Positions 1 through 64,000 are shown, counted from the stretch's first letter. The stretch: 64,000 nt of DNA from Hydrogenimonas sp. (GCA_030826715.1 JAUUDL010000115.1:346-64345), one strand, 5' to 3'. The notes: generated by a model from the sequence alone, not told the origin. Program-made: numbers and translations.

Positions 1-162
1 AGCGCGTTGCCCCAGGTCGTAAAGAAGCCGGATATTCTCTTCGGTGGTATATTTGCTGACCGCCACCAGTTTGACGATGTGGTGTTCGCTGCGCCTGATG
101 CGCGCCTGTTCGATGCGCCAGATCAGTTCGTCGAGCTTTTTTTGCATTGTGAGTCTATCCAT
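1..162 (-). CDS. yggS: YggS/PLPBP pyridoxal phosphate homeostasis protein, 5' part (runs off the window start)
   Basis: Manual translation MDRLTMQKKLDELIWRIEQARIRRSEHHIVKLVAVSKYTTEENIRLLYDLGQRA carries the YggS LVAVSK and G-Q-R motifs; overlaps the rseP stop. Confidence 0.85.
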   Translation of the reverse strand, partial: MDRLTMQKKLDELIWRIEQARIRRSEHHIVKLVAVSKYTTEENIRLLYDLGQRA

Positions 163-1213
163 GGGTAATCCTTGCGATGTCGTTATAGATGGTATAGGCC
201 ATCAGAGTCAGAAGTATGGCCCATCCTCCCAGCGTGAGCCGGTACATCACCTCTTCGTTGAGCGGTTTTCTGAATATCATCTCATAGAGGGTGAATACGA
301 TATGGCCGCCATCGAGCGCGGGGATGGGAAGAAGGTTCAATACACCGAGGTTGACCGATATGAGTGCGGTCAGCACGAAGAGGGCGGCGATGCCGTGCTG
401 CGCGGCATCGGCCGTGATCTGTACGATCGAGATGACGCCGCCCATCTCCTTGGCGGGCACGACGCCTTCGACCATCTTTTCCACGCTGAGCACGATCAGC
501 TTGCTCGCCTGTACCGTCTGCTTCCAGGCATAGGAGAAGGCGTGCAGAGGATCGTATGTGACCGTCACGATGTCGCCGCTGGGTCCGATGCCGACCATAC
601 GCCGTTTGACCGTTTCGCCGAATATGTTTTTGGCTTCCAGAGCGCGGGGAGCGACGACGAAAGACCGGATCGTACCGTTGCGGTCCACGACCATCTCCAC
701 AGGACCCTCCGATTCACGGATCGCTTCGCTCAGTTCATCCCAGATATGGATGGGGCGTTCGTTGATCTCGATGATCCTGTCACCCGGTTTGAGGCCCACT
801 TCCATTGCCGGAGAGTTTGGCTCGACTACGCCAACGACCGGCTGAAGCGCATTGGCACCCATTAGAGCGACGGCGTAGTAGAGGATAAAAGCGAGCATGA
901 AGTTGAAAAGCGGGCCGCCAAGAAGTATGAGGATGCGCTGCCACGGCGGCTTGACGTTGTAACTGTCGGGATCGTAGCTGATCTTCGTGGGGTCGGTATC
1001 GTCCTGCCCCTTCATTTTGACGTATCCGCCCAGAGGAATGGCGCTGAGGGCGTATTCGGTGCCATTCACGACTTTGGAAGCGACCACTTTGCCGAACCCT
1101 ATGGAGAAGCGCTCCACATGCACGCCGAAAAGCCGCGCCATCAGAAAATGGCCCAGCTCGTGGAAGAAGATAAGAAACGAGAGGACCAGAAGGGAGACGA
1201 GAAGACCCATCAT
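155..1213 (-). CDS. rseP: RIP metalloprotease RseP
   Basis: HELGH zinc motif, PDZ-like region, NLLPIPALDGGH motif. Confidence 0.95.
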   Translation of the reverse strand: MMGLLVSLLVLSFLIFFHELGHFLMARLFGVHVERFSIGFGKVVASKVVNGTEYALSAIPLGGYVKMKGQDDTDPTKISYDPDSYNVKPPWQRILILLGGPLFNFMLAFILYYAVALMGANALQPVVGVVEPNSPAMEVGLKPGDRIIEINERPIHIWDELSEAIRESEGPVEMVVDRNGTIRSFVVAPRALEAKNIFGETVKRRMVGIGPSGDIVTVTYDPLHAFSYAWKQTVQASKLIVLSVEKMVEGVVPAKEMGGVISIVQITADAAQHGIAALFVLTALISVNLGVLNLLPIPALDGGHIVFTLYEMIFRKPLNEEVMYRLTLGGWAILLTLMAYTIYNDIARITHG

Positions 1214-1746
1214 TTGCCTCTCATATAGTCACGGACATATTCGTATCCGCTATAAAGCGTGATCGCCACGGCGATCCAGAGCAGGAGCGTGCCTCCTGGC
1301 CAATCCATCGTCAGAAAGCCGATCGCGAACATCTGCGATACGGTCTTGACTTTGCCCATCCACGACGCGCTCACGTCGCGCCCTTCGCTGACGATCATCA
1401 CCCGAAGGCCGGTGATGAAAAATTCGCGGCTGAGGATCAGGAATATGGCGAAAACATCGGCGCGCCCCAGTACGACCAACCCAAGAAAGGCCGCGAGTGT
1501 CAGCATCTTGTCGGCGAGCGGGTCGATCACTTTGCCAAGCGCCGTGATCTGGTGGCAGGTCCGCGCGATGTAGCCGTCGAAGAAGTCGGTGACCGAAGCC
1601 AGCACGAAGACGAGTGCGGCGAAATAGTCGAGCCAGCTCGTGTGGATGCCCTGCAGGGGCGCGGTGTCGCGATAGGCCAGAAGCCAGAGCAGCAGCGGCG
1701 CCATCAGCAGGCGCGAAAAAGCGAGCAGGTTCGGGAGGTTCATCAT
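1210..1746 (-). CDS. pgsA: CDP-diacylglycerol--glycerol-3-phosphate 3-phosphatidyltransferase
   Basis: NLPN N-terminus and DFFDGYIAR...G...DPLADK CDP-alcohol phosphotransferase motif; start trimmed to MMNLPN, overlapping the upstream stop. Confidence 0.93.
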   Translation of the reverse strand: MMNLPNLLAFSRLLMAPLLLWLLAYRDTAPLQGIHTSWLDYFAALVFVLASVTDFFDGYIARTCHQITALGKVIDPLADKMLTLAAFLGLVVLGRADVFAIFLILSREFFITGLRVMIVSEGRDVSASWMGKVKTVSQMFAIGFLTMDWPGGTLLLWIAVAITLYSGYEYVRDYMRGK

Positions 1747-2561
1747 TGAAAGCTGGTGCCTCCGTCGATGACGATGGTCTGTCCTGTGAGCCATGAGCAC
1801 TCGTCGGTGCAAAGAAACCAACACATACCGGCGAGATCCCGGGCTTCGCCCATGCGCCCCAGCGGCGATCGCGCCACCACTTCGGCCTTCACCTCTTCGT
1901 AGTTGGGGAATTTCTTCAGCGCGTCGGTGTCGATCGGCCCGCCGCTGACGGCGTTGACGCGGATCCCTTTTTCACCAAGTTCCGCCGCCGCGTATTTGAC
2001 CATCGTTTCGACCGCGGCCTTGTTGGTGCCGTGTCCGGCGTAGTTGGTGGTGTAGACCAGGTTGCCGGTGGAGCTGAGCGAGATGATGCTTCCGCCGCCC
2101 ACTTTTTCCATCCTTTTGGCCGCTTCCTGCGCACCGATCACAAAGGCCGTCACCGTCGCGGTATAGATATTGCACAGCCCTTTGGGTTTGAGGCGCATGA
2201 ACGGCCCGAAACCGCCGACGACGGAGCGGCCGGAGATGATGGCGTTGGAGATGAAGTAGTCGACTCTCAGAAAATCTTCATCGATCAGCTTGAAAAGGTC
2301 CCGGTAGGTTTCGGGCTCGAGAATGTTGAGCTGATAGGGAATGGCGCGTACACCGTACTTCTCCTTCACATCCTGCGCGATCTTTTCGGCCTCTTCGGCA
2401 TTCGAGTTGTAGGTGAAGGCGATATTCGCCCCCGCTTTGGCGAAGCGGTAGAGGATCGCTTTTCCGATGCCGCGCGTGGCGCCGCTGATGACGAGGGTTT
2501 TACCTTTCATACTTTCACACTGGCTATACTCTTTTTCCAATTCAGACTCCTGCAATTTCAT
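1743..2561 (-). CDS. Short-chain dehydrogenase, FabL-like enoyl-ACP reductase / 7-alpha-HSDH family (real start possibly 2510)
   Basis: SGATRGIG Rossmann motif, [27 protein letters not shown]; usual position after dapA in Campylobacterota. Confidence 0.85.
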
Positions 2562-3435
2562 ATTTTTTGATCACCTCTTCGATTTTACGCATATGCTCGG
2601 CTGTCGGAGGGGTGAGGGGAAGACGGTATTCGAGCGTTTCGATCAGTCCCGCCGCGTACATCGCCGCTTTGATCGGGATGGGATTGCTCTCGATGAAAAG
2701 CACCTTGTTGATATCGTAGAGCGCATCGCTGATCGCTTTGGCCGAGGCGAAATCGCCCGCCTGCGCCGAATGGATCAGGTCGGCGATCATGTTGGGCAGA
2801 AGGTTCGACGTGACCGAGATGCATCCATTGCCGCCCGTGGCCATGATCGGGTAGTTGATGGCATCGTCACCGCTGACGACGACCAGCAGCGGGCGCTTGG
2901 CCTTGAGGTGGATCGTCCGTTCCATCGAACCCGTCGCCTCTTTGATGGCGTAGATGTTGGGGACTTCGTCGAAAAGCCTAAAGACGGTCTCCGGTGCGAT
3001 ATCGAGCGCGGTACGTCCGGGCACATTGTAGAGCATCACCGGAATCTCCACCGCTTTGGCGATCGCCTTGTAGTGCTGGTAGATACCTTCCTGGGTCGGT
3101 TTGTTGTAGTAGGGGCAGACCGAAAGGACCGCGTCGGCACCGTGTTTTTGTGCAAATTGCGCCAAATCGATCGCTTCGGCGGTACAGTTGCTTCCGGCAC
3201 CCGCCACCACTTTGGTGCCGCTCTTTTTGCTGACGGCCACGGCGGTTTCGATGCAGGCTTTGTGCTCGTCGTGCGTCAAAGTCGCGCTTTCGCCTGTCGT
3301 GCCGACGGGTACGATGGCATCGATACCTCCTCGAATCTGGCGCTCGATCAGCTTCGCGTACTGCTCGTGGTCCACTTTGCCGTTTTTAAACGGGGTCACA
3401 AGTGCGGTCATCGCACCGGTTATGAGTTCTTTCAT
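2542..3435 (-). CDS. dapA: 4-hydroxy-tetrahydrodipicolinate synthase
   Basis: [23 protein letters not shown] motifs. Confidence 0.97.
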
Positions 3436-4763
3436 TGCTTATCACCTTTCCTTAAAATCACTGTGGTCGACTGATTGACATTCAAATATTTCTGTGCGGC
3501 ATCGCGCACCGCTTCGGGCTTGAGTTTTTCGATGTTCTCTTCGTAATGCAGAAGCGGTTCGATGTCTCCGCGTGCGAGATAGCTTCCGAAAAGATCGGCG
3601 ACGTTGCTGGAGTTCTCCATGCTGAAGATGAAATCGGCCCGCGTATTGACTTTGACCTTTTTGAGTTCTTCTTCGCTGACACCCTCTTTTTTGATCTTCT
3701 CGATCTGCGCCCAGATCTCCTTTTCGACCGATTCGGCCGTAACACCCGGATTGCAGACGGCCAGGAAGAGGAAGAGGCCGGGGTCTTTTTGCTCCATGTT
3801 GTAGGCGTAGAGCTGGTTGACCATCTTCTTTTTGTCGACCAGATCTTCGATGAGACGGCTGCTCTTGCCGTGGCTGAGCAATTCGCTCAGTGCCGAAAGC
3901 GCGGGTTGGTCGGCATGCTGAAAATTGGGAATGTGAAAAGCGATCGCCACAATTTCGACTTCGTTGTCGCGGTGGATGATGACGCGCTTGGGGCCGTCCT
4001 GCTTGGGTTCGACCTGATGGACTTCGGGAATGTCGCAGCAGTTTTTGATGCCAGAAAAGTGCTTTTTCGCCGCCTCGAAAACCGTCTCGGGTTCGATGTC
4101 TCCCGCCACGACGATGATGGCGTTTTTGGGCTGATAGTAGGTTTTGTGGAAATTCCTGATGTCTTCGATGCTCCAGTGGAGAATGTCGTTCATGAAGCCG
4201 ATCGGCGTCCAGTGGTAGGGGTGGTAGAGATAGGCGTTGTTGAAGAGACGGAAATAGAGGTAGCCGACGGGATTGTTGTCGGTCCTCCAGCGACGCTCTT
4301 CGGCCACGACCTTGCGTTCGGGCTGGAACTCTTCGTCTTTGAGGCTCAGATTGGCCATCATGTCTGCAAAAAGCGAGAGGGAGGTATCGAGATTTCTGCT
4401 GGCGCTCTTGATGAAGTAGTGGGTGTAGTCGAACCCGGTCGAGGCGTTGTCAACCCCGCCGAAGCGCTTGACGATACGGTCGAATTCGCCCGCTTGCATA
4501 TGTTTGGTCGACTTGAAGTTCATGTGCTCGAGCATGTGGGCGATGCCGCTCTTGCCCATCACTTCGTTGCGGCTTCCAACCTTGTAGAAGATGTCGGTCG
4601 TGATGACACCGCTCTCGTTCTTGAGCGGAATGGCCACCACCTCGAGGCCGTTTTTGAGGGTTTTGGTGTAGTGCTTGGGTAATGTGCTGCTTGCCATCAG
4701 GGCTCCTGTTAAAATGGTGAATAGTGAACAGTAAACGGTGAACAGTTTGAGAAGTGGTCTCAT
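3432..4763 (-). CDS. M16 family zinc peptidase with signal-like N-terminus
   Basis: HMLEH (HxxEH) motif, [11 protein letters not shown]; ATGA overlap with pyrD. Confidence 0.92.
4717..4746. repeat. Degenerate heptamer tandem repeat (gtgaaca consensus, about 4 copies)
   Basis: gtgaata gtgaaca gtaaacg gtgaaca gt, inside the peptidase N-terminal coding region. Confidence 0.6.
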
Positions 4764-5818
4764 TTTCGATCGGCTCCTATCGCTTCGTTCACTGTTTTGA
4801 AGCCGTCTTTTTCGAGAAGTTTCAGCAAGGTTTCGTTGATGTTTTTGACCAACTCGGGGCCTTTGTAGATCAGGGCGGTATAGACCTGTACGAGATTGGC
4901 GCCGGCTCTGATGCGCCGATAGGCCTCAAATCCGCTGTCGATGCCTCCAACGGAGACGAGTGTCGTTTTGCCGTAGAGTTCACTCGCGATGGCATCGAAA
5001 ATTTCAAAGCTCTTCTCGCGAATGACCCGGCCGCTGATGCCGCCCACTTTCTGTGGATATTTGACCAGTGAGTAGTCGATACTCGTGTTGGTCGCTATAA
5101 TGCCGTCCGCACCCGCTTCGACGGCTCTGGCACAGAGGGCGACCGCCTGCTCTTTGCTCATGTCGGGTGCGATCTTGAGGAGTATCGGTTTGTCGGTGAT
5201 CGATTTGGCCATCGAGAAAAGGGTGTCGATGAAAGCTTCGTTCTGCAGGTCGCGAAGGCCCGGCGTGTTGGGCGATGAGATGTTGATGACCAGATAGTCG
5301 CAAAGGTCTCTGAAGGCTTTGACGCCGTGCTCGTAATCTTTCAGCGCCTCCCGCTCGGGCGTGGTCTTGTTCTTGCCGATATTGACGCCGATGGGGGTGA
5401 CATAGGGGTAGCGCTTTTTGAGCCTTATCTGCATCGCGTAGCTGCCTTCGTTGTTGAAACCCATCGCGTTCTGGAGCGCCTCTTCGTCGATATGACGCCA
5501 GAGTCTGGGCCTGGGATTGCCCGGCTGGGGACGGGGGGTGACGGTACCCACTTCGGTAAAACCGAAACCCAGCGCCGTCATCGCACGGATCAGTTTGGCG
5601 TCTTTGTCGAAACCGGCCGCAAGCCCCACGGGATTGAGAAACTCGCGCCCGAAGAGACGCTGATGCAGGCGTTCATCATCGATAAAATGGCTCTTCACCC
5701 ACGGATTGAGAAGCTGCGGAACCGATTCGCCGATCTGCAGCATTCCCGTTACGAGATGGTGGGCGTATTCGGGATCGAGCCGAAAAAAGAGAGGTTTGAT
5801 CTTTTCGTAATCAATCAT
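4760..5818 (-). CDS. pyrD: Quinone-dependent dihydroorotate dehydrogenase (class 2)
   Basis: GLAAGFDK, NAMGFNN, NISSPNTPGLR, KIAPD motifs. Confidence 0.97.
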   Translation of the reverse strand: MIDYEKIKPLFFRLDPEYAHHLVTGMLQIGESVPQLLNPWVKSHFIDDERLHQRLFGREFLNPVGLAAGFDKDAKLIRAMTALGFGFTEVGTVTPRPQPGNPRPRLWRHIDEEALQNAMGFNNEGSYAMQIRLKKRYPYVTPIGVNIGKNKTTPEREALKDYEHGVKAFRDLCDYLVINISSPNTPGLRDLQNEAFIDTLFSMAKSITDKPILLKIAPDMSKEQAVALCARAVEAGADGIIATNTSIDYSLVKYPQKVGGISGRVIREKSFEIFDAIASELYGKTTLVSVGGIDSGFEAYRRIRAGANLVQVYTALIYKGPELVKNINETLLKLLEKDGFKTVNEAIGADRK

Positions 5819-6006
5819 TCAGTGCATCCAGTCGTTTGAAAATTGGGATCAATTATACTTAAAAAGTCCCTAACCGTGCTTTAAAAGGTGGTTGTAATAG
5901 GCTACAAACAGATGGAACTCTCATTGATATTTGATAATATTACCACAGAATGGGTGCTTTTAGGTACAATAATTTCAACAATCCATATCAAAAGAAGGCC
6001 CGTTCC

Positions 6007-7953
6007 ATGATCGTCACAGAACGTTTTGCACTTGAGGAAGGTTTCAAAAAGAGGCTTCGCGAACGAAAAGCCGAATTCGGATTCAACGGTTTCGGTGAAG
6101 CGGTCTATTACCGTACCTACAGCCGGCGCAAACCCGACGGTTCGCAGGAGCGATGGGCCGATACCGTCATCCGCGTCATCGAAGGGATATTCTCGATCAG
6201 AAAACAGCACTACAAAGAGCAGGGGCTCGCCTGGGACGATACCAGATGGCGGCCTTTCGCCGAATCGATGGCCGAGAGCTGTTTTTCGATGCATTGGCTT
6301 CCGCCGGGCCGGGGGCTTTGGATCATGGGGACCGAGTATATCTATGAACGGGGAAGTGCCGCACTCTACAACTGCGGTGCGGTCGATACCACCGATCTCG
6401 TCGATTCGGCCGACTGGGCGATGGATATGCTTATGAGCGGCGTGGGCGTGGGATTCAACACGGCATGGAAGGGAGGTGCCTCCATCCCGGACAAAAGCGA
6501 ACCAAAACTCTATGTGGTCGAAGACAGCAAAGAGGGGTGGGTCAGATCGGTCCGTCTGATGCTCGAAAGTTACTGCAGGGGCGGGCCGTTCTACCGATAC
6601 GATTACTCCAGGATCCGTCCCGCCGGCTCGCCGATCAGAGGTTTCGGCGGCACCGCTTCGGGGCCCAAACCGCTGATCGAACTGCACCAAAGGCTCGAAA
6701 AGATCATGGACGACTACTGCCATGAAAAGATCGATACCACCCGTTGCATCGTCGACGTGTTCAACGCCATCGGCGTCTGCGTCGTAGCGGGCAACGTGAG
6801 GCGATCAGCCGAAATCGCGCTCGGGTCCCCCCACGACGAAACCTTTCTGCACCTCAAAGATTACGACCGCTTCCCCGACCGCAAGGATATCGGCTGGATC
6901 TCCAACAACTCCGTCGTGCTGCATGAACACGAAGATTTCGAAAAACTCCCCGATCTGGCACCGTTGATACGAAAAAATGGCGAGCCGGGCATTCTGAACC
7001 TCGTGAACGTGCAGAAATACGGCCGTTTCGGCCAGGAGATCCATGACAGGGCATGGCTCACCAACCCATGCGGAGAGATCGCGCTCGAGAGTCACGAGCT
7101 TTGCAATCTGGCCGAAATTTTTCCGACACGGTGCCCATCGCGCGATGCCTTCGACAAAGCGGTCGAATATGCCGCTTTCTATGCCGTGACCGTCTCGCTG
7201 CTTCCTACACACCGAAGCGAAACCAACGCCGTCGTTGCGCGCAACCGCCGTACGGGTGTGAGTATTTCCGGTATCGCCGACTGGATCGAAACGATCGGTG
7301 TGGCACGTGTGACGAGGATTCTGCGCGACAGCTACAAACGAGTGCGGCGGATCAACGAAAAGCTGGCCAAAGAGTCGGGCATTCCCGTCTCGTTGAAGGT
7401 GACGGCGATCAAACCCTCGGGGACTATCAGCCTGCTGGCCGGCACGAGTCCGGGTATGCACTATCCCGTCAGCCGTTACGCCATCCGGCGGCTACGGTCG
7501 GGCAACAGCTCGAAGTTGACCCGTTTTCTGATAGAAGCCGGTGTCCCCCACGCCCCCGACGAGTACAGCGAAAACACCACCGTCTTCGAATTTCCGATCG
7601 AATACGCCAATCCCCGTTCCCAGAATGAGGTGAGCGCGTGGGAGCAGTTCGCGCTTTTGGCGATGCTGCAAAGAGAGTGGTCGGACAATATGGTCTCTTG
7701 TACGATAAGTTTCGATGAAGCGAAAGAGGGCGGGCAGATCGAACATATGCTGGCGATGTTCGCACCCGTCATTAAGTCGGCGTCGATGCTGCCAAGGCTC
7801 AAGGGCATCTACGAGCAGATGCCGATCGAGCCGATCGACAAAGAAGGTTACGAAAAAAGGCTCCGACGGATGCCGACGATCGACTGGAGCCGTTTTGCAG
7901 GAAGCGACGGCGCGGGCGAGGGGTTTTGTTCGATTCTGGCCTGTAATATCTGA
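6007..7953 (+). CDS. nrdJ: Adenosylcobalamin-dependent ribonucleoside-triphosphate reductase (monomeric class II RNR)
   Basis: RTYSR, PPGRGLW, LYNC, GVGVGF, VVAGNVRRSAEI, TNPCGEI thiyl-radical motif, CNLAE, IKPSGT, C-terminal CxxxxC; start moved to the ATG at 6007 after the AAGAAGG RBS. Confidence 0.92.
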   Translation: MIVTERFALEEGFKKRLRERKAEFGFNGFGEAVYYRTYSRRKPDGSQERWADTVIRVIEGIFSIRKQHYKEQGLAWDDTRWRPFAESMAESCFSMHWLPPGRGLWIMGTEYIYERGSAALYNCGAVDTTDLVDSADWAMDMLMSGVGVGFNTAWKGGASIPDKSEPKLYVVEDSKEGWVRSVRLMLESYCRGGPFYRYDYSRIRPAGSPIRGFGGTASGPKPLIELHQRLEKIMDDYCHEKIDTTRCIVDVFNAIGVCVVAGNVRRSAEIALGSPHDETFLHLKDYDRFPDRKDIGWISNNSVVLHEHEDFEKLPDLAPLIRKNGEPGILNLVNVQKYGRFGQEIHDRAWLTNPCGEIALESHELCNLAEIFPTRCPSRDAFDKAVEYAAFYAVTVSLLPTHRSETNAVVARNRRTGVSISGIADWIETIGVARVTRILRDSYKRVRRINEKLAKESGIPVSLKVTAIKPSGTISLLAGTSPGMHYPVSRYAIRRLRSGNSSKLTRFLIEAGVPHAPDEYSENTTVFEFPIEYANPRSQNEVSAWEQFALLAMLQREWSDNMVSCTISFDEAKEGGQIEHMLAMFAPVIKSASMLPRLKGIYEQMPIEPIDKEGYEKRLRRMPTIDWSRFAGSDGAGEGFCSILACNI

Positions 7954-7974
7954 AAGATGGCGTAGCGTGGCGCG

Positions 7975-8526
7975 TTACCAGTGGCGAACGCGCCCCGTGT
8001 CGACATGGACGAAATTGGATTTGGGATAGAAGCCGACTCCGCCGCGTCGCAGATGGAGTGCGGCGTTGCGCAGGTGGGTCAATTCGACGCCCGGGAGTCT
8101 GATGTCACTCGCTTTGCCCTCCATGTGGAGGCTGTGCTTGGCGACACCATGGGTATGTTGCCGGAGATAGTCGTTCGTCTTCGGCGAGCGGTAGCCGGAT
8201 ATGATATGAAAAGGACTCTTTTCGGCCCCCAGCCTGCCCTGTAGATCATGCAGAAGATCGAAGAGTCTGAGGTCCATCGGCTTGACGTCGCCGGTCCTGA
8301 AATCACGAAGCAACCGGTTGAGTGCGGCGATCTCCTCTTCGACATACGCTCCTTCGCTCCAGAAGAGGGCGCGGACCGATTCGCCTGTATGTATATTGTA
8401 CAAAGATAGGCGTTTCTCCGAATGGCTGATCGCGCTATTGGCCAGAATGATATTGGGAAAAGCGATGACGGCTGCGGCCGCCGCCCCTTTTTTCAAAAAA
8501 TTTCTTCGTGTCATATCTGTTTTCAT
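7975..8526 (-). CDS. mepK: YcbK/MepK-like (DUF882, peptidase M15) Tat-exported murein endopeptidase
   Basis: TRRNFLK Tat signal, SGYRS, SLHMEGKASD, FVHVDTG motifs. Confidence 0.88.
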   Translation of the reverse strand: MKTDMTRRNFLKKGAAAAAVIAFPNIILANSAISHSEKRLSLYNIHTGESVRALFWSEGAYVEEEIAALNRLLRDFRTGDVKPMDLRLFDLLHDLQGRLGAEKSPFHIISGYRSPKTNDYLRQHTHGVAKHSLHMEGKASDIRLPGVELTHLRNAALHLRRGGVGFYPKSNFVHVDTGRVRHW

Positions 8527-8552
8527 ACCTTTAATATCGGCTATTTTTTCTA

Positions 8553-9833
8553 TTATTTTAGCAAAACGGTCCGCGCCGACGCGCCTCGTTGATATTGGTT
8601 AACATATTTCATCATCATTTCGTCGTACCCGTAGATATCCGGAACGAAATGGATTATTCCCTCTTCATCGGTAAATGCGGTCATATAGAGAACATAGACG
8701 GGTATGCCGCCGGGCAGACCGACCAGCTTCTCCTCGCCGCCCACCAGTTTTTCGGCAATCTTTTTATAGCTCCATTTTCCACTGTTTTGCGGGTCGTAGA
8801 GGGCGTGAAAGAGTTCCAGGGGCCGCTCGACACGGATGCATCCCGAACTTCTGGCTCGATACCTGCGGTTGAAAAGATAGTCGTCCGGTGTGTCGTGGAT
8901 ATAGATATCGAAAGGGTTCGGGAACATGAATTTGACGAAACCGAGATAGTTTTTGGGCCCGGGTTTTTGCATGAATACGAAGGGAACATTCTCTTCGTCG
9001 TATCGGTTCCAGTCGACACTGCACATATCGATCGAGTCGTTGCCGTCGTTGGTGCGTGTCGCGATGATGCCTACCTTTTGAAGATAATCGAATCGGCCGG
9101 CTTTGAGTTTGGGCAGGATATCTTCGGCGACAATCGTTTTGGGCGCGCGCCAGTATGGGTTGAGTACCGAGTAGGTGAGTCGGTCCGAAAGCATCGGTGT
9201 CGGACGGCTTTTCCTGCCGACAACCGTTTTCATCGAAAGGACGGGGTTTTCGTTTCGGTAGAGGGTGAGAGTGAACGCCGGGATATTAGCGACGAGAAAA
9301 TCCTTCTCGTTTCGTGTCAACCACTTCAGACGAACGAGGTTGATCTTGATCGTTCGGATGCGCCGTTGTACAGTGACGTTCATCGCTCGCCTGGTCCTCG
9401 GACCGACGATACCGTCTATTTTGAGGCCGTGGCGCGCCTGGAACCGTTTGACGGCTTCGGCAAGAGAAGGACCGAAGGTCATATTGGTATCCGGCACCTC
9501 TACATAGTCGCCAGTGACATAGAGGCGTCTTTTGATTGTCGGTACGGCCGAATGGACATCGCCTTCGCGCAACAGCCCTTTGAAAGGAGCGATCCGCGGC
9601 CAACCCCCCGCGGCTTCGATCGTTTCGTATTCGGAAAGCGCGTTTTGAAGATGCTTGACGAGAATGTTGTCATCGACCTCGTCGGTGGCATTCTCCTCCA
9701 ACTGAGCGATGCCGATATGTTCGGGATAGACGGCGACGGGGTCGATATGCCAACTTCGCCATGAATCCCATATATCGGCGTGGAGCGTCTGGGCCGCAAG
9801 AAGTACGATCAAAGAGAGCATCAGGGACTTCAT
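8553..9833 (-). CDS. ldtD: YcbB/LdtD-like L,D-transpeptidase with peptidoglycan-binding domain
   Basis: Signal peptide, AVKRFQARHGLKIDGIVG PG-binding domain, YIHDTP...SSGCIRV YkuD catalytic motif. Confidence 0.88.
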   Translation of the reverse strand: MKSLMLSLIVLLAAQTLHADIWDSWRSWHIDPVAVYPEHIGIAQLEENATDEVDDNILVKHLQNALSEYETIEAAGGWPRIAPFKGLLREGDVHSAVPTIKRRLYVTGDYVEVPDTNMTFGPSLAEAVKRFQARHGLKIDGIVGPRTRRAMNVTVQRRIRTIKINLVRLKWLTRNEKDFLVANIPAFTLTLYRNENPVLSMKTVVGRKSRPTPMLSDRLTYSVLNPYWRAPKTIVAEDILPKLKAGRFDYLQKVGIIATRTNDGNDSIDMCSVDWNRYDEENVPFVFMQKPGPKNYLGFVKFMFPNPFDIYIHDTPDDYLFNRRYRARSSGCIRVERPLELFHALYDPQNSGKWSYKKIAEKLVGGEEKLVGLPGGIPVYVLYMTAFTDEEGIIHFVPDIYGYDEMMMKYVNQYQRGASARTVLLK

Positions 9834-9849
9834 GTGATATCGCCCATCC

Positions 9850-11253
9850 TTATTGCACCCTTTCCCATACCGTCCCCTGCGGGGTATCCATCAGCTGGAT
9901 GCCCATATCGGACAATTCGTCGCGGATCGCGTCGGCTTTGGCGAAATTTCTGGCTCTTTTGGCTTCGTTGCGCGCCTCGATGAGCGCCTCGATCTGGACG
10001 ATCTGCTCTTTGCTCATGCCAAGATGGAACCATTCGTAGGCATCCCTGCCTCCAATGCCAAGCAGCGTATCGATCCATGCGATGGTCCCAATGGCCGAAG
10101 CCTTGAAGCCCTTGTCTTTGGGTGTCGCATCGAGGTGTTCGTTGGCTTTGGCGATGAATTCGTCGATGGCCGCCAAGGCTCTCGAGATATTCAAATCATC
10201 CCTGAGCGCGTCGAGAATCTCTTTTTGCCAATGTTTTTCGGGCGTACCGCACTTGCTGCCGTAGAGGCGCTTCTTGAGGCGGTAAAGCTTGTCGAGTCGC
10301 TTTTTGGAAGCGAGCAGATCCTCTTCGTTGAAATTGAAGTTGGCGCGGTAGTGGGTGCCGAGCAGATAGAAGCGCAATATTTCGCCGTCGTAGTGGTCCA
10401 GCGCATCCTTGACGAAGAAACTGTTGCCCAGACTCTTGCTCATCTTTTCGCCGTCGATGTTCACGAATCCGTTATGCATCCAATATTTGGCCAGCTTTTT
10501 ATGCGTCGCGCATCGTGTCTGGGCCGCTTCGTTTTCGTGGTGCGGGAAAAAGAGGTCCGCGCCGCCGCCGTGAATGTCGATTTCGTACGCTTTGTCCTTG
10601 TAGGCGAGGTAGCGGTCGATCATCGCCGAACATTCGATATGCCAGCCCGGGCGGCCCCTGCCAAACGGCGCATCGTAGCAGACATCCTGCACCTTGCACG
10701 CTTTCCAGAGCGCGAAATCGCGCGGATGGCGTTTGCCCTCTTCGTGCGAGATTCTCGCCTGCGTATCCTCCTCTTCACCGCAGCGGTGCGAGAGAGAGCA
10801 GTATTGCCTGTCTTTGGAGGTGTCGAACCAGACCGTACCGTCCTCGCTTCTGTAGGCGCATCCGTTGTCGAGGAGTTTTTGCACCATATCAACGATGGCT
10901 TCGAGCGCTTCGGTGGCGCGGGGGGAGATGTCGGCGTCGAGCACCCCGAGAGCGTGCATGTCCCGCAGGTAGTGCTCGGTATATTTTTTGGTGATCGCCT
11001 CGATCGGCTCACCCGTTTCGAGCGATTTTTTGATGATCTTGTCGTCGATATCGGTGAAGTTGCGTGCGAATGTCACCTTGTAGCCGAGCGCCATGAGTGT
11101 GCGCCGCAGCAGATCGAAGGCGATGGCGCTACGGGCATGGCCGAGATGGGCGTCGTCGTAGACGGTGGGACCGCAAACATAGATGCGCGCCTCGTTGTCC
11201 GATACCGGAACGAAAGGGACCTTTTTCTTCAAAACCGAATCATAGATAACCAT
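9850..11253 (-). CDS. cysS: Cysteine--tRNA ligase
   Basis: CGPTVY, HLGH, PGWHIECSAM, KMSKS. Confidence 0.98.
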   Translation of the reverse strand: MVIYDSVLKKKVPFVPVSDNEARIYVCGPTVYDDAHLGHARSAIAFDLLRRTLMALGYKVTFARNFTDIDDKIIKKSLETGEPIEAITKKYTEHYLRDMHALGVLDADISPRATEALEAIVDMVQKLLDNGCAYRSEDGTVWFDTSKDRQYCSLSHRCGEEEDTQARISHEEGKRHPRDFALWKACKVQDVCYDAPFGRGRPGWHIECSAMIDRYLAYKDKAYEIDIHGGGADLFFPHHENEAAQTRCATHKKLAKYWMHNGFVNIDGEKMSKSLGNSFFVKDALDHYDGEILRFYLLGTHYRANFNFNEEDLLASKKRLDKLYRLKKRLYGSKCGTPEKHWQKEILDALRDDLNISRALAAIDEFIAKANEHLDATPKDKGFKASAIGTIAWIDTLLGIGGRDAYEWFHLGMSKEQIVQIEALIEARNEAKRARNFAKADAIRDELSDMGIQLMDTPQGTVWERVQ

Positions 11254-12649
11254 ACAACAACCTCTTGAGCCCCCAGCTTACGACTGCACAGAGCAGGATG
11301 AACACGAATGCCGGGAGTATCTGTTTTGCGCGCATTATATCCAAAAAGAGTTCGCGTCCGACCGCTTTGAGGGTCCAAAAAAGGAGTGTCCAACCGCTGA
11401 TGCTGGAGGCAAGCGCCAGACCGGGCGCGGCCATCGGACCGATGAGAATCAACGAGAAAACGATGTTCACGCCCAGCGATTTCGCCGCGATCTTCGCCGC
11501 TTCGCCCTGGCGATGGCGGGCGTAGAGCCAGAGCGAGAAGAGCTTTGAGATCCCGAAAGGCAGGAGGCCGGCGATATACATCCGAAGCACGGTGGCGGTC
11601 TGGATGCGGTCATGGGCGTCAAACGCCCCCCGTTCGAAAAGCAGGGCCACGATTCCGTCGGAGAGTATCAGCGCGATGGCGCTCGCACCGCCCAGCAGTG
11701 CCACCAGCAGCCAGAAGACGCGACGGGTCTGCTCTATCGCCTCTTTTTCCCTCTCGTGCTTGAGATGCTTGCTGATCGTGGGAAAGAGGGCGGTGGAGGC
11801 GGCGGTGGCGAAAAGCGCGAGCGGAAGCTGGAAGAGACGGTTGGCGTAGAAGAGATAGCTGATCGAACCGCTCACGAGAAAGGAGGCGAGCCAGGTATCG
11901 ATGAAAGAGGAGAGCTGGGCCGTCGAGTTGCCCAGAACCGATGGGAAAAAGGCACGGCTGAAGCGGTGAATGTCGTCACTCACGGCCTCCTTTTTCTTTC
12001 TTATGTAGTACAACCCGCCAACGAGCAGACGGTCGAGTTTCATGGTGCGGACTCTCCACAGATGGGCGACGAGCTGGAGCGCACCGCCAACGAGGACTGC
12101 CCAGCTGAGCGCATAGACGATACGATCGGGCTCGTCGTGGCGAAAGAGCAGCAGGGCCGTGATCATCGAGACATTGAGCAGGGCCGTCGCGAAAGCGGTG
12201 GTCGCGAAGTGCTCGCGAAACTGCAGCAGTGCCGAAAGAAAGGTGACCAGAAAGATCAAATCGAGATAATAGAAATTGATCGCCACCAAAGGGGCGGCCG
12301 CGCGAACGGCTTCGTCGGAAAAGCCGATGGCGATGAAACGGGTCACGGGCTCCGCAAAAAGTGTCACCACCAGTGACGCCGCCATCAGAAAAAGAAAAAA
12401 GCGCATCAATATCACGACGGCGAAGACGCTTCGATGGCGCGACGCGATGAACGTGGGCATGAAGCTCTGTACGAACGCGCCTTCGGCGAACATGCGGCGA
12501 AAGAGGTTCGGGAGTTTGAAGGCGACGAAAAAGATATCCGAATAGATGTTGGCCCCCAGCACCGACGCCATCAGCAGATCCCTGATGAAACCGAAAATCC
12601 GGGATGTCAGGATACCCGCACTTGTGGTGAAAATGGAGCCTATTCGCAT
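11240..12649 (-). CDS. murJ: Lipid II flippase MurJ (MviN)
   Basis: SRIFGFIRD, PNLFRRMFAEGAF, YANRLFQLP; multi-pass membrane protein. Confidence 0.95.
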   Translation of the reverse strand: MRIGSIFTTSAGILTSRIFGFIRDLLMASVLGANIYSDIFFVAFKLPNLFRRMFAEGAFVQSFMPTFIASRHRSVFAVVILMRFFLFLMAASLVVTLFAEPVTRFIAIGFSDEAVRAAAPLVAINFYYLDLIFLVTFLSALLQFREHFATTAFATALLNVSMITALLLFRHDEPDRIVYALSWAVLVGGALQLVAHLWRVRTMKLDRLLVGGLYYIRKKKEAVSDDIHRFSRAFFPSVLGNSTAQLSSFIDTWLASFLVSGSISYLFYANRLFQLPLALFATAASTALFPTISKHLKHEREKEAIEQTRRVFWLLVALLGGASAIALILSDGIVALLFERGAFDAHDRIQTATVLRMYIAGLLPFGISKLFSLWLYARHRQGEAAKIAAKSLGVNIVFSLILIGPMAAPGLALASSISGWTLLFWTLKAVGRELFLDIMRAKQILPAFVFILLCAVVSWGLKRLLYGYL

Positions 12650-12758
12650 ACGTCTCTCCCTTTTTCATACGACATTTTTTGCAACTTCTATCGATTGATG
12701 CGATTTTAACGATAAATATATTAAAATAGTAACATTTTACTTTACCGAAAGCGGGCCT

Positions 12759-14714
12759 ATGGGGTTTTTCAAGAAAGTTTTTCAAAAAAAGAAGAAAAAA
12801 GAGGACAGATCGGACTCGACGAAGAAATCATCCGGTTTCTCACCGGTGGTGGTACGCACCGAAGATGTGCCGAAAACTGTTCACGAGACGGCACAACGTC
12901 ACGACATTTCCGCCGCTTCGCTCGATATCCGTCTGATCAGCTTACAGACTCTGATCAAAACGGACGAAGCGGAGAGTGACTGGGTCGAGGTCGAAAGTGA
13001 TGACTGGGAGAAGTTCAACAAGCCGGAAATGCTGCTGACCCCGAACTTCGGAATCAAGCAACTCTATGAAATCGAAATAGTCAAATATAAAGAAGAGCCC
13101 TGGGAGTCTGATCTGCAACTGCATATCGCAACCAACAAAGAGAAAAACAGAATCGCCTGCACGATCAAATCGGGCTCCATCATACGAAACAGCGACGACA
13201 TCGATACCAAGATAGCCCATCTGATCCAAAGCAAACTTCTCAAGTCACGCATGTTGATCGGTCTGTGGGATCTCGATTTCATGGAGAATATCAGGGAGCT
13301 GACGGCCAAAGCGAAGGTGCAGGGCCAGTATATCGTCCCCAAAGATGTGACGTTCGATGTGGCAGTATGCTACCCCTCCCAGCCGCCCATCGACGACGAC
13401 ATTGTCTACCATTACAAAAAAGAGGCCGAAGCGGTTTCGGAAAACGGCCGCATCGATCACGCCAAACGCGGTTTCATCCAGGCGGTCGAAAAAGGGGATG
13501 TCGTGATCGAATACATCAAACCCAAACACGGAAAACCGGGCCGAAACTGTCAGGGGCAATATATTCCCGTCGAAAAGCCGAAAGAGACCCACCGTCCGGA
13601 ATTCAAGGTGACCGACGCCATCGAAGTGATCGAAGACGACGACCGCATCCTCTACCGGGCGACCAGGGGCGGTTACGTGGTCTTCAAGGAGAATAGCTAC
13701 GACATTCAGGACGAGATGGAACTCGAAGAGGTGAGCTTCAAGAAGACCGGTTCGATCGACGCGGGTGTCGAAACCGAAGTGAAGCTTCACGTCAACGAAA
13801 CCGATTTCATGAAAGATGCCATCGGTACCGGCGTGGAGGTGGAAGCGACGGAAGTGAAGGTGGAGGGCAACGTTGGTGCATCGGCCCTTGTCAAAGCCGA
13901 GGATGTCGTCGTCGGCGGTATGACGCACCAAAGCAGCCGCATCTATGCGAAAACGGCACGCATCAACGTCCACCGAGGTTTTCTCAAATGCCTGGAAAGG
14001 GCGGAGATTTCACGCCTGGAAGGGGGCATTGTCGAAGCGAAAGAGGCGGCCATATCCCAGGTCGTCGGCGGCGAAGTGAAGGCGATGAAGATCGAAGCGG
14101 GCATCCTTGCCGCCAATGCCAGGCTTTTTGGCGTCACCGAGATCACGATCGACAAGATGGTTGGCGAGAACAACAAAATCGTGATCGACCCCTCTGAAAT
14201 CGACGCCTACCACGATGAGATAACATCGCTTGAAAAAGAGATCGAAGCAATCGAGAAAAATATCGAAAAGATCGATACCGAGCTCGAACTCAAAAATCAG
14301 ATCCGCCAGAAGAGCGAATCGGCGGTAGCGACACTCAAAAAGAGAATCGTCCAGGATATCAAGAAAGGGATCAAGCCGAAACCGGCATTTGTCGCGAAGG
14401 TGAAACAGTTCCAAAAACTTGTCGAAACGATCGAAGGAATCGAAAAAAAACGCCGGGAGGCCGAAGAGAGTCTCCAGGCATCAAAAGCCAGACTGCTCGC
14501 CTATCAGGAGATGATACTGCATGCAAAAATCGTTAACCGCGGCGAATGGAAAGAGTACACGACGATCGAATTTCATCTGCTCTATCCGCAGATGAAACTG
14601 GAATTCACGCCAACACCAGGGGTTAAAAACCAGATGGTCTATCTGAAAAAATCGGGTGAAAGTGAAGAGGGCGAGCCCATCTACGAAGTCGCCGTCAAGG
14701 AGGCGGAGGCATGA
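12759..14714 (+). CDS. fapA: Flagellar assembly protein A family (FapA/DUF342)
   Basis: Beta-helix-like repeats ([13 protein letters not shown]...), coiled coil, usual Campylobacterota position between murJ and ruvA. Confidence 0.75.
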
Positions 14715-15274
14715 TCGTCGGCATCACGGGACGCATCGAAAAGAAAGATCCCACCCATCTGCACATTCTGACCGCTTCGGGACTGATCTACGAAGTCTTC
14801 GTGTCGCTTCATTGCAGCGCGGCGATCAAGAGCGACGAGGTGAAACTGCATATCACCCACATCATCAGGGAAGATGCACAGCAGCTCTTCGGATTTCTCG
14901 ACATCAACGAAAAGCGGATGTTCGATACGCTCATCAAGATCAACGGCGTCGGGCCCAAGGTGGCGATGGCGATCTGTTCGACCTTCACCCCCCAGACATT
15001 CGCCCAGGTGGTCGAAGCCAAAGATGTGGGGATGCTCAAGCGGGTGCCGGGTATCGGACCCAAAAGTGCGAGCCGGATTCTCGTCGAACTTGGCGGCTTT
15101 TCACTCGAGCTCGCCGGCGAGAGCAATCCCGCCAGCCGTGCGCACAACGAAGCGGCGATGGCGCTCGAGAGCCTCGGTTTCAAAAAAGAGCAGATCACCA
15201 AAACATTGGCGCAGTGTAAAAGCGGTGATACCGAAAGCCTCATCAAAGAGGCTTTGAAAAAGTTGAGCAAATGA
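14711..15274 (+). CDS. ruvA: Holliday junction branch migration protein RuvA
   Basis: [10 protein letters not shown], two HhH motifs ([14 protein letters not shown]), ALESLGF domain III. Confidence 0.96.
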
Positions 15275-15302
15275 TAAAAATTTACAACAGGATGAAACGA
15301 CC

Positions 15303-16352
15303 ATGACTATAGCCATACTCTTCGGCGGCGCGAGCTACGAACACGAAATCAGCATCGTCAGTGCGATCGCACTGAAAAAAGTGATGAAAAAGAGTCCGGT
15401 CTTCATATTTCTCGACGCAGAGGGACATTTCTATCACATTCCGTCCGATCAGATGAGATCCGACCACTTCAGTTCCGGCGACTACAAAAAGAACGACGCT
15501 TTGCATCTGACACGCGGCGGTTTCGAAAAGAGGGGACTTTTCAAACCCAAAAAGTTCGAAGGTTTCGACGTGGTGCTCAACCTCGTCCACGGCGGGCAGG
15601 GTGAAGACGGCACGATCGCCGCACTCCTGGATTTTTACGGTATCCATTACATCGGTCCGCGCAAGGAGGCCTCCGTCATCAGTTACAACAAATGGCTAAC
15701 CAAACTTTACGCCGAGGGCATCGGGATCGAAACGGTGGAGTACCAGCTTCTTCGAATCGACGACGAAAGAAAGCTCGACTTCGGCTACCCCGTCATTGTC
15801 AAGCCGCTGCGGCTTGGCAGTTCGATCGGCGTGAGCATCGTCAAAAAAGAGGAGGATCTCGACTTCGCCCTCGATGTCGCGTTCGAATTCGACGACGAAG
15901 TGCTGATCGAACCGTTCATCGAAGGGATCGAAGAGTACAACGTAGCCGGCTGCCGTGTCGGCGGCGAGTGGGTATTCGGCCGTGTAGAGAAACCGAAAAA
16001 GAAAGAATTTCTCGATTTCGAGCAGAAGTACCTCGATTTCGCCAGAACCGAAAGCGTGCAGGAAGCCGACATTCCCGCTTCGCTCGAATCGGATCTCAAA
16101 GATGAATTCAAGAAGGTATACGGCACCGCGTTCGAGGGAGCGCTGATCCGCTGTGATTTCTTTTTTGCCAGCGGCGAGATACTGCTCAACGAGATCAATC
16201 CGATCCCGGGTTCCATGGCGAACTATCTTTTCGACGATTTCGATAACGTGCTGGATCGTTTGGCGTCGCATCAGCCCAAAGTACGACGCATCCGTCCCGA
16301 CTACGCCTACATCCACAAAGTGCAATCGGCCAAAGGGCCGAAAGTTGGGTAG
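15303..16352 (+). CDS. ddl: D-alanine--D-alanine ligase
   Basis: GGASYEHEISIVSA, HGGQGEDG, GSSIGVS, NEINPIPG. Confidence 0.95.
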   Translation: MTIAILFGGASYEHEISIVSAIALKKVMKKSPVFIFLDAEGHFYHIPSDQMRSDHFSSGDYKKNDALHLTRGGFEKRGLFKPKKFEGFDVVLNLVHGGQGEDGTIAALLDFYGIHYIGPRKEASVISYNKWLTKLYAEGIGIETVEYQLLRIDDERKLDFGYPVIVKPLRLGSSIGVSIVKKEEDLDFALDVAFEFDDEVLIEPFIEGIEEYNVAGCRVGGEWVFGRVEKPKKKEFLDFEQKYLDFARTESVQEADIPASLESDLKDEFKKVYGTAFEGALIRCDFFFASGEILLNEINPIPGSMANYLFDDFDNVLDRLASHQPKVRRIRPDYAYIHKVQSAKGPKVG

Positions 16353-18065
16353 ATGAAGAAGTTTCTCGCCACCTACCTGCCGTACTACGCCGCCTACAAA
16401 GGCAAAGTAATAATGGCGATCGTCGGAATGGTCCTCGCTTCCGCCGCCACGGCCGCCATCGCCTACATGGTCAAACCGCTGATGGACAGGATCTTCGTCG
16501 AACACGACGTGAAGATGCTCTACATCCTGCCGGCGTTCATCATCCTCGCCTTCGTCGGCAAGGGGTTGGGAACCTTCATGCAGGCCTACGCGCTCAGCTT
16601 CATCGGACAGGATATCATCCGAAAACTGCGCGACAGAATGCTGGGGCACATGATGCACCTGGATATGGACTTTCATTTCCGCTTCCACAGCGGCGAGCTG
16701 ATCAGCCGCATCAGCAACGACATTCTGCGGGTGCAGAATGCGATCTCTTCGGATATCGCCATTTTGCTTAGGGAGTTCGTCACCGTCGTCGCGCTCCTTG
16801 GCGTCGTCATCTATCAAAGCCCCACGCTCGCACTCTACTCGCTCATCATCATTCCACTGGCCATCTATCCGGTCGAGACGATCTCCAGAAAGATCAAAAA
16901 GCTCTCCCACCGCTCGCAGGAGCAAAATTCCGAGCTTCTTTCGACACTTTCGGAAATTTTCGCCAATTACGAAATGATCAAATCCTACAACGCCCAGGAT
17001 TTCGAACTCTCCAATTTCAAGAAGCGCAACTTCGACTTCTTTACTACAAACATCAAGACCGTCAAGGTCCAGCTGATGCTCGTGCCCATTCTCGAGCTCG
17101 TCGCCGCCGCAGCGATCACCGCCGTCATCGTCATCGGCGGGCGGGAGGTGCTCATCACCAAAGAGCTGACCACCGGCGAGTTCTTCTCTTTTCTTACCGC
17201 GCTCTCGCTGCTGATCGACCCGCTCAGGCGCATCTCGACGGCGTATAGCCATCTGCAGGATGCCGTGGCCGCCAACGAACGGATCGAACAGATTCTGCAT
17301 TACAAGCCGATGATTGTCAGCGGTACAAAAAAGATCGACCATGTCGATGCGATCGAATTCGAACATGTCACGCTCCGATACGGCGACACGATCGCCCTCG
17401 AAGATATCTCGCTGCAGGCGAGAAAGGGTGAAGTGATCGGCCTCGTCGGCGATAGCGGCGGCGGAAAGAGTTCGATGGTCAATCTGATTTTGCGCTTCTA
17501 CGACCCCGCCGAAGGGGTCGTGAAGATCAACGGCATCGACGCCCGCGATATCGACGTCACCACACTGCGCGACCGTATCGCCATCGTCACTCAGCGCATC
17601 TACATCAGCAACGACACGATCGCCGCCAATGTCGCTTACGGCGTCGAACCGGACGAAGCAAAAGTGATCGAAGCGCTCAAAAAGGCCAATCTGTGGGATT
17701 TCGTCTCTGAACTTCCCGAAGGGGTTCTTACGGTTCTGAGCGAAGGGGGCACGAACCTCTCGGGTGGCCAGCGCCAGCGTATCGCGATCGCGCGGGCTCT
17801 GTACAAAAACCCCGATATACTGATCCTCGACGAAGCGACCAGCGCGCTCGACAACAAGAGTGAAGCCGCCATCATCGAGACGATCTACCGGCTCAAAAGC
17901 GATCTCATCGTCTTCATGATCGCCCACCGTCTGACGACGATCGAAAGAGCCGACAAGATCCTGGTTTTCGAGCACGGCCATATCGTCTGCCAGGGGAGCA
18001 AGGCGGAACTTTCGAAAAATTGCGACACATTCAGAAAACTCTACCATATGGCAGGTGAAGCATGA
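16353..18065 (+). CDS. msbA: MsbA-like ABC exporter (fused permease and ATPase)
   Basis: N-terminal TMD, Walker A GDSGGGKS, LSGGQRQ signature, ILILDEATSALD. Confidence 0.8.
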   Translation: MKKFLATYLPYYAAYKGKVIMAIVGMVLASAATAAIAYMVKPLMDRIFVEHDVKMLYILPAFIILAFVGKGLGTFMQAYALSFIGQDIIRKLRDRMLGHMMHLDMDFHFRFHSGELISRISNDILRVQNAISSDIAILLREFVTVVALLGVVIYQSPTLALYSLIIIPLAIYPVETISRKIKKLSHRSQEQNSELLSTLSEIFANYEMIKSYNAQDFELSNFKKRNFDFFTTNIKTVKVQLMLVPILELVAAAAITAVIVIGGREVLITKELTTGEFFSFLTALSLLIDPLRRISTAYSHLQDAVAANERIEQILHYKPMIVSGTKKIDHVDAIEFEHVTLRYGDTIALEDISLQARKGEVIGLVGDSGGGKSSMVNLILRFYDPAEGVVKINGIDARDIDVTTLRDRIAIVTQRIYISNDTIAANVAYGVEPDEAKVIEALKKANLWDFVSELPEGVLTVLSEGGTNLSGGQRQRIAIARALYKNPDILILDEATSALDNKSEAAIIETIYRLKSDLIVFMIAHRLTTIERADKILVFEHGHIVCQGSKAELSKNCDTFRKLYHMAGEA

Positions 18066-18748
18066 GCCGGGACAAAAGCGTCAAATACGAGACCCTCTGG
18101 GACAAGATCAAAGTGTGGTTCGTTTCGATGATCATCGAGCACAACTTCACCAACATCTTCCGCCTCAATCTGCATAAAGTGAACGACAAACTCTATAGGT
18201 CGAGCCAGCCGACGCCCTGGCAGCTCAAAAAAATCGTCAAAGAGAAGGGGATCAAAACCGTCATCAACCTCCGGGGCACCCATCCGCAGAGCCCGGTCTA
18301 CATGCTCGAAAGAAAGACCTGCGAAGAGCTCGGAATCAAGATGATCGATGTGGAGGTCTATTCAAGACAGCTTCCCGAAAGAGAGAAGCTCGAGATGATG
18401 GCCAAAGCCTTCGAAGAGGCCGAATACCCCGCACTGATGCACTGCAAAGCGGGAGCCGATCGTACGGGCCTGGCTGCCACCTTCTACCTCTACTACAAAG
18501 AGAGCGTGCCGCTCGAAAAGATCGACCAGCTCAAATTCGTCCCCTACGGCCATATCAAGAGCTCCAACGCGGGCATTATCGACTACTATTTCGAGGAATT
18601 CGCCAAATACAAAAAAGAGCATCCCGATGCCGACATCTTCGAGTGGACCGAAAAACTGCCGCGCCAGGAAGTAGAGAAAGCTTTCAGGGAGCAAAAGGAG
18701 AGTTTCCTCTCCGATTTCGTCAACAACGTTCTGCTCAGAAGGGAGTAG
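18062..18748 (+). CDS. Cys-based (PTP/DSP-like) phosphatase, CtpA-like
   Basis: HCKAGADRTG CX5R loop, YRSSQP, INLRG, YGHIK, C-terminal LRRE; ATGA overlap with the msbA-like gene. Confidence 0.85.
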   Translation: MSRDKSVKYETLWDKIKVWFVSMIIEHNFTNIFRLNLHKVNDKLYRSSQPTPWQLKKIVKEKGIKTVINLRGTHPQSPVYMLERKTCEELGIKMIDVEVYSRQLPEREKLEMMAKAFEEAEYPALMHCKAGADRTGLAATFYLYYKESVPLEKIDQLKFVPYGHIKSSNAGIIDYYFEEFAKYKKEHPDADIFEWTEKLPRQEVEKAFREQKESFLSDFVNNVLLRRE

Positions 18749-18749
18749 C

Positions 18750-19475
18750 ATGGCCGTCAAACCCGTCGAATACAGAGGTGACACTTTTCGGATCGCCTAC
18801 GACATCAAAAATCCCAATGGCGAAAAAACGATCGTATTCCTTCATGGATGGGGAAGCAACAAAGAGCTGATGGCGCAGGCATTTTCGCATGCGCTGCCGC
18901 ATTGGCGCCATATCTATCTCGATCTGCCCGGTTTCGGAAAGAGCGACAACGACGCAGTACTCACCACCGCCGACTATGCCGCGATCGTTTCGGAATTCCT
19001 CGATGCTATCAACACGCGCGCGAACGTGGCCGTGGGGCACTCGTTTGGCGGCAAAGTCGCCACGCTGCTGATGCCCGATGCGCTCATACTGCTTTCAAGT
19101 GCCGGGATCGTCATGCCAAAACCGTGGAAAGTGCGGTTGAAGATAGCACTCTACAAAGCGCTCAAGCCTTTCGCACCCGATGCGATCAGAAATCTCTTCG
19201 TCTCGGCCGATGCCGCCGGCATGCCGCCAAACATGTACGAAACCTTCAAAAAGGTCGTCGACGAAGATTTCAGCCACACCTTCGAATCTTTCCGTTCTCC
19301 CGCGCTTCTTTGCTGGGGAAAAAATGATACCGCCACACCGCTGGAAGCCGGCGAGAAGATCGCCTCGTTGATGCCCAACGCGACGCTGAAAGTTTTCGAA
19401 GGTGACCACTACTTCTTTCTGCACAACAGTGCGCCCGTGATCAAATCGATGGAGGATTTTCTTGAAAAGATATAG
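18750..19475 (+). CDS. Alpha/beta hydrolase
   Basis: FLHGWG, DLPGFG, GHSFGG nucleophile elbow, C-terminal His (GDHY). Confidence 0.9.
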   Translation: MAVKPVEYRGDTFRIAYDIKNPNGEKTIVFLHGWGSNKELMAQAFSHALPHWRHIYLDLPGFGKSDNDAVLTTADYAAIVSEFLDAINTRANVAVGHSFGGKVATLLMPDALILLSSAGIVMPKPWKVRLKIALYKALKPFAPDAIRNLFVSADAAGMPPNMYETFKKVVDEDFSHTFESFRSPALLCWGKNDTATPLEAGEKIASLMPNATLKVFEGDHYFFLHNSAPVIKSMEDFLEKI

Positions 19476-19734
19476 ATGTATCGTCAAAGGGAAGGTGCAG
19501 GGAGTTTGGTACCGTAAATATGTCTCCGACATGGCGAAGAAGGCCGGATTCAAAGGATATGTCAGAAATCTTCCCGACGGAACCGTCGAAGCCGTCGCCG
19601 ATGTCGAAGAATCCGACCTGCCGGCATTCGAAGCGATTTTGTTCAAAGGCTCACCCCTCTCGATCGTGACCGACGTCTCCTGCGAGGAGATTCCTTTTGA
19701 AAAACCCTACACCACATTCGAGGTGATACGATGA
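19462..19734 (+). CDS. acyP: Acylphosphatase
   Basis: GKVQGVWYR and GYVRNLPDGTVE motifs. Confidence 0.93.
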   Translation: MKRYRCIVKGKVQGVWYRKYVSDMAKKAGFKGYVRNLPDGTVEAVADVEESDLPAFEAILFKGSPLSIVTDVSCEEIPFEKPYTTFEVIR

Positions 19735-21164
19735 TATGGTTTCAGCTCTTTTCACATATCCTGCTCGTGATGGCACTTGGTTGGTACCTGGCGACCAATC
19801 TGCAGTGGTACAGTTACAAAATCGAGCGTGTCGTTTTGCACCACACCAACTACGTATGGCATCTGATCTACTTTCTGATCCCGCTTTTTGCCTACTACTT
19901 CACAGGTCTTTATTACTGGATCTATTTCTATTTCGCCTATCTGCCATCGTTGTGGCTATGGCACAGGAGGCTCGACAGGAAATTGGTACTCACAGGTCGC
20001 ATCAAACGCTTTTTCGCACTTCTTCTGGCGCTGACACTCTTTCAGGACATTCTTTGTATGGCCAAAGAGGCGTGCGAAGTTTTCGGTGTCATCCTGCCGC
20101 TCACATTTGCGGTGGCCGGTTCGATGATGATCGAAAAGGTGCTCTTCCACGGCTTTAAAGTGCAGTCGAAAAATAAACTTAACAATATGCCCGATCTCAT
20201 TGTCGTCGGCGTCACGGCCAGCTATGGAAAGACCAGCATCAAAAATTTTATCGCCCAGATCGTCGGGCATGAAAAAAAGGTCTACGCCACGCCGCGCAGC
20301 GTCAATACGCTCGGCGGCGTGATGAAGGATATCAACGAATCGCTTCCTGAGGATACGGAAGTCTATATCGTCGAGATGGGGGCCCGGGGGCCCGGTGATA
20401 TCGCCGAAATCACCCATTTCGTGCAACCGCATTTCGCCGTCGTCGGCGTCATCGGACCGCAGCATATCGAATATTTCAAAACACTGGGGCGCATTCGCGA
20501 CACCAAGATGGAGATACTGCAGAGCGATCGCCTGCGGCACGCGTGGGTCCACACCTCCGCCAATGTCAAACCCGATGAGAAGGTGACGGTTTTTGGTGAC
20601 GAAATTGAAAATATCCGTGCGACGCTGGATGGCGTCGACTTCGATCTATCACTCGAGAAAGAAAAAGTGCATATGCATATCCCGATCCTCGGCACATTCA
20701 ACGCCATCAACGTCACAGCTGCGCTCTACGTAGCCGATGCGCTCGGTATCCCTTACGAAAAAGGAGCCAAATATGCCGAAAAACTGACCCCTGTCGAACA
20801 TCGCCTGCAGCGAATCGATGCCGGAGGAAAGATCATCCTCGACGACAGTTTCAACGGCAATATCGACGGCATGCTTGCATCGTTCGAACTGGCGTCGCAA
20901 TACAATGGCCGAAAAGTGGTGATCACGCCCGGACTTGTCGAAAGCGACGAGACGATGAATGAGAAGATTGCCGAAAAAGCCAATGAAATCTTCGATCTCG
21001 TCATTGTCACCGGACGCCTCAACAGAGCGGTTTTCGAAAAGATCGTCGACAATTCAAAGCTCCACATTCTCGATGACAAAAGCAAAATGGAGCAGACACT
21101 TGCCGAACTGACACGCCCAGGCGATCTGATACTTTTCGCCAACGACGCCCCCAATTTCATATAA
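19731..21164 (+). CDS. murF: Mur ligase, MurF-type with N-terminal membrane domain
   Basis: TASYGKTS P-loop, VEMGA, DDSFNGN; membrane N-terminus as in Campylobacterota MurF. Confidence 0.85.
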   Translation: MIWFQLFSHILLVMALGWYLATNLQWYSYKIERVVLHHTNYVWHLIYFLIPLFAYYFTGLYYWIYFYFAYLPSLWLWHRRLDRKLVLTGRIKRFFALLLALTLFQDILCMAKEACEVFGVILPLTFAVAGSMMIEKVLFHGFKVQSKNKLNNMPDLIVVGVTASYGKTSIKNFIAQIVGHEKKVYATPRSVNTLGGVMKDINESLPEDTEVYIVEMGARGPGDIAEITHFVQPHFAVVGVIGPQHIEYFKTLGRIRDTKMEILQSDRLRHAWVHTSANVKPDEKVTVFGDEIENIRATLDGVDFDLSLEKEKVHMHIPILGTFNAINVTAALYVADALGIPYEKGAKYAEKLTPVEHRLQRIDAGGKIILDDSFNGNIDGMLASFELASQYNGRKVVITPGLVESDETMNEKIAEKANEIFDLVIVTGRLNRAVFEKIVDNSKLHILDDKSKMEQTLAELTRPGDLILFANDAPNFI

Positions 21165-21177
21165 GTAAAGAATAACA

Positions 21178-22458
21178 ATGAAACAGACGACCATTACATG
21201 CCCCAACTGTGGAACAGAAATCGATATAAGCCAGAGTCTCTACGTCAAGCTCGAGCAGCAGGCCAAGGCGAAACTGCAAAAAGAGGTGGCCGAGCATAGG
21301 GCCAAGTACAAAGAGGCGATGGAGGCGATCAAAGCCAAGGAAGAGGCGATCAAAGAGCAGGAGGCGCGTTTTGTCAAAGAGCTCGAGAAGGCGACCGAAG
21401 AGAGGGTCGAAGCGAAGCTGAAAGCGGAACGCAAAGCCCTCGAAGCGTCACTTAAAGAGAAAATTACCGAAGAGCAGAAAGAGCGGATCGAGATGCTCAA
21501 CAAGGAGTTGGCCCAAAAGAGTGAACAGGTCAAGGAGCTCAACCGTGCCCAGGCACAGATCGAACAGCTCAAACGGGCGATGAGCGAAGCGGAGGAGAAA
21601 GCGAGGCTCGAAGCCGAAAAACGGCTGAATGAACAGCTGAATATCGAGCGGGAAAAGATCCAGAAGAGTCTGAGTGAACAGAGCGAACTGAAGCTCAGGG
21701 AGAAAGAGAAGCAGCTCGAACAGCTCAAACACCAGCTCGAGGAGGCCAAGCGCAAGGCCGAGCAGGGCAGCCAGCAGATGCAGGGAGAGGTGCAGGAGCT
21801 GGCGATCGAAGAGTGGCTCGCTTCCCATTTTCCGTTCGATACGATCGAAGAGATCAAAAAGGGGGCCAGAGGTGCCGACTGCCTGCAGATCGTCAATACG
21901 CGTGAGATGCAAAACTGCGGTACCATCTACTACGAAAGCAAGAGAACCAAAGATTTTCAGAAAAGCTGGATCGAAAAGTTCAAAGCCGATATCAGGGAAA
22001 AGGGTGCCGATATCGGTGTCCTGGTGACCGAAGTATTGCCGAAAGATCTCGAAAGAATGGGACTCGTCGAGGGTATCTGGGTCTGCACTTACGAAGAGTT
22101 CAAAGCACTTTCAGCCATTCTGCGAGAGCAGGTAGTGCGCCTGGCCCACGCGACGAGCGCAGAGGAGAACAGAAGCGACAAGATGGGGCTGCTCTACAAC
22201 TACCTCACATCCAACGAATTCAGGATGCAGATCGAAGCGATCGTCGAAGGATTCACCCAGATGCAAAACGATCTCGATGCCGAGAAGAGGGCGATGGCAC
22301 GTATATGGAAGCAAAGAGAGAAACAGATCACCAAAGTACTCGAAAACACGACGGCACTTTACGGCTCCATCCGCGGCATCGCCGGCAACGCCGTCGGCCA
22401 TGTGAAAGCGCTCGAGCTCCCTTATACCGAAGATGACGAAGCGGAGGATGAATCATGA
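21178..22458 (+). CDS. DUF2130-like protein (Zn-ribbon, long coiled coil, nuclease-like C-terminal domain)
   Basis: CPNC N-terminus, coiled coil, QGEVQEL...GADC...YESKRTK. Confidence 0.8.
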   Translation: MKQTTITCPNCGTEIDISQSLYVKLEQQAKAKLQKEVAEHRAKYKEAMEAIKAKEEAIKEQEARFVKELEKATEERVEAKLKAERKALEASLKEKITEEQKERIEMLNKELAQKSEQVKELNRAQAQIEQLKRAMSEAEEKARLEAEKRLNEQLNIEREKIQKSLSEQSELKLREKEKQLEQLKHQLEEAKRKAEQGSQQMQGEVQELAIEEWLASHFPFDTIEEIKKGARGADCLQIVNTREMQNCGTIYYESKRTKDFQKSWIEKFKADIREKGADIGVLVTEVLPKDLERMGLVEGIWVCTYEEFKALSAILREQVVRLAHATSAEENRSDKMGLLYNYLTSNEFRMQIEAIVEGFTQMQNDLDAEKRAMARIWKQREKQITKVLENTTALYGSIRGIAGNAVGHVKALELPYTEDDEAEDES

Positions 22459-22976
22459 CGATGAAAGAATCACTATGGCTGAAACTCTCCTACTGGATCG
22501 ACGAATTGAGCAAATGGGCCGGGGCACTCGGGGCACTGGCTTCGATCGCGCTGGCGCTTCTGATCGTCTACGACGCGTCGATGCGCTACATTTTCCATGA
22601 AGGGTCGGTGGCGCTGCAGGAGCTCGAGTGGCATCTTTTCGACATTCTCTTTCTGCTGGGTCTCTCCTATGCCCTCAAACACGACAAGCATGTGCGTGTC
22701 GACATCCTCTATACCCGTTTTTCTCCAAGGATGAAAGAGTATGTGAAGATCGTTTCGATGATCTTTTTCGTCATACCGCTTGGGGTGCTGATCGTCTGGT
22801 TCAGCTGGGATTTCGTGGCCCAGAGTTTCGCGCAGCATGAAATGAGCCCCGATCCCGGCGGGCTCTGCTGCCGCTATGTCATCAAATCGTTCATCATCGT
22901 GGCGTTCGTGCTACTCGTACTGCAGGCGGTGAGTGAAACGATCAAGAGTCTCTATCGTTCGGGAGCGATGAAATGA
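22455..22976 (+). CDS. TRAP transporter small permease (DctQ family)
   Basis: 4 TM helices, QELEWHLF, HVRVDILY. Confidence 0.9.
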   Translation: MTMKESLWLKLSYWIDELSKWAGALGALASIALALLIVYDASMRYIFHEGSVALQELEWHLFDILFLLGLSYALKHDKHVRVDILYTRFSPRMKEYVKIVSMIFFVIPLGVLIVWFSWDFVAQSFAQHEMSPDPGGLCCRYVIKSFIIVAFVLLVLQAVSETIKSLYRSGAMK

Positions 22977-24268
22977 TCGGCATGTTGATGTTTCTGGCGG
23001 CTCTGGTTTTCTTGTTGATGGGCATACCCGTCGCCTTCGCCTTTGGCGGTGTCGCGATACTTTTTGCAATTCTCTTCCCGTGGGATGTGGGTCTTCAGGT
23101 CTTCGAGCTCCTTCCTTTTAGAATCTACGGCATCATGCAGAATTTTACGCTGATGGCGGTGCCGCTTTTTATCTTCATGGGGCTGGTGCTCGAAAAGTCG
23201 AAGATGGCCGAAGAGCTTTTGGAATCGATGGGAAAGCTCTTTGGGCCTGTACGCGGCGGTCTGGCCATTTCTACGGTTCTGGTGGGTGCGATTCTGGCGG
23301 CGAGTACGGGCATCGTCGGGGCGAGTGTCGTGATGATGGGACTTATCACGCTGCCTATCATGCTCAAGCACCGCTACAGCCCGGAGCTTGCATGCGGCAC
23401 CATCGTCGCCAGCGGTACGCTCGGACAGATCATCCCACCTTCGGTCGTACTGATCGTACTGGGCGACGTAATGTACGTCAGCGTCGGCGATCTCTTCAAA
23501 GCGGCGGTGATGCCGGGCCTCGTGCTGACGTCGCTCTATATACTCTATATTCTCATACTTTCGTGGCTCAAACCCGAAGTCGGGCCCGCGATGGAGCGTG
23601 AAAATATTCCCTATGGAAAACTTTTTCGCAAAGCCTTCAAGGCGATCGTCCCACCTCTGCTTCTGATCGTAGCGGTACTCGGATCGATTTTTGCGGGAAT
23701 CGCCAGCCCGACCGAATCGGCGGCCGTAGGCGTGGTGGGTGCGATACTTTTGAGCGTGGCTAAAAAGACATTCAGATGGGAGACACTCCGGTATGCAGCA
23801 CTCGAGACGGTCAAACTGAGTGCGATGATCTTCATGATCCTCATAGGGGCCACCGCTTTCAGCCTCGTCTTCAACGCTTTCGACGGCGGTGATTTCGTTC
23901 ACACCTTCTTTACCGAAGAGTTAGGCGGCAAATGGACCTTCATTTTCGTGACGATGGCGGTCATCTTCGTGCTTGGTTTCTTCGTCGATTTCATTGAAAT
24001 CTCTTTCATCGTCGTTCCGATTCTCGTTCCCATCGCTGCGAGTTTCGGCATCGATCCCATATGGTTTGCGATACTCATCGCGATGAACCTGCAGGCGTCC
24101 TTCCTGACGCCGCCATTCGGTTTCGCGCTCTTTTATCTCAAAGGGGCGGCCGGTGAGAGAGTGACGACCGGGCAGATCTACAAAGGCGTCATACCTTTCA
24201 TTCTGCTGCAGTTGACCGCACTTGGCATTGTCATGCTCTGGCCTCAGATCATCTACTGGCTCAAATAG
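22973..24268 (+). CDS. TRAP transporter large permease (DctM family)
   Basis: AVPLFIFMG, SGTLGQIIPPS, LTPPFG. Confidence 0.93.
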   Translation: MIGMLMFLAALVFLLMGIPVAFAFGGVAILFAILFPWDVGLQVFELLPFRIYGIMQNFTLMAVPLFIFMGLVLEKSKMAEELLESMGKLFGPVRGGLAISTVLVGAILAASTGIVGASVVMMGLITLPIMLKHRYSPELACGTIVASGTLGQIIPPSVVLIVLGDVMYVSVGDLFKAAVMPGLVLTSLYILYILILSWLKPEVGPAMERENIPYGKLFRKAFKAIVPPLLLIVAVLGSIFAGIASPTESAAVGVVGAILLSVAKKTFRWETLRYAALETVKLSAMIFMILIGATAFSLVFNAFDGGDFVHTFFTEELGGKWTFIFVTMAVIFVLGFFVDFIEISFIVVPILVPIAASFGIDPIWFAILIAMNLQASFLTPPFGFALFYLKGAAGERVTTGQIYKGVIPFILLQLTALGIVMLWPQIIYWLK

Positions 24269-24275
24269 CCCGTTC

Positions 24276-24485
24276 TCATGGAGTGGTCTCTTTTTTTGTT
24301 TTCTCCAGATGTTTGAACTTTTCGATCTCCTTCGCCCCTTTCTGAGGGGTTTCGCAGGTTCGATAACATGAACGGCCTTTGCTGACATCGTTGATGACCC
24401 AGGCACTCGCGACGATCATGAAGAGTACGAAACCGCCAAGTATCGCTGTGACAAGTACGATATTCTTATATTGTCCCCCAATCAT
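24276..24485 (-). CDS. Small single-pass membrane protein with CxxxC
   Basis: Strong RBS AAGGAGG just upstream, hydrophobic helix, fills the intergenic space. Confidence 0.65.
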   Translation of the reverse strand: MIGGQYKNIVLVTAILGGFVLFMIVASAWVINDVSKGRSCYRTCETPQKGAKEIEKFKHLEKTKKETTP

Positions 24486-24579
24486 GATAACCTCCTTTCT
24501 TACATTATTAATAATTCTTATTTAATAATCCCTTTGGTATTGAATGTAGTGTATAATTTTCCATCAAGGAGAGAATGCG

Positions 24580-25080
24580 ATGGATTATATCTATGCCCCA
24601 TGGAGAACCGCCTATATCACAGGACGGGAGGAAGAGAAGATCGAAGGTTGTGTCTTCTGTCACATCAGCGAACATGCCGAACTCGACGAAAAACATCATG
24701 TCCTTTTCAGAGATGAGGACTGTTTTGTCGTGATGAACCGATACCCCTACACCCCCGGCCATTTCATGGTCATCCCCCATCGCCACACCGATGCGCTCGA
24801 AAGCCTGGATCCAAAAGTCTGGCTGCGAATGAGCGCGCTGGCACAACGGGGCGTGGCGATGCTCAAAGAGGGCTTCGGTGCCGAAGGTGTGAATTTGGGG
24901 ATGAATCTCGGCGCGGCTGCCGGAGCAGGTATCGCCGAGCATATCCACCTACATCTGGTCCCCAGGTTCTCACGCGACACCAATTTCATCACCACCATCG
25001 GACATGCCCGTGTCTACAGCACCGATTTTCAAAAAATCTATGAAAAACTCAAAGCAATGACTCCGAACTATATGACATGA
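24580..25080 (+). CDS. HIT family hydrolase
   Basis: CVFC, NRYPY, HIHLHLVPR histidine triad. Confidence 0.93.
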   Translation: MDYIYAPWRTAYITGREEEKIEGCVFCHISEHAELDEKHHVLFRDEDCFVVMNRYPYTPGHFMVIPHRHTDALESLDPKVWLRMSALAQRGVAMLKEGFGAEGVNLGMNLGAAAGAGIAEHIHLHLVPRFSRDTNFITTIGHARVYSTDFQKIYEKLKAMTPNYMT

Positions 25081-25147
25081 TTATAAATTGCACACTCCCT
25101 GCACATTGGATCGCTATAACTGATATAATGAAATAAAAGGAGATCCG

Positions 25148-26431
25148 ATGGCGAAAAAGGGATTTACGGTCACAGACCATCGAAGCGGCAAAAGTTACGA
25201 CTATCCTACCGTCGAAAGCAGCAGAGGTCCAAAAGGGGTCGATTTCCGATCCTTTTATAAAGATACGGGCTGTTTCAGTTACGATCCCGGATTCACCTCC
25301 ACGGCCAGCTGCAAATCCTCCATCACCTTCATCGACGGCGAAAAAGGGGAATTGCGTTACCGTGGTACTCCCATAGAAAAGCTCGCCACGGAACACTCCT
25401 ATCTCGAAACCTGTTTTCTCCTGCGGGTCGGGCGTCTTCCCAGCGAGGAAGAGCTGAATCATTACGATCTCGAACTTCGCCACAGAAGTTTTATCCACGA
25501 GGGTTTGCGCAATCTTTTCGACGCGTTCCCGCAAGAGGCCCACCCGATGTCTACTCTCTCTTCGGCAGTAGCGGCCCTGTCATCGTTCTATTACGAGCAT
25601 CTGGAAATGAATACCGAAGAGGAGTATCGGGAGATGGCACGCAGGATCGTCGCCAAGATGCCGACGCTTGCGGCGTTTGCGTACCGCTATTCCAAGGGAA
25701 TCCCCTTCATCTATCCCGATATCGAACGCAGTTTTACAGAAAATTTTCTCTATATGATGCGTGCCTATCCGGGTGGTAAAATGCATATCGATCCTGAGGG
25801 GGAGAGGCTCATCAAACCGATCGAAGTCAAAGCGCTCGATACCATATTCACCCTCCATGCCGATCATGAGCAGAATGCCTCGACGACGGTGGTCCGAAGC
25901 GTCGCATCGACGGGTGCGCATCCTTATGTCGCCATATCAGCGGGAATCTCGGCCCTGTGGGGCAGAGCGCACGGCGGTGCCAACGAGTCGGTCATCGAAC
26001 AGCTGAAAATGATCGGGAGTGTGGAGAATGTCGATGCTTTCATCGCGAAGGCGAAGGACCCCGACGATCCGTTCCGTTTGATGGGGTTCGGCCACCGGGT
26101 CTACAAAAATTTCGATCCGAGAGCCAAAATACTCAAATCGCTCCAAGACCAGCTCAAAGAGGAGCTCGATATGGACAACAACCTCATGCGTATCGCCGCA
26201 CGTATCGAAGAGATCGCGTTGAGCGACGACTACTTCGTCAGCCGAAAGCTCTATCCCAATATCGACTTCTACAGTGGTGTGATTCTGACGGCGTTGGGGA
26301 TTCCCAGAAGTATGTTCACGCCGATATTCGTCATCGGACGGACGATCGGGTGGGTGACACAGTGGATCGAGTTTAAAAAAGACGCCGAACAGAAGATCGT
26401 GCGGCCCCGCCAGATCTATGTGGGGCCGTGA
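25148..26431 (+). CDS. gltA: Citrate synthase
   Basis: YDPGF, HADHEQNAST, HGGANE, GFGHRVY, YPNIDFYSG. Confidence 0.97.
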   Translation: MAKKGFTVTDHRSGKSYDYPTVESSRGPKGVDFRSFYKDTGCFSYDPGFTSTASCKSSITFIDGEKGELRYRGTPIEKLATEHSYLETCFLLRVGRLPSEEELNHYDLELRHRSFIHEGLRNLFDAFPQEAHPMSTLSSAVAALSSFYYEHLEMNTEEEYREMARRIVAKMPTLAAFAYRYSKGIPFIYPDIERSFTENFLYMMRAYPGGKMHIDPEGERLIKPIEVKALDTIFTLHADHEQNASTTVVRSVASTGAHPYVAISAGISALWGRAHGGANESVIEQLKMIGSVENVDAFIAKAKDPDDPFRLMGFGHRVYKNFDPRAKILKSLQDQLKEELDMDNNLMRIAARIEEIALSDDYFVSRKLYPNIDFYSGVILTALGIPRSMFTPIFVIGRTIGWVTQWIEFKKDAEQKIVRPRQIYVGP

Positions 26432-26446
26432 GAGAGGCGTTTGAGA

Positions 26447-26728
26447 TTATCCCTTGCAGCAGCTGCTCGTATTTCCCGTGCAGCAGAGTCTCATATATTC
26501 GGCATCCAGGCTGCCCTGGCGAGCCGCTTTGCGAAACCACCTTTCGGCGGTTTCGATATCTTTCTCCACGCCGAAGCCTTCGAAATAGAGCATCCCCAGA
26601 TAGTACTGCGCTTCGGCATCCTTCTTGTGCTGGCTCAAGGCTTTGAACGCCTCTTCGTAGCGGTCGTTCTCATACAGATCGATCGCTTCTTGCAGGGTAT
26701 ATCTTTTCTCTTCCATATCGTTCTCCAT
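26447..26728 (-). CDS. Small Sel1-repeat protein with Cys-rich tail
   Basis: AQYYLGMLYFEGFGVEKD...WFRKAARQG Sel1 repeat; AGGAG RBS. Confidence 0.85.
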   Translation of the reverse strand: MENDMEEKRYTLQEAIDLYENDRYEEAFKALSQHKKDAEAQYYLGMLYFEGFGVEKDIETAERWFRKAARQGSLDAEYMRLCCTGNTSSCCKG

Positions 26729-26743
26729 AAGTGTTGTGTACTC

Positions 26744-27274
26744 CTAAAAACCGACGCTGTACGCACCCCATCCGTGCATCTTCTTGGCCGTAATGACATC
26801 GTAGTCGTCGAAGATATCGATGGTGTTCAGCGCCACGAAATAGTCTTTTTCAAGCTGCGCTTCGATCTTTTCTTTGGCCGGGGAGCCTTTCGGCACGATC
26901 ACGGCGATCACAGCGGCGTTTTTCATGATTCTGTACGATTTTTTGAAAAAGGTATCCAGATATCGTGTCAGCCGTTCGGGTTCGAGCGTCACAAAAATAT
27001 TTTCATACTTTTTGGCATGTTTATTATACCCTTTCGCCGAAAGATCCAGCGCTTCGACGGTAAAACCGGTGTGCGTATCCTTCAAGCTCTCTTCGGGAAG
27101 CCGGCTCTCGATCGTTTTGAGATCGTACTCAAAATCTTTCTCTTTCGTAAAATCGTACAGCGCCTCGTGCAAATCGTTTTCAAGATCGCTGATGTGCAGT
27201 ATCTGTTGCGAAGGGTAGTGGGTCGAGATGATCTGCATCAGCAGATCGGTCTGTTCTTTAGGAAGATGTTTCAT
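26744..27274 (-). CDS. Hypothetical protein (possible degenerate methyltransferase-like fold)
   Basis: Lies in operon order with suhB (overlapping) and has protein-like composition. Confidence 0.7.
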   Translation of the reverse strand: MKHLPKEQTDLLMQIISTHYPSQQILHISDLENDLHEALYDFTKEKDFEYDLKTIESRLPEESLKDTHTGFTVEALDLSAKGYNKHAKKYENIFVTLEPERLTRYLDTFFKKSYRIMKNAAVIAVIVPKGSPAKEKIEAQLEKDYFVALNTIDIFDDYDVITAKKMHGWGAYSVGF

Positions 27275-28058
27275 GTTCTATCCTTTCGTAATCGGCTATT
27301 TTTTCGAGCAGTGCGTCGTGATTCTTTCCGTTGGTGGCGACGATGATCGGGTCACCCAATCGATAGGGCTCCCCTCGATGGTTGGAGATACGCCCACCGG
27401 CTTCCGTGACGAGCAGAATGCCCGCAGCCACATCCCATGGTTTGAGATTGCATTCGTAGAACCCATCGAATATCCCGTTGGCGACATAGCACAGATCGAC
27501 CGACGCCGCGCCCAATCTTCTGATATCCTGCGTAAACGGCAACAGGCTTTTCATCGTCTCGATCACCCATCTGAAATCGCGTCCCATCTCGACTTTGGTG
27601 TAGGGGAAACCTGTCGAAAGCAGCGACTGCTGCAGCTCGACCGTTTCGGAGACCCGAATGGGGCATCCGTTGTGAAAAGCGCCGACACCCGCTTCCGCGG
27701 CGAAAAGTTCGTTCAAAATAGGATTGTAGACGATGCCGGCGGCGGGAACCCCGTCAACCCAGACACCGACCGAGATGGCGCAGACGGGAATCTTGTGGAT
27801 GAAATTGGTCGTGCCGTCGATCGGGTCGATGTAGATCGCCTTGCCGGCGCGCATCTGTTCATCCCCGCTCTCCTCACCGATCAGGGTGAACTCCGGCATC
27901 ACTTCCGCAAGATGTTTTTTAAGAAGCTCTTCGACGGCGACGTCATACTGTGTCACCAGATCGACAACTCCTTTATGGCGTACTTCCTTGGCGGCATGAA
28001 ATCCCTCTTCGAAGAGTTTCCCCGCCTCGATCACGACGGGCGTCAGTTTTTTCAACAA
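27258..28058 (-). CDS. suhB: Inositol monophosphatase family (SuhB)
   Basis: DLVT, GEE, IDPIDGTTNF, WDVAAG. Confidence 0.93.
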   Translation of the reverse strand: MLKKLTPVVIEAGKLFEEGFHAAKEVRHKGVVDLVTQYDVAVEELLKKHLAEVMPEFTLIGEESGDEQMRAGKAIYIDPIDGTTNFIHKIPVCAISVGVWVDGVPAAGIVYNPILNELFAAEAGVGAFHNGCPIRVSETVELQQSLLSTGFPYTKVEMGRDFRWVIETMKSLLPFTQDIRRLGAASVDLCYVANGIFDGFYECNLKPWDVAAGILLVTEAGGRISNHRGEPYRLGDPIIVATNGKNHDALLEKIADYERIEHETSS

Positions 28059-28126
28059 AATTTTTCCTTTTCGGTGCTAAAATGGCGTACCCACATCACT
28101 GATAAATTTTCAATTAAAGCAGATGA

Positions 28127-28672
28127 ATGATACCAAATACAGATATTTATCACAAAGCCCTGCGTCTTGCGGCGTGGGCCCATTACGGTCAGGTGACCAA
28201 ATTCGGCGATCCCTACATCACCCATCCTGTCGCGGCGGCAGCGGAAGTTACCGCCGCGGTCATGGCCGGTGAAGAGGCCGATATCGACCTGGCGTGCGTG
28301 GTGGCACTGCTTCACGATGTCGTGGAAAAGAGTGACGTCACCCTCAAGTCGATCCGAAAAGATTTCGGCAAAGCGGTCGCCGATGGTGTCGATGCGATGA
28401 GCAAAAACCCGCAACTACCAAAAGAGGAACAGCTGAGAGATTCACTGATGCGTATTCTCGAACAGCCCAAAGAGATCGCCATGGCCAAACTGGCCGACCG
28501 TATCAGCAGTATGCTCCCGCCGCCGGAAGGATGGCCCAAGGAAAAAATAGAAACCATCACCGGCAACGCCCTGATGGTACTGCAGATGCTCGGCGACGCA
28601 AGCCCCTTTTTGCAAAAAAGGCTCAAAAAGAAGATCAAATTCTATCAATCCGTTCTAAAGAGCCGAGAGTGA
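28127..28672 (+). CDS. Stand-alone HD-domain protein, small alarmone hydrolase/Mesh1-like
   Basis: AH.GQ, PYITHP, ALLHDVVE, KLADR motifs. Confidence 0.85.
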   Translation: MIPNTDIYHKALRLAAWAHYGQVTKFGDPYITHPVAAAAEVTAAVMAGEEADIDLACVVALLHDVVEKSDVTLKSIRKDFGKAVADGVDAMSKNPQLPKEEQLRDSLMRILEQPKEIAMAKLADRISSMLPPPEGWPKEKIETITGNALMVLQMLGDASPFLQKRLKKKIKFYQSVLKSRE

Positions 28673-29034
28673 GAAACCAGCCAAAATACCACCTTTTCCA
28701 CAATGCGCGCTATGCGATGGAAGGATTGTGGGAAGTCCTTTTGCACGAAACCTCTTTCAAGATCGAGGTGCTTTTGAGCATTGTCGTCTGGATCGGGCTC
28801 ATTTTCATGCCGATGCCGTTGATCGCCAAAGCGGTTCTGGGACTCTCGCTGCTTTTCGTGCTGATCGCCGAACTGGCCAATAGCGCTATCGAGCGGACGG
28901 TCGATCTGGTGACCAAAGAGCACCATGCTCTCGCCAAACATGCCAAAGACGCCGGCGCGGCGATGGTGCTTCTTAGCGTTCTTTTTGCCATCGTTGTCTG
29001 GATTGTGACACTCTACCTGCTCTATTTCTCCTGA
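28669..29034 (+). CDS. dgkA: Diacylglycerol kinase (DgkA family)
   Basis: HETSFKIE, ELANSAIERTVD, AKDAGAA; GTG start overlapping the HD-gene stop (GTGA). Confidence 0.9.
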   Translation: MRNQPKYHLFHNARYAMEGLWEVLLHETSFKIEVLLSIVVWIGLIFMPMPLIAKAVLGLSLLFVLIAELANSAIERTVDLVTKEHHALAKHAKDAGAAMVLLSVLFAIVVWIVTLYLLYFS

Positions 29035-29046
29035 TCGGGCAGAATC

Positions 29047-29085
29047 TTCAACTCTTCAATTTCAACTCTTCAATTTCAACTCTTC
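29047..29085. repeat. 14-bp direct tandem repeat (ttcaactcttcaat, about 2.8 copies)
   Basis: Exact copies at 29047, 29061 and a partial copy at 29075. Confidence 0.9.
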
Positions 29086-29799
29086 TTGCATCTTGTGCAT
29101 CTTTTTCTGGATCACTTCCGGTTTGGTGATCATCATATACCCTTTGTACGCCGTAAAGAGTCCAAATAGCATCACGATAACCGCCGCGATCTTGATGATG
29201 AGTTGGCGTGCCGACGAACCTTTGATAAGCGAAGAGAAGATGCCCACGCCAAGCATGGCGGGTATCGTGGCCACACCGAACACGCCCATCACGATGGCCC
29301 CTTTGAGCGCCGATCCGGCCACGATCGCGGCGGTGAGAAAGAAATAGACCAGTCCGCAGGGGATGAACCCGTTGAGCATCCCCATGAAGTAGAAACTGGG
29401 CAGTGTTTTGGCGTGGACCACCGTGCGGAAAAGTTTGCCGAACCACGAGCCCTGCGCGATGGAAGATTCGATCGAGTTGAGAAACTTCAGCTTTCCCATC
29501 AGCGAAAGGCCGATCAACAGCATCAGCAATCCAACGACAATAAAGAGCATCCCTTTGGCCGGCATGCTGAACCCGATCTTCTCTCCCAAAAACCCGAAAA
29601 TCGCACCCAGGATCATGTAACTCGTCACGCGGCCGAGCGAATAGAGCAGATGGGCGATCATCTGATGGGTCTTCGACCAATTGGCATCGACCTTTGCTGC
29701 CGTATAGGCCAGAACGAACCCCCCGCACATTCCGATGCAATGGCCAAAAGAGCCCAGCAGTGCCACCAGAAAGATCGTACTCAACTCCACACTACCCAT
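29062..29799 (-). CDS. DsbD_2/UreH-like (TauE/SafE superfamily) membrane protein
   Basis: GHCIGMCGG and GFIPCGLVY motifs, multi-pass membrane protein. Confidence 0.85.
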   Translation of the reverse strand: MGSVELSTIFLVALLGSFGHCIGMCGGFVLAYTAAKVDANWSKTHQMIAHLLYSLGRVTSYMILGAIFGFLGEKIGFSMPAKGMLFIVVGLLMLLIGLSLMGKLKFLNSIESSIAQGSWFGKLFRTVVHAKTLPSFYFMGMLNGFIPCGLVYFFLTAAIVAGSALKGAIVMGVFGVATIPAMLGVGIFSSLIKGSSARQLIIKIAAVIVMLFGLFTAYKGYMMITKPEVIQKKMHKMQEELKLKS

Positions 29800-29836
29800 T
29801 CGAAACCTCCAATGAAAAGTCTATTGAAATATCTAT

Positions 29837-31399
29837 TTATTCTACAACGATTTCAGGACGGTTTCTATACAAGCCGATCCGCACATGACACAAAACGATC
29901 TTTTCTCCGCTTTTGGGTCTCTTTATTCCTTTGTGGTAATAGACCTTTATCTTCTTGCCATTGAAATAAAGATAACCCCGTCGATAGACGCCTTCTATCT
30001 TTTCGACCACCTCATTGACGATCGCAAGATCTTTCGGATCATCAATGCGCTTCAACAGAAGAGGGGAGATATCCCTCTTGCCCAAATCTTTCAGCACTCT
30101 AAGCTTCGTCACTTCACGAAGCCCTCGATAGTCGTAGATTTTTTGGATTCCGAGCCGATAGGTATGCCCATTTTTCAGGTTGGCCGTATCGCCATAGACC
30201 AAAATGGCACGCCCGTTTTTCTCTTTCACAATGGCCACACGCCCTTTTTTGTAAATGACGGCAGCATCGTCTATGACGACATTCGTCCACCCAATCGGCA
30301 TGGTATAGAGATCGGCAATATGCGCATGGATCTCTTTTATCGCTTCAGGAAGCGTCTCTTTCGGCGCTTCAACTCTCTCTTTAAGTGAAAAAGGTTTTGT
30401 CGTGAACATGGCGTAGATTGGAAGATGGTCGGAGTAGCCGGCGTCCAGATGCTTTCCATGCCTTCTTTTGGCGATCTGCCAGCGGAAGATGGAGCCGTTT
30501 TTCATGAAAAGATAGTTCGGTCTGAAAAGATGGAAAGAACGATCGAGATAGTTAACCCCTTTGGCATCGAACATCCCTGCAGGCAACAACATATGATCGA
30601 GCGAACTTTTCATCCCGTAGAAGTTGTGTGACCACCGCCGCTGCGGCGGAAGCTCGAGCCATAGATCGACATGGCATGGCCAATGAATCGTCCGCTTGGT
30701 GACGGGTTTGCCATCACAGAACGTTTTGAGGATGTCGTTGATGCCCGTTCTCCCGCCCGTATCGTTGAGGCGCGGCGATTTTCGGATCGTTCGGCTCTCG
30801 TTCCAATTGCTGTTGAGATCGCCCAGAATGATATAATCGGCATCTTTTGGAAGCTGCATCAACCGTTTCATCAGCGCTTTCGCACTGACGATACGCATAC
30901 TCTCCCCGCCGTTTCGAGATTTCCAGTGATTGACGAAAAGCCGTACTCTATGGCCGCTGATATCGACGAGAACTTCGAGAATGTTCCGATAGCGCAGCTT
31001 CCCTGGTGCCGGATCGATCTCTCTCTTTTCAATGATCGGAAATTTCGAAAGAAGCGCGGTTTTGACGGTACTCGCTTTGGTATCGGCGATGGCTCGGTAG
31101 ATCATTGTCCAGCCGCACGCTTTAACACCACGCTGCAGCGCCCGCAGCGCATCGTCATTCTCGATCTCCTGCAATCCGATGATGTCGGGCTTCATATCGC
31201 AGATGACGCGTGAAATGTTTTTCACCTTGATAGAGAAGGTCTTGTCATCCCATCCGTAACCGGTATAGGGAATGTATTCGGTATATTCCGAACCGCTTTT
31301 TCGCAGATCGAAGAGGTTCTCGACATTGTAACTGGCGACTCGGAACTCCCGGCCAAAGAGTGCCAGGGTGAAAAGTAGGAAAACGAGTATCTTTTTCAT
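29837..31399 (-). CDS. Secreted endonuclease/exonuclease/phosphatase family protein
   Basis: Signal peptide, SYNVENLFD, LQEIE, NHWKS, GDLN, SDHLP. Confidence 0.9.
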   Translation of the reverse strand: MKKILVFLLFTLALFGREFRVASYNVENLFDLRKSGSEYTEYIPYTGYGWDDKTFSIKVKNISRVICDMKPDIIGLQEIENDDALRALQRGVKACGWTMIYRAIADTKASTVKTALLSKFPIIEKREIDPAPGKLRYRNILEVLVDISGHRVRLFVNHWKSRNGGESMRIVSAKALMKRLMQLPKDADYIILGDLNSNWNESRTIRKSPRLNDTGGRTGINDILKTFCDGKPVTKRTIHWPCHVDLWLELPPQRRWSHNFYGMKSSLDHMLLPAGMFDAKGVNYLDRSFHLFRPNYLFMKNGSIFRWQIAKRRHGKHLDAGYSDHLPIYAMFTTKPFSLKERVEAPKETLPEAIKEIHAHIADLYTMPIGWTNVVIDDAAVIYKKGRVAIVKEKNGRAILVYGDTANLKNGHTYRLGIQKIYDYRGLREVTKLRVLKDLGKRDISPLLLKRIDDPKDLAIVNEVVEKIEGVYRRGYLYFNGKKIKVYYHKGIKRPKSGEKIVLCHVRIGLYRNRPEIVVE

Positions 31400-31418
31400 A
31401 GCACCATTGTATTACAAT

Positions 31419-32177
31419 CTACGATGACGGTTTTGAAAGTTTCGATTTTGATATGACGAAGAGCAAAGAGGCAAGCACCACACAGAAGATGATCGTATAT
31501 CCCGTGGGCAGATCGAACGCATAGGAGATTCCAAGGGCTGCGACAATGGCCACCGAACCGAAGATCCATGCGAAGATTAACTCCGGAAACCTTGTTTGCA
31601 GCAAAGCCGCATAGGCCGGTGCGATCAGCAAAGAGAAGACCACCAGCACTCCCGCGCTCTGGACCGAAGAGGTAACGGTGACCGCCAGCATCGAAAAGAA
31701 GAGTGTCTCACGCCAGAGGCCGGATGTTTTTGGATAGAGCAAGAACATCACGAGCGCGACCGTCATATATAAAAGGGCGGCTTTGGCCACATCTCCTGGC
31801 ATCGTGAAAAGGATGTCGGCCGCGCTCATTTTGTTGAAAAGCTCCATCCCTTCGCTGCTTTGGGCCAGAATCATCATGATCGAAGAGATGCCAAGCGCAT
31901 ACAAAAGCCCAATGAAGGCTTCGATATACACCACCCTTCGGCCTGCAAGCGCGATGACAATGGCGGCGATCAGCGCGAACAGCAGCGTCAGCGGCGTCTG
32001 GTACGCCCCATTTAAAAAGGCGACGCTGATGGCCATCCCCACCGCCGCGATCTGCCCGATCGCCAGATCGGTGAAGATCACCCCGCGCCGGATGATCTCG
32101 ATGCCAAATACGGCATGGATGAAGACGAGCAGTATCCCCAGCGCGAAGGCGGGCCAGAGAATCTCTATCAGCGACAT
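31419..32177 (-). CDS. Metal ABC transporter permease (ABC-3/ZnuB-like)
   Basis: RRGVIFTDLAIGQIAA, GVLVVFSLLIAPA, DLPTG; multi-pass. Confidence 0.88.
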   Translation of the reverse strand: MSLIEILWPAFALGILLVFIHAVFGIEIIRRGVIFTDLAIGQIAAVGMAISVAFLNGAYQTPLTLLFALIAAIVIALAGRRVVYIEAFIGLLYALGISSIMMILAQSSEGMELFNKMSAADILFTMPGDVAKAALLYMTVALVMFLLYPKTSGLWRETLFFSMLAVTVTSSVQSAGVLVVFSLLIAPAYAALLQTRFPELIFAWIFGSVAIVAALGISYAFDLPTGYTIIFCVVLASLLFVISKSKLSKPSS

Positions 32178-33049
32178 AGCCGCTCAGCGTAGCTGAGATA
32201 GAACTTCTCGAGCGTATCTGTACCGGGTACCGCCCCGACATCGTGAGGAAGCACGACGATGTGCGCCCCTGTTTTGTCGGCGATAAAGCGGGCCGTCTTC
32301 TTTTCGTGATAGGGGTCTTGAAGAATGGTCTTTATATCTTCACGGCGCATCATCCCGATCAGCTTGAGGGTATGTTTCGAACTGGGCGAAATGCCGGGCA
32401 ACGGTTCGATCGTTCCCATGGAGACGATGCCGTACCGTGCGAGAAAGTAGTTGTAGAGTTGATGGTACTGGACCACCTTCATACCGCGGCACGGTTTCAT
32501 TTTAGCATCGAAACTCTGCACAAAAGTGTTCCAATGGTCGATGAAGTGTTGCAGACGGCTTTCGTAATCGGAAGCATGCGCAGGGTCGATCTTTTCGAGC
32601 TTGTGGGCAACGAGCATCGCGATTGGAACGATATTGTGTGGATCGGTGTTGAAGTGGGGATTGCCCTGGGGGTGGATATCGCCATAGGCACGTGAAACCG
32701 CCGTTGGCTTGTTGATCAGGTCGATCACCTGGCTGGCATCGGTAAATCCTCTGCTTCCTGGATTGATTTTACCGTTGTTGGCGCTTTTGATCAACGGCGG
32801 AAGCCAGCCGATCTCAAGCCCCGCACCATTGATGACGAGCATGTCGGCACGGCTCAGTTTTCCGAGCAAAGAGGGTTTGGGTACGACAAAATGGGGGTCA
32901 TATTTGGGGCTCGCGAGCACCGTCACCCTGACATGATCACCACCAACACGCTTGACGATCTCGCCAAGATAGGGGTAGGTGGCTGCGACATTGACTTTGG
33001 CGAAAACTGCCGTAGTGAGTAAGAGCACGATAAAGAGTATTTTTTTCAC
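32168..33049 (-). CDS. Cluster A-I metal (Zn/Mn-type) ABC substrate-binding protein
   Basis: Signal peptide, DPHF, GAGLEIGWL, GDIHPQGNPHF, YH, EPLPGISPS; GTG start. Confidence 0.9.
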   Translation of the reverse strand: MKKILFIVLLLTTAVFAKVNVAATYPYLGEIVKRVGGDHVRVTVLASPKYDPHFVVPKPSLLGKLSRADMLVINGAGLEIGWLPPLIKSANNGKINPGSRGFTDASQVIDLINKPTAVSRAYGDIHPQGNPHFNTDPHNIVPIAMLVAHKLEKIDPAHASDYESRLQHFIDHWNTFVQSFDAKMKPCRGMKVVQYHQLYNYFLARYGIVSMGTIEPLPGISPSSKHTLKLIGMMRREDIKTILQDPYHEKKTARFIADKTGAHIVVLPHDVGAVPGTDTLEKFYLSYAERLCR

Positions 33050-33072
33050 TTTTCAATCCTTTTTTGGAAATT

Positions 33073-33190
33073 CGGCCTTACACACTTCGTAAGGCCGTCT
33101 CGAAATCTTTGATTTCGAAGCTTTAGAGGAGTGCAGAGGACATTTGTGTCCTTTGCCAAAACATGGGCTTTGCTCATGTTTTGCATTCCT
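33073..33190. repeat. Multi-hairpin palindromic intergenic element (REP/MITE-like or structured RNA)
   Basis: Four adjacent inverted repeats of 8-12 bp: 33073-33097, 33100-33118, 33133-33156, 33157-33183. Confidence 0.7.
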
Positions 33191-33194
33191 TTGA

Positions 33195-34427
33195 TTAAAA
33201 TGCATGGGCGCCGTGTGCACCGGCTGCGATGTTGATCGACAGGATCACCTCGTCGATATCTTTCCGTTGATTGTCGATCATTTTTGAACGGTCGTGGCTG
33301 TACTGAAGCCTCAGGCGCGACATCGGAAAGGGTTTGTACTCGACCATCGCCGTATAGCGGTCGAGATCGTCGGGCTGGCCGTCACGGTTGCGAAATAGTG
33401 TGTCGTAGCGTACGCCACAGCCGTAGTTCCTGTCGATCTGATAGATAAGCTGCGTGTAGAGGCCCGCTTGCATGTTCGAGGCGCTGCCATCGTTCATATC
33501 ACGCCACAACGCTTCGGTCTGCCATGTCAAAAAGCTGTAGGCATCCAGATAGGTTCGCGTCGTGAAATCGACACCGTAAATATCGGTCGCGTGGCCTGAA
33601 TCGTTGCGTCCGTGAGCGATACTCGTTCCGGCAAGAAGCGTCGTATCTCCCACATCCATACTCCCTTTCAGATAGCCGACATAGAGGTTGTTCTCTTCGG
33701 GATCGCCAAAGCTTCTCTCGTTATTGCCCTGCATCGCTTCGGCGCCTATCATCAGATAGTTGTCGGTCGGGGCGACCCACTGCAGCTGCACGCCAGGATC
33801 GCTGATGCCGTCGGGGCCGAGCATCGCCTTGTAAACAAGCGGCTGGGTATCGAAGTGCCAGCTATGCTGATGCTTGGCGTTGATGCGTCCAAAATTACTT
33901 TTAAATTTTCCAGCTTTGACTCGAAGACTGTAAGGAAGGCTTCGTGTCGTCACATACGCCTCTCCGATTTCTAGTTTATTGGGATGGAGGTGCAAGAATG
34001 CAAAGGCGTCGAAATAGGGATCCACCGCCGAATGGAGTGCAAGTTCGGCATAGTTGAGATTGAACCCTCGGTTTTTGTTGAAAGGAAGTTCCGCTTCACC
34101 TGCATCGACGAATCCCGGAATCTCAAACTTTTCATACTCGGAGTTTTTGACATTGCGCGACACGGCCGAGCCGTTGATGATAAAGGCGATATCGGGTAGA
34201 AAGCCTGTCTGGTTGAACGATGCCGAAAAGGTATCGGCTTTGGCGATCTTCGCCTTCAACTCCTGCTGTTGTCTGTTTTTGTCGTGGTTTTCGATGGTTT
34301 CGATGCGCTGTTGCAGTTGATGAATGACTTTTTGCTGATCGGCCACGATCTTCTTGAGTTGTTCGACATCGCTGTCGGCGCACAGCATCGTCGCCAGGGC
34401 GAGTGAACCCAAAACGGTTTTTTTCAT
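33195..34427 (-). CDS. Putative outer-membrane beta-barrel/porin associated with metal uptake
   Basis: Signal peptide, N-terminal coiled coil, amphipathic beta strands, HQHSWHF and C-terminal GAHGAHAF. Confidence 0.75.
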   Translation of the reverse strand: MKKTVLGSLALATMLCADSDVEQLKKIVADQQKVIHQLQQRIETIENHDKNRQQQELKAKIAKADTFSASFNQTGFLPDIAFIINGSAVSRNVKNSEYEKFEIPGFVDAGEAELPFNKNRGFNLNYAELALHSAVDPYFDAFAFLHLHPNKLEIGEAYVTTRSLPYSLRVKAGKFKSNFGRINAKHQHSWHFDTQPLVYKAMLGPDGISDPGVQLQWVAPTDNYLMIGAEAMQGNNERSFGDPEENNLYVGYLKGSMDVGDTTLLAGTSIAHGRNDSGHATDIYGVDFTTRTYLDAYSFLTWQTEALWRDMNDGSASNMQAGLYTQLIYQIDRNYGCGVRYDTLFRNRDGQPDDLDRYTAMVEYKPFPMSRLRLQYSHDRSKMIDNQRKDIDEVILSINIAAGAHGAHAF

Positions 34428-34432
34428 AATAG

Positions 34433-34480
34433 TCTCCTGAAAATAGAATAATGATGTTTATCGATGAATTGGTCAGGAGA
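34433..34480 (-). promoter_or_regulatory. Shine-Dalgarno-sequestering hairpin between the uORF and the porin gene
   Basis: mRNA UCUCCUGA (34480-34473) is perfectly complementary to UCAGGAGA (34440-34433), which contains the porin RBS. Confidence 0.7.
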
Positions 34481-34748
34481 GGTATGGCGGAGAACGGGCC
34501 GAAAGGCGGGTGGGTCTGCTTGAAAGCTTCAGAATCACCGGCGGCGCAGCAATGTCAACCGGCGGATTTTCTACTTTTAAAAGGGGAATTTCTTGCGGCA
34601 TATCGCCGCTGGAGAGATTCGACTGCAATACACAGATCGGGCAGTCGTTGTGTGGTTTGAGGTCGTCATGATGATGCAGCACACCCAGTAGTGTCGCGGC
34701 GAGCAACAACAGCGACAAAAATTTTCTGAATCCACGCATCTTTTTCAT
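34473..34748 (-). CDS. DUF2946/CruR-like upstream ORF: signal-like N-terminus, HHH, CxxC, C-terminal RSPP
   Basis: MKKMRGFRKFLSLLLLAATLLGVL-HHHDDLKPHNDCPIC-...-ARSPPYLS; TAAAAT -10 element (34761-34756) 7 nt upstream of the ATG. Confidence 0.8.
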   Translation of the reverse strand: MKKMRGFRKFLSLLLLAATLLGVLHHHDDLKPHNDCPICVLQSNLSSGDMPQEIPLLKVENPPVDIAAPPVILKLSSRPTRLSARSPPYLS

Positions 34749-34851
34749 AAACGCGATTTTACGGCTTGTAGGCTTTCAATAGCCTGAGAAATCGCTTAAA
34801 ACTCCCGAAGATTCAAAAATGAAGTTCTTTTGATTTTATACTGGTCATATT

Positions 34852-34907
34852 ATTGATTAAATAATAATCAATTAATTGTTTATTTTGTTTCTGCATTGAT
34901 ATACAAT
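34852..34907 (+). promoter_or_regulatory. Palindromic operator ATTGATTA-N5-TAATCAAT plus -10 TACAAT of the nitrate-type ABC operon
   Basis: Perfect 8-bp inverted repeat at 34852-34872, TACAAT at 34902-34907; near-identical site upstream of glnA. Confidence 0.6.
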
Positions 34908-34937
34908 TACTGACGTATTCACAAAAAAGGAGCTGGA

Positions 34938-36329
34938 ATGAAAAAGAAGTTGCTTACCATCGGAATAGGGTTGTCACTGACTGCTGTTAGCTTGATGGCA
35001 GACATTGAAAAGAAAAAACTCAATATAGGGTTCATCGCACTCACCGACTGTGCGCCGATAGTCATCGCCAAAGAGAAAGGATTTTTCAAAAAGAATGGTC
35101 TGCAGGTGAGGCTCGTTAAAGAGGGCGCGGGCTGGCCCGGTATCCAGCAAAAGGTTATCAACGGACAGTACGACTTTTCTCATGCCTTGGCAGGTATGCC
35201 GATCGCGGGTACTCTGAGTCTGATGGGAAATGCGCATCTTGTGGCTCTGCTGAGTCTGGACTATAACGGAAACGCCATTACGTTTGGAAACAAACTCGTC
35301 AAAAAGATGGAGAAATATGGACTCGATAAATACAAAAGGCCAGTAGGAAGCGAACCGCTGAAAAAATATATCACCGATCTGGAGAAAAAAGAGGGCTCGA
35401 ACTACTCCCCTTTGGTTTTTGGTATGGTCGGCCCTTATTCGACACACAATTACGAAATCAGATACTGGATGAGCACCAGCGGGATCGATCCGGACAAGGA
35501 TACCAAGCTCAAGCCCTTTCCCCCTCCGACGATGCCTCAGAACCTTATCGCTGGAAACATCGCCGGATATTGTGTGGGTGAGCCCTGGAACGAGCGGATC
35601 GTGATGGCGAAAAAAGGAAGCGCTCTGGTCACCAACTACGACATCTGGAACAACAATCCCGAAAAGGTCCTTCAGGCACGGGCTGATTTCGTCAAAAAGT
35701 ATCCAGAGACGACCAAAGCGGTCATGAAATCAGTTTTGGAGGCCCAGATGTGGCTCGATACAAGCTGGGATCACCGGAAGGAAGCCGCGAAAATTCTGAG
35801 CAAAAAGCAGTATGTCTATGCGCCGGTGAAAGTGCTTGAAAAGTCCATGACCGGAACATTCCAGTATGTGGCGGGTCACAAATCAGAACCGAACCCGATG
35901 TTCAACGTCTTCGCCAATAACTATGCAGCCTACCCATTCTATAGCCACGGTATGTGGTTCATCACCCAGATGTATCGGTGGGGTCAGCTGAAAAAGGCCG
36001 TGGATATGAAAAAAGTGATCGAATTGGTCTATCAACCCAAACTCTTCGAGGAAGTGGCGAAAGGGGTAGGCTATAAACTTCCGAAGAGCCCTTGGAAGGT
36101 CGATGGTGTCGATAAATACAACAAATTCATGGATGGCAAGATCTATGATCCCAACAAGGCAGTGGAGTATATCTACAGCTTCAACGTGAAACATCCCGCC
36201 GTAGGCCAGACTGAGCTGAAAAAAGTGAATGGATGGGAAGGAACACTCAAGACAGCGCAACCGCCCTACGAGTGCCCCTACGGTCCTGCCGGCTGTGCAG
36301 ACCCCAAATATGTCACGAAACAGAAATAA
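34938..36329 (+). CDS. nrtA: NrtA/CmpA family nitrate/nitrite/bicarbonate/cyanate ABC substrate-binding protein
   Basis: GFIALTDCAP, STHNYEIRYW, GYCVGEPWN, PEKV, WFITQMYRWG. Confidence 0.88.
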   Translation: MKKKLLTIGIGLSLTAVSLMADIEKKKLNIGFIALTDCAPIVIAKEKGFFKKNGLQVRLVKEGAGWPGIQQKVINGQYDFSHALAGMPIAGTLSLMGNAHLVALLSLDYNGNAITFGNKLVKKMEKYGLDKYKRPVGSEPLKKYITDLEKKEGSNYSPLVFGMVGPYSTHNYEIRYWMSTSGIDPDKDTKLKPFPPPTMPQNLIAGNIAGYCVGEPWNERIVMAKKGSALVTNYDIWNNNPEKVLQARADFVKKYPETTKAVMKSVLEAQMWLDTSWDHRKEAAKILSKKQYVYAPVKVLEKSMTGTFQYVAGHKSEPNPMFNVFANNYAAYPFYSHGMWFITQMYRWGQLKKAVDMKKVIELVYQPKLFEEVAKGVGYKLPKSPWKVDGVDKYNKFMDGKIYDPNKAVEYIYSFNVKHPAVGQTELKKVNGWEGTLKTAQPPYECPYGPAGCADPKYVTKQK

Positions 36330-36338
36330 AGGTAGACG

Positions 36339-37160
36339 ATGTCAAAGAACGATCTGTTGTCGAGAATCATACTCCCTCTCTTGACCTTTATCGCGATTGT
36401 CGCACTTTGGGCGGAACTATCGGCATATATTGAAAACCTGCCGAGCCCTCATGATGTATGGTTGGCCGCATTCGGTGGGATCACACCGGATGGAGATGTC
36501 ATCACAGGTGTTCTGACCGACCCTTTCTATATCAACAGCGATGAGGACAAAGGGATATTCTGGCAGGTGCTTGCTTCTTTGGAGAGAGTGCTTGCCGGTT
36601 TTGTCCTGGCCATCGTGGTCGGTGTCCCCCTCGGCCTCGCCATCGGAATGAGCAAAAAGGTCTTTTATGCCCTCAATCCGTACATTCAGATCCTCAAACC
36701 GGTCTCGCCACTGGCATGGTTGCCGCTCTTTTTGTTGATCTTTCAGGCTATCAATCCGACCGCAATCGCGACGATTTTCATCACATCCATATGGCCGATC
36801 ATTTCCAATACTATTCTGGGGGTGCAAAATGTCAACAAAGATTACATCAACGTCGCGAGAATTTTGAAATTCTCACCCATTGAGATGGTCTATCAGATCA
36901 TGCTGCCGGTCGCTGTGCCCTATATTTTCACGGGAATGAGACTCTCTCTTGGAATTGCGTGGATCGTCATCGTCGCGGCCGAAATGCTTACCGGCGGTAC
37001 AGGTATCGGGTTCTGGATATGGGATGAGTACAATAATCTCAATTACCCGAACATCATCGTGGGCATTATCATTGTCGGTATCGTCGGATGGATCCTCGAT
37101 ACCGTCATGGGAAAAATTTCAGACTTTTTCGACTATAGAAAAAGAGGAACGGCATCATGA
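36339..37160 (+). CDS. nrtB: Nitrate-type ABC permease
   Basis: LKPVSPLAWLP, IFTGMRLSLGIAW, AAEML. Confidence 0.88.
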   Translation: MSKNDLLSRIILPLLTFIAIVALWAELSAYIENLPSPHDVWLAAFGGITPDGDVITGVLTDPFYINSDEDKGIFWQVLASLERVLAGFVLAIVVGVPLGLAIGMSKKVFYALNPYIQILKPVSPLAWLPLFLLIFQAINPTAIATIFITSIWPIISNTILGVQNVNKDYINVARILKFSPIEMVYQIMLPVAVPYIFTGMRLSLGIAWIVIVAAEMLTGGTGIGFWIWDEYNNLNYPNIIVGIIIVGIVGWILDTVMGKISDFFDYRKRGTAS

Positions 37161-37951
37161 AAAACAAGTTTTTGGTTTTGGAAAATGTGGAGAAGAGGTT
37201 TCCCGTCCCTGGCAAAAAGGATTATGTCGCGGTCACCGGGGTCAATCTGGAGATTCAAAAAGATGAGATCGTTTCGATCATCGGACACAGCGGCTGCGGA
37301 AAGAGTACATTGCTCAATATGATTTCTGGTCTGGATATGCAGACCTCCGGTCATATCTTTCTCAAAGGCAAGGAGATCACGGGGCCGGGACCGGATAGGG
37401 CGGTCGTCTTTCAGAATCATTCGCTGCTGCCATGGCTGACCGTCTACGACAATATCGAAATGGCAGTCAAAAAAGTGATGCCGGAACTCTCATCCAAAGA
37501 GCTCAGGGAGCGGGTGGAAAAATTCATCAATCTTGTAAACCTGGGGCCGGCCAAAGACAAATATCCCGGAGAGATCAGCGGTGGGATGAAACAGAGGGTC
37601 GGCATCGCCCGGGCGCTCTCTATCAAACCCGATGTCCTGCTGATGGACGAGCCATTCGGTGCTCTCGATTCGCTCACCCGGGCCAACCTGCAGGATCATC
37701 TGATGCGTATCCAGCAAAAGGTCAAGAATACGGTCGTCATCATCACCCACGATGTGGATGAAGCGGTGCTGTTGAGCGACCGGGTCATCATGATGACCAA
37801 CGGTCCCGCCGCTACGATCGGCGAAATCCTCGAGGTTAATCTGGAGCGTCCACGAGACAGAGTGGCCCTGCAGGAGGACCATGAATATATCAGGTGCCGT
37901 GAGGCTATTTTGGAATTTTTGTATAAAAAATTTGCCAAAGAAGATGAATAG
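37157..37951 (+). CDS. nrtD: Nitrate-type ABC ATP-binding protein (single-domain NrtD-like)
   Basis: GHSGCGKS, VFQNHSLLPWL, ISGGMKQRV, DEPFGALD. Confidence 0.88.
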   Translation: MKNKFLVLENVEKRFPVPGKKDYVAVTGVNLEIQKDEIVSIIGHSGCGKSTLLNMISGLDMQTSGHIFLKGKEITGPGPDRAVVFQNHSLLPWLTVYDNIEMAVKKVMPELSSKELRERVEKFINLVNLGPAKDKYPGEISGGMKQRVGIARALSIKPDVLLMDEPFGALDSLTRANLQDHLMRIQQKVKNTVVIITHDVDEAVLLSDRVIMMTNGPAATIGEILEVNLERPRDRVALQEDHEYIRCREAILEFLYKKFAKEDE

Positions 37952-37997
37952 TGCCAATGATATGTCACATTTTCAATTTCACCATTAGGAGTAAAAC

Positions 37998-39284
37998 ATG
38001 AACAAAATCAAGATGAGTCTTGTTGCAGCGATCGCAGCGGCTGCAGCCACCACAGGCGCCAACGCAGGTGCTCTCGACAACATCCTCAGCAATCCGAAGC
38101 TCGATATCGAACTTCGACCGAGATACGAGTATGCCGATGTCGACAACAATGGTAAAGATTCCGCCAGTGCCCTGACGGTTCGTACCGCGTTGGGTGTCCA
38201 AACGGGTCTTTTCGATGTTGATGGCCTGAACTTGCAACTTCAGGCGATGAGTGTCGACCACTTCGGACTTGTTGCCGACTACGCACCTGTAGATTCAAAA
38301 TATGATGTTGTTGCCGATGGGCCCCAGACCCGTATGACACAGGCAAATATTTCGTACAGTGCCAACGATTTCACCGGTATCTTGGGTCGTAAAATGGTCG
38401 TTCTCGACAATGCCCGCTTCATCGGTAACGTCGGCTGGAGACAGATGCCTCAGACATACGACCTCGCGGCGGCTATCTACAACGGCGTCGAGAATCTGAG
38501 CCTTCTGGGCGCGTATGTCAACCGTGTCAACCGTATTTTCAACGCTCCGGGCAATGGCTTTAAAAATGATCATTTCGACACGGCAAGCGTACTGCTGCAT
38601 GCCACATACAAGGCGATGCCCGAATTGACATTGACCGCGTATGACTATATGATTGAAAACTTTGCCGATCATATCGGTATCCGTGCAACGGGAAAAGTAC
38701 CTGTCGGAGATATCAAACTGGGATATGAAGCGGAATATGCCGTCCAAAACGACCCGAGTATGACCGATGATGACGATGCCGCCAATACGGGCGTAGGCAG
38801 TGCAGATATCGAACAGGATGCCAGTTACTATAAAATCGGTCTTTCAGGAAGCATGAATGAGTTCACACTTGGTGTGGCATATGAGTTCCTGAGCGACAAA
38901 GGCGATGGCGATGTTGCATTCAGTACGCCTCTTGCCACACTGCACGCAATGAACGGATGGGCCGATGTCTTTCTTGCAACGCCAGCGGAAGGCTTGATCG
39001 ACACCAGTGTCAAACTCGCCTATAACGCCGGTGAATATGGAAAACTGGCTGCCATCTATCACAGCTTCAGCAGCGATTCCAAGAATGCAGCGGGCGATGA
39101 TGACCTCGGATCGGAAATCGATGCTGCTTACAAAATCAAAGTCGCCAAAGGTCTCGGCCTTCTGCTCAAAGGGGCATGGTACAGCAAAGGTGACGATTCA
39201 TTTAGTAATGAATATCCAAAGAACATCCAAGATACTACCAAATACTGGGTACAGCTCGACTACAAATTCCACGCCGAAATGTAA
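37998..39284 (+). CDS. Alginate-export-like outer-membrane porin following the nitrate-type ABC genes
   Basis: Signal peptide, RPRYE, RFIGNVGWRQ, FSTPLATLHAMNGWADVF, C-terminal beta strand. Confidence 0.78.
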   Translation: MNKIKMSLVAAIAAAAATTGANAGALDNILSNPKLDIELRPRYEYADVDNNGKDSASALTVRTALGVQTGLFDVDGLNLQLQAMSVDHFGLVADYAPVDSKYDVVADGPQTRMTQANISYSANDFTGILGRKMVVLDNARFIGNVGWRQMPQTYDLAAAIYNGVENLSLLGAYVNRVNRIFNAPGNGFKNDHFDTASVLLHATYKAMPELTLTAYDYMIENFADHIGIRATGKVPVGDIKLGYEAEYAVQNDPSMTDDDDAANTGVGSADIEQDASYYKIGLSGSMNEFTLGVAYEFLSDKGDGDVAFSTPLATLHAMNGWADVFLATPAEGLIDTSVKLAYNAGEYGKLAAIYHSFSSDSKNAAGDDDLGSEIDAAYKIKVAKGLGLLLKGAWYSKGDDSFSNEYPKNIQDTTKYWVQLDYKFHAEM

Positions 39285-39290
39285 CCTTTC

Positions 39291-39310
39291 AAACCGCCTT
39301 CGGGCGGTTT
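39291..39310. terminator. Intrinsic terminator between convergent genes
   Basis: aaaccgcc-ttcg-ggcggttt perfect hairpin. Confidence 0.8.
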
Positions 39311-39322
39311 GCTTCAGCAGTA

Positions 39323-40003
39323 CTATACATGGTTACTTGATGATGTGATCTTATATGCCTTCAGCAGTCGAAGGTAATTGTTAAAATAGAAAAACTCTTC
39401 AAAACGTTCGAATCCGTGATCTTTCAGCATCTTCTTTGTATCACGCTGAATGAAATCTTCCGCCAGCGGACATTCTACTTTGCGAATAGCCACTCTGATA
39501 TACCATGGTGCCTTGTCCACATCGAAGTTGTTGTAGTCGAGTATGGCAAAACGTCCACCCGGTTTGAGCGCTCTGTAGGCGTTTTGGATGATGATATCCC
39601 GCTTTTCCTGCACGAAACCGTGCAAAACGAAGGAGATGAAAACGACGTCATATTCGTTTTCGTAGGGCAACGGTTCGTCGATGCGGCGATCGACAAGTTC
39701 GATATTGGCGTAAGGTGCCGTGTTCTTGAGAAATTGCGCCTTCATCTCCGGCCCGATCTCCAGCGCCGTGATCTTGCCGCTCTCGCCGATATACTTTTTC
39801 ATCAAAAGTGCGTTTCGACCCGTGCCGGCACCGAAATCGAGCACCTTTTCGCCAGGTTTGAGTCCGATATCGGCGATCGCCTTGTCGATAAACTTCGGAT
39901 ACCACCCGAGTGTGATGAGATTCATCAAAGTATCGTAGTAACGGGCCTCGAAACCCGTCACTTCGACTTTGGAATCTTCCTGTCTGTATACTTTTTCATT
40001 CAT
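39323..40003 (-). CDS. Class I SAM-dependent methyltransferase (UbiE-like)
   Basis: VLDFGAGTG motif I, YRALKPGG. Confidence 0.88.
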   Translation of the reverse strand: MNEKVYRQEDSKVEVTGFEARYYDTLMNLITLGWYPKFIDKAIADIGLKPGEKVLDFGAGTGRNALLMKKYIGESGKITALEIGPEMKAQFLKNTAPYANIELVDRRIDEPLPYENEYDVVFISFVLHGFVQEKRDIIIQNAYRALKPGGRFAILDYNNFDVDKAPWYIRVAIRKVECPLAEDFIQRDTKKMLKDHGFERFEEFFYFNNYLRLLKAYKITSSSNHV

Positions 40004-40608
40004 TGTTTGATAGTGACGACAATAGCCCCGCGAAGGTCACCCATTTTGTAACCCGTCGCCTTGTCGGTCGGGTAGGTTTTGTCGATCTTCGCTTTGAGCG
40101 CCGGATCGATGTTGCTTCCATGGCATTTGAGGCAGACTGGTTTGTTGATCAGCAGCGGTTTGTAATATTTGTATCCGCTCTGCGTCTTTTCTACCAGATG
40201 TCGCGGAAGACGTACATGGTTGGCATGGAGCGTCTCGAGCGCTTCCAGGACCGCTTTTTCGTCGCCCGTGGCTTCGTTCGCCGGATTTCTCGGCTTGAGC
40301 GTCACCCGTTTGACACTGACGTTCTTGCCGAGCTGGTTGTCGACTTTCGCCGTCAGCTCTGCCGCTTTCATCGAGCAAAACTCCAAAGCGTCGGTGGGAC
40401 CGCCCGCTTTCATATGTTTTTTGAGATTGCCCCCGAGCGTTTTGAGAAGCAGCTGCGACGCGGCGTTTCCCGTTTTGACGACCGCGGCGATTTCCCCTTT
40501 ATTTTTTTTGCCATTGGCGGATGCCGTTTTCTCTTTCATATTTTGTGCCCCGAATGCCATGCTTGTCATCACTGCAACAGACAGTGCGATCATCGTTGTT
40601 TTTTTCAT
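40000..40608 (-). CDS. DUF3365/Tll0287-like periplasmic c-type heme protein
   Basis: Signal peptide, ALEFC, KPRNPAN, CLKCH heme motif, YPTDKATGYKMGDLRGA. Confidence 0.88.
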   Translation of the reverse strand: MKKTTMIALSVAVMTSMAFGAQNMKEKTASANGKKNKGEIAAVVKTGNAASQLLLKTLGGNLKKHMKAGGPTDALEFCSMKAAELTAKVDNQLGKNVSVKRVTLKPRNPANEATGDEKAVLEALETLHANHVRLPRHLVEKTQSGYKYYKPLLINKPVCLKCHGSNIDPALKAKIDKTYPTDKATGYKMGDLRGAIVVTIKQ

Positions 40609-40691
40609 ATGTACGCTCCTTGTTTTTGGAAATTTTATAGCAAATATCTAATTGCGATCATAATACAGCAAAATTAATTTATTTATATGAG

Positions 40692-40722
40692 AAAGAGGAC
40701 GGCCGAATATCTACCGACCGTC
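40692..40722 (-). terminator. Probable terminator after the DUF3373-like gene
   Basis: Minus-strand gacggtcgg/tcggccgtc stem with G-U pairs, followed by a pyrimidine tract. Confidence 0.5.
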
Positions 40723-40747
40723 TCAATGAAGAAGAAATCTATAGAAA

Positions 40748-42208
40748 TCAGTATTGATATCGAACCGTGAAACGGATATCCTGGGCATTGTCGCTGCCGC
40801 CACCATATTCACTGGCATCGTAATCCGGTGATTCCCAATAGCAGATGGTATTGTTTCTGTAATGGTAATCGAGATAGGTGTATCGCAGTTGCGCCGAAAG
40901 ATTTCTTCCAAGAAGAGGCAGATTCCAATAGGCTTCATACGCATTACCGCGTGTCGCAATTTTGGAGCCGATCGCCGTATCTTCAGCCCATGTCATTGGC
41001 GTCCAATATTTACTGCCATAGTTGTACTCTATACCAATATGACCATTTTCGGTAAAGGTATCGGGGAAGATGAAACCTGTCCAGAAGCTGTAGCCTGTTT
41101 TGCTCTTCGTGCTTCCGAGCATTTCGTAACCGTCATCGGGATTGGTATTGGTAAGGGCGCCACTCACGAAGAAAATGGAGTCGTCGAGAAAATCGTTGTC
41201 TTCATTCAGTCCTGTGACCTGCAAAGAAAGTGCACCCAACTGGGTCGTTCCCGCAGCGACTTTTGCTTTACCATCAGAGATTCTTCGACCTTTCGAGTTG
41301 AAAATAGCCGCATACTGGCCCATCAAATCGAATTGGCCGTCATTATAGAGTGCCATCGGCATGACGAAAAAGTTGACACTACCGTCATCGTCGTAGTTTG
41401 GAGCATGATTTTGTACATAGACATAAGGGGCGTTGCTGTGCGTTTGGTTGACCGGATCGTGTGCACGTCCATAGACCAGTTTGACATACGCACCGGGCAG
41501 ACCTGTCACTTTGCTCAGATCGAGGCGCGTCATAGCCGCTTCCACTTCCATGTTGGTGATGTGTGCCAATGGTGAGCCGGGTTTGTCGTCACCTTGACGC
41601 CAGTTGGCGAGAAATCCTTCGGTCGAAGGACGACGTCCGATACTTATATCGAAAGGCACTTTCCCATCTTTGTTCATGCTGTAGATGAAATAGGATTCAC
41701 GAATCTTAAAGACGGCATCGTCCGGAAGAGAACTTCCTCTCCAATCGACCTGCTGGAAAGGTTCACTCGATAATATTTTATTACCGCCCCATGTTTTGTA
41801 CATAGCCATCTGACCGAAAAATCGAAGATTTTTGATGGGTTCGGCACTCATGTTCAGCCAGAGACGGCTCGTAAGCAGTGACGGGTTGGTCATGCCGCTG
41901 CCATCGTTAAGTTTGTAATGGATATTTTCTACACCGACACGATAATCGGCGCTCCATTTGATATTGTCTTTGGCATCATGAGCCTTGACGACATTGAGTT
42001 GCTTCTCTATATAGCCAAGATCATCGACTGTCTTCTTGCTCGATGATTTGACTTTTTCAAGTTCCTGGCTCAAAGAGTCGACTTTTTTCTGATATTCGAG
42101 AAGCTGCTGCTGCATTTGCTTGAGCTGCTGCTGAACATCTGCACTGGCTTGCGCAAAAGCCATAGAAGAAAAGAGCATTGCTGCACATGCGGCACTGATT
42201 ATACGCAT
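40748..42208 (-). CDS. DUF3373-like outer-membrane beta-barrel protein
   Basis: Signal peptide, coiled coil, SRLWLNM, IGRRPST, EYNYGSKYW, terminal RYQY; start at 42208 after the AAGGAG RBS. Confidence 0.8.
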   Translation of the reverse strand: MRIISAACAAMLFSSMAFAQASADVQQQLKQMQQQLLEYQKKVDSLSQELEKVKSSSKKTVDDLGYIEKQLNVVKAHDAKDNIKWSADYRVGVENIHYKLNDGSGMTNPSLLTSRLWLNMSAEPIKNLRFFGQMAMYKTWGGNKILSSEPFQQVDWRGSSLPDDAVFKIRESYFIYSMNKDGKVPFDISIGRRPSTEGFLANWRQGDDKPGSPLAHITNMEVEAAMTRLDLSKVTGLPGAYVKLVYGRAHDPVNQTHSNAPYVYVQNHAPNYDDDGSVNFFVMPMALYNDGQFDLMGQYAAIFNSKGRRISDGKAKVAAGTTQLGALSLQVTGLNEDNDFLDDSIFFVSGALTNTNPDDGYEMLGSTKSKTGYSFWTGFIFPDTFTENGHIGIEYNYGSKYWTPMTWAEDTAIGSKIATRGNAYEAYWNLPLLGRNLSAQLRYTYLDYHYRNNTICYWESPDYDASEYGGGSDNAQDIRFTVRYQY

Positions 42209-42246
42209 CGGAGTTCTCCTTGTTCGTGGATTGAGAGGGATGGGTT

Positions 42247-42319
42247 GTGCCGTGAAACCCTTGTCATGGCGGTTCATCAAATTTAGGAGGAGAAATTAGC
42301 TACCAGGGTTTCACGGCAC
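42247..42319. promoter_or_regulatory. 15-bp perfect inverted repeat with a 43-nt loop containing an anti-SD (minus strand CUCCUCCU)
   Basis: gtgccgtgaaaccct (42247-42261) and agggtttcacggcac (42305-42319). Confidence 0.6.
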
Positions 42320-42353
42320 GGTATTTCAAACTTTTATATCTCTAATTTGCGGA

Positions 42354-42689
42354 TCAGCAAGAAGGAATATTTCCGCTGCCTTTACCGAATTCATACATGA
42401 AATCAAAAATATGTTTTTTATATTTTTTTTCAAATTTCGGGCTTTCGATGAAATCTTTGGCCGCAGGGCACTCTTTTTCCAACAGTTCTTTGAATTTTCC
42501 GCTTTCGTAAGCTTGTTGCCACTCTTTTTGTGTATGTTTCATGGCCAAATCACCACCGGTCATGCCACATGCCTCTTTCATCTTTTTTTGATAGACTCGT
42601 TTGCCTTTATTGGCATCAGCCATTGCAGCTGTAGAGATGAAGCCTGCGCTGAGTGTTGCAGCCAATGCTATTTTTGCAAGTGTTTTCAT
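42354..42689 (-). CDS. Small periplasmic cytochrome-c-like protein lacking a canonical CxxCH
   Basis: Signal peptide, ADANKGKRVY N-terminus, ACG...KH, ECP, C-terminal IPSC. Confidence 0.75.
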   Translation of the reverse strand: MKTLAKIALAATLSAGFISTAAMADANKGKRVYQKKMKEACGMTGGDLAMKHTQKEWQQAYESGKFKELLEKECPAAKDFIESPKFEKKYKKHIFDFMYEFGKGSGNIPSC

Positions 42690-42833
42690 GGAAACCACCT
42701 TTCAGTTGAGTATTTCATGCAATTATCTATTGCATCGGCTGGAATTATATGTTATTTTTTCTTAGATATATCTAATTTAATAAACTAATTAAATTAATAA
42801 ATATTAATGATGTATAAAAGAGTAATTTTTACA

Positions 42834-43328
42834 TCATTTGTTGGATTTATTATGAATTTGATCAATCAAAATACCTTGCACCACTGCTGCAATGAGCGTA
42901 TAAACGGTAATGATCGCCGTAAAAGTAAGCCCGAAATAGTCGATCATGATCGGCAGCAGCGGAACTTTCACCGCCCTGGCGTAAAAGAATGTCGCCACAA
43001 GGCCGTCGCGTAAGCCGTGCCTTTTCAGATCTTCGATCATCGGGTACCAGGCGTACATGGGCCCGTGGCTTGCGATGCCCGCCGCAAGAGCGATAAGCCA
43101 CCCCTTCAGCCCGCTCTTATCTCCCAGATGAACCGCTGCATCCTTCGGGTCGAAAAAGTAGTTGATCATCGCGGTCAGGAAGATTACGATCAGAAGAATC
43201 GGGCCGATTTTTACCAAAACCATGCCGCTTTTTTCAAGTGCCGTGATCAATTTTTCGTGATGGAGTGCCGCAACTACGGCATAGAGCACTAAAACCGCCA
43301 TCAGGAACTTGACACCTTTGAATTTCAT
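42834..43328 (-). CDS. Small permease subunit (DUF318/ArsP-like half)
   Basis: Multi-pass, SHGPMYAWYP; ATGA overlap with the partner gene. Confidence 0.78.
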   Translation of the reverse strand: MKFKGVKFLMAVLVLYAVVAALHHEKLITALEKSGMVLVKIGPILLIVIFLTAMINYFFDPKDAAVHLGDKSGLKGWLIALAAGIASHGPMYAWYPMIEDLKRHGLRDGLVATFFYARAVKVPLLPIMIDYFGLTFTAIITVYTLIAAVVQGILIDQIHNKSNK

Positions 43329-43756
43329 CGCAACGCTCCAAGTGTCCAAACGGTGGCGACGGAGACGACGATCGTCGAGATGAAGGCCAGTATATTCCTA
43401 TAAATAGTAAAACGCACGCCCAGCACTTCCGCTTCGGCAGGAAGCTGTACGACGCCGAGTGTGACCCACGCCAGAATGAAGGCCGTAACTGCACACATCG
43501 ACACGCCCTGCTGCAGCAGTTCGCCGCCGAGTATATAGCTGATAAGCGCCTGTCCCACGGCGATCGCTCCGGCGATCGTACCCGTGATCGTGTCCCGGAC
43601 CGGATCGCCCGTGAACATCGAAGCGAGCATCTCTTTTGAGATAAAAACCTGAAAAAGCCCCACAAGCCCGATGACGGCAAGCAGCGTCGGAAGCATCGCC
43701 ACCAGCCCGATGAACGCTTTTTTCAGCGATTTTGCAAAACTTCTTTTTCGCTTCAT
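43325..43756 (-). CDS. Small permease subunit (DUF318/ArsP-like half)
   Basis: Multi-pass, GQALISYILGGELL, WVTLGVVQLPAE. Confidence 0.78.
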   Translation of the reverse strand: MKRKRSFAKSLKKAFIGLVAMLPTLLAVIGLVGLFQVFISKEMLASMFTGDPVRDTITGTIAGAIAVGQALISYILGGELLQQGVSMCAVTAFILAWVTLGVVQLPAEAEVLGVRFTIYRNILAFISTIVVSVATVWTLGALR

Positions 43757-44460
43757 ACTTCGATGACTCTTCCAACGCCCCCTTGCAGATAGTGATCGCC
43801 GAACGCCTCTTTGAACATTTCGATGGCCAAATCGCCGCTGCAGTGGGTCGGGCAGACATTCTGCACACCCAAAGCCTCGAGTTTTTCGATGACTGCCGCA
43901 ATTTCGGTAGCGTCGGAATACATCAGGTGAAATCCTCCCATCAAAAGCACGATCGGCTTGCTCAGCATCTCTATGGCGCGTTCCGCGATATTTTCAACAC
44001 CCGGATGCGCGCATCCTGTCACGACGACGAGCCCTTGATCAGTATCGATCACAACCGACTGCTCGCCGATTTCGCCCATCACGCCTGTGGACCATACACT
44101 CGGAAGAATCTCGCGCGGCTCTTTTCCTATGACGGTGACCCCCAGGCTCTGGGCATTCAGATCCCGTATCAAATGTTTCGAAAGGGAAGAGGGGGCGAAA
44201 ATCTTCAGATCCGGATGAACTTCGAGTACCGAATCGACGCCGCCGATATGGTCCCAGTGCGGATGCGACAGCACCAGAGCTTCGGCCTTTTGAAGATCGA
44301 CCCCGAGCCTTTCCATATTTTTCAAAAGAACCCGTCCGTTGCTTCCCGTATCGAACAGAAAAGTGCTCTCATCCGTTTCGATGAAACATGAAAATCCCCA
44401 CGGTGTGGGAAAACCTTCGAGATAGGCGTAGTTGTCGAAAACGATGGTGAGTCTTGTCAT
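43753..44460 (-). CDS. MBL-fold metallo-hydrolase
   Basis: LFDTG, SHPHWDHIGG, GCAHPG, GGFHL, HCSG. Confidence 0.9.
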   Translation of the reverse strand: MTRLTIVFDNYAYLEGFPTPWGFSCFIETDESTFLFDTGSNGRVLLKNMERLGVDLQKAEALVLSHPHWDHIGGVDSVLEVHPDLKIFAPSSLSKHLIRDLNAQSLGVTVIGKEPREILPSVWSTGVMGEIGEQSVVIDTDQGLVVVTGCAHPGVENIAERAIEMLSKPIVLLMGGFHLMYSDATEIAAVIEKLEALGVQNVCPTHCSGDLAIEMFKEAFGDHYLQGGVGRVIEV

Positions 44461-44524
44461 ACATAATCCTTTTCGGAGTTGTTCTCAAATTGACACAATA
44501 GTCACTACACGTTACTATACCAAA

Positions 44525-47008
44525 ATGAATCACCTTAAGATGCTTCCAATCCACGATATTATCCCACGACTGCTCGACGCATTGTCGCATCACGATCGGG
44601 TGTTGCTGCAGGCGGCACCGGGTGCGGGCAAGACGACCGTCGTACCCCTGGAACTGCTCGATGCGCACTGGCTGAAAGGCCAAAAGATCGTCATGCTCGA
44701 ACCCAGGCGGCTGGCGGCGCGGAGTGCGGCAATGCGCCTGGCGCAAAGCCTCGGCGAAAAGGTTGGAAAGAGGGTAGGGTACCGGATGCGCGGGGAGACG
44801 AAGGTATCGCCCCAAACCCGCATCGAAGTGGTGACCGAGGGGGTGTTGACGCAGATGCTACTGTACGATCCCTCGCTCGAAGGTGTCGGACTGCTTCTTT
44901 TCGACGAATTTCACGAGCGCTCGATCCATGCCGATCTTTCGTTGGCGCTCTCTCTGCAGACCCAGGAGATTTTGAGAGAAGATTTGAAAATTTTGGTCAT
45001 GTCGGCGACGCTGCAGACCGAAATGGTCACCGAACTTCTTCAAGATGAAAAGAGAGAGGTACCCGTCATCACCAGCGAAGGGCGCACCCATCCCATCCAA
45101 TACCGCTATCTCGATATCAAATCGCCCCCTCCAATGCCTGAGCAGATCGCCGAAACAGCGGTGGCAAAAACTATTGAAATGCTCGAAGAGGAGGAGGGAG
45201 ACATTCTCGTCTTTCTCCCCGGAGCCAGGGAGATACGCCGTGCAGAAACCCTTCTGCGGCAAAAGAGAAACGATCCCGATCTCGTCATAGCACCGCTTTT
45301 TGGCACGATGGACACCCAGGCGCAGCGGCGAGCCATCGAACCCGCGTCTACGGGTATGCGAAAAATGGTCCTCGCCACCAATATCGCCGAAACGAGTCTC
45401 ACGATCGAAGGGGTGCGGATCGTCATCGACTCGGGGCTGGAGCGGACCGTTTTTTACGACGCCGCCTCGGGCATGAACCGCTATGAGACTATCCCCATCA
45501 GCCAAAACTCCGCCACGCAGCGGGCCGGTCGGGCGGGGAGGGAGGCACCCGGTATCTGCGTCAGGCTCTGGCATGAAAGCAGAAGGCTCGTCGAATATGC
45601 CAAGCCCGAAATCCTCCGAAGCGACCTCGCCCCTGTGATGATGAGTCTCGCCGCATGGGGCGCACGCCCCGAAGAGCTCAAATGGATCGACCCGCCACCA
45701 CCGCACGCCGTCGCTCACGCCGAAGCGCTTCTTCTCCGTCTGGGCATCATCGATGAAAAAGACAGACTCACGCCGCACGGCACGGATGTGATGCGCCTGG
45801 GGCACCATCCACGCATCGCCCATATGCTCTTGAAAGCCAAGACAATGGGCCTTGGCTACGAAGCCGCGCTTCTGGCGGTTTTGCTACAGGATCGCCCCCC
45901 TCTCAAAAAACAGAGCGATCTGAGCTTCTCGCTCGAAGATTTCCATCGGGCACTCCACGACAAAAGCTTTCGTCGATATAAAGATTTGGTGCAAAAAGTG
46001 ATGAAAGAGCTTGATATTCATTCATATCAAGCCATAAACCCGCAAAAAGCGGGCATTCTGGTGGCGATGGCCTATCCCGAACGAATCGCCAAATCCAGAG
46101 GCGACGGCGGACGCTACCAAAGCGTATCGGGCAAAGGGCTCCGTTTACGGGAGGGCGATACACTCGAGCGAACCCCGTGGCTCGCCGTAGCCGAAGCGGG
46201 CGGTATGGGCGCCGAATCGACGATATTTTCAGCCGCCCCTATGAATGTAGAGGATCTCCAGGCATTATCCGACCGGTTTGAAACATCCGATATTATCCGG
46301 TGGAACGATGAAAGAGATCGTATCGAGGCGCGCCGTATCGTCAGGTTCGGAGCCATCACGATCAAAAGCGAGCCACTTTCGAACCCCGATCCCGACCTCA
46401 TCGCCGAAGCGCTGCTCGAAGCGTTGGCGCAAAAAGTGATCAACACGCTACCGTGGGAGAAAAGAAGCCTCGCTCTGCGCCAGAGGATAGCCTTTGTCCG
46501 ACGTCATCGAGGCGAGCCATTTCCCGATTTGAGTGATGATGCGCTACGTCGGTCGATGAAAGAGTGGCTGCTGCCCTATATTCACGGCATGGGAAGTTTG
46601 AAAGATTTGCAGAAACTCGACATGGTCGCCATCGTAAGTAGTATGATCGGCTGGGAGAGGCAACAGGAACTGGGCAGGCTCGCCCCCGAACGCATCGAAG
46701 TCCCGAGCGGCTCCAGAATCGCTATCGACTACAGCGACCCTGAAAACCCTCTACTGCCGGTCAGACTTCAGGAGCTTTTCGGCTGGCAAAAAAATCCAAA
46801 TATCATGGAAGGGGAGGTGACATTGACACTGCATCTACTCTCGCCCGCCGGCCGCCCTTTGGCCATCACGCAGAATCTGAAGACATTCTGGCAGGACGCC
46901 TATCCCGACATTCGCAAAGAGATGCGGGGCCGGTACCCCAAACACTATTGGCCAGAAGACCCTCTGGTTGCCAAGGCGACAACCAGAACAAAAAGAGGGA
47001 TGAAGTGA
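44525..47008 (+). CDS. hrpB: ATP-dependent helicase HrpB
   Basis: GAGKTT, DEFHER, MSAT, TNIAETSLTI, QRAGRAGR, C-terminal GRYPKHYWP. Confidence 0.95.
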   Translation: MNHLKMLPIHDIIPRLLDALSHHDRVLLQAAPGAGKTTVVPLELLDAHWLKGQKIVMLEPRRLAARSAAMRLAQSLGEKVGKRVGYRMRGETKVSPQTRIEVVTEGVLTQMLLYDPSLEGVGLLLFDEFHERSIHADLSLALSLQTQEILREDLKILVMSATLQTEMVTELLQDEKREVPVITSEGRTHPIQYRYLDIKSPPPMPEQIAETAVAKTIEMLEEEEGDILVFLPGAREIRRAETLLRQKRNDPDLVIAPLFGTMDTQAQRRAIEPASTGMRKMVLATNIAETSLTIEGVRIVIDSGLERTVFYDAASGMNRYETIPISQNSATQRAGRAGREAPGICVRLWHESRRLVEYAKPEILRSDLAPVMMSLAAWGARPEELKWIDPPPPHAVAHAEALLLRLGIIDEKDRLTPHGTDVMRLGHHPRIAHMLLKAKTMGLGYEAALLAVLLQDRPPLKKQSDLSFSLEDFHRALHDKSFRRYKDLVQKVMKELDIHSYQAINPQKAGILVAMAYPERIAKSRGDGGRYQSVSGKGLRLREGDTLERTPWLAVAEAGGMGAESTIFSAAPMNVEDLQALSDRFETSDIIRWNDERDRIEARRIVRFGAITIKSEPLSNPDPDLIAEALLEALAQKVINTLPWEKRSLALRQRIAFVRRHRGEPFPDLSDDALRRSMKEWLLPYIHGMGSLKDLQKLDMVAIVSSMIGWERQQELGRLAPERIEVPSGSRIAIDYSDPENPLLPVRLQELFGWQKNPNIMEGEVTLTLHLLSPAGRPLAITQNLKTFWQDAYPDIRKEMRGRYPKHYWPEDPLVAKATTRTKRGMK

Positions 47009-47419
47009 TTATTTCGCTTCAGGGTTGAAATGGCTATAAATATATTCAGCCATGGCTTCGTCTGAAATTTTTCCTTCTCTTTTTTCTATTTCTTGAAGAT
47101 TGTAACTCATCGCTTCGTGATGTGCTTCCGTTTCGAAACCTTTGCTTCTGATCTCTTTGAGCTTGGCAGCGATCTCTTCCGCACTCAAATGATTGAGAGG
47201 AGGTCCATAAATATTTGAAGCACCTTCCGAAATGACGCCTACGCTCTTGGCTTCATTCGGGTTTACCCCTGGTAAAGGCTTCGCTTTCGGTACACCGTTC
47301 GCTTCTATCCCATGACAGTTGGCACATCGCTTTTGATAAATTTTTGCAATATTTGCAGCTCCAACGCTCAACGCCAACACAGAGGCCAATGACGCACAAA
47401 AGATCATTTTTGACTTCAT
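47009..47419 (-). CDS. Monoheme c-type cytochrome
   Basis: Signal peptide, CANCH, distal Met (HEAM); GAGGAG RBS before ATG 47419. Confidence 0.88.
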   Translation of the reverse strand: MKSKMIFCASLASVLALSVGAANIAKIYQKRCANCHGIEANGVPKAKPLPGVNPNEAKSVGVISEGASNIYGPPLNHLSAEEIAAKLKEIRSKGFETEAHHEAMSYNLQEIEKREGKISDEAMAEYIYSHFNPEAK

Positions 47420-47586
47420 GGTTACACTCCTCATATTTATGATATATCAATGATAACCTGAACAGAATTAATTGTACCTTATTCTCATTTTTTCTGTGAA
47501 ATGGTCGAATGTTGTATGAAAACTCGTTTCAAGCGATTGCCCATTCGATAGCCGATGACTCCGAGTGTCACACTCTTATGCCGTAC

Positions 47587-48306
47587 CTACGACAGATCAT
47601 TAGACTTCTTGGAAAAATCGATGACGACCGGCTTACCGAAAAGGCGGCGCTCCACGATCCATCCGGCCAGATCGAACCACTCCACACCGCTGTCGAGGAT
47701 GACGGCATCGGCTGTGACAACGACATCGGGACATGCTTTGAGCTTAGAATCGACTTGATCGGCGGTTTTGGCGCGCATAGGTACATGGAGCTTTTTGGCC
47801 GTCTCGTTGACGAGTTTCGCGATGCGACCGCTGTTGGAGACGGGCCGGTCGAAGTACCATACGGCCTCTTTGACACCAAGTTCCTTGATCGCTTTGGCGG
47901 CCAACGCCACCGCCGCTTCGGTCTCTATCCGAAACGTGTAGTTCCCGTGGACGTTGGCGATGTCGCGCAGGCATCCGTCCAGTCCGCGGATCAGTATACC
48001 GCCGCCAAGTGCCGTTTCGAGCGTGATGAGCAGGTTGAAGCCGTCGATGCAGAGTTTGCGTCCTTTGAGCTTTTCCGGTTTAATGGGCGCCCTCCGCGAT
48101 CGGCGGTCCCAGGCGGCGTGAATCAGGGCGTGTCGTTCACGGGCACTGAGCTGATATCGGTTGCCCACCAGTTCGGAAGCCGCCTTTTGGGCGTAGCCTC
48201 TTTGCAAAAGACAACTCAGATCATCCACGGCGTGGCGGAGCTTTTCGATGCGGCCGCTGTCGAAAAAGCTTTTGTCTTCGGGGGCGAGGCCTCGGTGTTT
48301 ACGCAT
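47587..48306 (-). CDS. DUF434-like protein with PIN/NYN-like nuclease fold
   Basis: LVGNRYQL, IDGFNLLITLE, DGCLRD, PVSNSG, TADAVILD. Confidence 0.75.
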   Translation of the reverse strand: MRKHRGLAPEDKSFFDSGRIEKLRHAVDDLSCLLQRGYAQKAASELVGNRYQLSARERHALIHAAWDRRSRRAPIKPEKLKGRKLCIDGFNLLITLETALGGGILIRGLDGCLRDIANVHGNYTFRIETEAAVALAAKAIKELGVKEAVWYFDRPVSNSGRIAKLVNETAKKLHVPMRAKTADQVDSKLKACPDVVVTADAVILDSGVEWFDLAGWIVERRLFGKPVVIDFSKKSNDLS

Positions 48307-48934
48307 TCGGCTTTCTGCACCGCATCGCCACGAAGGCCCCTTCGCCAAATCCATCCCTGATGCCGCCTTTCATATGGTCCAGATCGGGTCCAAAAAGCGT
48401 CTGCACCGCCTTGCAATCGACAAACCCCGTTTTTTTGAGAAGCTCCATCACTTCAGCGCCGCTGAAGAAGTGGGCTGTTTTATAGAATCGGCTCTGCTCC
48501 TTGTGCTTTTGATAGAACCTCCCCAGCGGTGTATTTTTGTCGACAAATCCCACGACGATATGACCGCCCGGCCGGAGGATGCGGTAGATCTCTTCAAGGG
48601 CGCGTTCGGCGTCGTCGACGAAGCAGATGGTCGTCACGAAGAGGGCCAGATCGTAACTGTTATCCGGTAGCGGCATCGCTTCGGCGATACCCTCGATCAC
48701 TTCTATACCGCGATCTCTGGCGATTTTCGCCATCTTTTTCGAAGGTTCGAGGCCCGTTTTGATACCAAGCGGCGCGGCGAACCGGCCCGTACCCACACCG
48801 ATTTCTATCCCGTTTTCAAAAGGCGGCAACACGTCTCTGATCGCTTTGAGCTCTTCGGCATAGACTTTGCTGTGTTCTTCGAACCAGTGGTCGTAGTGGT
48901 CGGTCAGTTTTTCGAAAGGTTCGATATTTGCCAT
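48299..48934 (-). CDS. Class I SAM-dependent methyltransferase
   Basis: YDHWF, EIGVGTGRF, YRILRPGG. Confidence 0.88.
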   Translation of the reverse strand: MANIEPFEKLTDHYDHWFEEHSKVYAEELKAIRDVLPPFENGIEIGVGTGRFAAPLGIKTGLEPSKKMAKIARDRGIEVIEGIAEAMPLPDNSYDLALFVTTICFVDDAERALEEIYRILRPGGHIVVGFVDKNTPLGRFYQKHKEQSRFYKTAHFFSGAEVMELLKKTGFVDCKAVQTLFGPDLDHMKGGIRDGFGEGAFVAMRCRKPNA

Positions 48935-48947
48935 CGCACGTACCTTT

Positions 48948-49541
48948 TCAGGGAATTTTCGGCGGGACGATCTCTTGGCCCAGCAGCGCGTAACTTTTCC
49001 CGACACGGGCGACGGGTTCGAATTCGATCGTCAGACGCTCTTTATCGGTGATGCAGTCGTCATCGACATACTGGTGGCGAATCTCTACGATGAGGGGGAC
49101 CGTTTTACTGCCGCCAAGATCGATCTCTTTGTAAAGATCGCAGACGAATGCGACCGGCGCACCTTCGACCATCGGCGGATAGCCTTCGACCACTGGCACG
49201 ATCGGTATATCGAAGGCTTCGGCTTCGCTGAGCGCTTCGTCCATCTCTTTGGAACTCATATGCATCATCTCTAGATGCTTGGGAGAAACCATGCAGATCG
49301 TGCACTTTCTTGTTTCCCGCAGATTTTTGAGTGTATCCTTAGGGCTTCCGTCGCTTTTGTGGCCGACTGAGACGATCATCGTCGGCGGGTTCGACGATAG
49401 GCCGGTGAAATAGCTGAAAGGCGCGACGTTGACCACGCCGTTTCGTTCTGTCACGACCCACGCGATCGGACGGGGTATGATGGTCTGTGCCATCAGTTTG
49501 TAGTTTTCTATCGCTTTGGTATCCGAATAGTCGAAAATCAT
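48948..49541 (-). CDS. Flavin reductase family protein
   Basis: IIPRPIAWV, NVAPFSYF, KDTLKN. Confidence 0.88.
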   Translation of the reverse strand: MIFDYSDTKAIENYKLMAQTIIPRPIAWVVTERNGVVNVAPFSYFTGLSSNPPTMIVSVGHKSDGSPKDTLKNLRETRKCTICMVSPKHLEMMHMSSKEMDEALSEAEAFDIPIVPVVEGYPPMVEGAPVAFVCDLYKEIDLGGSKTVPLIVEIRHQYVDDDCITDKERLTIEFEPVARVGKSYALLGQEIVPPKIP

Positions 49542-49694
49542 CTTCTTCTCCCTGCTTTCTTCCAAATTTTCCAAATTATAGTGCATTCTATGCCAATAGA
49601 CGAACAATTCCAACTGAAAGGGCCGTGTAAACTGCTATTAAGCGAATTTTAATTAAAATATCGGGCTAAAATTTAATCATAGAAGGACAGATAG

Positions 49695-49829
49695 ATGAAA
49701 CGAACCTATCAGCCACACAACACTCCGCGCAAGCGTACTCACGGTTTCAGAACCCGCATGAAGACCAAAAACGGTCGCAAGATCATCAATGCACGCCGTG
49801 CAAAAGGTCGTAAGCGATTGGCGGTTTAA
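49695..49829 (+). CDS. rpmH: 50S ribosomal protein L34 (not in the ORF track)
   Basis: Manual translation [44 protein letters not shown]. Confidence 0.97.
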
Positions 49830-50155
49830 TCCATTTCGATTCCCTCAAAACTTCGGCGGATTTCGATCGAGTCTATAAATCGAACAGGCGATGGCACGAC
49901 AAGGCGTTCGTCCTTTTCGTTCTTCCGAAGCGGAGGGGATACAGAGTCGGCTTCGTCGCCAGCAAAAAGATCGGCAATGCCGTCAAGCGGGCGAGGGCCA
50001 AACGCAGGCTTCGGGCCCTTTTTCTCAAAATGGCCCCCAGACTGAAAGAGGGCGACTATGTGATGGTCGCGAAACCACCGATCCTCGAGACGCCTTTCGA
50101 AGAACTCGAAAAGGCGTTCAGGCGGGCGATCAAAAGACTGGATATCGGGCAATGA
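49817..50155 (+). CDS. rnpA: Ribonuclease P protein component (non-canonical start, probably ATT; not in the ORF track)
   Basis: Manual translation contains [11 protein letters not shown] and [22 protein letters not shown]; lies between rpmH and yidD. Confidence 0.9.
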
Positions 50156-50164
50156 GGCGATAAA

Positions 50165-50503
50165 ATGATCAGGAAAGCACTATCGGGCGGATTGAGATTT
50201 TACCAGAGGTATATCACCCTCCTTGGTTTCGGAAGCTGCCGATACTACCCCACCTGTTCAGAATACGCCAAATGGCAGATCCAGACCAACCCCAACATTT
50301 TTCACGCGATCATCTCTTCTATTGTAAGGATTCTTCGATGCAACCAGCTCTTCGTCGGCGGCATCGACTATCCGAAAATTTCCTGCAAGCATCTGCATCC
50401 TGTCTATAAAAACGATACAACGCCGACCATTTCGTTCTGGTTCGTTCCGGATCAAAAGGGATGCAGTGTCATCAAAAATATTTTTTCGAAAGGCCCACAG
50501 TGA
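50165..50503 (+). CDS. yidD: Membrane protein insertion efficiency factor YidD
   Basis: CRYYPTCSEY, RILRCN, GGID. Confidence 0.92.
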   Translation: MIRKALSGGLRFYQRYITLLGFGSCRYYPTCSEYAKWQIQTNPNIFHAIISSIVRILRCNQLFVGGIDYPKISCKHLHPVYKNDTTPTISFWFVPDQKGCSVIKNIFSKGPQ

Positions 50504-50511
50504 TAGAGAAT

Positions 50512-52098
50512 ATGAATACCCAAACACGTGTCGTCATCGCCACCGTGCTCTCTCTGCTCGTTTTCATCGGTTACGACTACTTTTTCATGCCAAAACCACA
50601 GGTCGCACCCGAACAGAACCGGACGGTAAAAAGTGCCGCTGCGACAGCTACGACACCCCAAACGACACCCGCCGCACAGACGCCAACGGCAACGCCGGTG
50701 CAGCAACCTGTCAAAAGTGCCGCCGCGGCACCGGGCATCGATGCCAAGGTGATCGCGACGGTCGAAACATCCAACGCCCGGCTGGAGTTCGACGATCTGG
50801 GCCGCATCAGCCAGATGTACCTCAAAGACATTCAGTACCGCACCGAAGAGGGCAAAGAGCTCAAACTCTTCAACTCGCCGCGAATTCCCCGACCGCTCGA
50901 GATCCGATTCAGCGATCCCAAACTCAACGAACTCGCGTTCAAGACCCCCTATACCGTTTCTGCACACCAGCTGCAAATCGGCCAAAACGGCCCGGGCGAT
51001 CTGGTCTTTACCCAAAACCTGGGCGATCTGACTGTCCGCAAGATCATTACGATCTATCCCGACCACCATTACGATATCGACGTCAAACTCAGCCGCCCTG
51101 TTCCGTACTTCATCTCTCCTGGTGTCCGTCCCGATCTTCGCATCGACAACTATACGGTACACGGCGCGATGATCGAAGAGGCTGATGGTACGCTCACCAT
51201 CATCGACGATGGGGATGCGAAAGGTACGGAAGCGTTCAGAAAAGCGCGTATCGCCGTCGCGTTCGACCGCTACTATGCCACGGCCTTCTACGATTTCAAG
51301 AACGGCATGGATGTGGTCGTCAACAAAGATGCCGAAGAGAATCCCATTCTTTTTGTCAAGGGGGAAAGCGCGGAGCGGACACTGCACGGCTATATAGGGC
51401 CTAAAGAGTACAAAATTCTCCACGGCATCCATCCCGAACTGAGCAAGATCATCGAGTTTGGATGGTTCACGTTCATCGCCGCACCGATGTTCAAAGTGCT
51501 GATATGGCTGCATAATTTCATTCCCAACTGGGGCTGGACGATCGTTGCATTGACGCTTCTTATTCGCATCATTCTCTACCCGCTCACCTACAAAGGGATG
51601 GTATCGATGCACAAGCTCAAAGAGCTGGCACCGAAAATCAAGGAGCTCCAGGCCAAATACAAAGGCGATCCGCAGAAGCTCAATGCCCACATGATGGAAC
51701 TTTACAAAAAGCACAAAGCCAACCCGCTCGGCGGATGTCTGCCGATGATACTCCAGATTCCGGTTTTCTTCGCGATCTACCGCGTCCTTCTCAACGCCAT
51801 CGAGCTCAAAGGGGCGCCATGGATCCTCTGGATACACGACCTTTCGGTCATGGATCCCTACTATGTCATGCCGATCCTAATGGGTGCGTCGATGTGGCTG
51901 CATCAGCGTGTCACGCCCAGCAACTTCACCGATCCGATGCAGGAGAAGATCTTCAAGTGGCTGCCGGTCATCTTTACCTTCTTCTTCGTCACGTTCCCTG
52001 CTGGACTGGTCCTCTACTGGCTCACCAACAACATCTTCTCCGTGGCGCAGCAACTCATGATCAATCGCATGCTCGAAAAGAACAAAAAGGTGGCGTAG
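50512..52098 (+). CDS. yidC: Membrane protein insertase YidC
   Basis: N-terminal TM, NWGWTI, NPLGGCLP, PAGLVLYW. Confidence 0.96.
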   Translation: MNTQTRVVIATVLSLLVFIGYDYFFMPKPQVAPEQNRTVKSAAATATTPQTTPAAQTPTATPVQQPVKSAAAAPGIDAKVIATVETSNARLEFDDLGRISQMYLKDIQYRTEEGKELKLFNSPRIPRPLEIRFSDPKLNELAFKTPYTVSAHQLQIGQNGPGDLVFTQNLGDLTVRKIITIYPDHHYDIDVKLSRPVPYFISPGVRPDLRIDNYTVHGAMIEEADGTLTIIDDGDAKGTEAFRKARIAVAFDRYYATAFYDFKNGMDVVVNKDAEENPILFVKGESAERTLHGYIGPKEYKILHGIHPELSKIIEFGWFTFIAAPMFKVLIWLHNFIPNWGWTIVALTLLIRIILYPLTYKGMVSMHKLKELAPKIKELQAKYKGDPQKLNAHMMELYKKHKANPLGGCLPMILQIPVFFAIYRVLLNAIELKGAPWILWIHDLSVMDPYYVMPILMGASMWLHQRVTPSNFTDPMQEKIFKWLPVIFTFFFVTFPAGLVLYWLTNNIFSVAQQLMINRMLEKNKKVA

Positions 52099-53061
52099 AT
52101 GAAAAAGTTCGAAGCGCCCACCCTCGAAGAGGCGTACGCCCTCGCGGCCGAAGCGTTTTGCTGCTCGGTCACGGAGCTTGAAATACAGATCATCCAAAAC
52201 CCCTCCCGGGGCCTTTTTGGCTTTGGAAGAAAAAATGCGATCATCCTCTCCGAATCTTTGAAGAAAGAGTCTCCCGAAGCCGTATCAGAAACTTCTGCGC
52301 CGGCTCGACAAAACCCCCAGGAAGCCGTTGCCTCCCATACGGCCGAGGAAGAAGAGATCGTTTCCTCTTCGGCAGAGACAAAGCCTGCTGAAACGGTACA
52401 AAAACCCCTTGAGAACGCCTCACCCGAGACGGCACAGACTCACGTGCAAACCGAAAATTCCGAAGAGATTTCCGACACAGTCACAGTGGCCGAGAAGATC
52501 GACGAATACGCCAAAAGCCAGGAGGAGCGCAAAGAGGAGCGGATTCTGGCCCGTACCGAAGAGATGTTTGAAAATCTCTATGCTGAAACCCCCGACATTC
52601 ACGACATTGCCGAGGAGATTCAGGCAAAAGTCGAGAACCTCTTTGCGACCACCTGTTTCAAGATCGATGACATCGATGTCGGCGTCTATGATGAGGAGAC
52701 GATCCTGATCGAATTCAACGGTGACGACGCGGCACTGCTTATCGGAAAAGAGGGCTACCGCTACAAAGCGCTCGCCTATCTGCTCTACAACTGGATCCAC
52801 GGGACCTATGGCTACAGACTTCGCCTCGAAATCGCCCAGTTTCTCCACAATCAGGAGATGATGATCGAAAACTATCTCGAACCGATCATTCAGCGCGTAG
52901 AGCTCGAGGGTCGCGCACAGACGAAGGTTCTCGACGGTATTTTGGTCCAGATCGCTCTGACTCGCCTGCGCGAACTTTTCCCCGAAAAATATGTCGCCGT
53001 CCGGACCAACCGGGAAGGCGGACGCTACATCATCGTCAACGAGTTCATGGAGCGACGATGA
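52099..53061 (+). CDS. jag: Jag/KhpB (EloR) family RNA-binding protein
   Basis: Jag_N (APTLEEA...GLFGFG), LLIGKEG KH motif. Confidence 0.85.
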   Translation: MKKFEAPTLEEAYALAAEAFCCSVTELEIQIIQNPSRGLFGFGRKNAIILSESLKKESPEAVSETSAPARQNPQEAVASHTAEEEEIVSSSAETKPAETVQKPLENASPETAQTHVQTENSEEISDTVTVAEKIDEYAKSQEERKEERILARTEEMFENLYAETPDIHDIAEEIQAKVENLFATTCFKIDDIDVGVYDEETILIEFNGDDAALLIGKEGYRYKALAYLLYNWIHGTYGYRLRLEIAQFLHNQEMMIENYLEPIIQRVELEGRAQTKVLDGILVQIALTRLRELFPEKYVAVRTNREGGRYIIVNEFMERR

Positions 53062-54401
53062 GCGATACGATAGCGGCCGTCGCCACCGCCAGCGGTGTAG
53101 GGTCGGTCGCTATTGTCCGCATCAGCGGCGACGACGCCCTCGATATCGCCAAAAAAGTCACCCGAAGAGACACATTCAAACCGCGCCACGCCCACCTCTG
53201 TACCCTCTACAACACCGATGAAGAGCTGATCGACGAAGCGATCGTCATATGGTTCAAGGCACCCCACAGTTTCACCACCGAAGAGGTCGTCGAATTTCAG
53301 TGCCACGGCGGCAGTATCGTCGCCGAAGAGATACTCAACACGGTTCTGGCCTATGGCGCGAGACTGGCCGAGCCCGGTGAATTCACGCGTCGAGCCTTTC
53401 TCGGCGGCCGCATCGACCTCACAGAAGCAGAGGCGATCGCCAAACTGATCGAGGCCAAAAGCGAAGAGGCGGCCAAAATACTCGCCCGCCAGATGAAAGG
53501 TGAGCTCAAGGCGTTTGTCGAAGATGTCAGAGAGAAGCTTCTGCGCGCCATCGCATTCGCAGAGGTGACGATCGACTATGCCGAAGAGGACCTGCCTCCG
53601 GACATGGTGGACAACATGCTCCAACAGCTCGAGACGATCGAACGAAACATCGCACACATCGTCGCTTCGAGCGAACGCCGCAGGGGACTCATAGAAGGAT
53701 TCAAGGTTGCCATCATCGGCAAACCCAACGTGGGCAAAAGTTCGCTCCTCAACGCGCTTCTCAATTACGAACGGGCCATCGTCAGCGACATCGCAGGAAC
53801 CACACGCGACACGATCGAAGAGCAGATTCGCGTTGGCGGGCATCTGGTGCGTATCGTCGATACCGCCGGCATCCGCGAATCGGCCGATACGATCGAAAAG
53901 ATCGGCATTGAACGTTCGATCGACGCCATCGAACAGAGCGACATCGTCATCGCGCTTTTCGATGCAAGCCGCCCATGGGATGCAGAAGACGACCAGATCC
54001 TTTCGCTGATGAAGCGGTACAAAGATGAAAAGAGTTTCATCGTCGCTCTGAACAAAACCGATTTGGAAAGAAAGATCGACGAGACGAAACTTCTGCTCTG
54101 GCACCCTGTCGAACTCTCCAGGGAAAACAAGGCCTCGACGATTGTTAACGAATTGCAAAAGAGGTTACAGAAAATGGCGCAGGGAGACGAAATCCTCCTC
54201 ATATCGGCACGGCAGATCGAAGCGGTCAAAAAGGCCAAGGAGGCGATCCATGCCGCCAAGGAGCCTTTGACGATGGGTGAATTGGAGATTTTCACCTTTC
54301 ACCTCACCGAAGCGATCGAAGCCATCAGCGCCATATCGAAACCAGTGGATTTTAATGATATCATGGATAAAATGTTCGGTGAATTTTGTCTCGGCAAATA
54401 A
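53058..54401 (+). CDS. mnmE: tRNA modification GTPase MnmE
   Basis: DTIAAVAT, GKPNVGKSS, GTTRD, DTAG, NKTD, FCLGK. Confidence 0.97.
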   Translation: MSDTIAAVATASGVGSVAIVRISGDDALDIAKKVTRRDTFKPRHAHLCTLYNTDEELIDEAIVIWFKAPHSFTTEEVVEFQCHGGSIVAEEILNTVLAYGARLAEPGEFTRRAFLGGRIDLTEAEAIAKLIEAKSEEAAKILARQMKGELKAFVEDVREKLLRAIAFAEVTIDYAEEDLPPDMVDNMLQQLETIERNIAHIVASSERRRGLIEGFKVAIIGKPNVGKSSLLNALLNYERAIVSDIAGTTRDTIEEQIRVGGHLVRIVDTAGIRESADTIEKIGIERSIDAIEQSDIVIALFDASRPWDAEDDQILSLMKRYKDEKSFIVALNKTDLERKIDETKLLLWHPVELSRENKASTIVNELQKRLQKMAQGDEILLISARQIEAVKKAKEAIHAAKEPLTMGELEIFTFHLTEAIEAISAISKPVDFNDIMDKMFGEFCLGK

Positions 54402-54434
54402 GATTTAATGTATTATTATTAAGGATTATATGAT

Positions 54435-56243
54435 ATGTGCGGAATCGTCGGATATATAGGCAGCAAAGAGATCAAACACGAACTCATCGAAGGGTTGCGT
54501 GAGCTCGAGTACAGAGGGTACGACTCTGCGGGCATCGCGGTGATGCAGCATGGAAACATCCAGGCGTTCAAGGCGGTCGGCAAGCTTAACAACCTCGAAG
54601 AGAAGACCAGAAATTTCGAAACCAGCGGGCCCGGTATCGGCATCGGACATACGAGATGGGCCACCCACGGCAAACCGACCGAACTCAACGCCCATCCGCA
54701 TATGGGCCAATACAGCTACGTCGTCCACAACGGTATCATCGAAAACTATCGCGAGATCAAGTCGATGCTCGAAGGTGAAGGCGTCCATTTTCTCAGCCAG
54801 ACCGATACCGAAGTGATCGTCCACCTCTTCGAAAAAGAGGCGGCCGATGCCGAAGACGCGGAAGCGCTTTTCAAAGCCTTCAAGCACACCATCGAACAGC
54901 TCGACGGCGCCTATGCTGTTCTGCTTATCACGCAAAAAGCTCCCGAGACGATCTTCTTCGCCCGCAAAGGCTCTCCGATGATCATCGGAAGAAACAGTGA
55001 GGGCGAGATCTATTTCGCCTCTTCGGACGCCCCGCTGATCGGCAAGGCTGAAGAGGTCGCCTACATGGAAGACGGCGTGATCGGGTACGCCACACCGGAT
55101 GCCATCCACGCCGAACCCGACCACTTGGAATTCGTGCCTCTTAGCGGTGACAAACTGAGTGCGCAAAAAGGCGGTTTCAGATTTTTCATGGAAAAGGAGA
55201 TCTACGAGCAGTATCAGGTGATGAGCGATACGATGATCGGCCGCGTTCTCGATGAGGATGTCGCCTTCGAAGAGCTCAGTAATGATTTTCTCGAAGGTAT
55301 CGAGCGCATCAAAATCTGCGCCTGCGGCACCAGCTATCACGCTGCCCTCACATCGAGCTACCTCTTCGAGCGACAGGCCAGAATGCCCGTCAATGTCGAA
55401 ATCGCCAGTGAATTCCGCTATAAAGAGCCGCTTTTGAATCCCGATACGCTCTTTATCGTCATCAGTCAAAGCGGTGAAACCGCCGATACGCTCGAAGCGC
55501 TCAGGATGGCCAAAGAGGCAGGTCTGAAAACACTGGCGATCTGTAATGTCGACAACTCGTCCATCGTCCGAATGGCCGACACGTCAATTCTGACACGCGC
55601 GGGTATCGAAAAGGGTGTCGCCAGTACCAAAGCGTTCGCCACACAGACGATGGTACTCTGGATGCTTTCACTCTTTTTCGCCAAGCGCAGGGGGTCGGTC
55701 GACGCTAAAACCGTCGCGACGGAAACGTCGTTCATGCATCAGGTCCCCAGAGTGCTGAAAGAGGCACTCGACGTGCATGAAAAGTGCAAACGCCTCTCCA
55801 AACGCTACCTCCATGGCCACGGATTCTTCTTTATTGGCCGTGATATCTTCTATCCCCTCGCGCTCGAAGGGGCGCTCAAGCTCAAAGAGATCAGCTACCT
55901 GCATGCCGAGGGCTATCCTGCCGGAGAGATGAAACACGGCCCTATCGCCCTGGCGGATGCGGAGCTCTTCACCGTGGCGCTGATGCCCAAAACGATCCTC
56001 TACGACAAAACGAAAAGCAACGTCGAAGAGTTGAGCGCCCGCGATTCGACGATCCTTTCGATATCGCCCGAAATGTTCGAACTTGCCGACGATTTCATCC
56101 TCACCCATCCGCACGCCCATCCGATGCTCGAATTTTTTGAAATGATGGTCGTCGAGCAGCTTCTGGCGATGGAGATCGCGATCAGGCTCGGCAACGATGT
56201 CGATATGCCGAGGAACCTCGCCAAAAGCGTGACGGTCGAGTAG
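54435..56243 (+). CDS. glmS: Glutamine--fructose-6-phosphate transaminase
   Basis: MCGIVG, HTRWATHG, SQSGETADT, PRNLAKSVTVE. Confidence 0.98.
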   Translation: MCGIVGYIGSKEIKHELIEGLRELEYRGYDSAGIAVMQHGNIQAFKAVGKLNNLEEKTRNFETSGPGIGIGHTRWATHGKPTELNAHPHMGQYSYVVHNGIIENYREIKSMLEGEGVHFLSQTDTEVIVHLFEKEAADAEDAEALFKAFKHTIEQLDGAYAVLLITQKAPETIFFARKGSPMIIGRNSEGEIYFASSDAPLIGKAEEVAYMEDGVIGYATPDAIHAEPDHLEFVPLSGDKLSAQKGGFRFFMEKEIYEQYQVMSDTMIGRVLDEDVAFEELSNDFLEGIERIKICACGTSYHAALTSSYLFERQARMPVNVEIASEFRYKEPLLNPDTLFIVISQSGETADTLEALRMAKEAGLKTLAICNVDNSSIVRMADTSILTRAGIEKGVASTKAFATQTMVLWMLSLFFAKRRGSVDAKTVATETSFMHQVPRVLKEALDVHEKCKRLSKRYLHGHGFFFIGRDIFYPLALEGALKLKEISYLHAEGYPAGEMKHGPIALADAELFTVALMPKTILYDKTKSNVEELSARDSTILSISPEMFELADDFILTHPHAHPMLEFFEMMVVEQLLAMEIAIRLGNDVDMPRNLAKSVTVE

Positions 56244-56251
56244 GGCAGTTT

Positions 56252-56857
56252 ATGAGAAGAAGCTGGATCGTCGCGCTTCTTCTCGTACCAATCTTTGGCC
56301 TATTGTGGTATCTCAATCGCCATACCGTTTCCACAATCTCTTTTAACGACAAAAAACTTATTATTCAAAACGGCCGCTGTCATCTGATGTGGCCGCTCAA
56401 AAATTTTTACAATGAGCACTTTACCGCCGACGTACTGACCATAGAGAGAACCATCGCCACCCTTGAAAACGGCGGCAGGATCGTCGATGAACGGGTGACG
56501 ATGCCGGCCAACAACACGTTCGGCATGGCCGTTTCCGCCGTCATCTCCCATATCTTCAAGCTCCGGCATATCGAAACGATAGAGCGAAACCTAAAGATGG
56601 AGCTTTTCAAAGCGACCACACCCAGCGACGAAACTTTTTACATACTGGCGATCTTCAAAGGAAAAAGCGACCCGGAAATGCTCTATCCGTTGAGTGATAA
56701 ACTAATAGCAAGTCTACAAAGGTGTCTGTTTGGTAAAGATATAACGCTGCAACCAACCGATAGAGAGAATGACGCCGGTCAACTTTCCATGTTACCACTT
56801 TCTGAATGGAATCAGAAACTTTTCGAGCTGGATATCATCGTCAATAAAGATATGTAA
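56252..56857 (+). CDS. Hypothetical membrane-anchored protein
   Basis: N-terminal hydrophobic helix, 8 nt after the glmS stop. Confidence 0.7.
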   Translation: MRRSWIVALLLVPIFGLLWYLNRHTVSTISFNDKKLIIQNGRCHLMWPLKNFYNEHFTADVLTIERTIATLENGGRIVDERVTMPANNTFGMAVSAVISHIFKLRHIETIERNLKMELFKATTPSDETFYILAIFKGKSDPEMLYPLSDKLIASLQRCLFGKDITLQPTDRENDAGQLSMLPLSEWNQKLFELDIIVNKDM

Positions 56858-56901
56858 AAGAGATTTTTGGTTAAAGAAATAAAGAGGAGGGGATAAAAAG
56901 A

Positions 56902-56922
56902 AGACAGCCAGAAAGGCTGTCT
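56902..56922 (-). terminator. Intrinsic terminator of the csp gene
   Basis: agacagcc-agaaa-ggctgtct hairpin with a U-rich tract on the minus strand. Confidence 0.75.
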
Positions 56923-56935
56923 CTCGGTGAGTCGA

Positions 56936-57154
56936 TTAGAGCGGAGTAACGTTCTCTGCTTGAGGGCCTTTTTGGCCTTCGCCGATCGAGAACTGAACTT
57001 TTTGTCCTTCGTGGAGTTCTACGCGGCCGAAACCCGGGTTGTTGACTTGACGGAAGTGGACGAATACATCTTTTCCACCATCATCCGGCTGGATGAATCC
57101 GTAACCTTTTTCGCTGTTGAACCATTTAACGGTTCCTGTAATCATATCTGCCAT
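56936..57154 (-). CDS. cspA: Cold-shock protein
   Basis: GTVKWFN, KGYGFI (RNP1), VFVHF (RNP2), KGPQAENV. Confidence 0.95.
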
Positions 57155-57404
57155 GGCGATACCTTTTTGTGTTGAAATTCGAAAGGAAGTCAGAAGCTAT
57201 CTTGCGGGTTCGGTACTCTATTTCGCTTTAGTCGAGGTAGAACGGTCACACACAAAGACGAGAATCGAAATCATCTTTCTTGGCAAGAAGTATAGCGCAA
57301 AGAAAAGGCAATAGCAAGCTTTCGAAAAAAAAATCACAATCAAATCTGTTTTCAAGCACTCTTTTATTATAATCACATACATTTTTTACAGCAAGGGTAC
57401 CCGT

Positions 57405-59615
57405 ATGCAACAGGATCTCGCCGAAATATTGAAGGCACACAAACTCTCCGAAGAGGATTTTGAACATATCAAGCAGATATTGGGCCGAATTCCCAACATC
57501 GTGGAAATCGGGATATTCAGTGCGATGTGGAGCGAACACTGCAGCTACAAATCGAGCAAGAAATATCTTCGCGGCTTTCCCACCGAAGCGCCGTGGGTCA
57601 TCCAGGGTCCGGGCGAAAACGCCGGGGTTATCGACATCGGCGACGGATATGCAGCCGTTTTCAAAATGGAGAGCCACAACCATCCAAGCTTCATCGAACC
57701 CTATCAGGGGGCGGCGACGGGCGTAGGCGGCATTTTGCGCGACGTCTTTACGATGGGCGCACGGCCCGTGGCCAATCTCAATGCGCTCAGATTCGGGCGC
57801 GTGCGCGGCGACGACCAGAGCGCGGCCTACCAACGCCATCTCGTCCGCGGCGTCGTCGCGGGCATCGGCGGTTACGGCAACTGCATGGGCGTGCCCACCG
57901 TGGGCGGAGAAACCTTTTTCGACGACAGCTACAACGGCAATATTCTGGTCAACGCCTTTACGCTGGGGATCGCCAAATCGGACGAGATATTCTACGGCAA
58001 GGCCGAAGGCATAGGCAACCCCGTCATCTACGTCGGCTCCAAAACCGGCCGCGACGGTCTGGGTGGTGCGGTGATGAGTTCCGACAGCTTCACCGAAGAG
58101 TCCAAATCGTTGCGCCCCACGGTGCAGGTGGGCGACCCCTTCACCGAAAAGCTGCTGCTCGAAGCGTGCTTGGAACTCTTCAAGACCGATTACGTCGTCG
58201 GTATCCAGGATATGGGCGCGGCGGGCCTGACCTCCAGCTCGTTCGAGATGGCTGGCCGCAGCGGCAGCGGTATGCGGATGGACTTGGACAAGGTCCCGAT
58301 GCGCGAAGAGGGGATGACCCCTTACGACCTGATGCTGAGCGAATCGCAGGAGCGCATGCTCATCTGCGCGCGTAAAGGAACCGAAGAGAAGATCATCGAA
58401 ATCTTCAAGAAGTGGGAACTCGACTGCGCCGTCATCGGTGAAGTGACCGACACGGGATTGATGGAACTCTACTGGCATGGCAAAAAGGTCGCCGAAGTGC
58501 CGGTCGATCCCGTCAGCGAAGAGGCCCCGGTGCTCGACCGCCCCACGGCTCGCCCGAAATATCTCGACGAAATCAAAAGTATCAATATCGACAATTACGA
58601 TCTTCCGAGCAATCAGGAGGCGTTTGAAACACTCGTGCAGTCGATCGAAGTGGTCGACAAAGCGTGGGTCTACGACCAGTACGATTCGATGGTCCAGACC
58701 AATACGATCAAAAACGGCGGCAAACTCGACGCCTCGGTGATCCGCGTCAAGGAGAACGGCCGAGCTGTTGCGATGAGCAGCGACTGCAACCCACGCTACT
58801 GCTACATCGACCCCAGAGGCGGGGCGGCGGCGGCCGTCATCGAATCGGGCCGGAACGTCGCGATGAGCGGCGCAAAGCCGCTGGCCATCACCGACTGCCT
58901 CAACTACGGCAACCCCGAAAACCCCGAAGTGATGTGGCAGTTTGCCCAGGGTTGTGAAGGGATCAAGGAGGCGTGCCAGAAACTCAACACACCCGTGACC
59001 GGCGGCAATGTCTCGCTCTACAACGAAACCAACGGTGTCAGCGTTTTCCCCACCCCGACCATCGCGATGGTGGGGGTCAATGACGACCAGCATAATGTAC
59101 TGCCTTCTTCATTCCAGAAAGAGGGGAATGCCATCATGCTCATCGGCGAGACCCGCAAAGAGTTCGGCGGCAGCCTCTATATGAAAGAGCTTTTCAAAAC
59201 CGTCGGCGGCACACTGCCCGAAATCGACTACGACAAAGAGCTGTCACTCTGGGATCTGGTAATAGAAGCCAACAAAAAAGATCTCATCGAAGCCGCCAAA
59301 GATCTCAATGTCGGCGGCCTGGCAATCGCGGTAGCAAAAATGGCGGCAGTCGGAGGCAAAGGGGCCGAGGTCACGGCCGATCTGGGTGAAGAAATCAACA
59401 TCTTCAGCGAATCTTTCGCCCGCGCCATTCTCGAAGTGGCACCTGAAAATGTCGATGCTGTGGCACAGTTAGCCAAAGAACGTGGCCTGAAATGCCAAAA
59501 GATCGGCAACGTAGGCGGTGACAGCGTAAAAATCAACGACATCGAAATGACGATGACAAAACTGAGTGACCTCTACTTCAACACCTTCCGACGCATCATC
59601 GAACAGGATATCTAA
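57405..59615 (+). CDS. purL: Phosphoribosylformylglycinamidine synthase subunit PurL (small type)
   Basis: [37 protein letters not shown]. Confidence 0.97.
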
Positions 59616-59633
59616 GCGGGGCTATGCCCCGCT
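59615..59633 (+). terminator. Hairpin after purL
   Basis: agcggggc-tat-gccccgct; no clear U tract. Confidence 0.55.
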
Positions 59634-59839
59634 GGATATCGCAATAGATGAAGAGAGCAACGAATTCTATTTCTGCTTTTTGGCCCTAGTTCAATTTAGA
59701 AGTGCCATGATTGTTTTCACGATCCATCTGAAAGATATAGGCCCGTTTCCCTCACTCACAACTGCATAAAAACTTAACATGGTTCTATGGATATACTGTT
59801 AATTTCATACGAAAAATAGAAGATTCATTGAAGTGGACA

Positions 59840-59864
59840 TGAACCGGGAGAAGATCCCGGTTCA
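59840..59864 (-). terminator. Hairpin after glnA
   Basis: tgaaccggga-gaaga-tcccggttca. Confidence 0.65.
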
Positions 59865-59869
59865 CTAGT

Positions 59870-61300
59870 TTAGCAAGAGTAGGTGGAGCTGAATTCGAAC
59901 GGTGTCGGTCGGGCTTCGTCCGGCCATACTTGCGTTTCGAATTTATAGTGTTGATAGGTATCAATGAACTCTTCGGTAAAGACCGGTTTGAGGAATTCAT
60001 GGTCTCTGATGAGTGCTTCGAGTGCCTCTCTGAGGGTATGGGGCATTTGAGGAATGTTTTTCTCTCTGATTTCATCAAGTGTCAGTTCGAAGAGGTCGAT
60101 ATCCATCGGTCCCACAGGTACGTATTTGTTTTTGATGCCATCGATTCCGGCCATCAGCAGTGCCGCGAATGCGAGGTAGGGGCAAGAGCTTGAGTCAGGA
60201 AATCTTGTCTCGATTCTGGTAGCCATCTCACCCGCACCGTAAGGGATACGACAGGCGGCGGATCGATTCTGGCTGGAGTAAGTCAGAATGCTTGGCGCTT
60301 CAAATCCCGGAATGAGTCGTTTATATGAGTTTGTAGTGGGGTTGGTCAAGGCTGCGACGGCGTGGGCATGCTTGAAGACACCGCCAAGATAGTGGAGTGC
60401 CGTTTCACTGAGGTTGCCATATTTGCCTTCTTCGTAAAAGAGGTTTTTGCCATTTTTCCAGATAGACTGGTGGACGTGCATACCGTTACCGTTGTCACCA
60501 TAGAGCGGTTTTGGCATAAATGTCGCCGTCTTGCCATTGAGGTGGGCGACCATCTTGACGACATATTTATATTTCTGAACATTGTCCGCCGCTTCGATAA
60601 GCGTACCGAATTTGATACCGATCTCTCCCTGTGCCTGGGCCACTTCGTGGTGTCCGAGCACGACTTCCAGGCCCACTTCTTCCATCACCTGCATCATCTC
60701 GGCTCTGAGATCGACCATAGAGTCGGTCGGCATGGTCGGGAAGTATCCGCCTTTGGTACCCGGTCGGTGACCGATGTTGGGCATATCTTCGTAGTTTTTG
60801 TCGTAACTCCATTCACCTTCATCAGATTCTACTTTGTAGCCCGATTTGTTGATACCTGTCCAGATCTGTATATTGTCGAAGATGAAAAATTCATTTTCGG
60901 GTCCAAAATAGGCGATATCGGCGATACCCTGCTCATCAAGATACTTCAGCGCTTTTTTGGCGATACTTCTTGGACACTTTTCATAGAGATCACCTTTGTA
61001 GATATCGTAGACGTCACAGATGACACAGACGGTAGAATCGGCAGTGAAAGGGTCCAAAAATGCGGTAGGAACATCAGGCTTGAGCATCATGTCAGATTTT
61101 TCGATCGGCTGCCATGCATCGACAGAAGAACCGTCGAAAGGGATGCCATTTTCGAGCATATCCTTACCTACAGCACTCAGGCGATAGGTGATATGGTGCC
61201 ATGCGCCTTTCATATCGGTGAATCTGAAGTCCACAAACTCTACTTCGTTTGCCTTACAGTACTCGTAGAACTCATCCACACTGTTTACGAATTTTCCCAT
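59870..61300 (-). CDS. glnA: Glutamine synthetase type I
   Basis: [41 protein letters not shown]; start at MGKFVN after the GGAG RBS. Confidence 0.98.
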
Positions 61301-61330
61301 TTTAGCTCCTGTGATTTTTGAAGTAACGCC

Positions 61331-61388
61331 ATTATAACAAAATTGCCATAGTAAAGAAGGTAAGTTCATTGTTTAAAAATTAATCAAT
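61331..61388 (-). promoter_or_regulatory. glnA promoter: extended -10 TGtTATAAT and palindrome ATTGTTTA-N5-TAATCAAT
   Basis: -10 at 61336-61331; palindrome at 61368-61388 with one mismatch to the nrtA site. Confidence 0.6.
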
Positions 61389-61544
61389 TTATGATCAACA
61401 TCTATAAAAATTGCACTTTATTTACACTTGAAACTGGGTTTTTCATTAAAACAGACTCACCAAAGCTATATAGGTGTTATCATAATCTCTCCATAAACAC
61501 AAAAAAGCTATAATTCCGAAAATTTTATTGACAGGACAGCGAGC

Positions 61545-63077
61545 ATGCGAGCATTGATCAGCGTAAGCGACAAGACGGGCGTAGTGGAGTTTGCCAAAGG
61601 ACTCGAGAAGTTGGGATTCGAGATCGTTTCGACAGGCGGAACCTACAGGATTCTCAAAGAGAACGGTGTCGATGCCATCGAGATCGACGAGGTGACAAAG
61701 TTTCCCGAATGTTTCGAGGGGCGGGTAAAAACGCTCAATCCCTATATTCACGGCGGTATTTTGCATCGGCGCGACAAGCAGAGCCATCTGAATCAGGCCA
61801 GAGAACTTGGCGTCGAGGCGATCGACCTGGTGTGCGTGAATCTCTACCCGTTCAAAGCGACGATCGAGCGGACCGACGACTTCGAAGAGATCATCGAAAA
61901 CATCGATATCGGTGGACCGGCGATGGTTCGCAGCGCAGCGAAAAATTTCGATAGTGTCATCATCGTCACCGATCCTTCCGATTACGCCCCGGTACTCGAC
62001 GCGTTAAAAAGCGGAAACAATACGCTCGAAATGCGTCGAAACCTGATGATCAAGGCGTTCGAGCATACGGCCGCCTACGACAGCATGATCGCCAACTATA
62101 TGAACCGTCGCTTTAACGAGGGTTTCGGCGCGAAACAGTTCATCGTGGGATCGAAAGTCTTCAACACCCGTTATGGCGAAAACCCCCATCAAAAAGGGGC
62201 GCTCTATGAATTCGAAGACTTTTACACCGAAAACTTCAAAACCCTCAAGGGTGAAGCGAGCTTCAACAATCTGACCGACATCAGCGGCGCTGTGAAGATC
62301 GCGGCGGCATTCGGCGATGAAAACGCTGTCTGCATCGTCAAGCACGGCAATCCATGCGGTTTCGCCATTCGTGACAATCTGATCGACGCCTATACCGAAG
62401 CGCTCAAATGCGACCCCGTTTCGGCTTTCGGCGGTGTCGTGGCGGTCAACGGCACGGTCGATAAAGCGCTGGCGGAGAAGATGAACGAGATTTTCCTCGA
62501 AGTGGTGATCGCCGGACGCATTACCCCCGAAGCGCAGGAGGTCTTCGCCTCCAAGAAGCGGATCAAACTCTTTGAGTTCGGTGCCGACAAGCTGCTTGTC
62601 AGTGACGATGCATACGACTTCAAACATATCTCGGGCGGCTTCGTCTACCAGGATGCCGACAAGGTCAAAGAAGAAGAGGTGGCCAATGCCGAACGCAAGA
62701 GCAAGCGCGAAGCGACCGAGCAGGAGAAGAAAGATATGCAGATTGCCTGGAAAGTGGCGGCCATGACCAAATCCAACTGTGTCGTCTATGTCAAAAATGC
62801 CGCCATGGTCGCTGTTGGCATGGGGATGACAAGCCGCGTCGACGCCGCACGCTGTGCCCTGAAAAAGGCCGAAGAGATGGGACTGGACGTCACCGGTGCG
62901 GCGATGGCCAGCGAAGCCTTCTTCCCTTTCCGAGACTCTATCGACGCGGCGGCCGCCGCGGGTGTGAAAGCGATCATCGAACCGGGCGGGTCGATCCGTG
63001 ACGACGAAGTGATCGAAGCGGCCGACGAACACGGCATCGCTCTCTACTTCACCGGCATTCGTCACTTTCTCCATTAA
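61545..63077 (+). CDS. purH: Bifunctional AICAR transformylase/IMP cyclohydrolase
   Basis: [41 protein letters not shown]. Confidence 0.98.
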
Positions 63078-63092
63078 TATATTAATGAATAT

Positions 63093-63117
63093 GAAGATGC
63101 AGTGACGCTGCATCTTC
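63093..63117 (+). terminator. Hairpin after purH
   Basis: gaagatgcag-tgacg-ctgcatcttc. Confidence 0.65.
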
Positions 63118-63165
63118 TCCCCAACTTTCCCACTTCATCTATTTGCTATCGTCAACCTCTATAAA

Positions 63166-63200
63166 CTTGATTGACCTAGACTAAATCTTTATGATATAAT
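63166..63200 (+). promoter_or_regulatory. HAIR-like (HspR) operator and extended -10 of cbpA
   Basis: CTTGATT-N7-ACTAAAT (63166-63186) against HAIR consensus CTTGAGT-N7-ACTCAAG; TGaTATAAT at 63192-63200. Confidence 0.6.
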
Positions 63201-63239
63201 GGCGCAAAAAATTGGACAAGTCAACAAAAAGGAGTAGGC

Positions 63240-64000
63240 ATGAGTAAAAGCCTATACGAAACACTGGGTGTGAGTGAAAACGCATCCGCAGACGAAATAA
63301 AACGTGCCTATCGCAAACTCGCGAGAAAATACCATCCCGATATCAACAAAGATCCGGGAGCCGAAGAGAAATTCAAAGAGATCAATGCGGCCTACGAAGT
63401 TTTGAGCGACCCCGAAAAGAAGAAGCAGTATGACCAGTTCGGCGACCAGATGTTCGGTGGTCAGAACTTCCACGACTTCGCACAGGGCCAAGGCGGTAAC
63501 GTCGACCTCGACGAAATTCTGAGAAATATCTTCGGCGGCGGTTTTGGCGGCTTCGGTGGCGCCGGATCGGCCCGCGGCGGTTTCGGTGGCTTCAGCAGCG
63601 GCGGCTTCGGCGGCTTCGATATGGGAGGAATGGGTGGCATGGGTGCGCCCGATCTCGACATTCACGCCAAAATCACCATTCCTTTCAATGTCGCGGTAGA
63701 GGGTGGCACCCACAGCCTTTCGATCAACGGAGAGACATTCGATATCCGCATTCCGCCGGGTGTCAAAACCGGAGAGACACTGCGCATTCGCGGTAAAGGA
63801 AAGAGTTATAACGGTCAGCGCGGCGACCTTCTTTTGAAGATCGAAGTAGCCCCGAGCCCCGAATACGAACGCAAAGGTGACGATCTTTACAAAACGATCG
63901 ACATCCCTTTGAAGATCGCGATGTTCGGCGGCAAGATCAAGGTGCCCACTCTCGAAAAAGAGATTACGCTCAAAGTTCCCAAAAACACGAAAAACGGACA
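63240..64000 (+). CDS. cbpA: DnaJ-class co-chaperone without zinc finger (CbpA-like), runs off the window end; not in the ORF track
   Basis: [11 protein letters not shown]...[12 protein letters not shown]-domain, G/F-rich linker, then C-terminal domain with no CxxCxGxG repeats; AGGAG RBS. Confidence 0.88.

Follow-up and report, generated by a model that had tools for sequence, protein, structure and literature searches.

A predicted ribosome-stalling zinc switch in the leader of a Hydrogenimonas porin-ZnuA-ZnuB unit

The minus strand of a 64,000-nt stretch of DNA from Hydrogenimonas sp. (GCA_030826715.1 JAUUDL010000115.1:346-64345; here called the window, with positions counted from its first letter) was found to carry a short leader ORF ahead of genes for a porin, a ZnuA-type binding protein and a ZnuB-type permease. 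The features are, in the direction of transcription:
34756..34761, minus strand: candidate -10 box TAAAAT, 7 nt before the leader ATG
34473..34748, minus strand: leader ORF of 91 aa, CruR/CutF (DUF2946)-like by its sequence, a weak PF11162 match and its relatives
34677..34748, minus strand: basic-then-hydrophobic N-terminus (codons 1-24), from its sequence a predicted signal peptide or anchor
34632..34676, minus strand: predicted metal site H25-H26-H27-D-D29...H33..C36-P-I-C39, from conservation
34485..34496, minus strand: RSPP, predicted arrest motif R85-S86-P87-P88, with PP in 83 of 83 relatives
34473..34480, minus strand: anti-SD arm UCUCCUGA, formed by the last codons and the stop, at +11 to +18 from the P-site codon
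34433..34440, minus strand: Shine-Dalgarno (SD) arm of the porin gene, UCAGGAGA, from sequence
33195..34427, minus strand: porin gene, a predicted 16-strand barrel with Foldseek matches to porins
32168..33049, minus strand: ZnuA/AztC-type metal-binding protein (PF01297, E=2e-45)
31419..32177, minus strand: ZnuB-type (ABC-3) permease (PF00950, E=7e-11)

The first gene of the unit had been called a porin in the first-pass annotation and carries the name 'TonB-dependent receptor' in databases. TonB-dependent receptors are 22-strand barrels with a plug domain. A single-sequence fold of the product was discarded (pLDDT 36), and the AlphaFold2 model obtained with a 112-row alignment (pLDDT 82.7) has 16 strands and no plug; Foldseek matched it to chitoporin, OmpT, DcaP and OprP. 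The name porin is therefore right, 'TonB-dependent receptor' was rejected for this product, and the 'TonB-dependent' name of the porin family would be corrected. The best NCBIfam match of the binding protein was AztC, below the AztC cut-off, and its best solved relative was the zinc-uptake protein 2ov1/1pq4 (E=2e-19); three histidines align between the two. The proposed porin, binding protein and permease unit was thus recovered gene by gene. No ABC P-loop was seen in any of 42 loci that include all three genes and 1 kb beyond, and no ATPase gene is present there. Each of five complete genomes has a second znuA; six such second loci were viewed, four of which showed a P-loop ATPase and none an xAPP leader before znuA, and the ATPase there may serve both units.

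As the leader alignment had no stretch conserved enough, the porin, present in 20 of 61 related genomes, was used as bait in scanning the collection. This gave 73 distinct loci, from which 19 with less than 450 nt upstream were set aside. A leader precedes the porin in 52 of the remaining 54: 50 fit the leader pattern, and in L015 and L016 the leader was seen outside the range searched. Two porin loci, L147 and L150, have none. A leader profile had a single match in each of 46 genomes, out of 301 in the order, and no match in five families sampled at 24 genomes. The final set comprised 83 distinct Campylobacterota junctions, excluding duplicates, two loci with no downstream DNA and L118, which has a long insertion; 80 of the 83 stand before the porin, and three leaders head a different outer-membrane barrel gene of 275-278 aa. 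Because the loci share ancestry and many stem from similar habitats, the counts given below overstate independence. A search of 1.84 billion representatives with the leader profile returned 605 matches at E<=0.001; motif counts among the best 150 of these are circular and were kept out of the evidence.

The 91-aa ORF announced upstream of the porin lies at 34748-34473. Between 16 disjoint pairs of leaders, differences at codon positions 1, 2 and 3 numbered 155, 94 and 286, a pattern which shows that the ORF is coding and indicates purifying selection at the protein level. Its basic-hydrophobic N-terminus recurs in every one of the 76 relatives whose start was assigned, where the best 11-residue hydropathy is 2.0-3.2, and is predicted to act as an export signal. 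An ATG was assigned in 76 of the 83 junctions, leaving seven with none. The TAAAAT box ends 7 nt upstream of the ATG, as had been noted, and 46 of the 76 have a TAnn[A/T]T hexamer whose end is 6-7 nt upstream of the ATG, a number that grows to 55 when 4-9 nt is allowed, other distances accounting for at most 11 each; these counts are biased upward, since the script preferred ATGs near a hexamer when alternatives existed. Ten of the leaders carry an SD and a short 5' leader instead, and the base profile of the 76 junctions contained no other conserved upstream motif. A promoter and terminator scan called none of either, as far as minus-strand promoters are concerned; the sigma-70 scanner requires a -35 box, and the TAAAAT promoter was left uncalled by it. 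Conservation of the hexamer distance makes it likely that the leader mRNA is leaderless.

Residues 25-39 of the leader read HHHDDLKPHNDCPIC, and this HHH/CxxC segment, flagged at first sight, is kept in relatives. Among those with CxxC, C36 and C39 are invariant (100%), H25, H26 and H27 occur in 80, 85 and 90%, H33 in 80% and D29 in 73%. CxxC is found in 79 of 81 full-length leaders, and HxH lies upstream of it in 75 of the 79; the two members missing CxxC retain the histidines. The distance from CxxC to the R of the terminal motif is 45 residues in Hydrogenimonas, and the corresponding spacer measures 45 or 46 in 69 of 81 leaders, 43 or 44 in nine and 24 in one. Of the Pro-rich spacer of about 45 residues described in the first-pass annotation, the length is thus conserved and the proline content is not: seven of 45 residues are Pro in Hydrogenimonas, against a median of 2/45 in 82 relatives. 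Spacer sequence is otherwise free.

The terminal RSPP is present at 34496-34485 as described, yet it is a minority variant. The 83 motifs comprise RAPP 56, RSPP 12, QAPP 5, HAPP 4, and RDPP, TAPP and NAPP 2 each, and the PP sits three residues from the leader end in 62. Neither RSPP nor the Pro-rich spacer was retained as the defining mark of a variant; with RAPP usual and a spacer median of 2/45 Pro, both are local quirks. All the same, 79 of the 83 motifs (RAPP, RSPP, RDPP, QAPP, HAPP) belong to the set reported to arrest or partly arrest ribosomes (PMC12992588, PMC10987492). RSPP is described as only partly permissive in ApdA/ApdP, and RAPP as arresting ribosomes in vitro unaided, also in the presence of EF-P (PMC12992588). 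By analogy with CruR, for which toeprinting placed the first Pro in the P site (PMC12992588), P87 (34490-34488) is predicted to occupy the P site and P88 the A site during the stall. The conservation of xAPP/RxPP, CxxC, HxH and spacer length among relatives agrees with the first reading. As a separate observation, the Hydrogenimonas proteome (468,019 residues) contains RAPP once, RSPP once, AAPP once and KAPP twice; depletion of RxPP there is uninformative, since AAPP and KAPP are equally rare. No second convincing leader of this kind was found in the genome, which is 79% complete.

The signal-like N-terminus, the metal ligands and the protein-level purifying selection would also suit a periplasmic metal-binding accessory of the transporter, with motif and helix incidental. 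It is hard to see, on that account, why a 45-residue spacer should be free in sequence and fixed in length, why PP should stand three residues from the end in most leaders, or why terminal synonymous codons should be constrained as set out below, and we find this explanation scarcely credible.

The first-pass annotation had further proposed that the end of the leader pairs perfectly with the ribosome-binding site (RBS) of the porin gene, and TCTCCTGA (34480-34473) and TCAGGAGA (34440-34433) are indeed exact reverse complements. Its spacings were verified as well: the 5' arm begins 4 nt after the second Pro codon, and the porin ATG lies 45 nt past the leader stop. When the entire 379-nt leader region was folded, all eight arm pairs had predicted probabilities of 0.92-1.0. 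Opening the RBS of the window was computed to cost 11.2 kcal/mol, and 5.0 or 3.4 kcal/mol when the footprint of a stalled ribosome was imposed with assumed limits at +13 or +15; the footprint cuts the cost because the 5' arm runs from +11 and includes the partner of AGGAG at +12 to +16. None of 30 shuffles of the proline-to-SD stretch attained 11.2 kcal/mol. Among 24 control junctions of the same genome four were as closed as the RBS of the window, and none showed its drop of 7.8 kcal/mol under the imposed footprint.

The same behaviour was seen across the 83 junctions, where the median opening cost fell from 8.3 to 4.0 (+13) or 3.4 (+15) kcal/mol and the cost decreased by at least 2 kcal/mol in 69 and 71 junctions, respectively; the median drop was 4.6 kcal/mol in leader junctions versus 0.7 in the 24 controls. 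In line with the suggestion that the anti-SD arm lies inside the stalled footprint, the partner of the SD fell within the predicted footprint at 69 of 83 loci, with a start between +9 and +13 in 51 and between -1 and +7, over the proline codons, in 18 (hand tally). At the other 14 the SD pairs elsewhere (8) or has no dominant partner (6). This position is fixed despite a distance from P site to ATG that ranges over 53-171 nt. In 33 loci no more than 1 of 30 shuffles was as closed as the native sequence; in the other 50 more were, and there the closed state is by itself unremarkable.

A trace of the helix is visible at the codon level. The Ser three residues after PP is encoded by TCN in 55 of 55 cases (TCC in 37, AGY in none), whereas the 358 spacer serines include 98 AGY and 31 TCC, which indicates that the conserved 'S-stop' end is the anti-SD. 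The mean helix has 7.5 pairs, compared with 6.2 when partners are swapped between loci (0 of 500 swaps). In 41 disjoint nearest pairs the own arms did better in 25, worse in 8 and equally in 8, so that 25 of 33 untied pairs favour them (sign test, p=0.005), an advantage that may owe something to shared base composition. When the register was held fixed, the middle base of the stop codon gave A-T in 30 of 50 loci (TAA with TTA), G-C in 4 (TGA with TCA) and another combination in 16, eight of which are apparently in a shifted SD register; on a quick tree the G-C pair requires at least three changes. Covariation at this register is thus partial. From these comparisons the helix is judged to be under selection at the RNA level. 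An Rfam search of 33000-36000 gave one chance-level match (E=0.96) and no known riboswitch or RNA family.

A different output was considered, namely Rho-dependent termination after departure of the ribosome, as in CruR, with the hairpin secondary. A C-over-G skew of the RNA speaks for it: the value is -0.01 within the porin gene and climbs to 0.33 over the 70 nt leading up to the motif and to 0.56 around the motif itself, and the window has C31/G9 at 34526-34449. Pro codons and the anti-SD, however, impose much of the excess of C, the gap between the two genes spans 45 nt rather than the 162 nt of CruR, and codon choice and pairing register favour the helix. Rho as the main output is therefore decidedly unlikely, although both layers can coexist.

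Taken together, it is very likely that the leader is a cis-acting switch combining a stall with SD control. A terminating ribosome was computed to open the RBS about as far as a stalled one (3.2 vs 3.4 kcal/mol), hence control must act through dwell time. That termination alone briefly opens the helix also leaves room for a leader that senses no metal and either merely couples translation or monitors secretion or periplasmic disulfides; RAPP peptides first came to notice as monitors of Sec/YidC (PMC10987492), and a CxxC could be oxidised in the periplasm, as in the CutF model. Against this, HxH is as well conserved as CxxC, two members keep the histidines while losing the cysteines, and the cargo is metal uptake rather than export machinery. 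Such a non-metal role is very unlikely.

The metal to which a stall-and-hairpin switch would respond was approached through a Vibrio campbellii locus (L167) whose genes are homologous to all three cargo genes (E 6e-25, 3e-42 and 3e-17). Two perfect TGTTAT-N3-ATAACA boxes stand directly upstream of that unit, and no leader match was obtained there. In V. parahaemolyticus, omr, znuAII and znuBII are reported to belong to the Zur regulon and to rise 1034-, 543- and 283-fold in zinc limitation (PMC9817125), the two units being equated by gene names and order only. A Zur box with at most one mismatch was found in none of 74 Campylobacterota loci. Among 45 leader-bearing genomes, Fur-family matches numbered two in 36, one in 4, three in 4 and four in 1. 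None passed the Zur cut-off, with a profile so narrow that only one of 14 controls (E. coli) passes it, and 12 Fur-family proteins from six genomes had Fur or PerR as best match, all below cut-offs. The survey covered the Fur family, the extra copies in five of the 45 genomes standing outside the classification. Within these bounds leader-bearing Campylobacterota appear to have no Zur. The idea that such leaders are confined to genomes with no Zur was nonetheless rejected, as zrgD of Vibrio heads a Zur-controlled operon.

By these analogies zinc is probably the main signal. The same switch answering to Ni, Co, Cu, Mn or several metals is an unlikely but arguable variant. CxxC senses copper in CruR and CutF, the effect of zinc on bfrG was reported as only moderate (PMC9426467), His-only CutF-like clusters stand before Ni/Co genes, and the second znuA of all five complete genomes would point the same way. 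In L079 the leader is followed by the 275-278-aa barrel gene, trmO, an OprD porin, cbiM and cbiK, and from leaders before this other barrel gene, one with cbiM/cbiK, it follows that the metal may vary. What tells against a metal other than zinc at the Hydrogenimonas locus is that the binding protein is nearest to zinc-uptake structures, with its three histidines aligned, and that Zur boxes accompany the Vibrio unit, which reacts to zinc starvation (PMC9817125).

As to direction, a RAPP arrest that needs no ligand and resists EF-P makes the stalled, open state the expected default, and an importer as cargo leads one to expect that metal ends the stall; the Vibrio unit, with its Zur boxes and induction by zinc starvation, backs this indirectly. 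We infer by analogy that metal shuts uptake off, and release of the stall by metal is very probable. The reverse, with the unit switched on by a metal that triggers or lengthens the stall, can claim that CutF has signal, Cys motif, proline motif and SD stem-loop laid out alike and that in Caulobacter the zinc-activated export operon czrCBA begins with a DUF2946 gene. It is given little credence, since the cargo imports metal and its Vibrio homologue is zinc-repressed (PMC9817125) and the in vitro arrest by RAPP even with EF-P (PMC12992588) implies a stalled default.

The reading preferred on balance is that the leader is a ribosome-stalling zinc switch gating translation of porin, ZnuA and ZnuB, zinc releasing the stall. 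A promoter with no visible operator would yield a mostly leaderless mRNA, to judge from conservation, and the ribosome would stall once P87 has reached the P site, in the manner of CruR at RAPP. From sequence and folding computation, the stalled ribosome would cover the last leader codons and free the porin SD. With metal present, H25, H27, H33, C36 and C39 would fold round the ion some 48-60 residues from the P site; this folding could pull the chain, so that the ribosome finishes four codons on and the helix re-forms. Zinc-driven folding of a Cys2His2 finger is reported to release SecM arrest in an engineered construct (PMC4571824). C-rich RNA near the stall site may add Rho-dependent polarity. 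The metal would be zinc, and the leader would do for three genes the job that Zur does in Vibrio. The stall motif and the overlapping SD-hiding hairpin make it likely that uptake is on only under scarcity of metal, probably zinc, and the first-pass reading, that the stall frees the RBS and metal ends the arrest, is supported, each of its predictions open to computation having held. A broader picture is tentative and rather doubtful: that His/Cys-RAPP leaders are a widespread zinc translational switch, the peptide analogue of a missing zinc riboswitch, which in these Campylobacterota has fully taken over from Zur at the inducible zinc-uptake unit, with nascent-chain folding driven by zinc as the natural force of release and with ZrgD (DUF2607) of Vibrio as such a device atop Zur.

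The locus offers a compact zinc test case: the leader has 91 codons, the helix has 8 bp and a fixed register, and the Vibrio homologue of the cargo is a proven zinc-starvation unit. If the reading is true, it would explain how zinc uptake is limited in bacteria with no evident Zur, give DUF2607/ZrgD a function, and provide a small genetically encoded zinc-off switch; according to the CruR paper no zinc riboswitch is known (PMC9426467).

The class itself is already known from CruR (copper, Rho, off) and CutF (copper, SD stem-loop, on), the accessible reports showing metal sensing by a nascent chain only for copper in these two (PMC9426467, PMC9973294). The first-pass claim of novelty is accordingly reduced: control of an SD hairpin by a DUF2946 leader is known from CutF, while no published description of a zinc-sensing RAPP leader or of the Hydrogenimonas locus was found outside subscription journals. 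Six Campylobacterota names had no match in three supplements of PMC9426467; members of this group may be present in published supplementary lists of CutF-like or RAPP proteins. Such leader-cargo gene pairs, it can be remarked, sit uninterpreted in the accessible part of a published source table. What is predicted to be new is a zinc version standing in place of the Vibrio Zur box, with a codon-level anti-SD trace.

Against the DUF2946 profile (PF11162) the part of the leader from CxxC to the RAPP-type end matched weakly (15.9 bits, E=0.022, profile positions 53-117), under the cut-off of 23.7. Among the best 150 of the 605 profile matches, 72 touch DUF2946 at E<=0.1, six reach the cut-off and 144 stay below it (hand count), so the leader group grades into DUF2946. 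With the CruR family the Hydrogenimonas leader shares CxxC, a RAPP-type end (RSPP), a spacer of about 45 residues, a hydropathy-based N-terminal signal and its place as first gene of a metal-homeostasis unit. In Bordetella pertussis, CruR (Bp2923) likewise has an export signal, heads a metal-import operon and carries CxxC 45 residues before a RAPP that ends three residues from the C-terminus, and adding five spacer residues is reported to break control (PMC9426467); cruR does not complement in trans. Its arrest at RAPP has been shown by toeprinting (PMC12992588). In both, metal is predicted to switch uptake off. The differences lie in the output, which is Rho termination across a 162-nt gap in CruR and an SD-hiding helix across 45 nt here; in the metal and cargo, copper and a TonB-dependent transporter against likely zinc and porin-ZnuA-ZnuB; in size, 145 aa with a 45-nt 5' leader against 91 aa and likely leaderless (PMC9426467); and in the HxH beside CxxC, which CruR lacks.

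CutF of Rhodobacter capsulatus is likewise an exported Cys-motif leader whose stalled ribosome melts an SD stem-loop (PMC9973294; bioRxiv 10.1101/2025.02.05.636593), and a stem-loop over the downstream SD within computed reach of a stalled ribosome was found here too. CutF requires its signal peptide, whereas CruR does not (PMC9426467; bioRxiv 10.1101/2025.02.05.636593). The CxxxC, the EF-P-dependent PPP (PMC9973294) and the Tat-exported oxidase of the CutF type are absent from the Hydrogenimonas locus, which has CxxC with HxH, RxPP and an importer. Copper induces the CutF stall and turns a detoxifying oxidase on (bioRxiv 10.1101/2025.02.05.636593), opposite to the direction predicted here. 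SecM, ApdA/ApdP and the RQH peptides (RAPP/QAPP/HAPP) share the motif set, an N-terminal localisation signal and an SD-sequestering stem-loop opened by the stalled ribosome; they are described as Sec/YidC monitors before secA, secDF or yidC and have no metal site (PMC10987492).

The Vibrio omr-znuA2-znuB2 unit (L167) shares with the Campylobacterota unit its homologous cargo, the gene order, the lack of an ATPase and a porin ending in GAHGAHAF; it has Zur boxes and no leader gene, whereas the Campylobacterota unit has a leader and no Zur box. ZrgD (DUF2607/PF10795), the first gene product of the Vibrio zrgDABCE zinc operon and a feature-based neighbour in Atlas, likewise has a hydrophobic N-terminus, a His-rich segment with Cys and RAPP near its end; it is listed as of unknown function and usually has one Cys, not CxxC, in Vibrio (PMC12992588). 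ZrgD coexists with Zur and heads zrgA, in contrast to the Hydrogenimonas leader, which heads the porin where no Zur was found. Among these systems the leader, for which we infer arrest, metal and direction, is very likely CruR-like in its direction and CutF-like in its output.

The leader and the porin-znuA-znuB unit that follows it in the window (31419-34427) have other genes on both sides.

Window 29837-31399: gene for an exported endonuclease/exonuclease/phosphatase, after the permease gene
Window 34938-39284: nitrate-type ABC transporter and Opr porin genes, divergent from the leader

The first of these may belong to the transcript of the unit, and a gene of this kind likewise lies behind the unit or the porin in the related loci L103 and L111. 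The divergent transporter and porin genes are separated from the leader by 189 nt. No ATPase gene was found within the unit, either in the window or in 42 related loci. A separate znuA-ATPase-znuB operon without a leader is located away from the unit (genome G000, contig C51, about 5077-5919); in G000 and G002 it lies directly 3' of a gene which, from its sequence, we take to be chorismate-synthase-like.

Leaders of the clade with Q/H/N-APP motifs (L029, L033, L069-L074, L078 and L079) share a conserved xGFxAxAPP stretch, and their starts are SD-led, not leaderless. The spacing of leader and porin also varies, and two porin loci lack the leader.

L118 2720-3000: insertion between leader and porin, likewise in L036, L081, L086 and L129
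L147 1-616 and L150 1-988: porin loci lacking the leader

The insertions stretch the gap to 119-280 nt; pairing with the porin's SD at +13 to +16 from the P-site codon of the predicted stall is kept despite this in L081 and L086, and lost in L036 and L129. In L147, an unrelated ORF, putatively resembling a toxin-antitoxin nuclease, ends just upstream of the porin.

Three leaders precede a different outer-membrane gene.

L079:535-4978, L080:1309-2136 and L085:4168-5004: leaders (HAPP, HAPP and TAPP, respectively) before this gene

Its product (275-278 aa) is not the usual porin, and no Pfam family reached the cut-off for it in these three loci. The genes that come after it in L079 are trmO, one for an OprD porin, cbiM and cbiK, an arrangement that is possibly a cobalt or nickel variant. 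Separately, ferrochelatase replaces znuA-znuB after leader and porin in L011-L013, L106 and L107 (three genomes, same genus).

The zinc operon zrgDABCE of Vibrio begins with ZrgD (DUF2607), whose role is left unexplained in the source table of PMC12992588. According to that table and an Atlas match, the N-terminus of ZrgD is hydrophobic, and the protein also contains a His-rich segment as well as RAPP close to its C-terminal end; judging from sequence, it is therefore likely a leader of the same class as that in the window. In Vibrio it occurs alongside the zinc regulator Zur.
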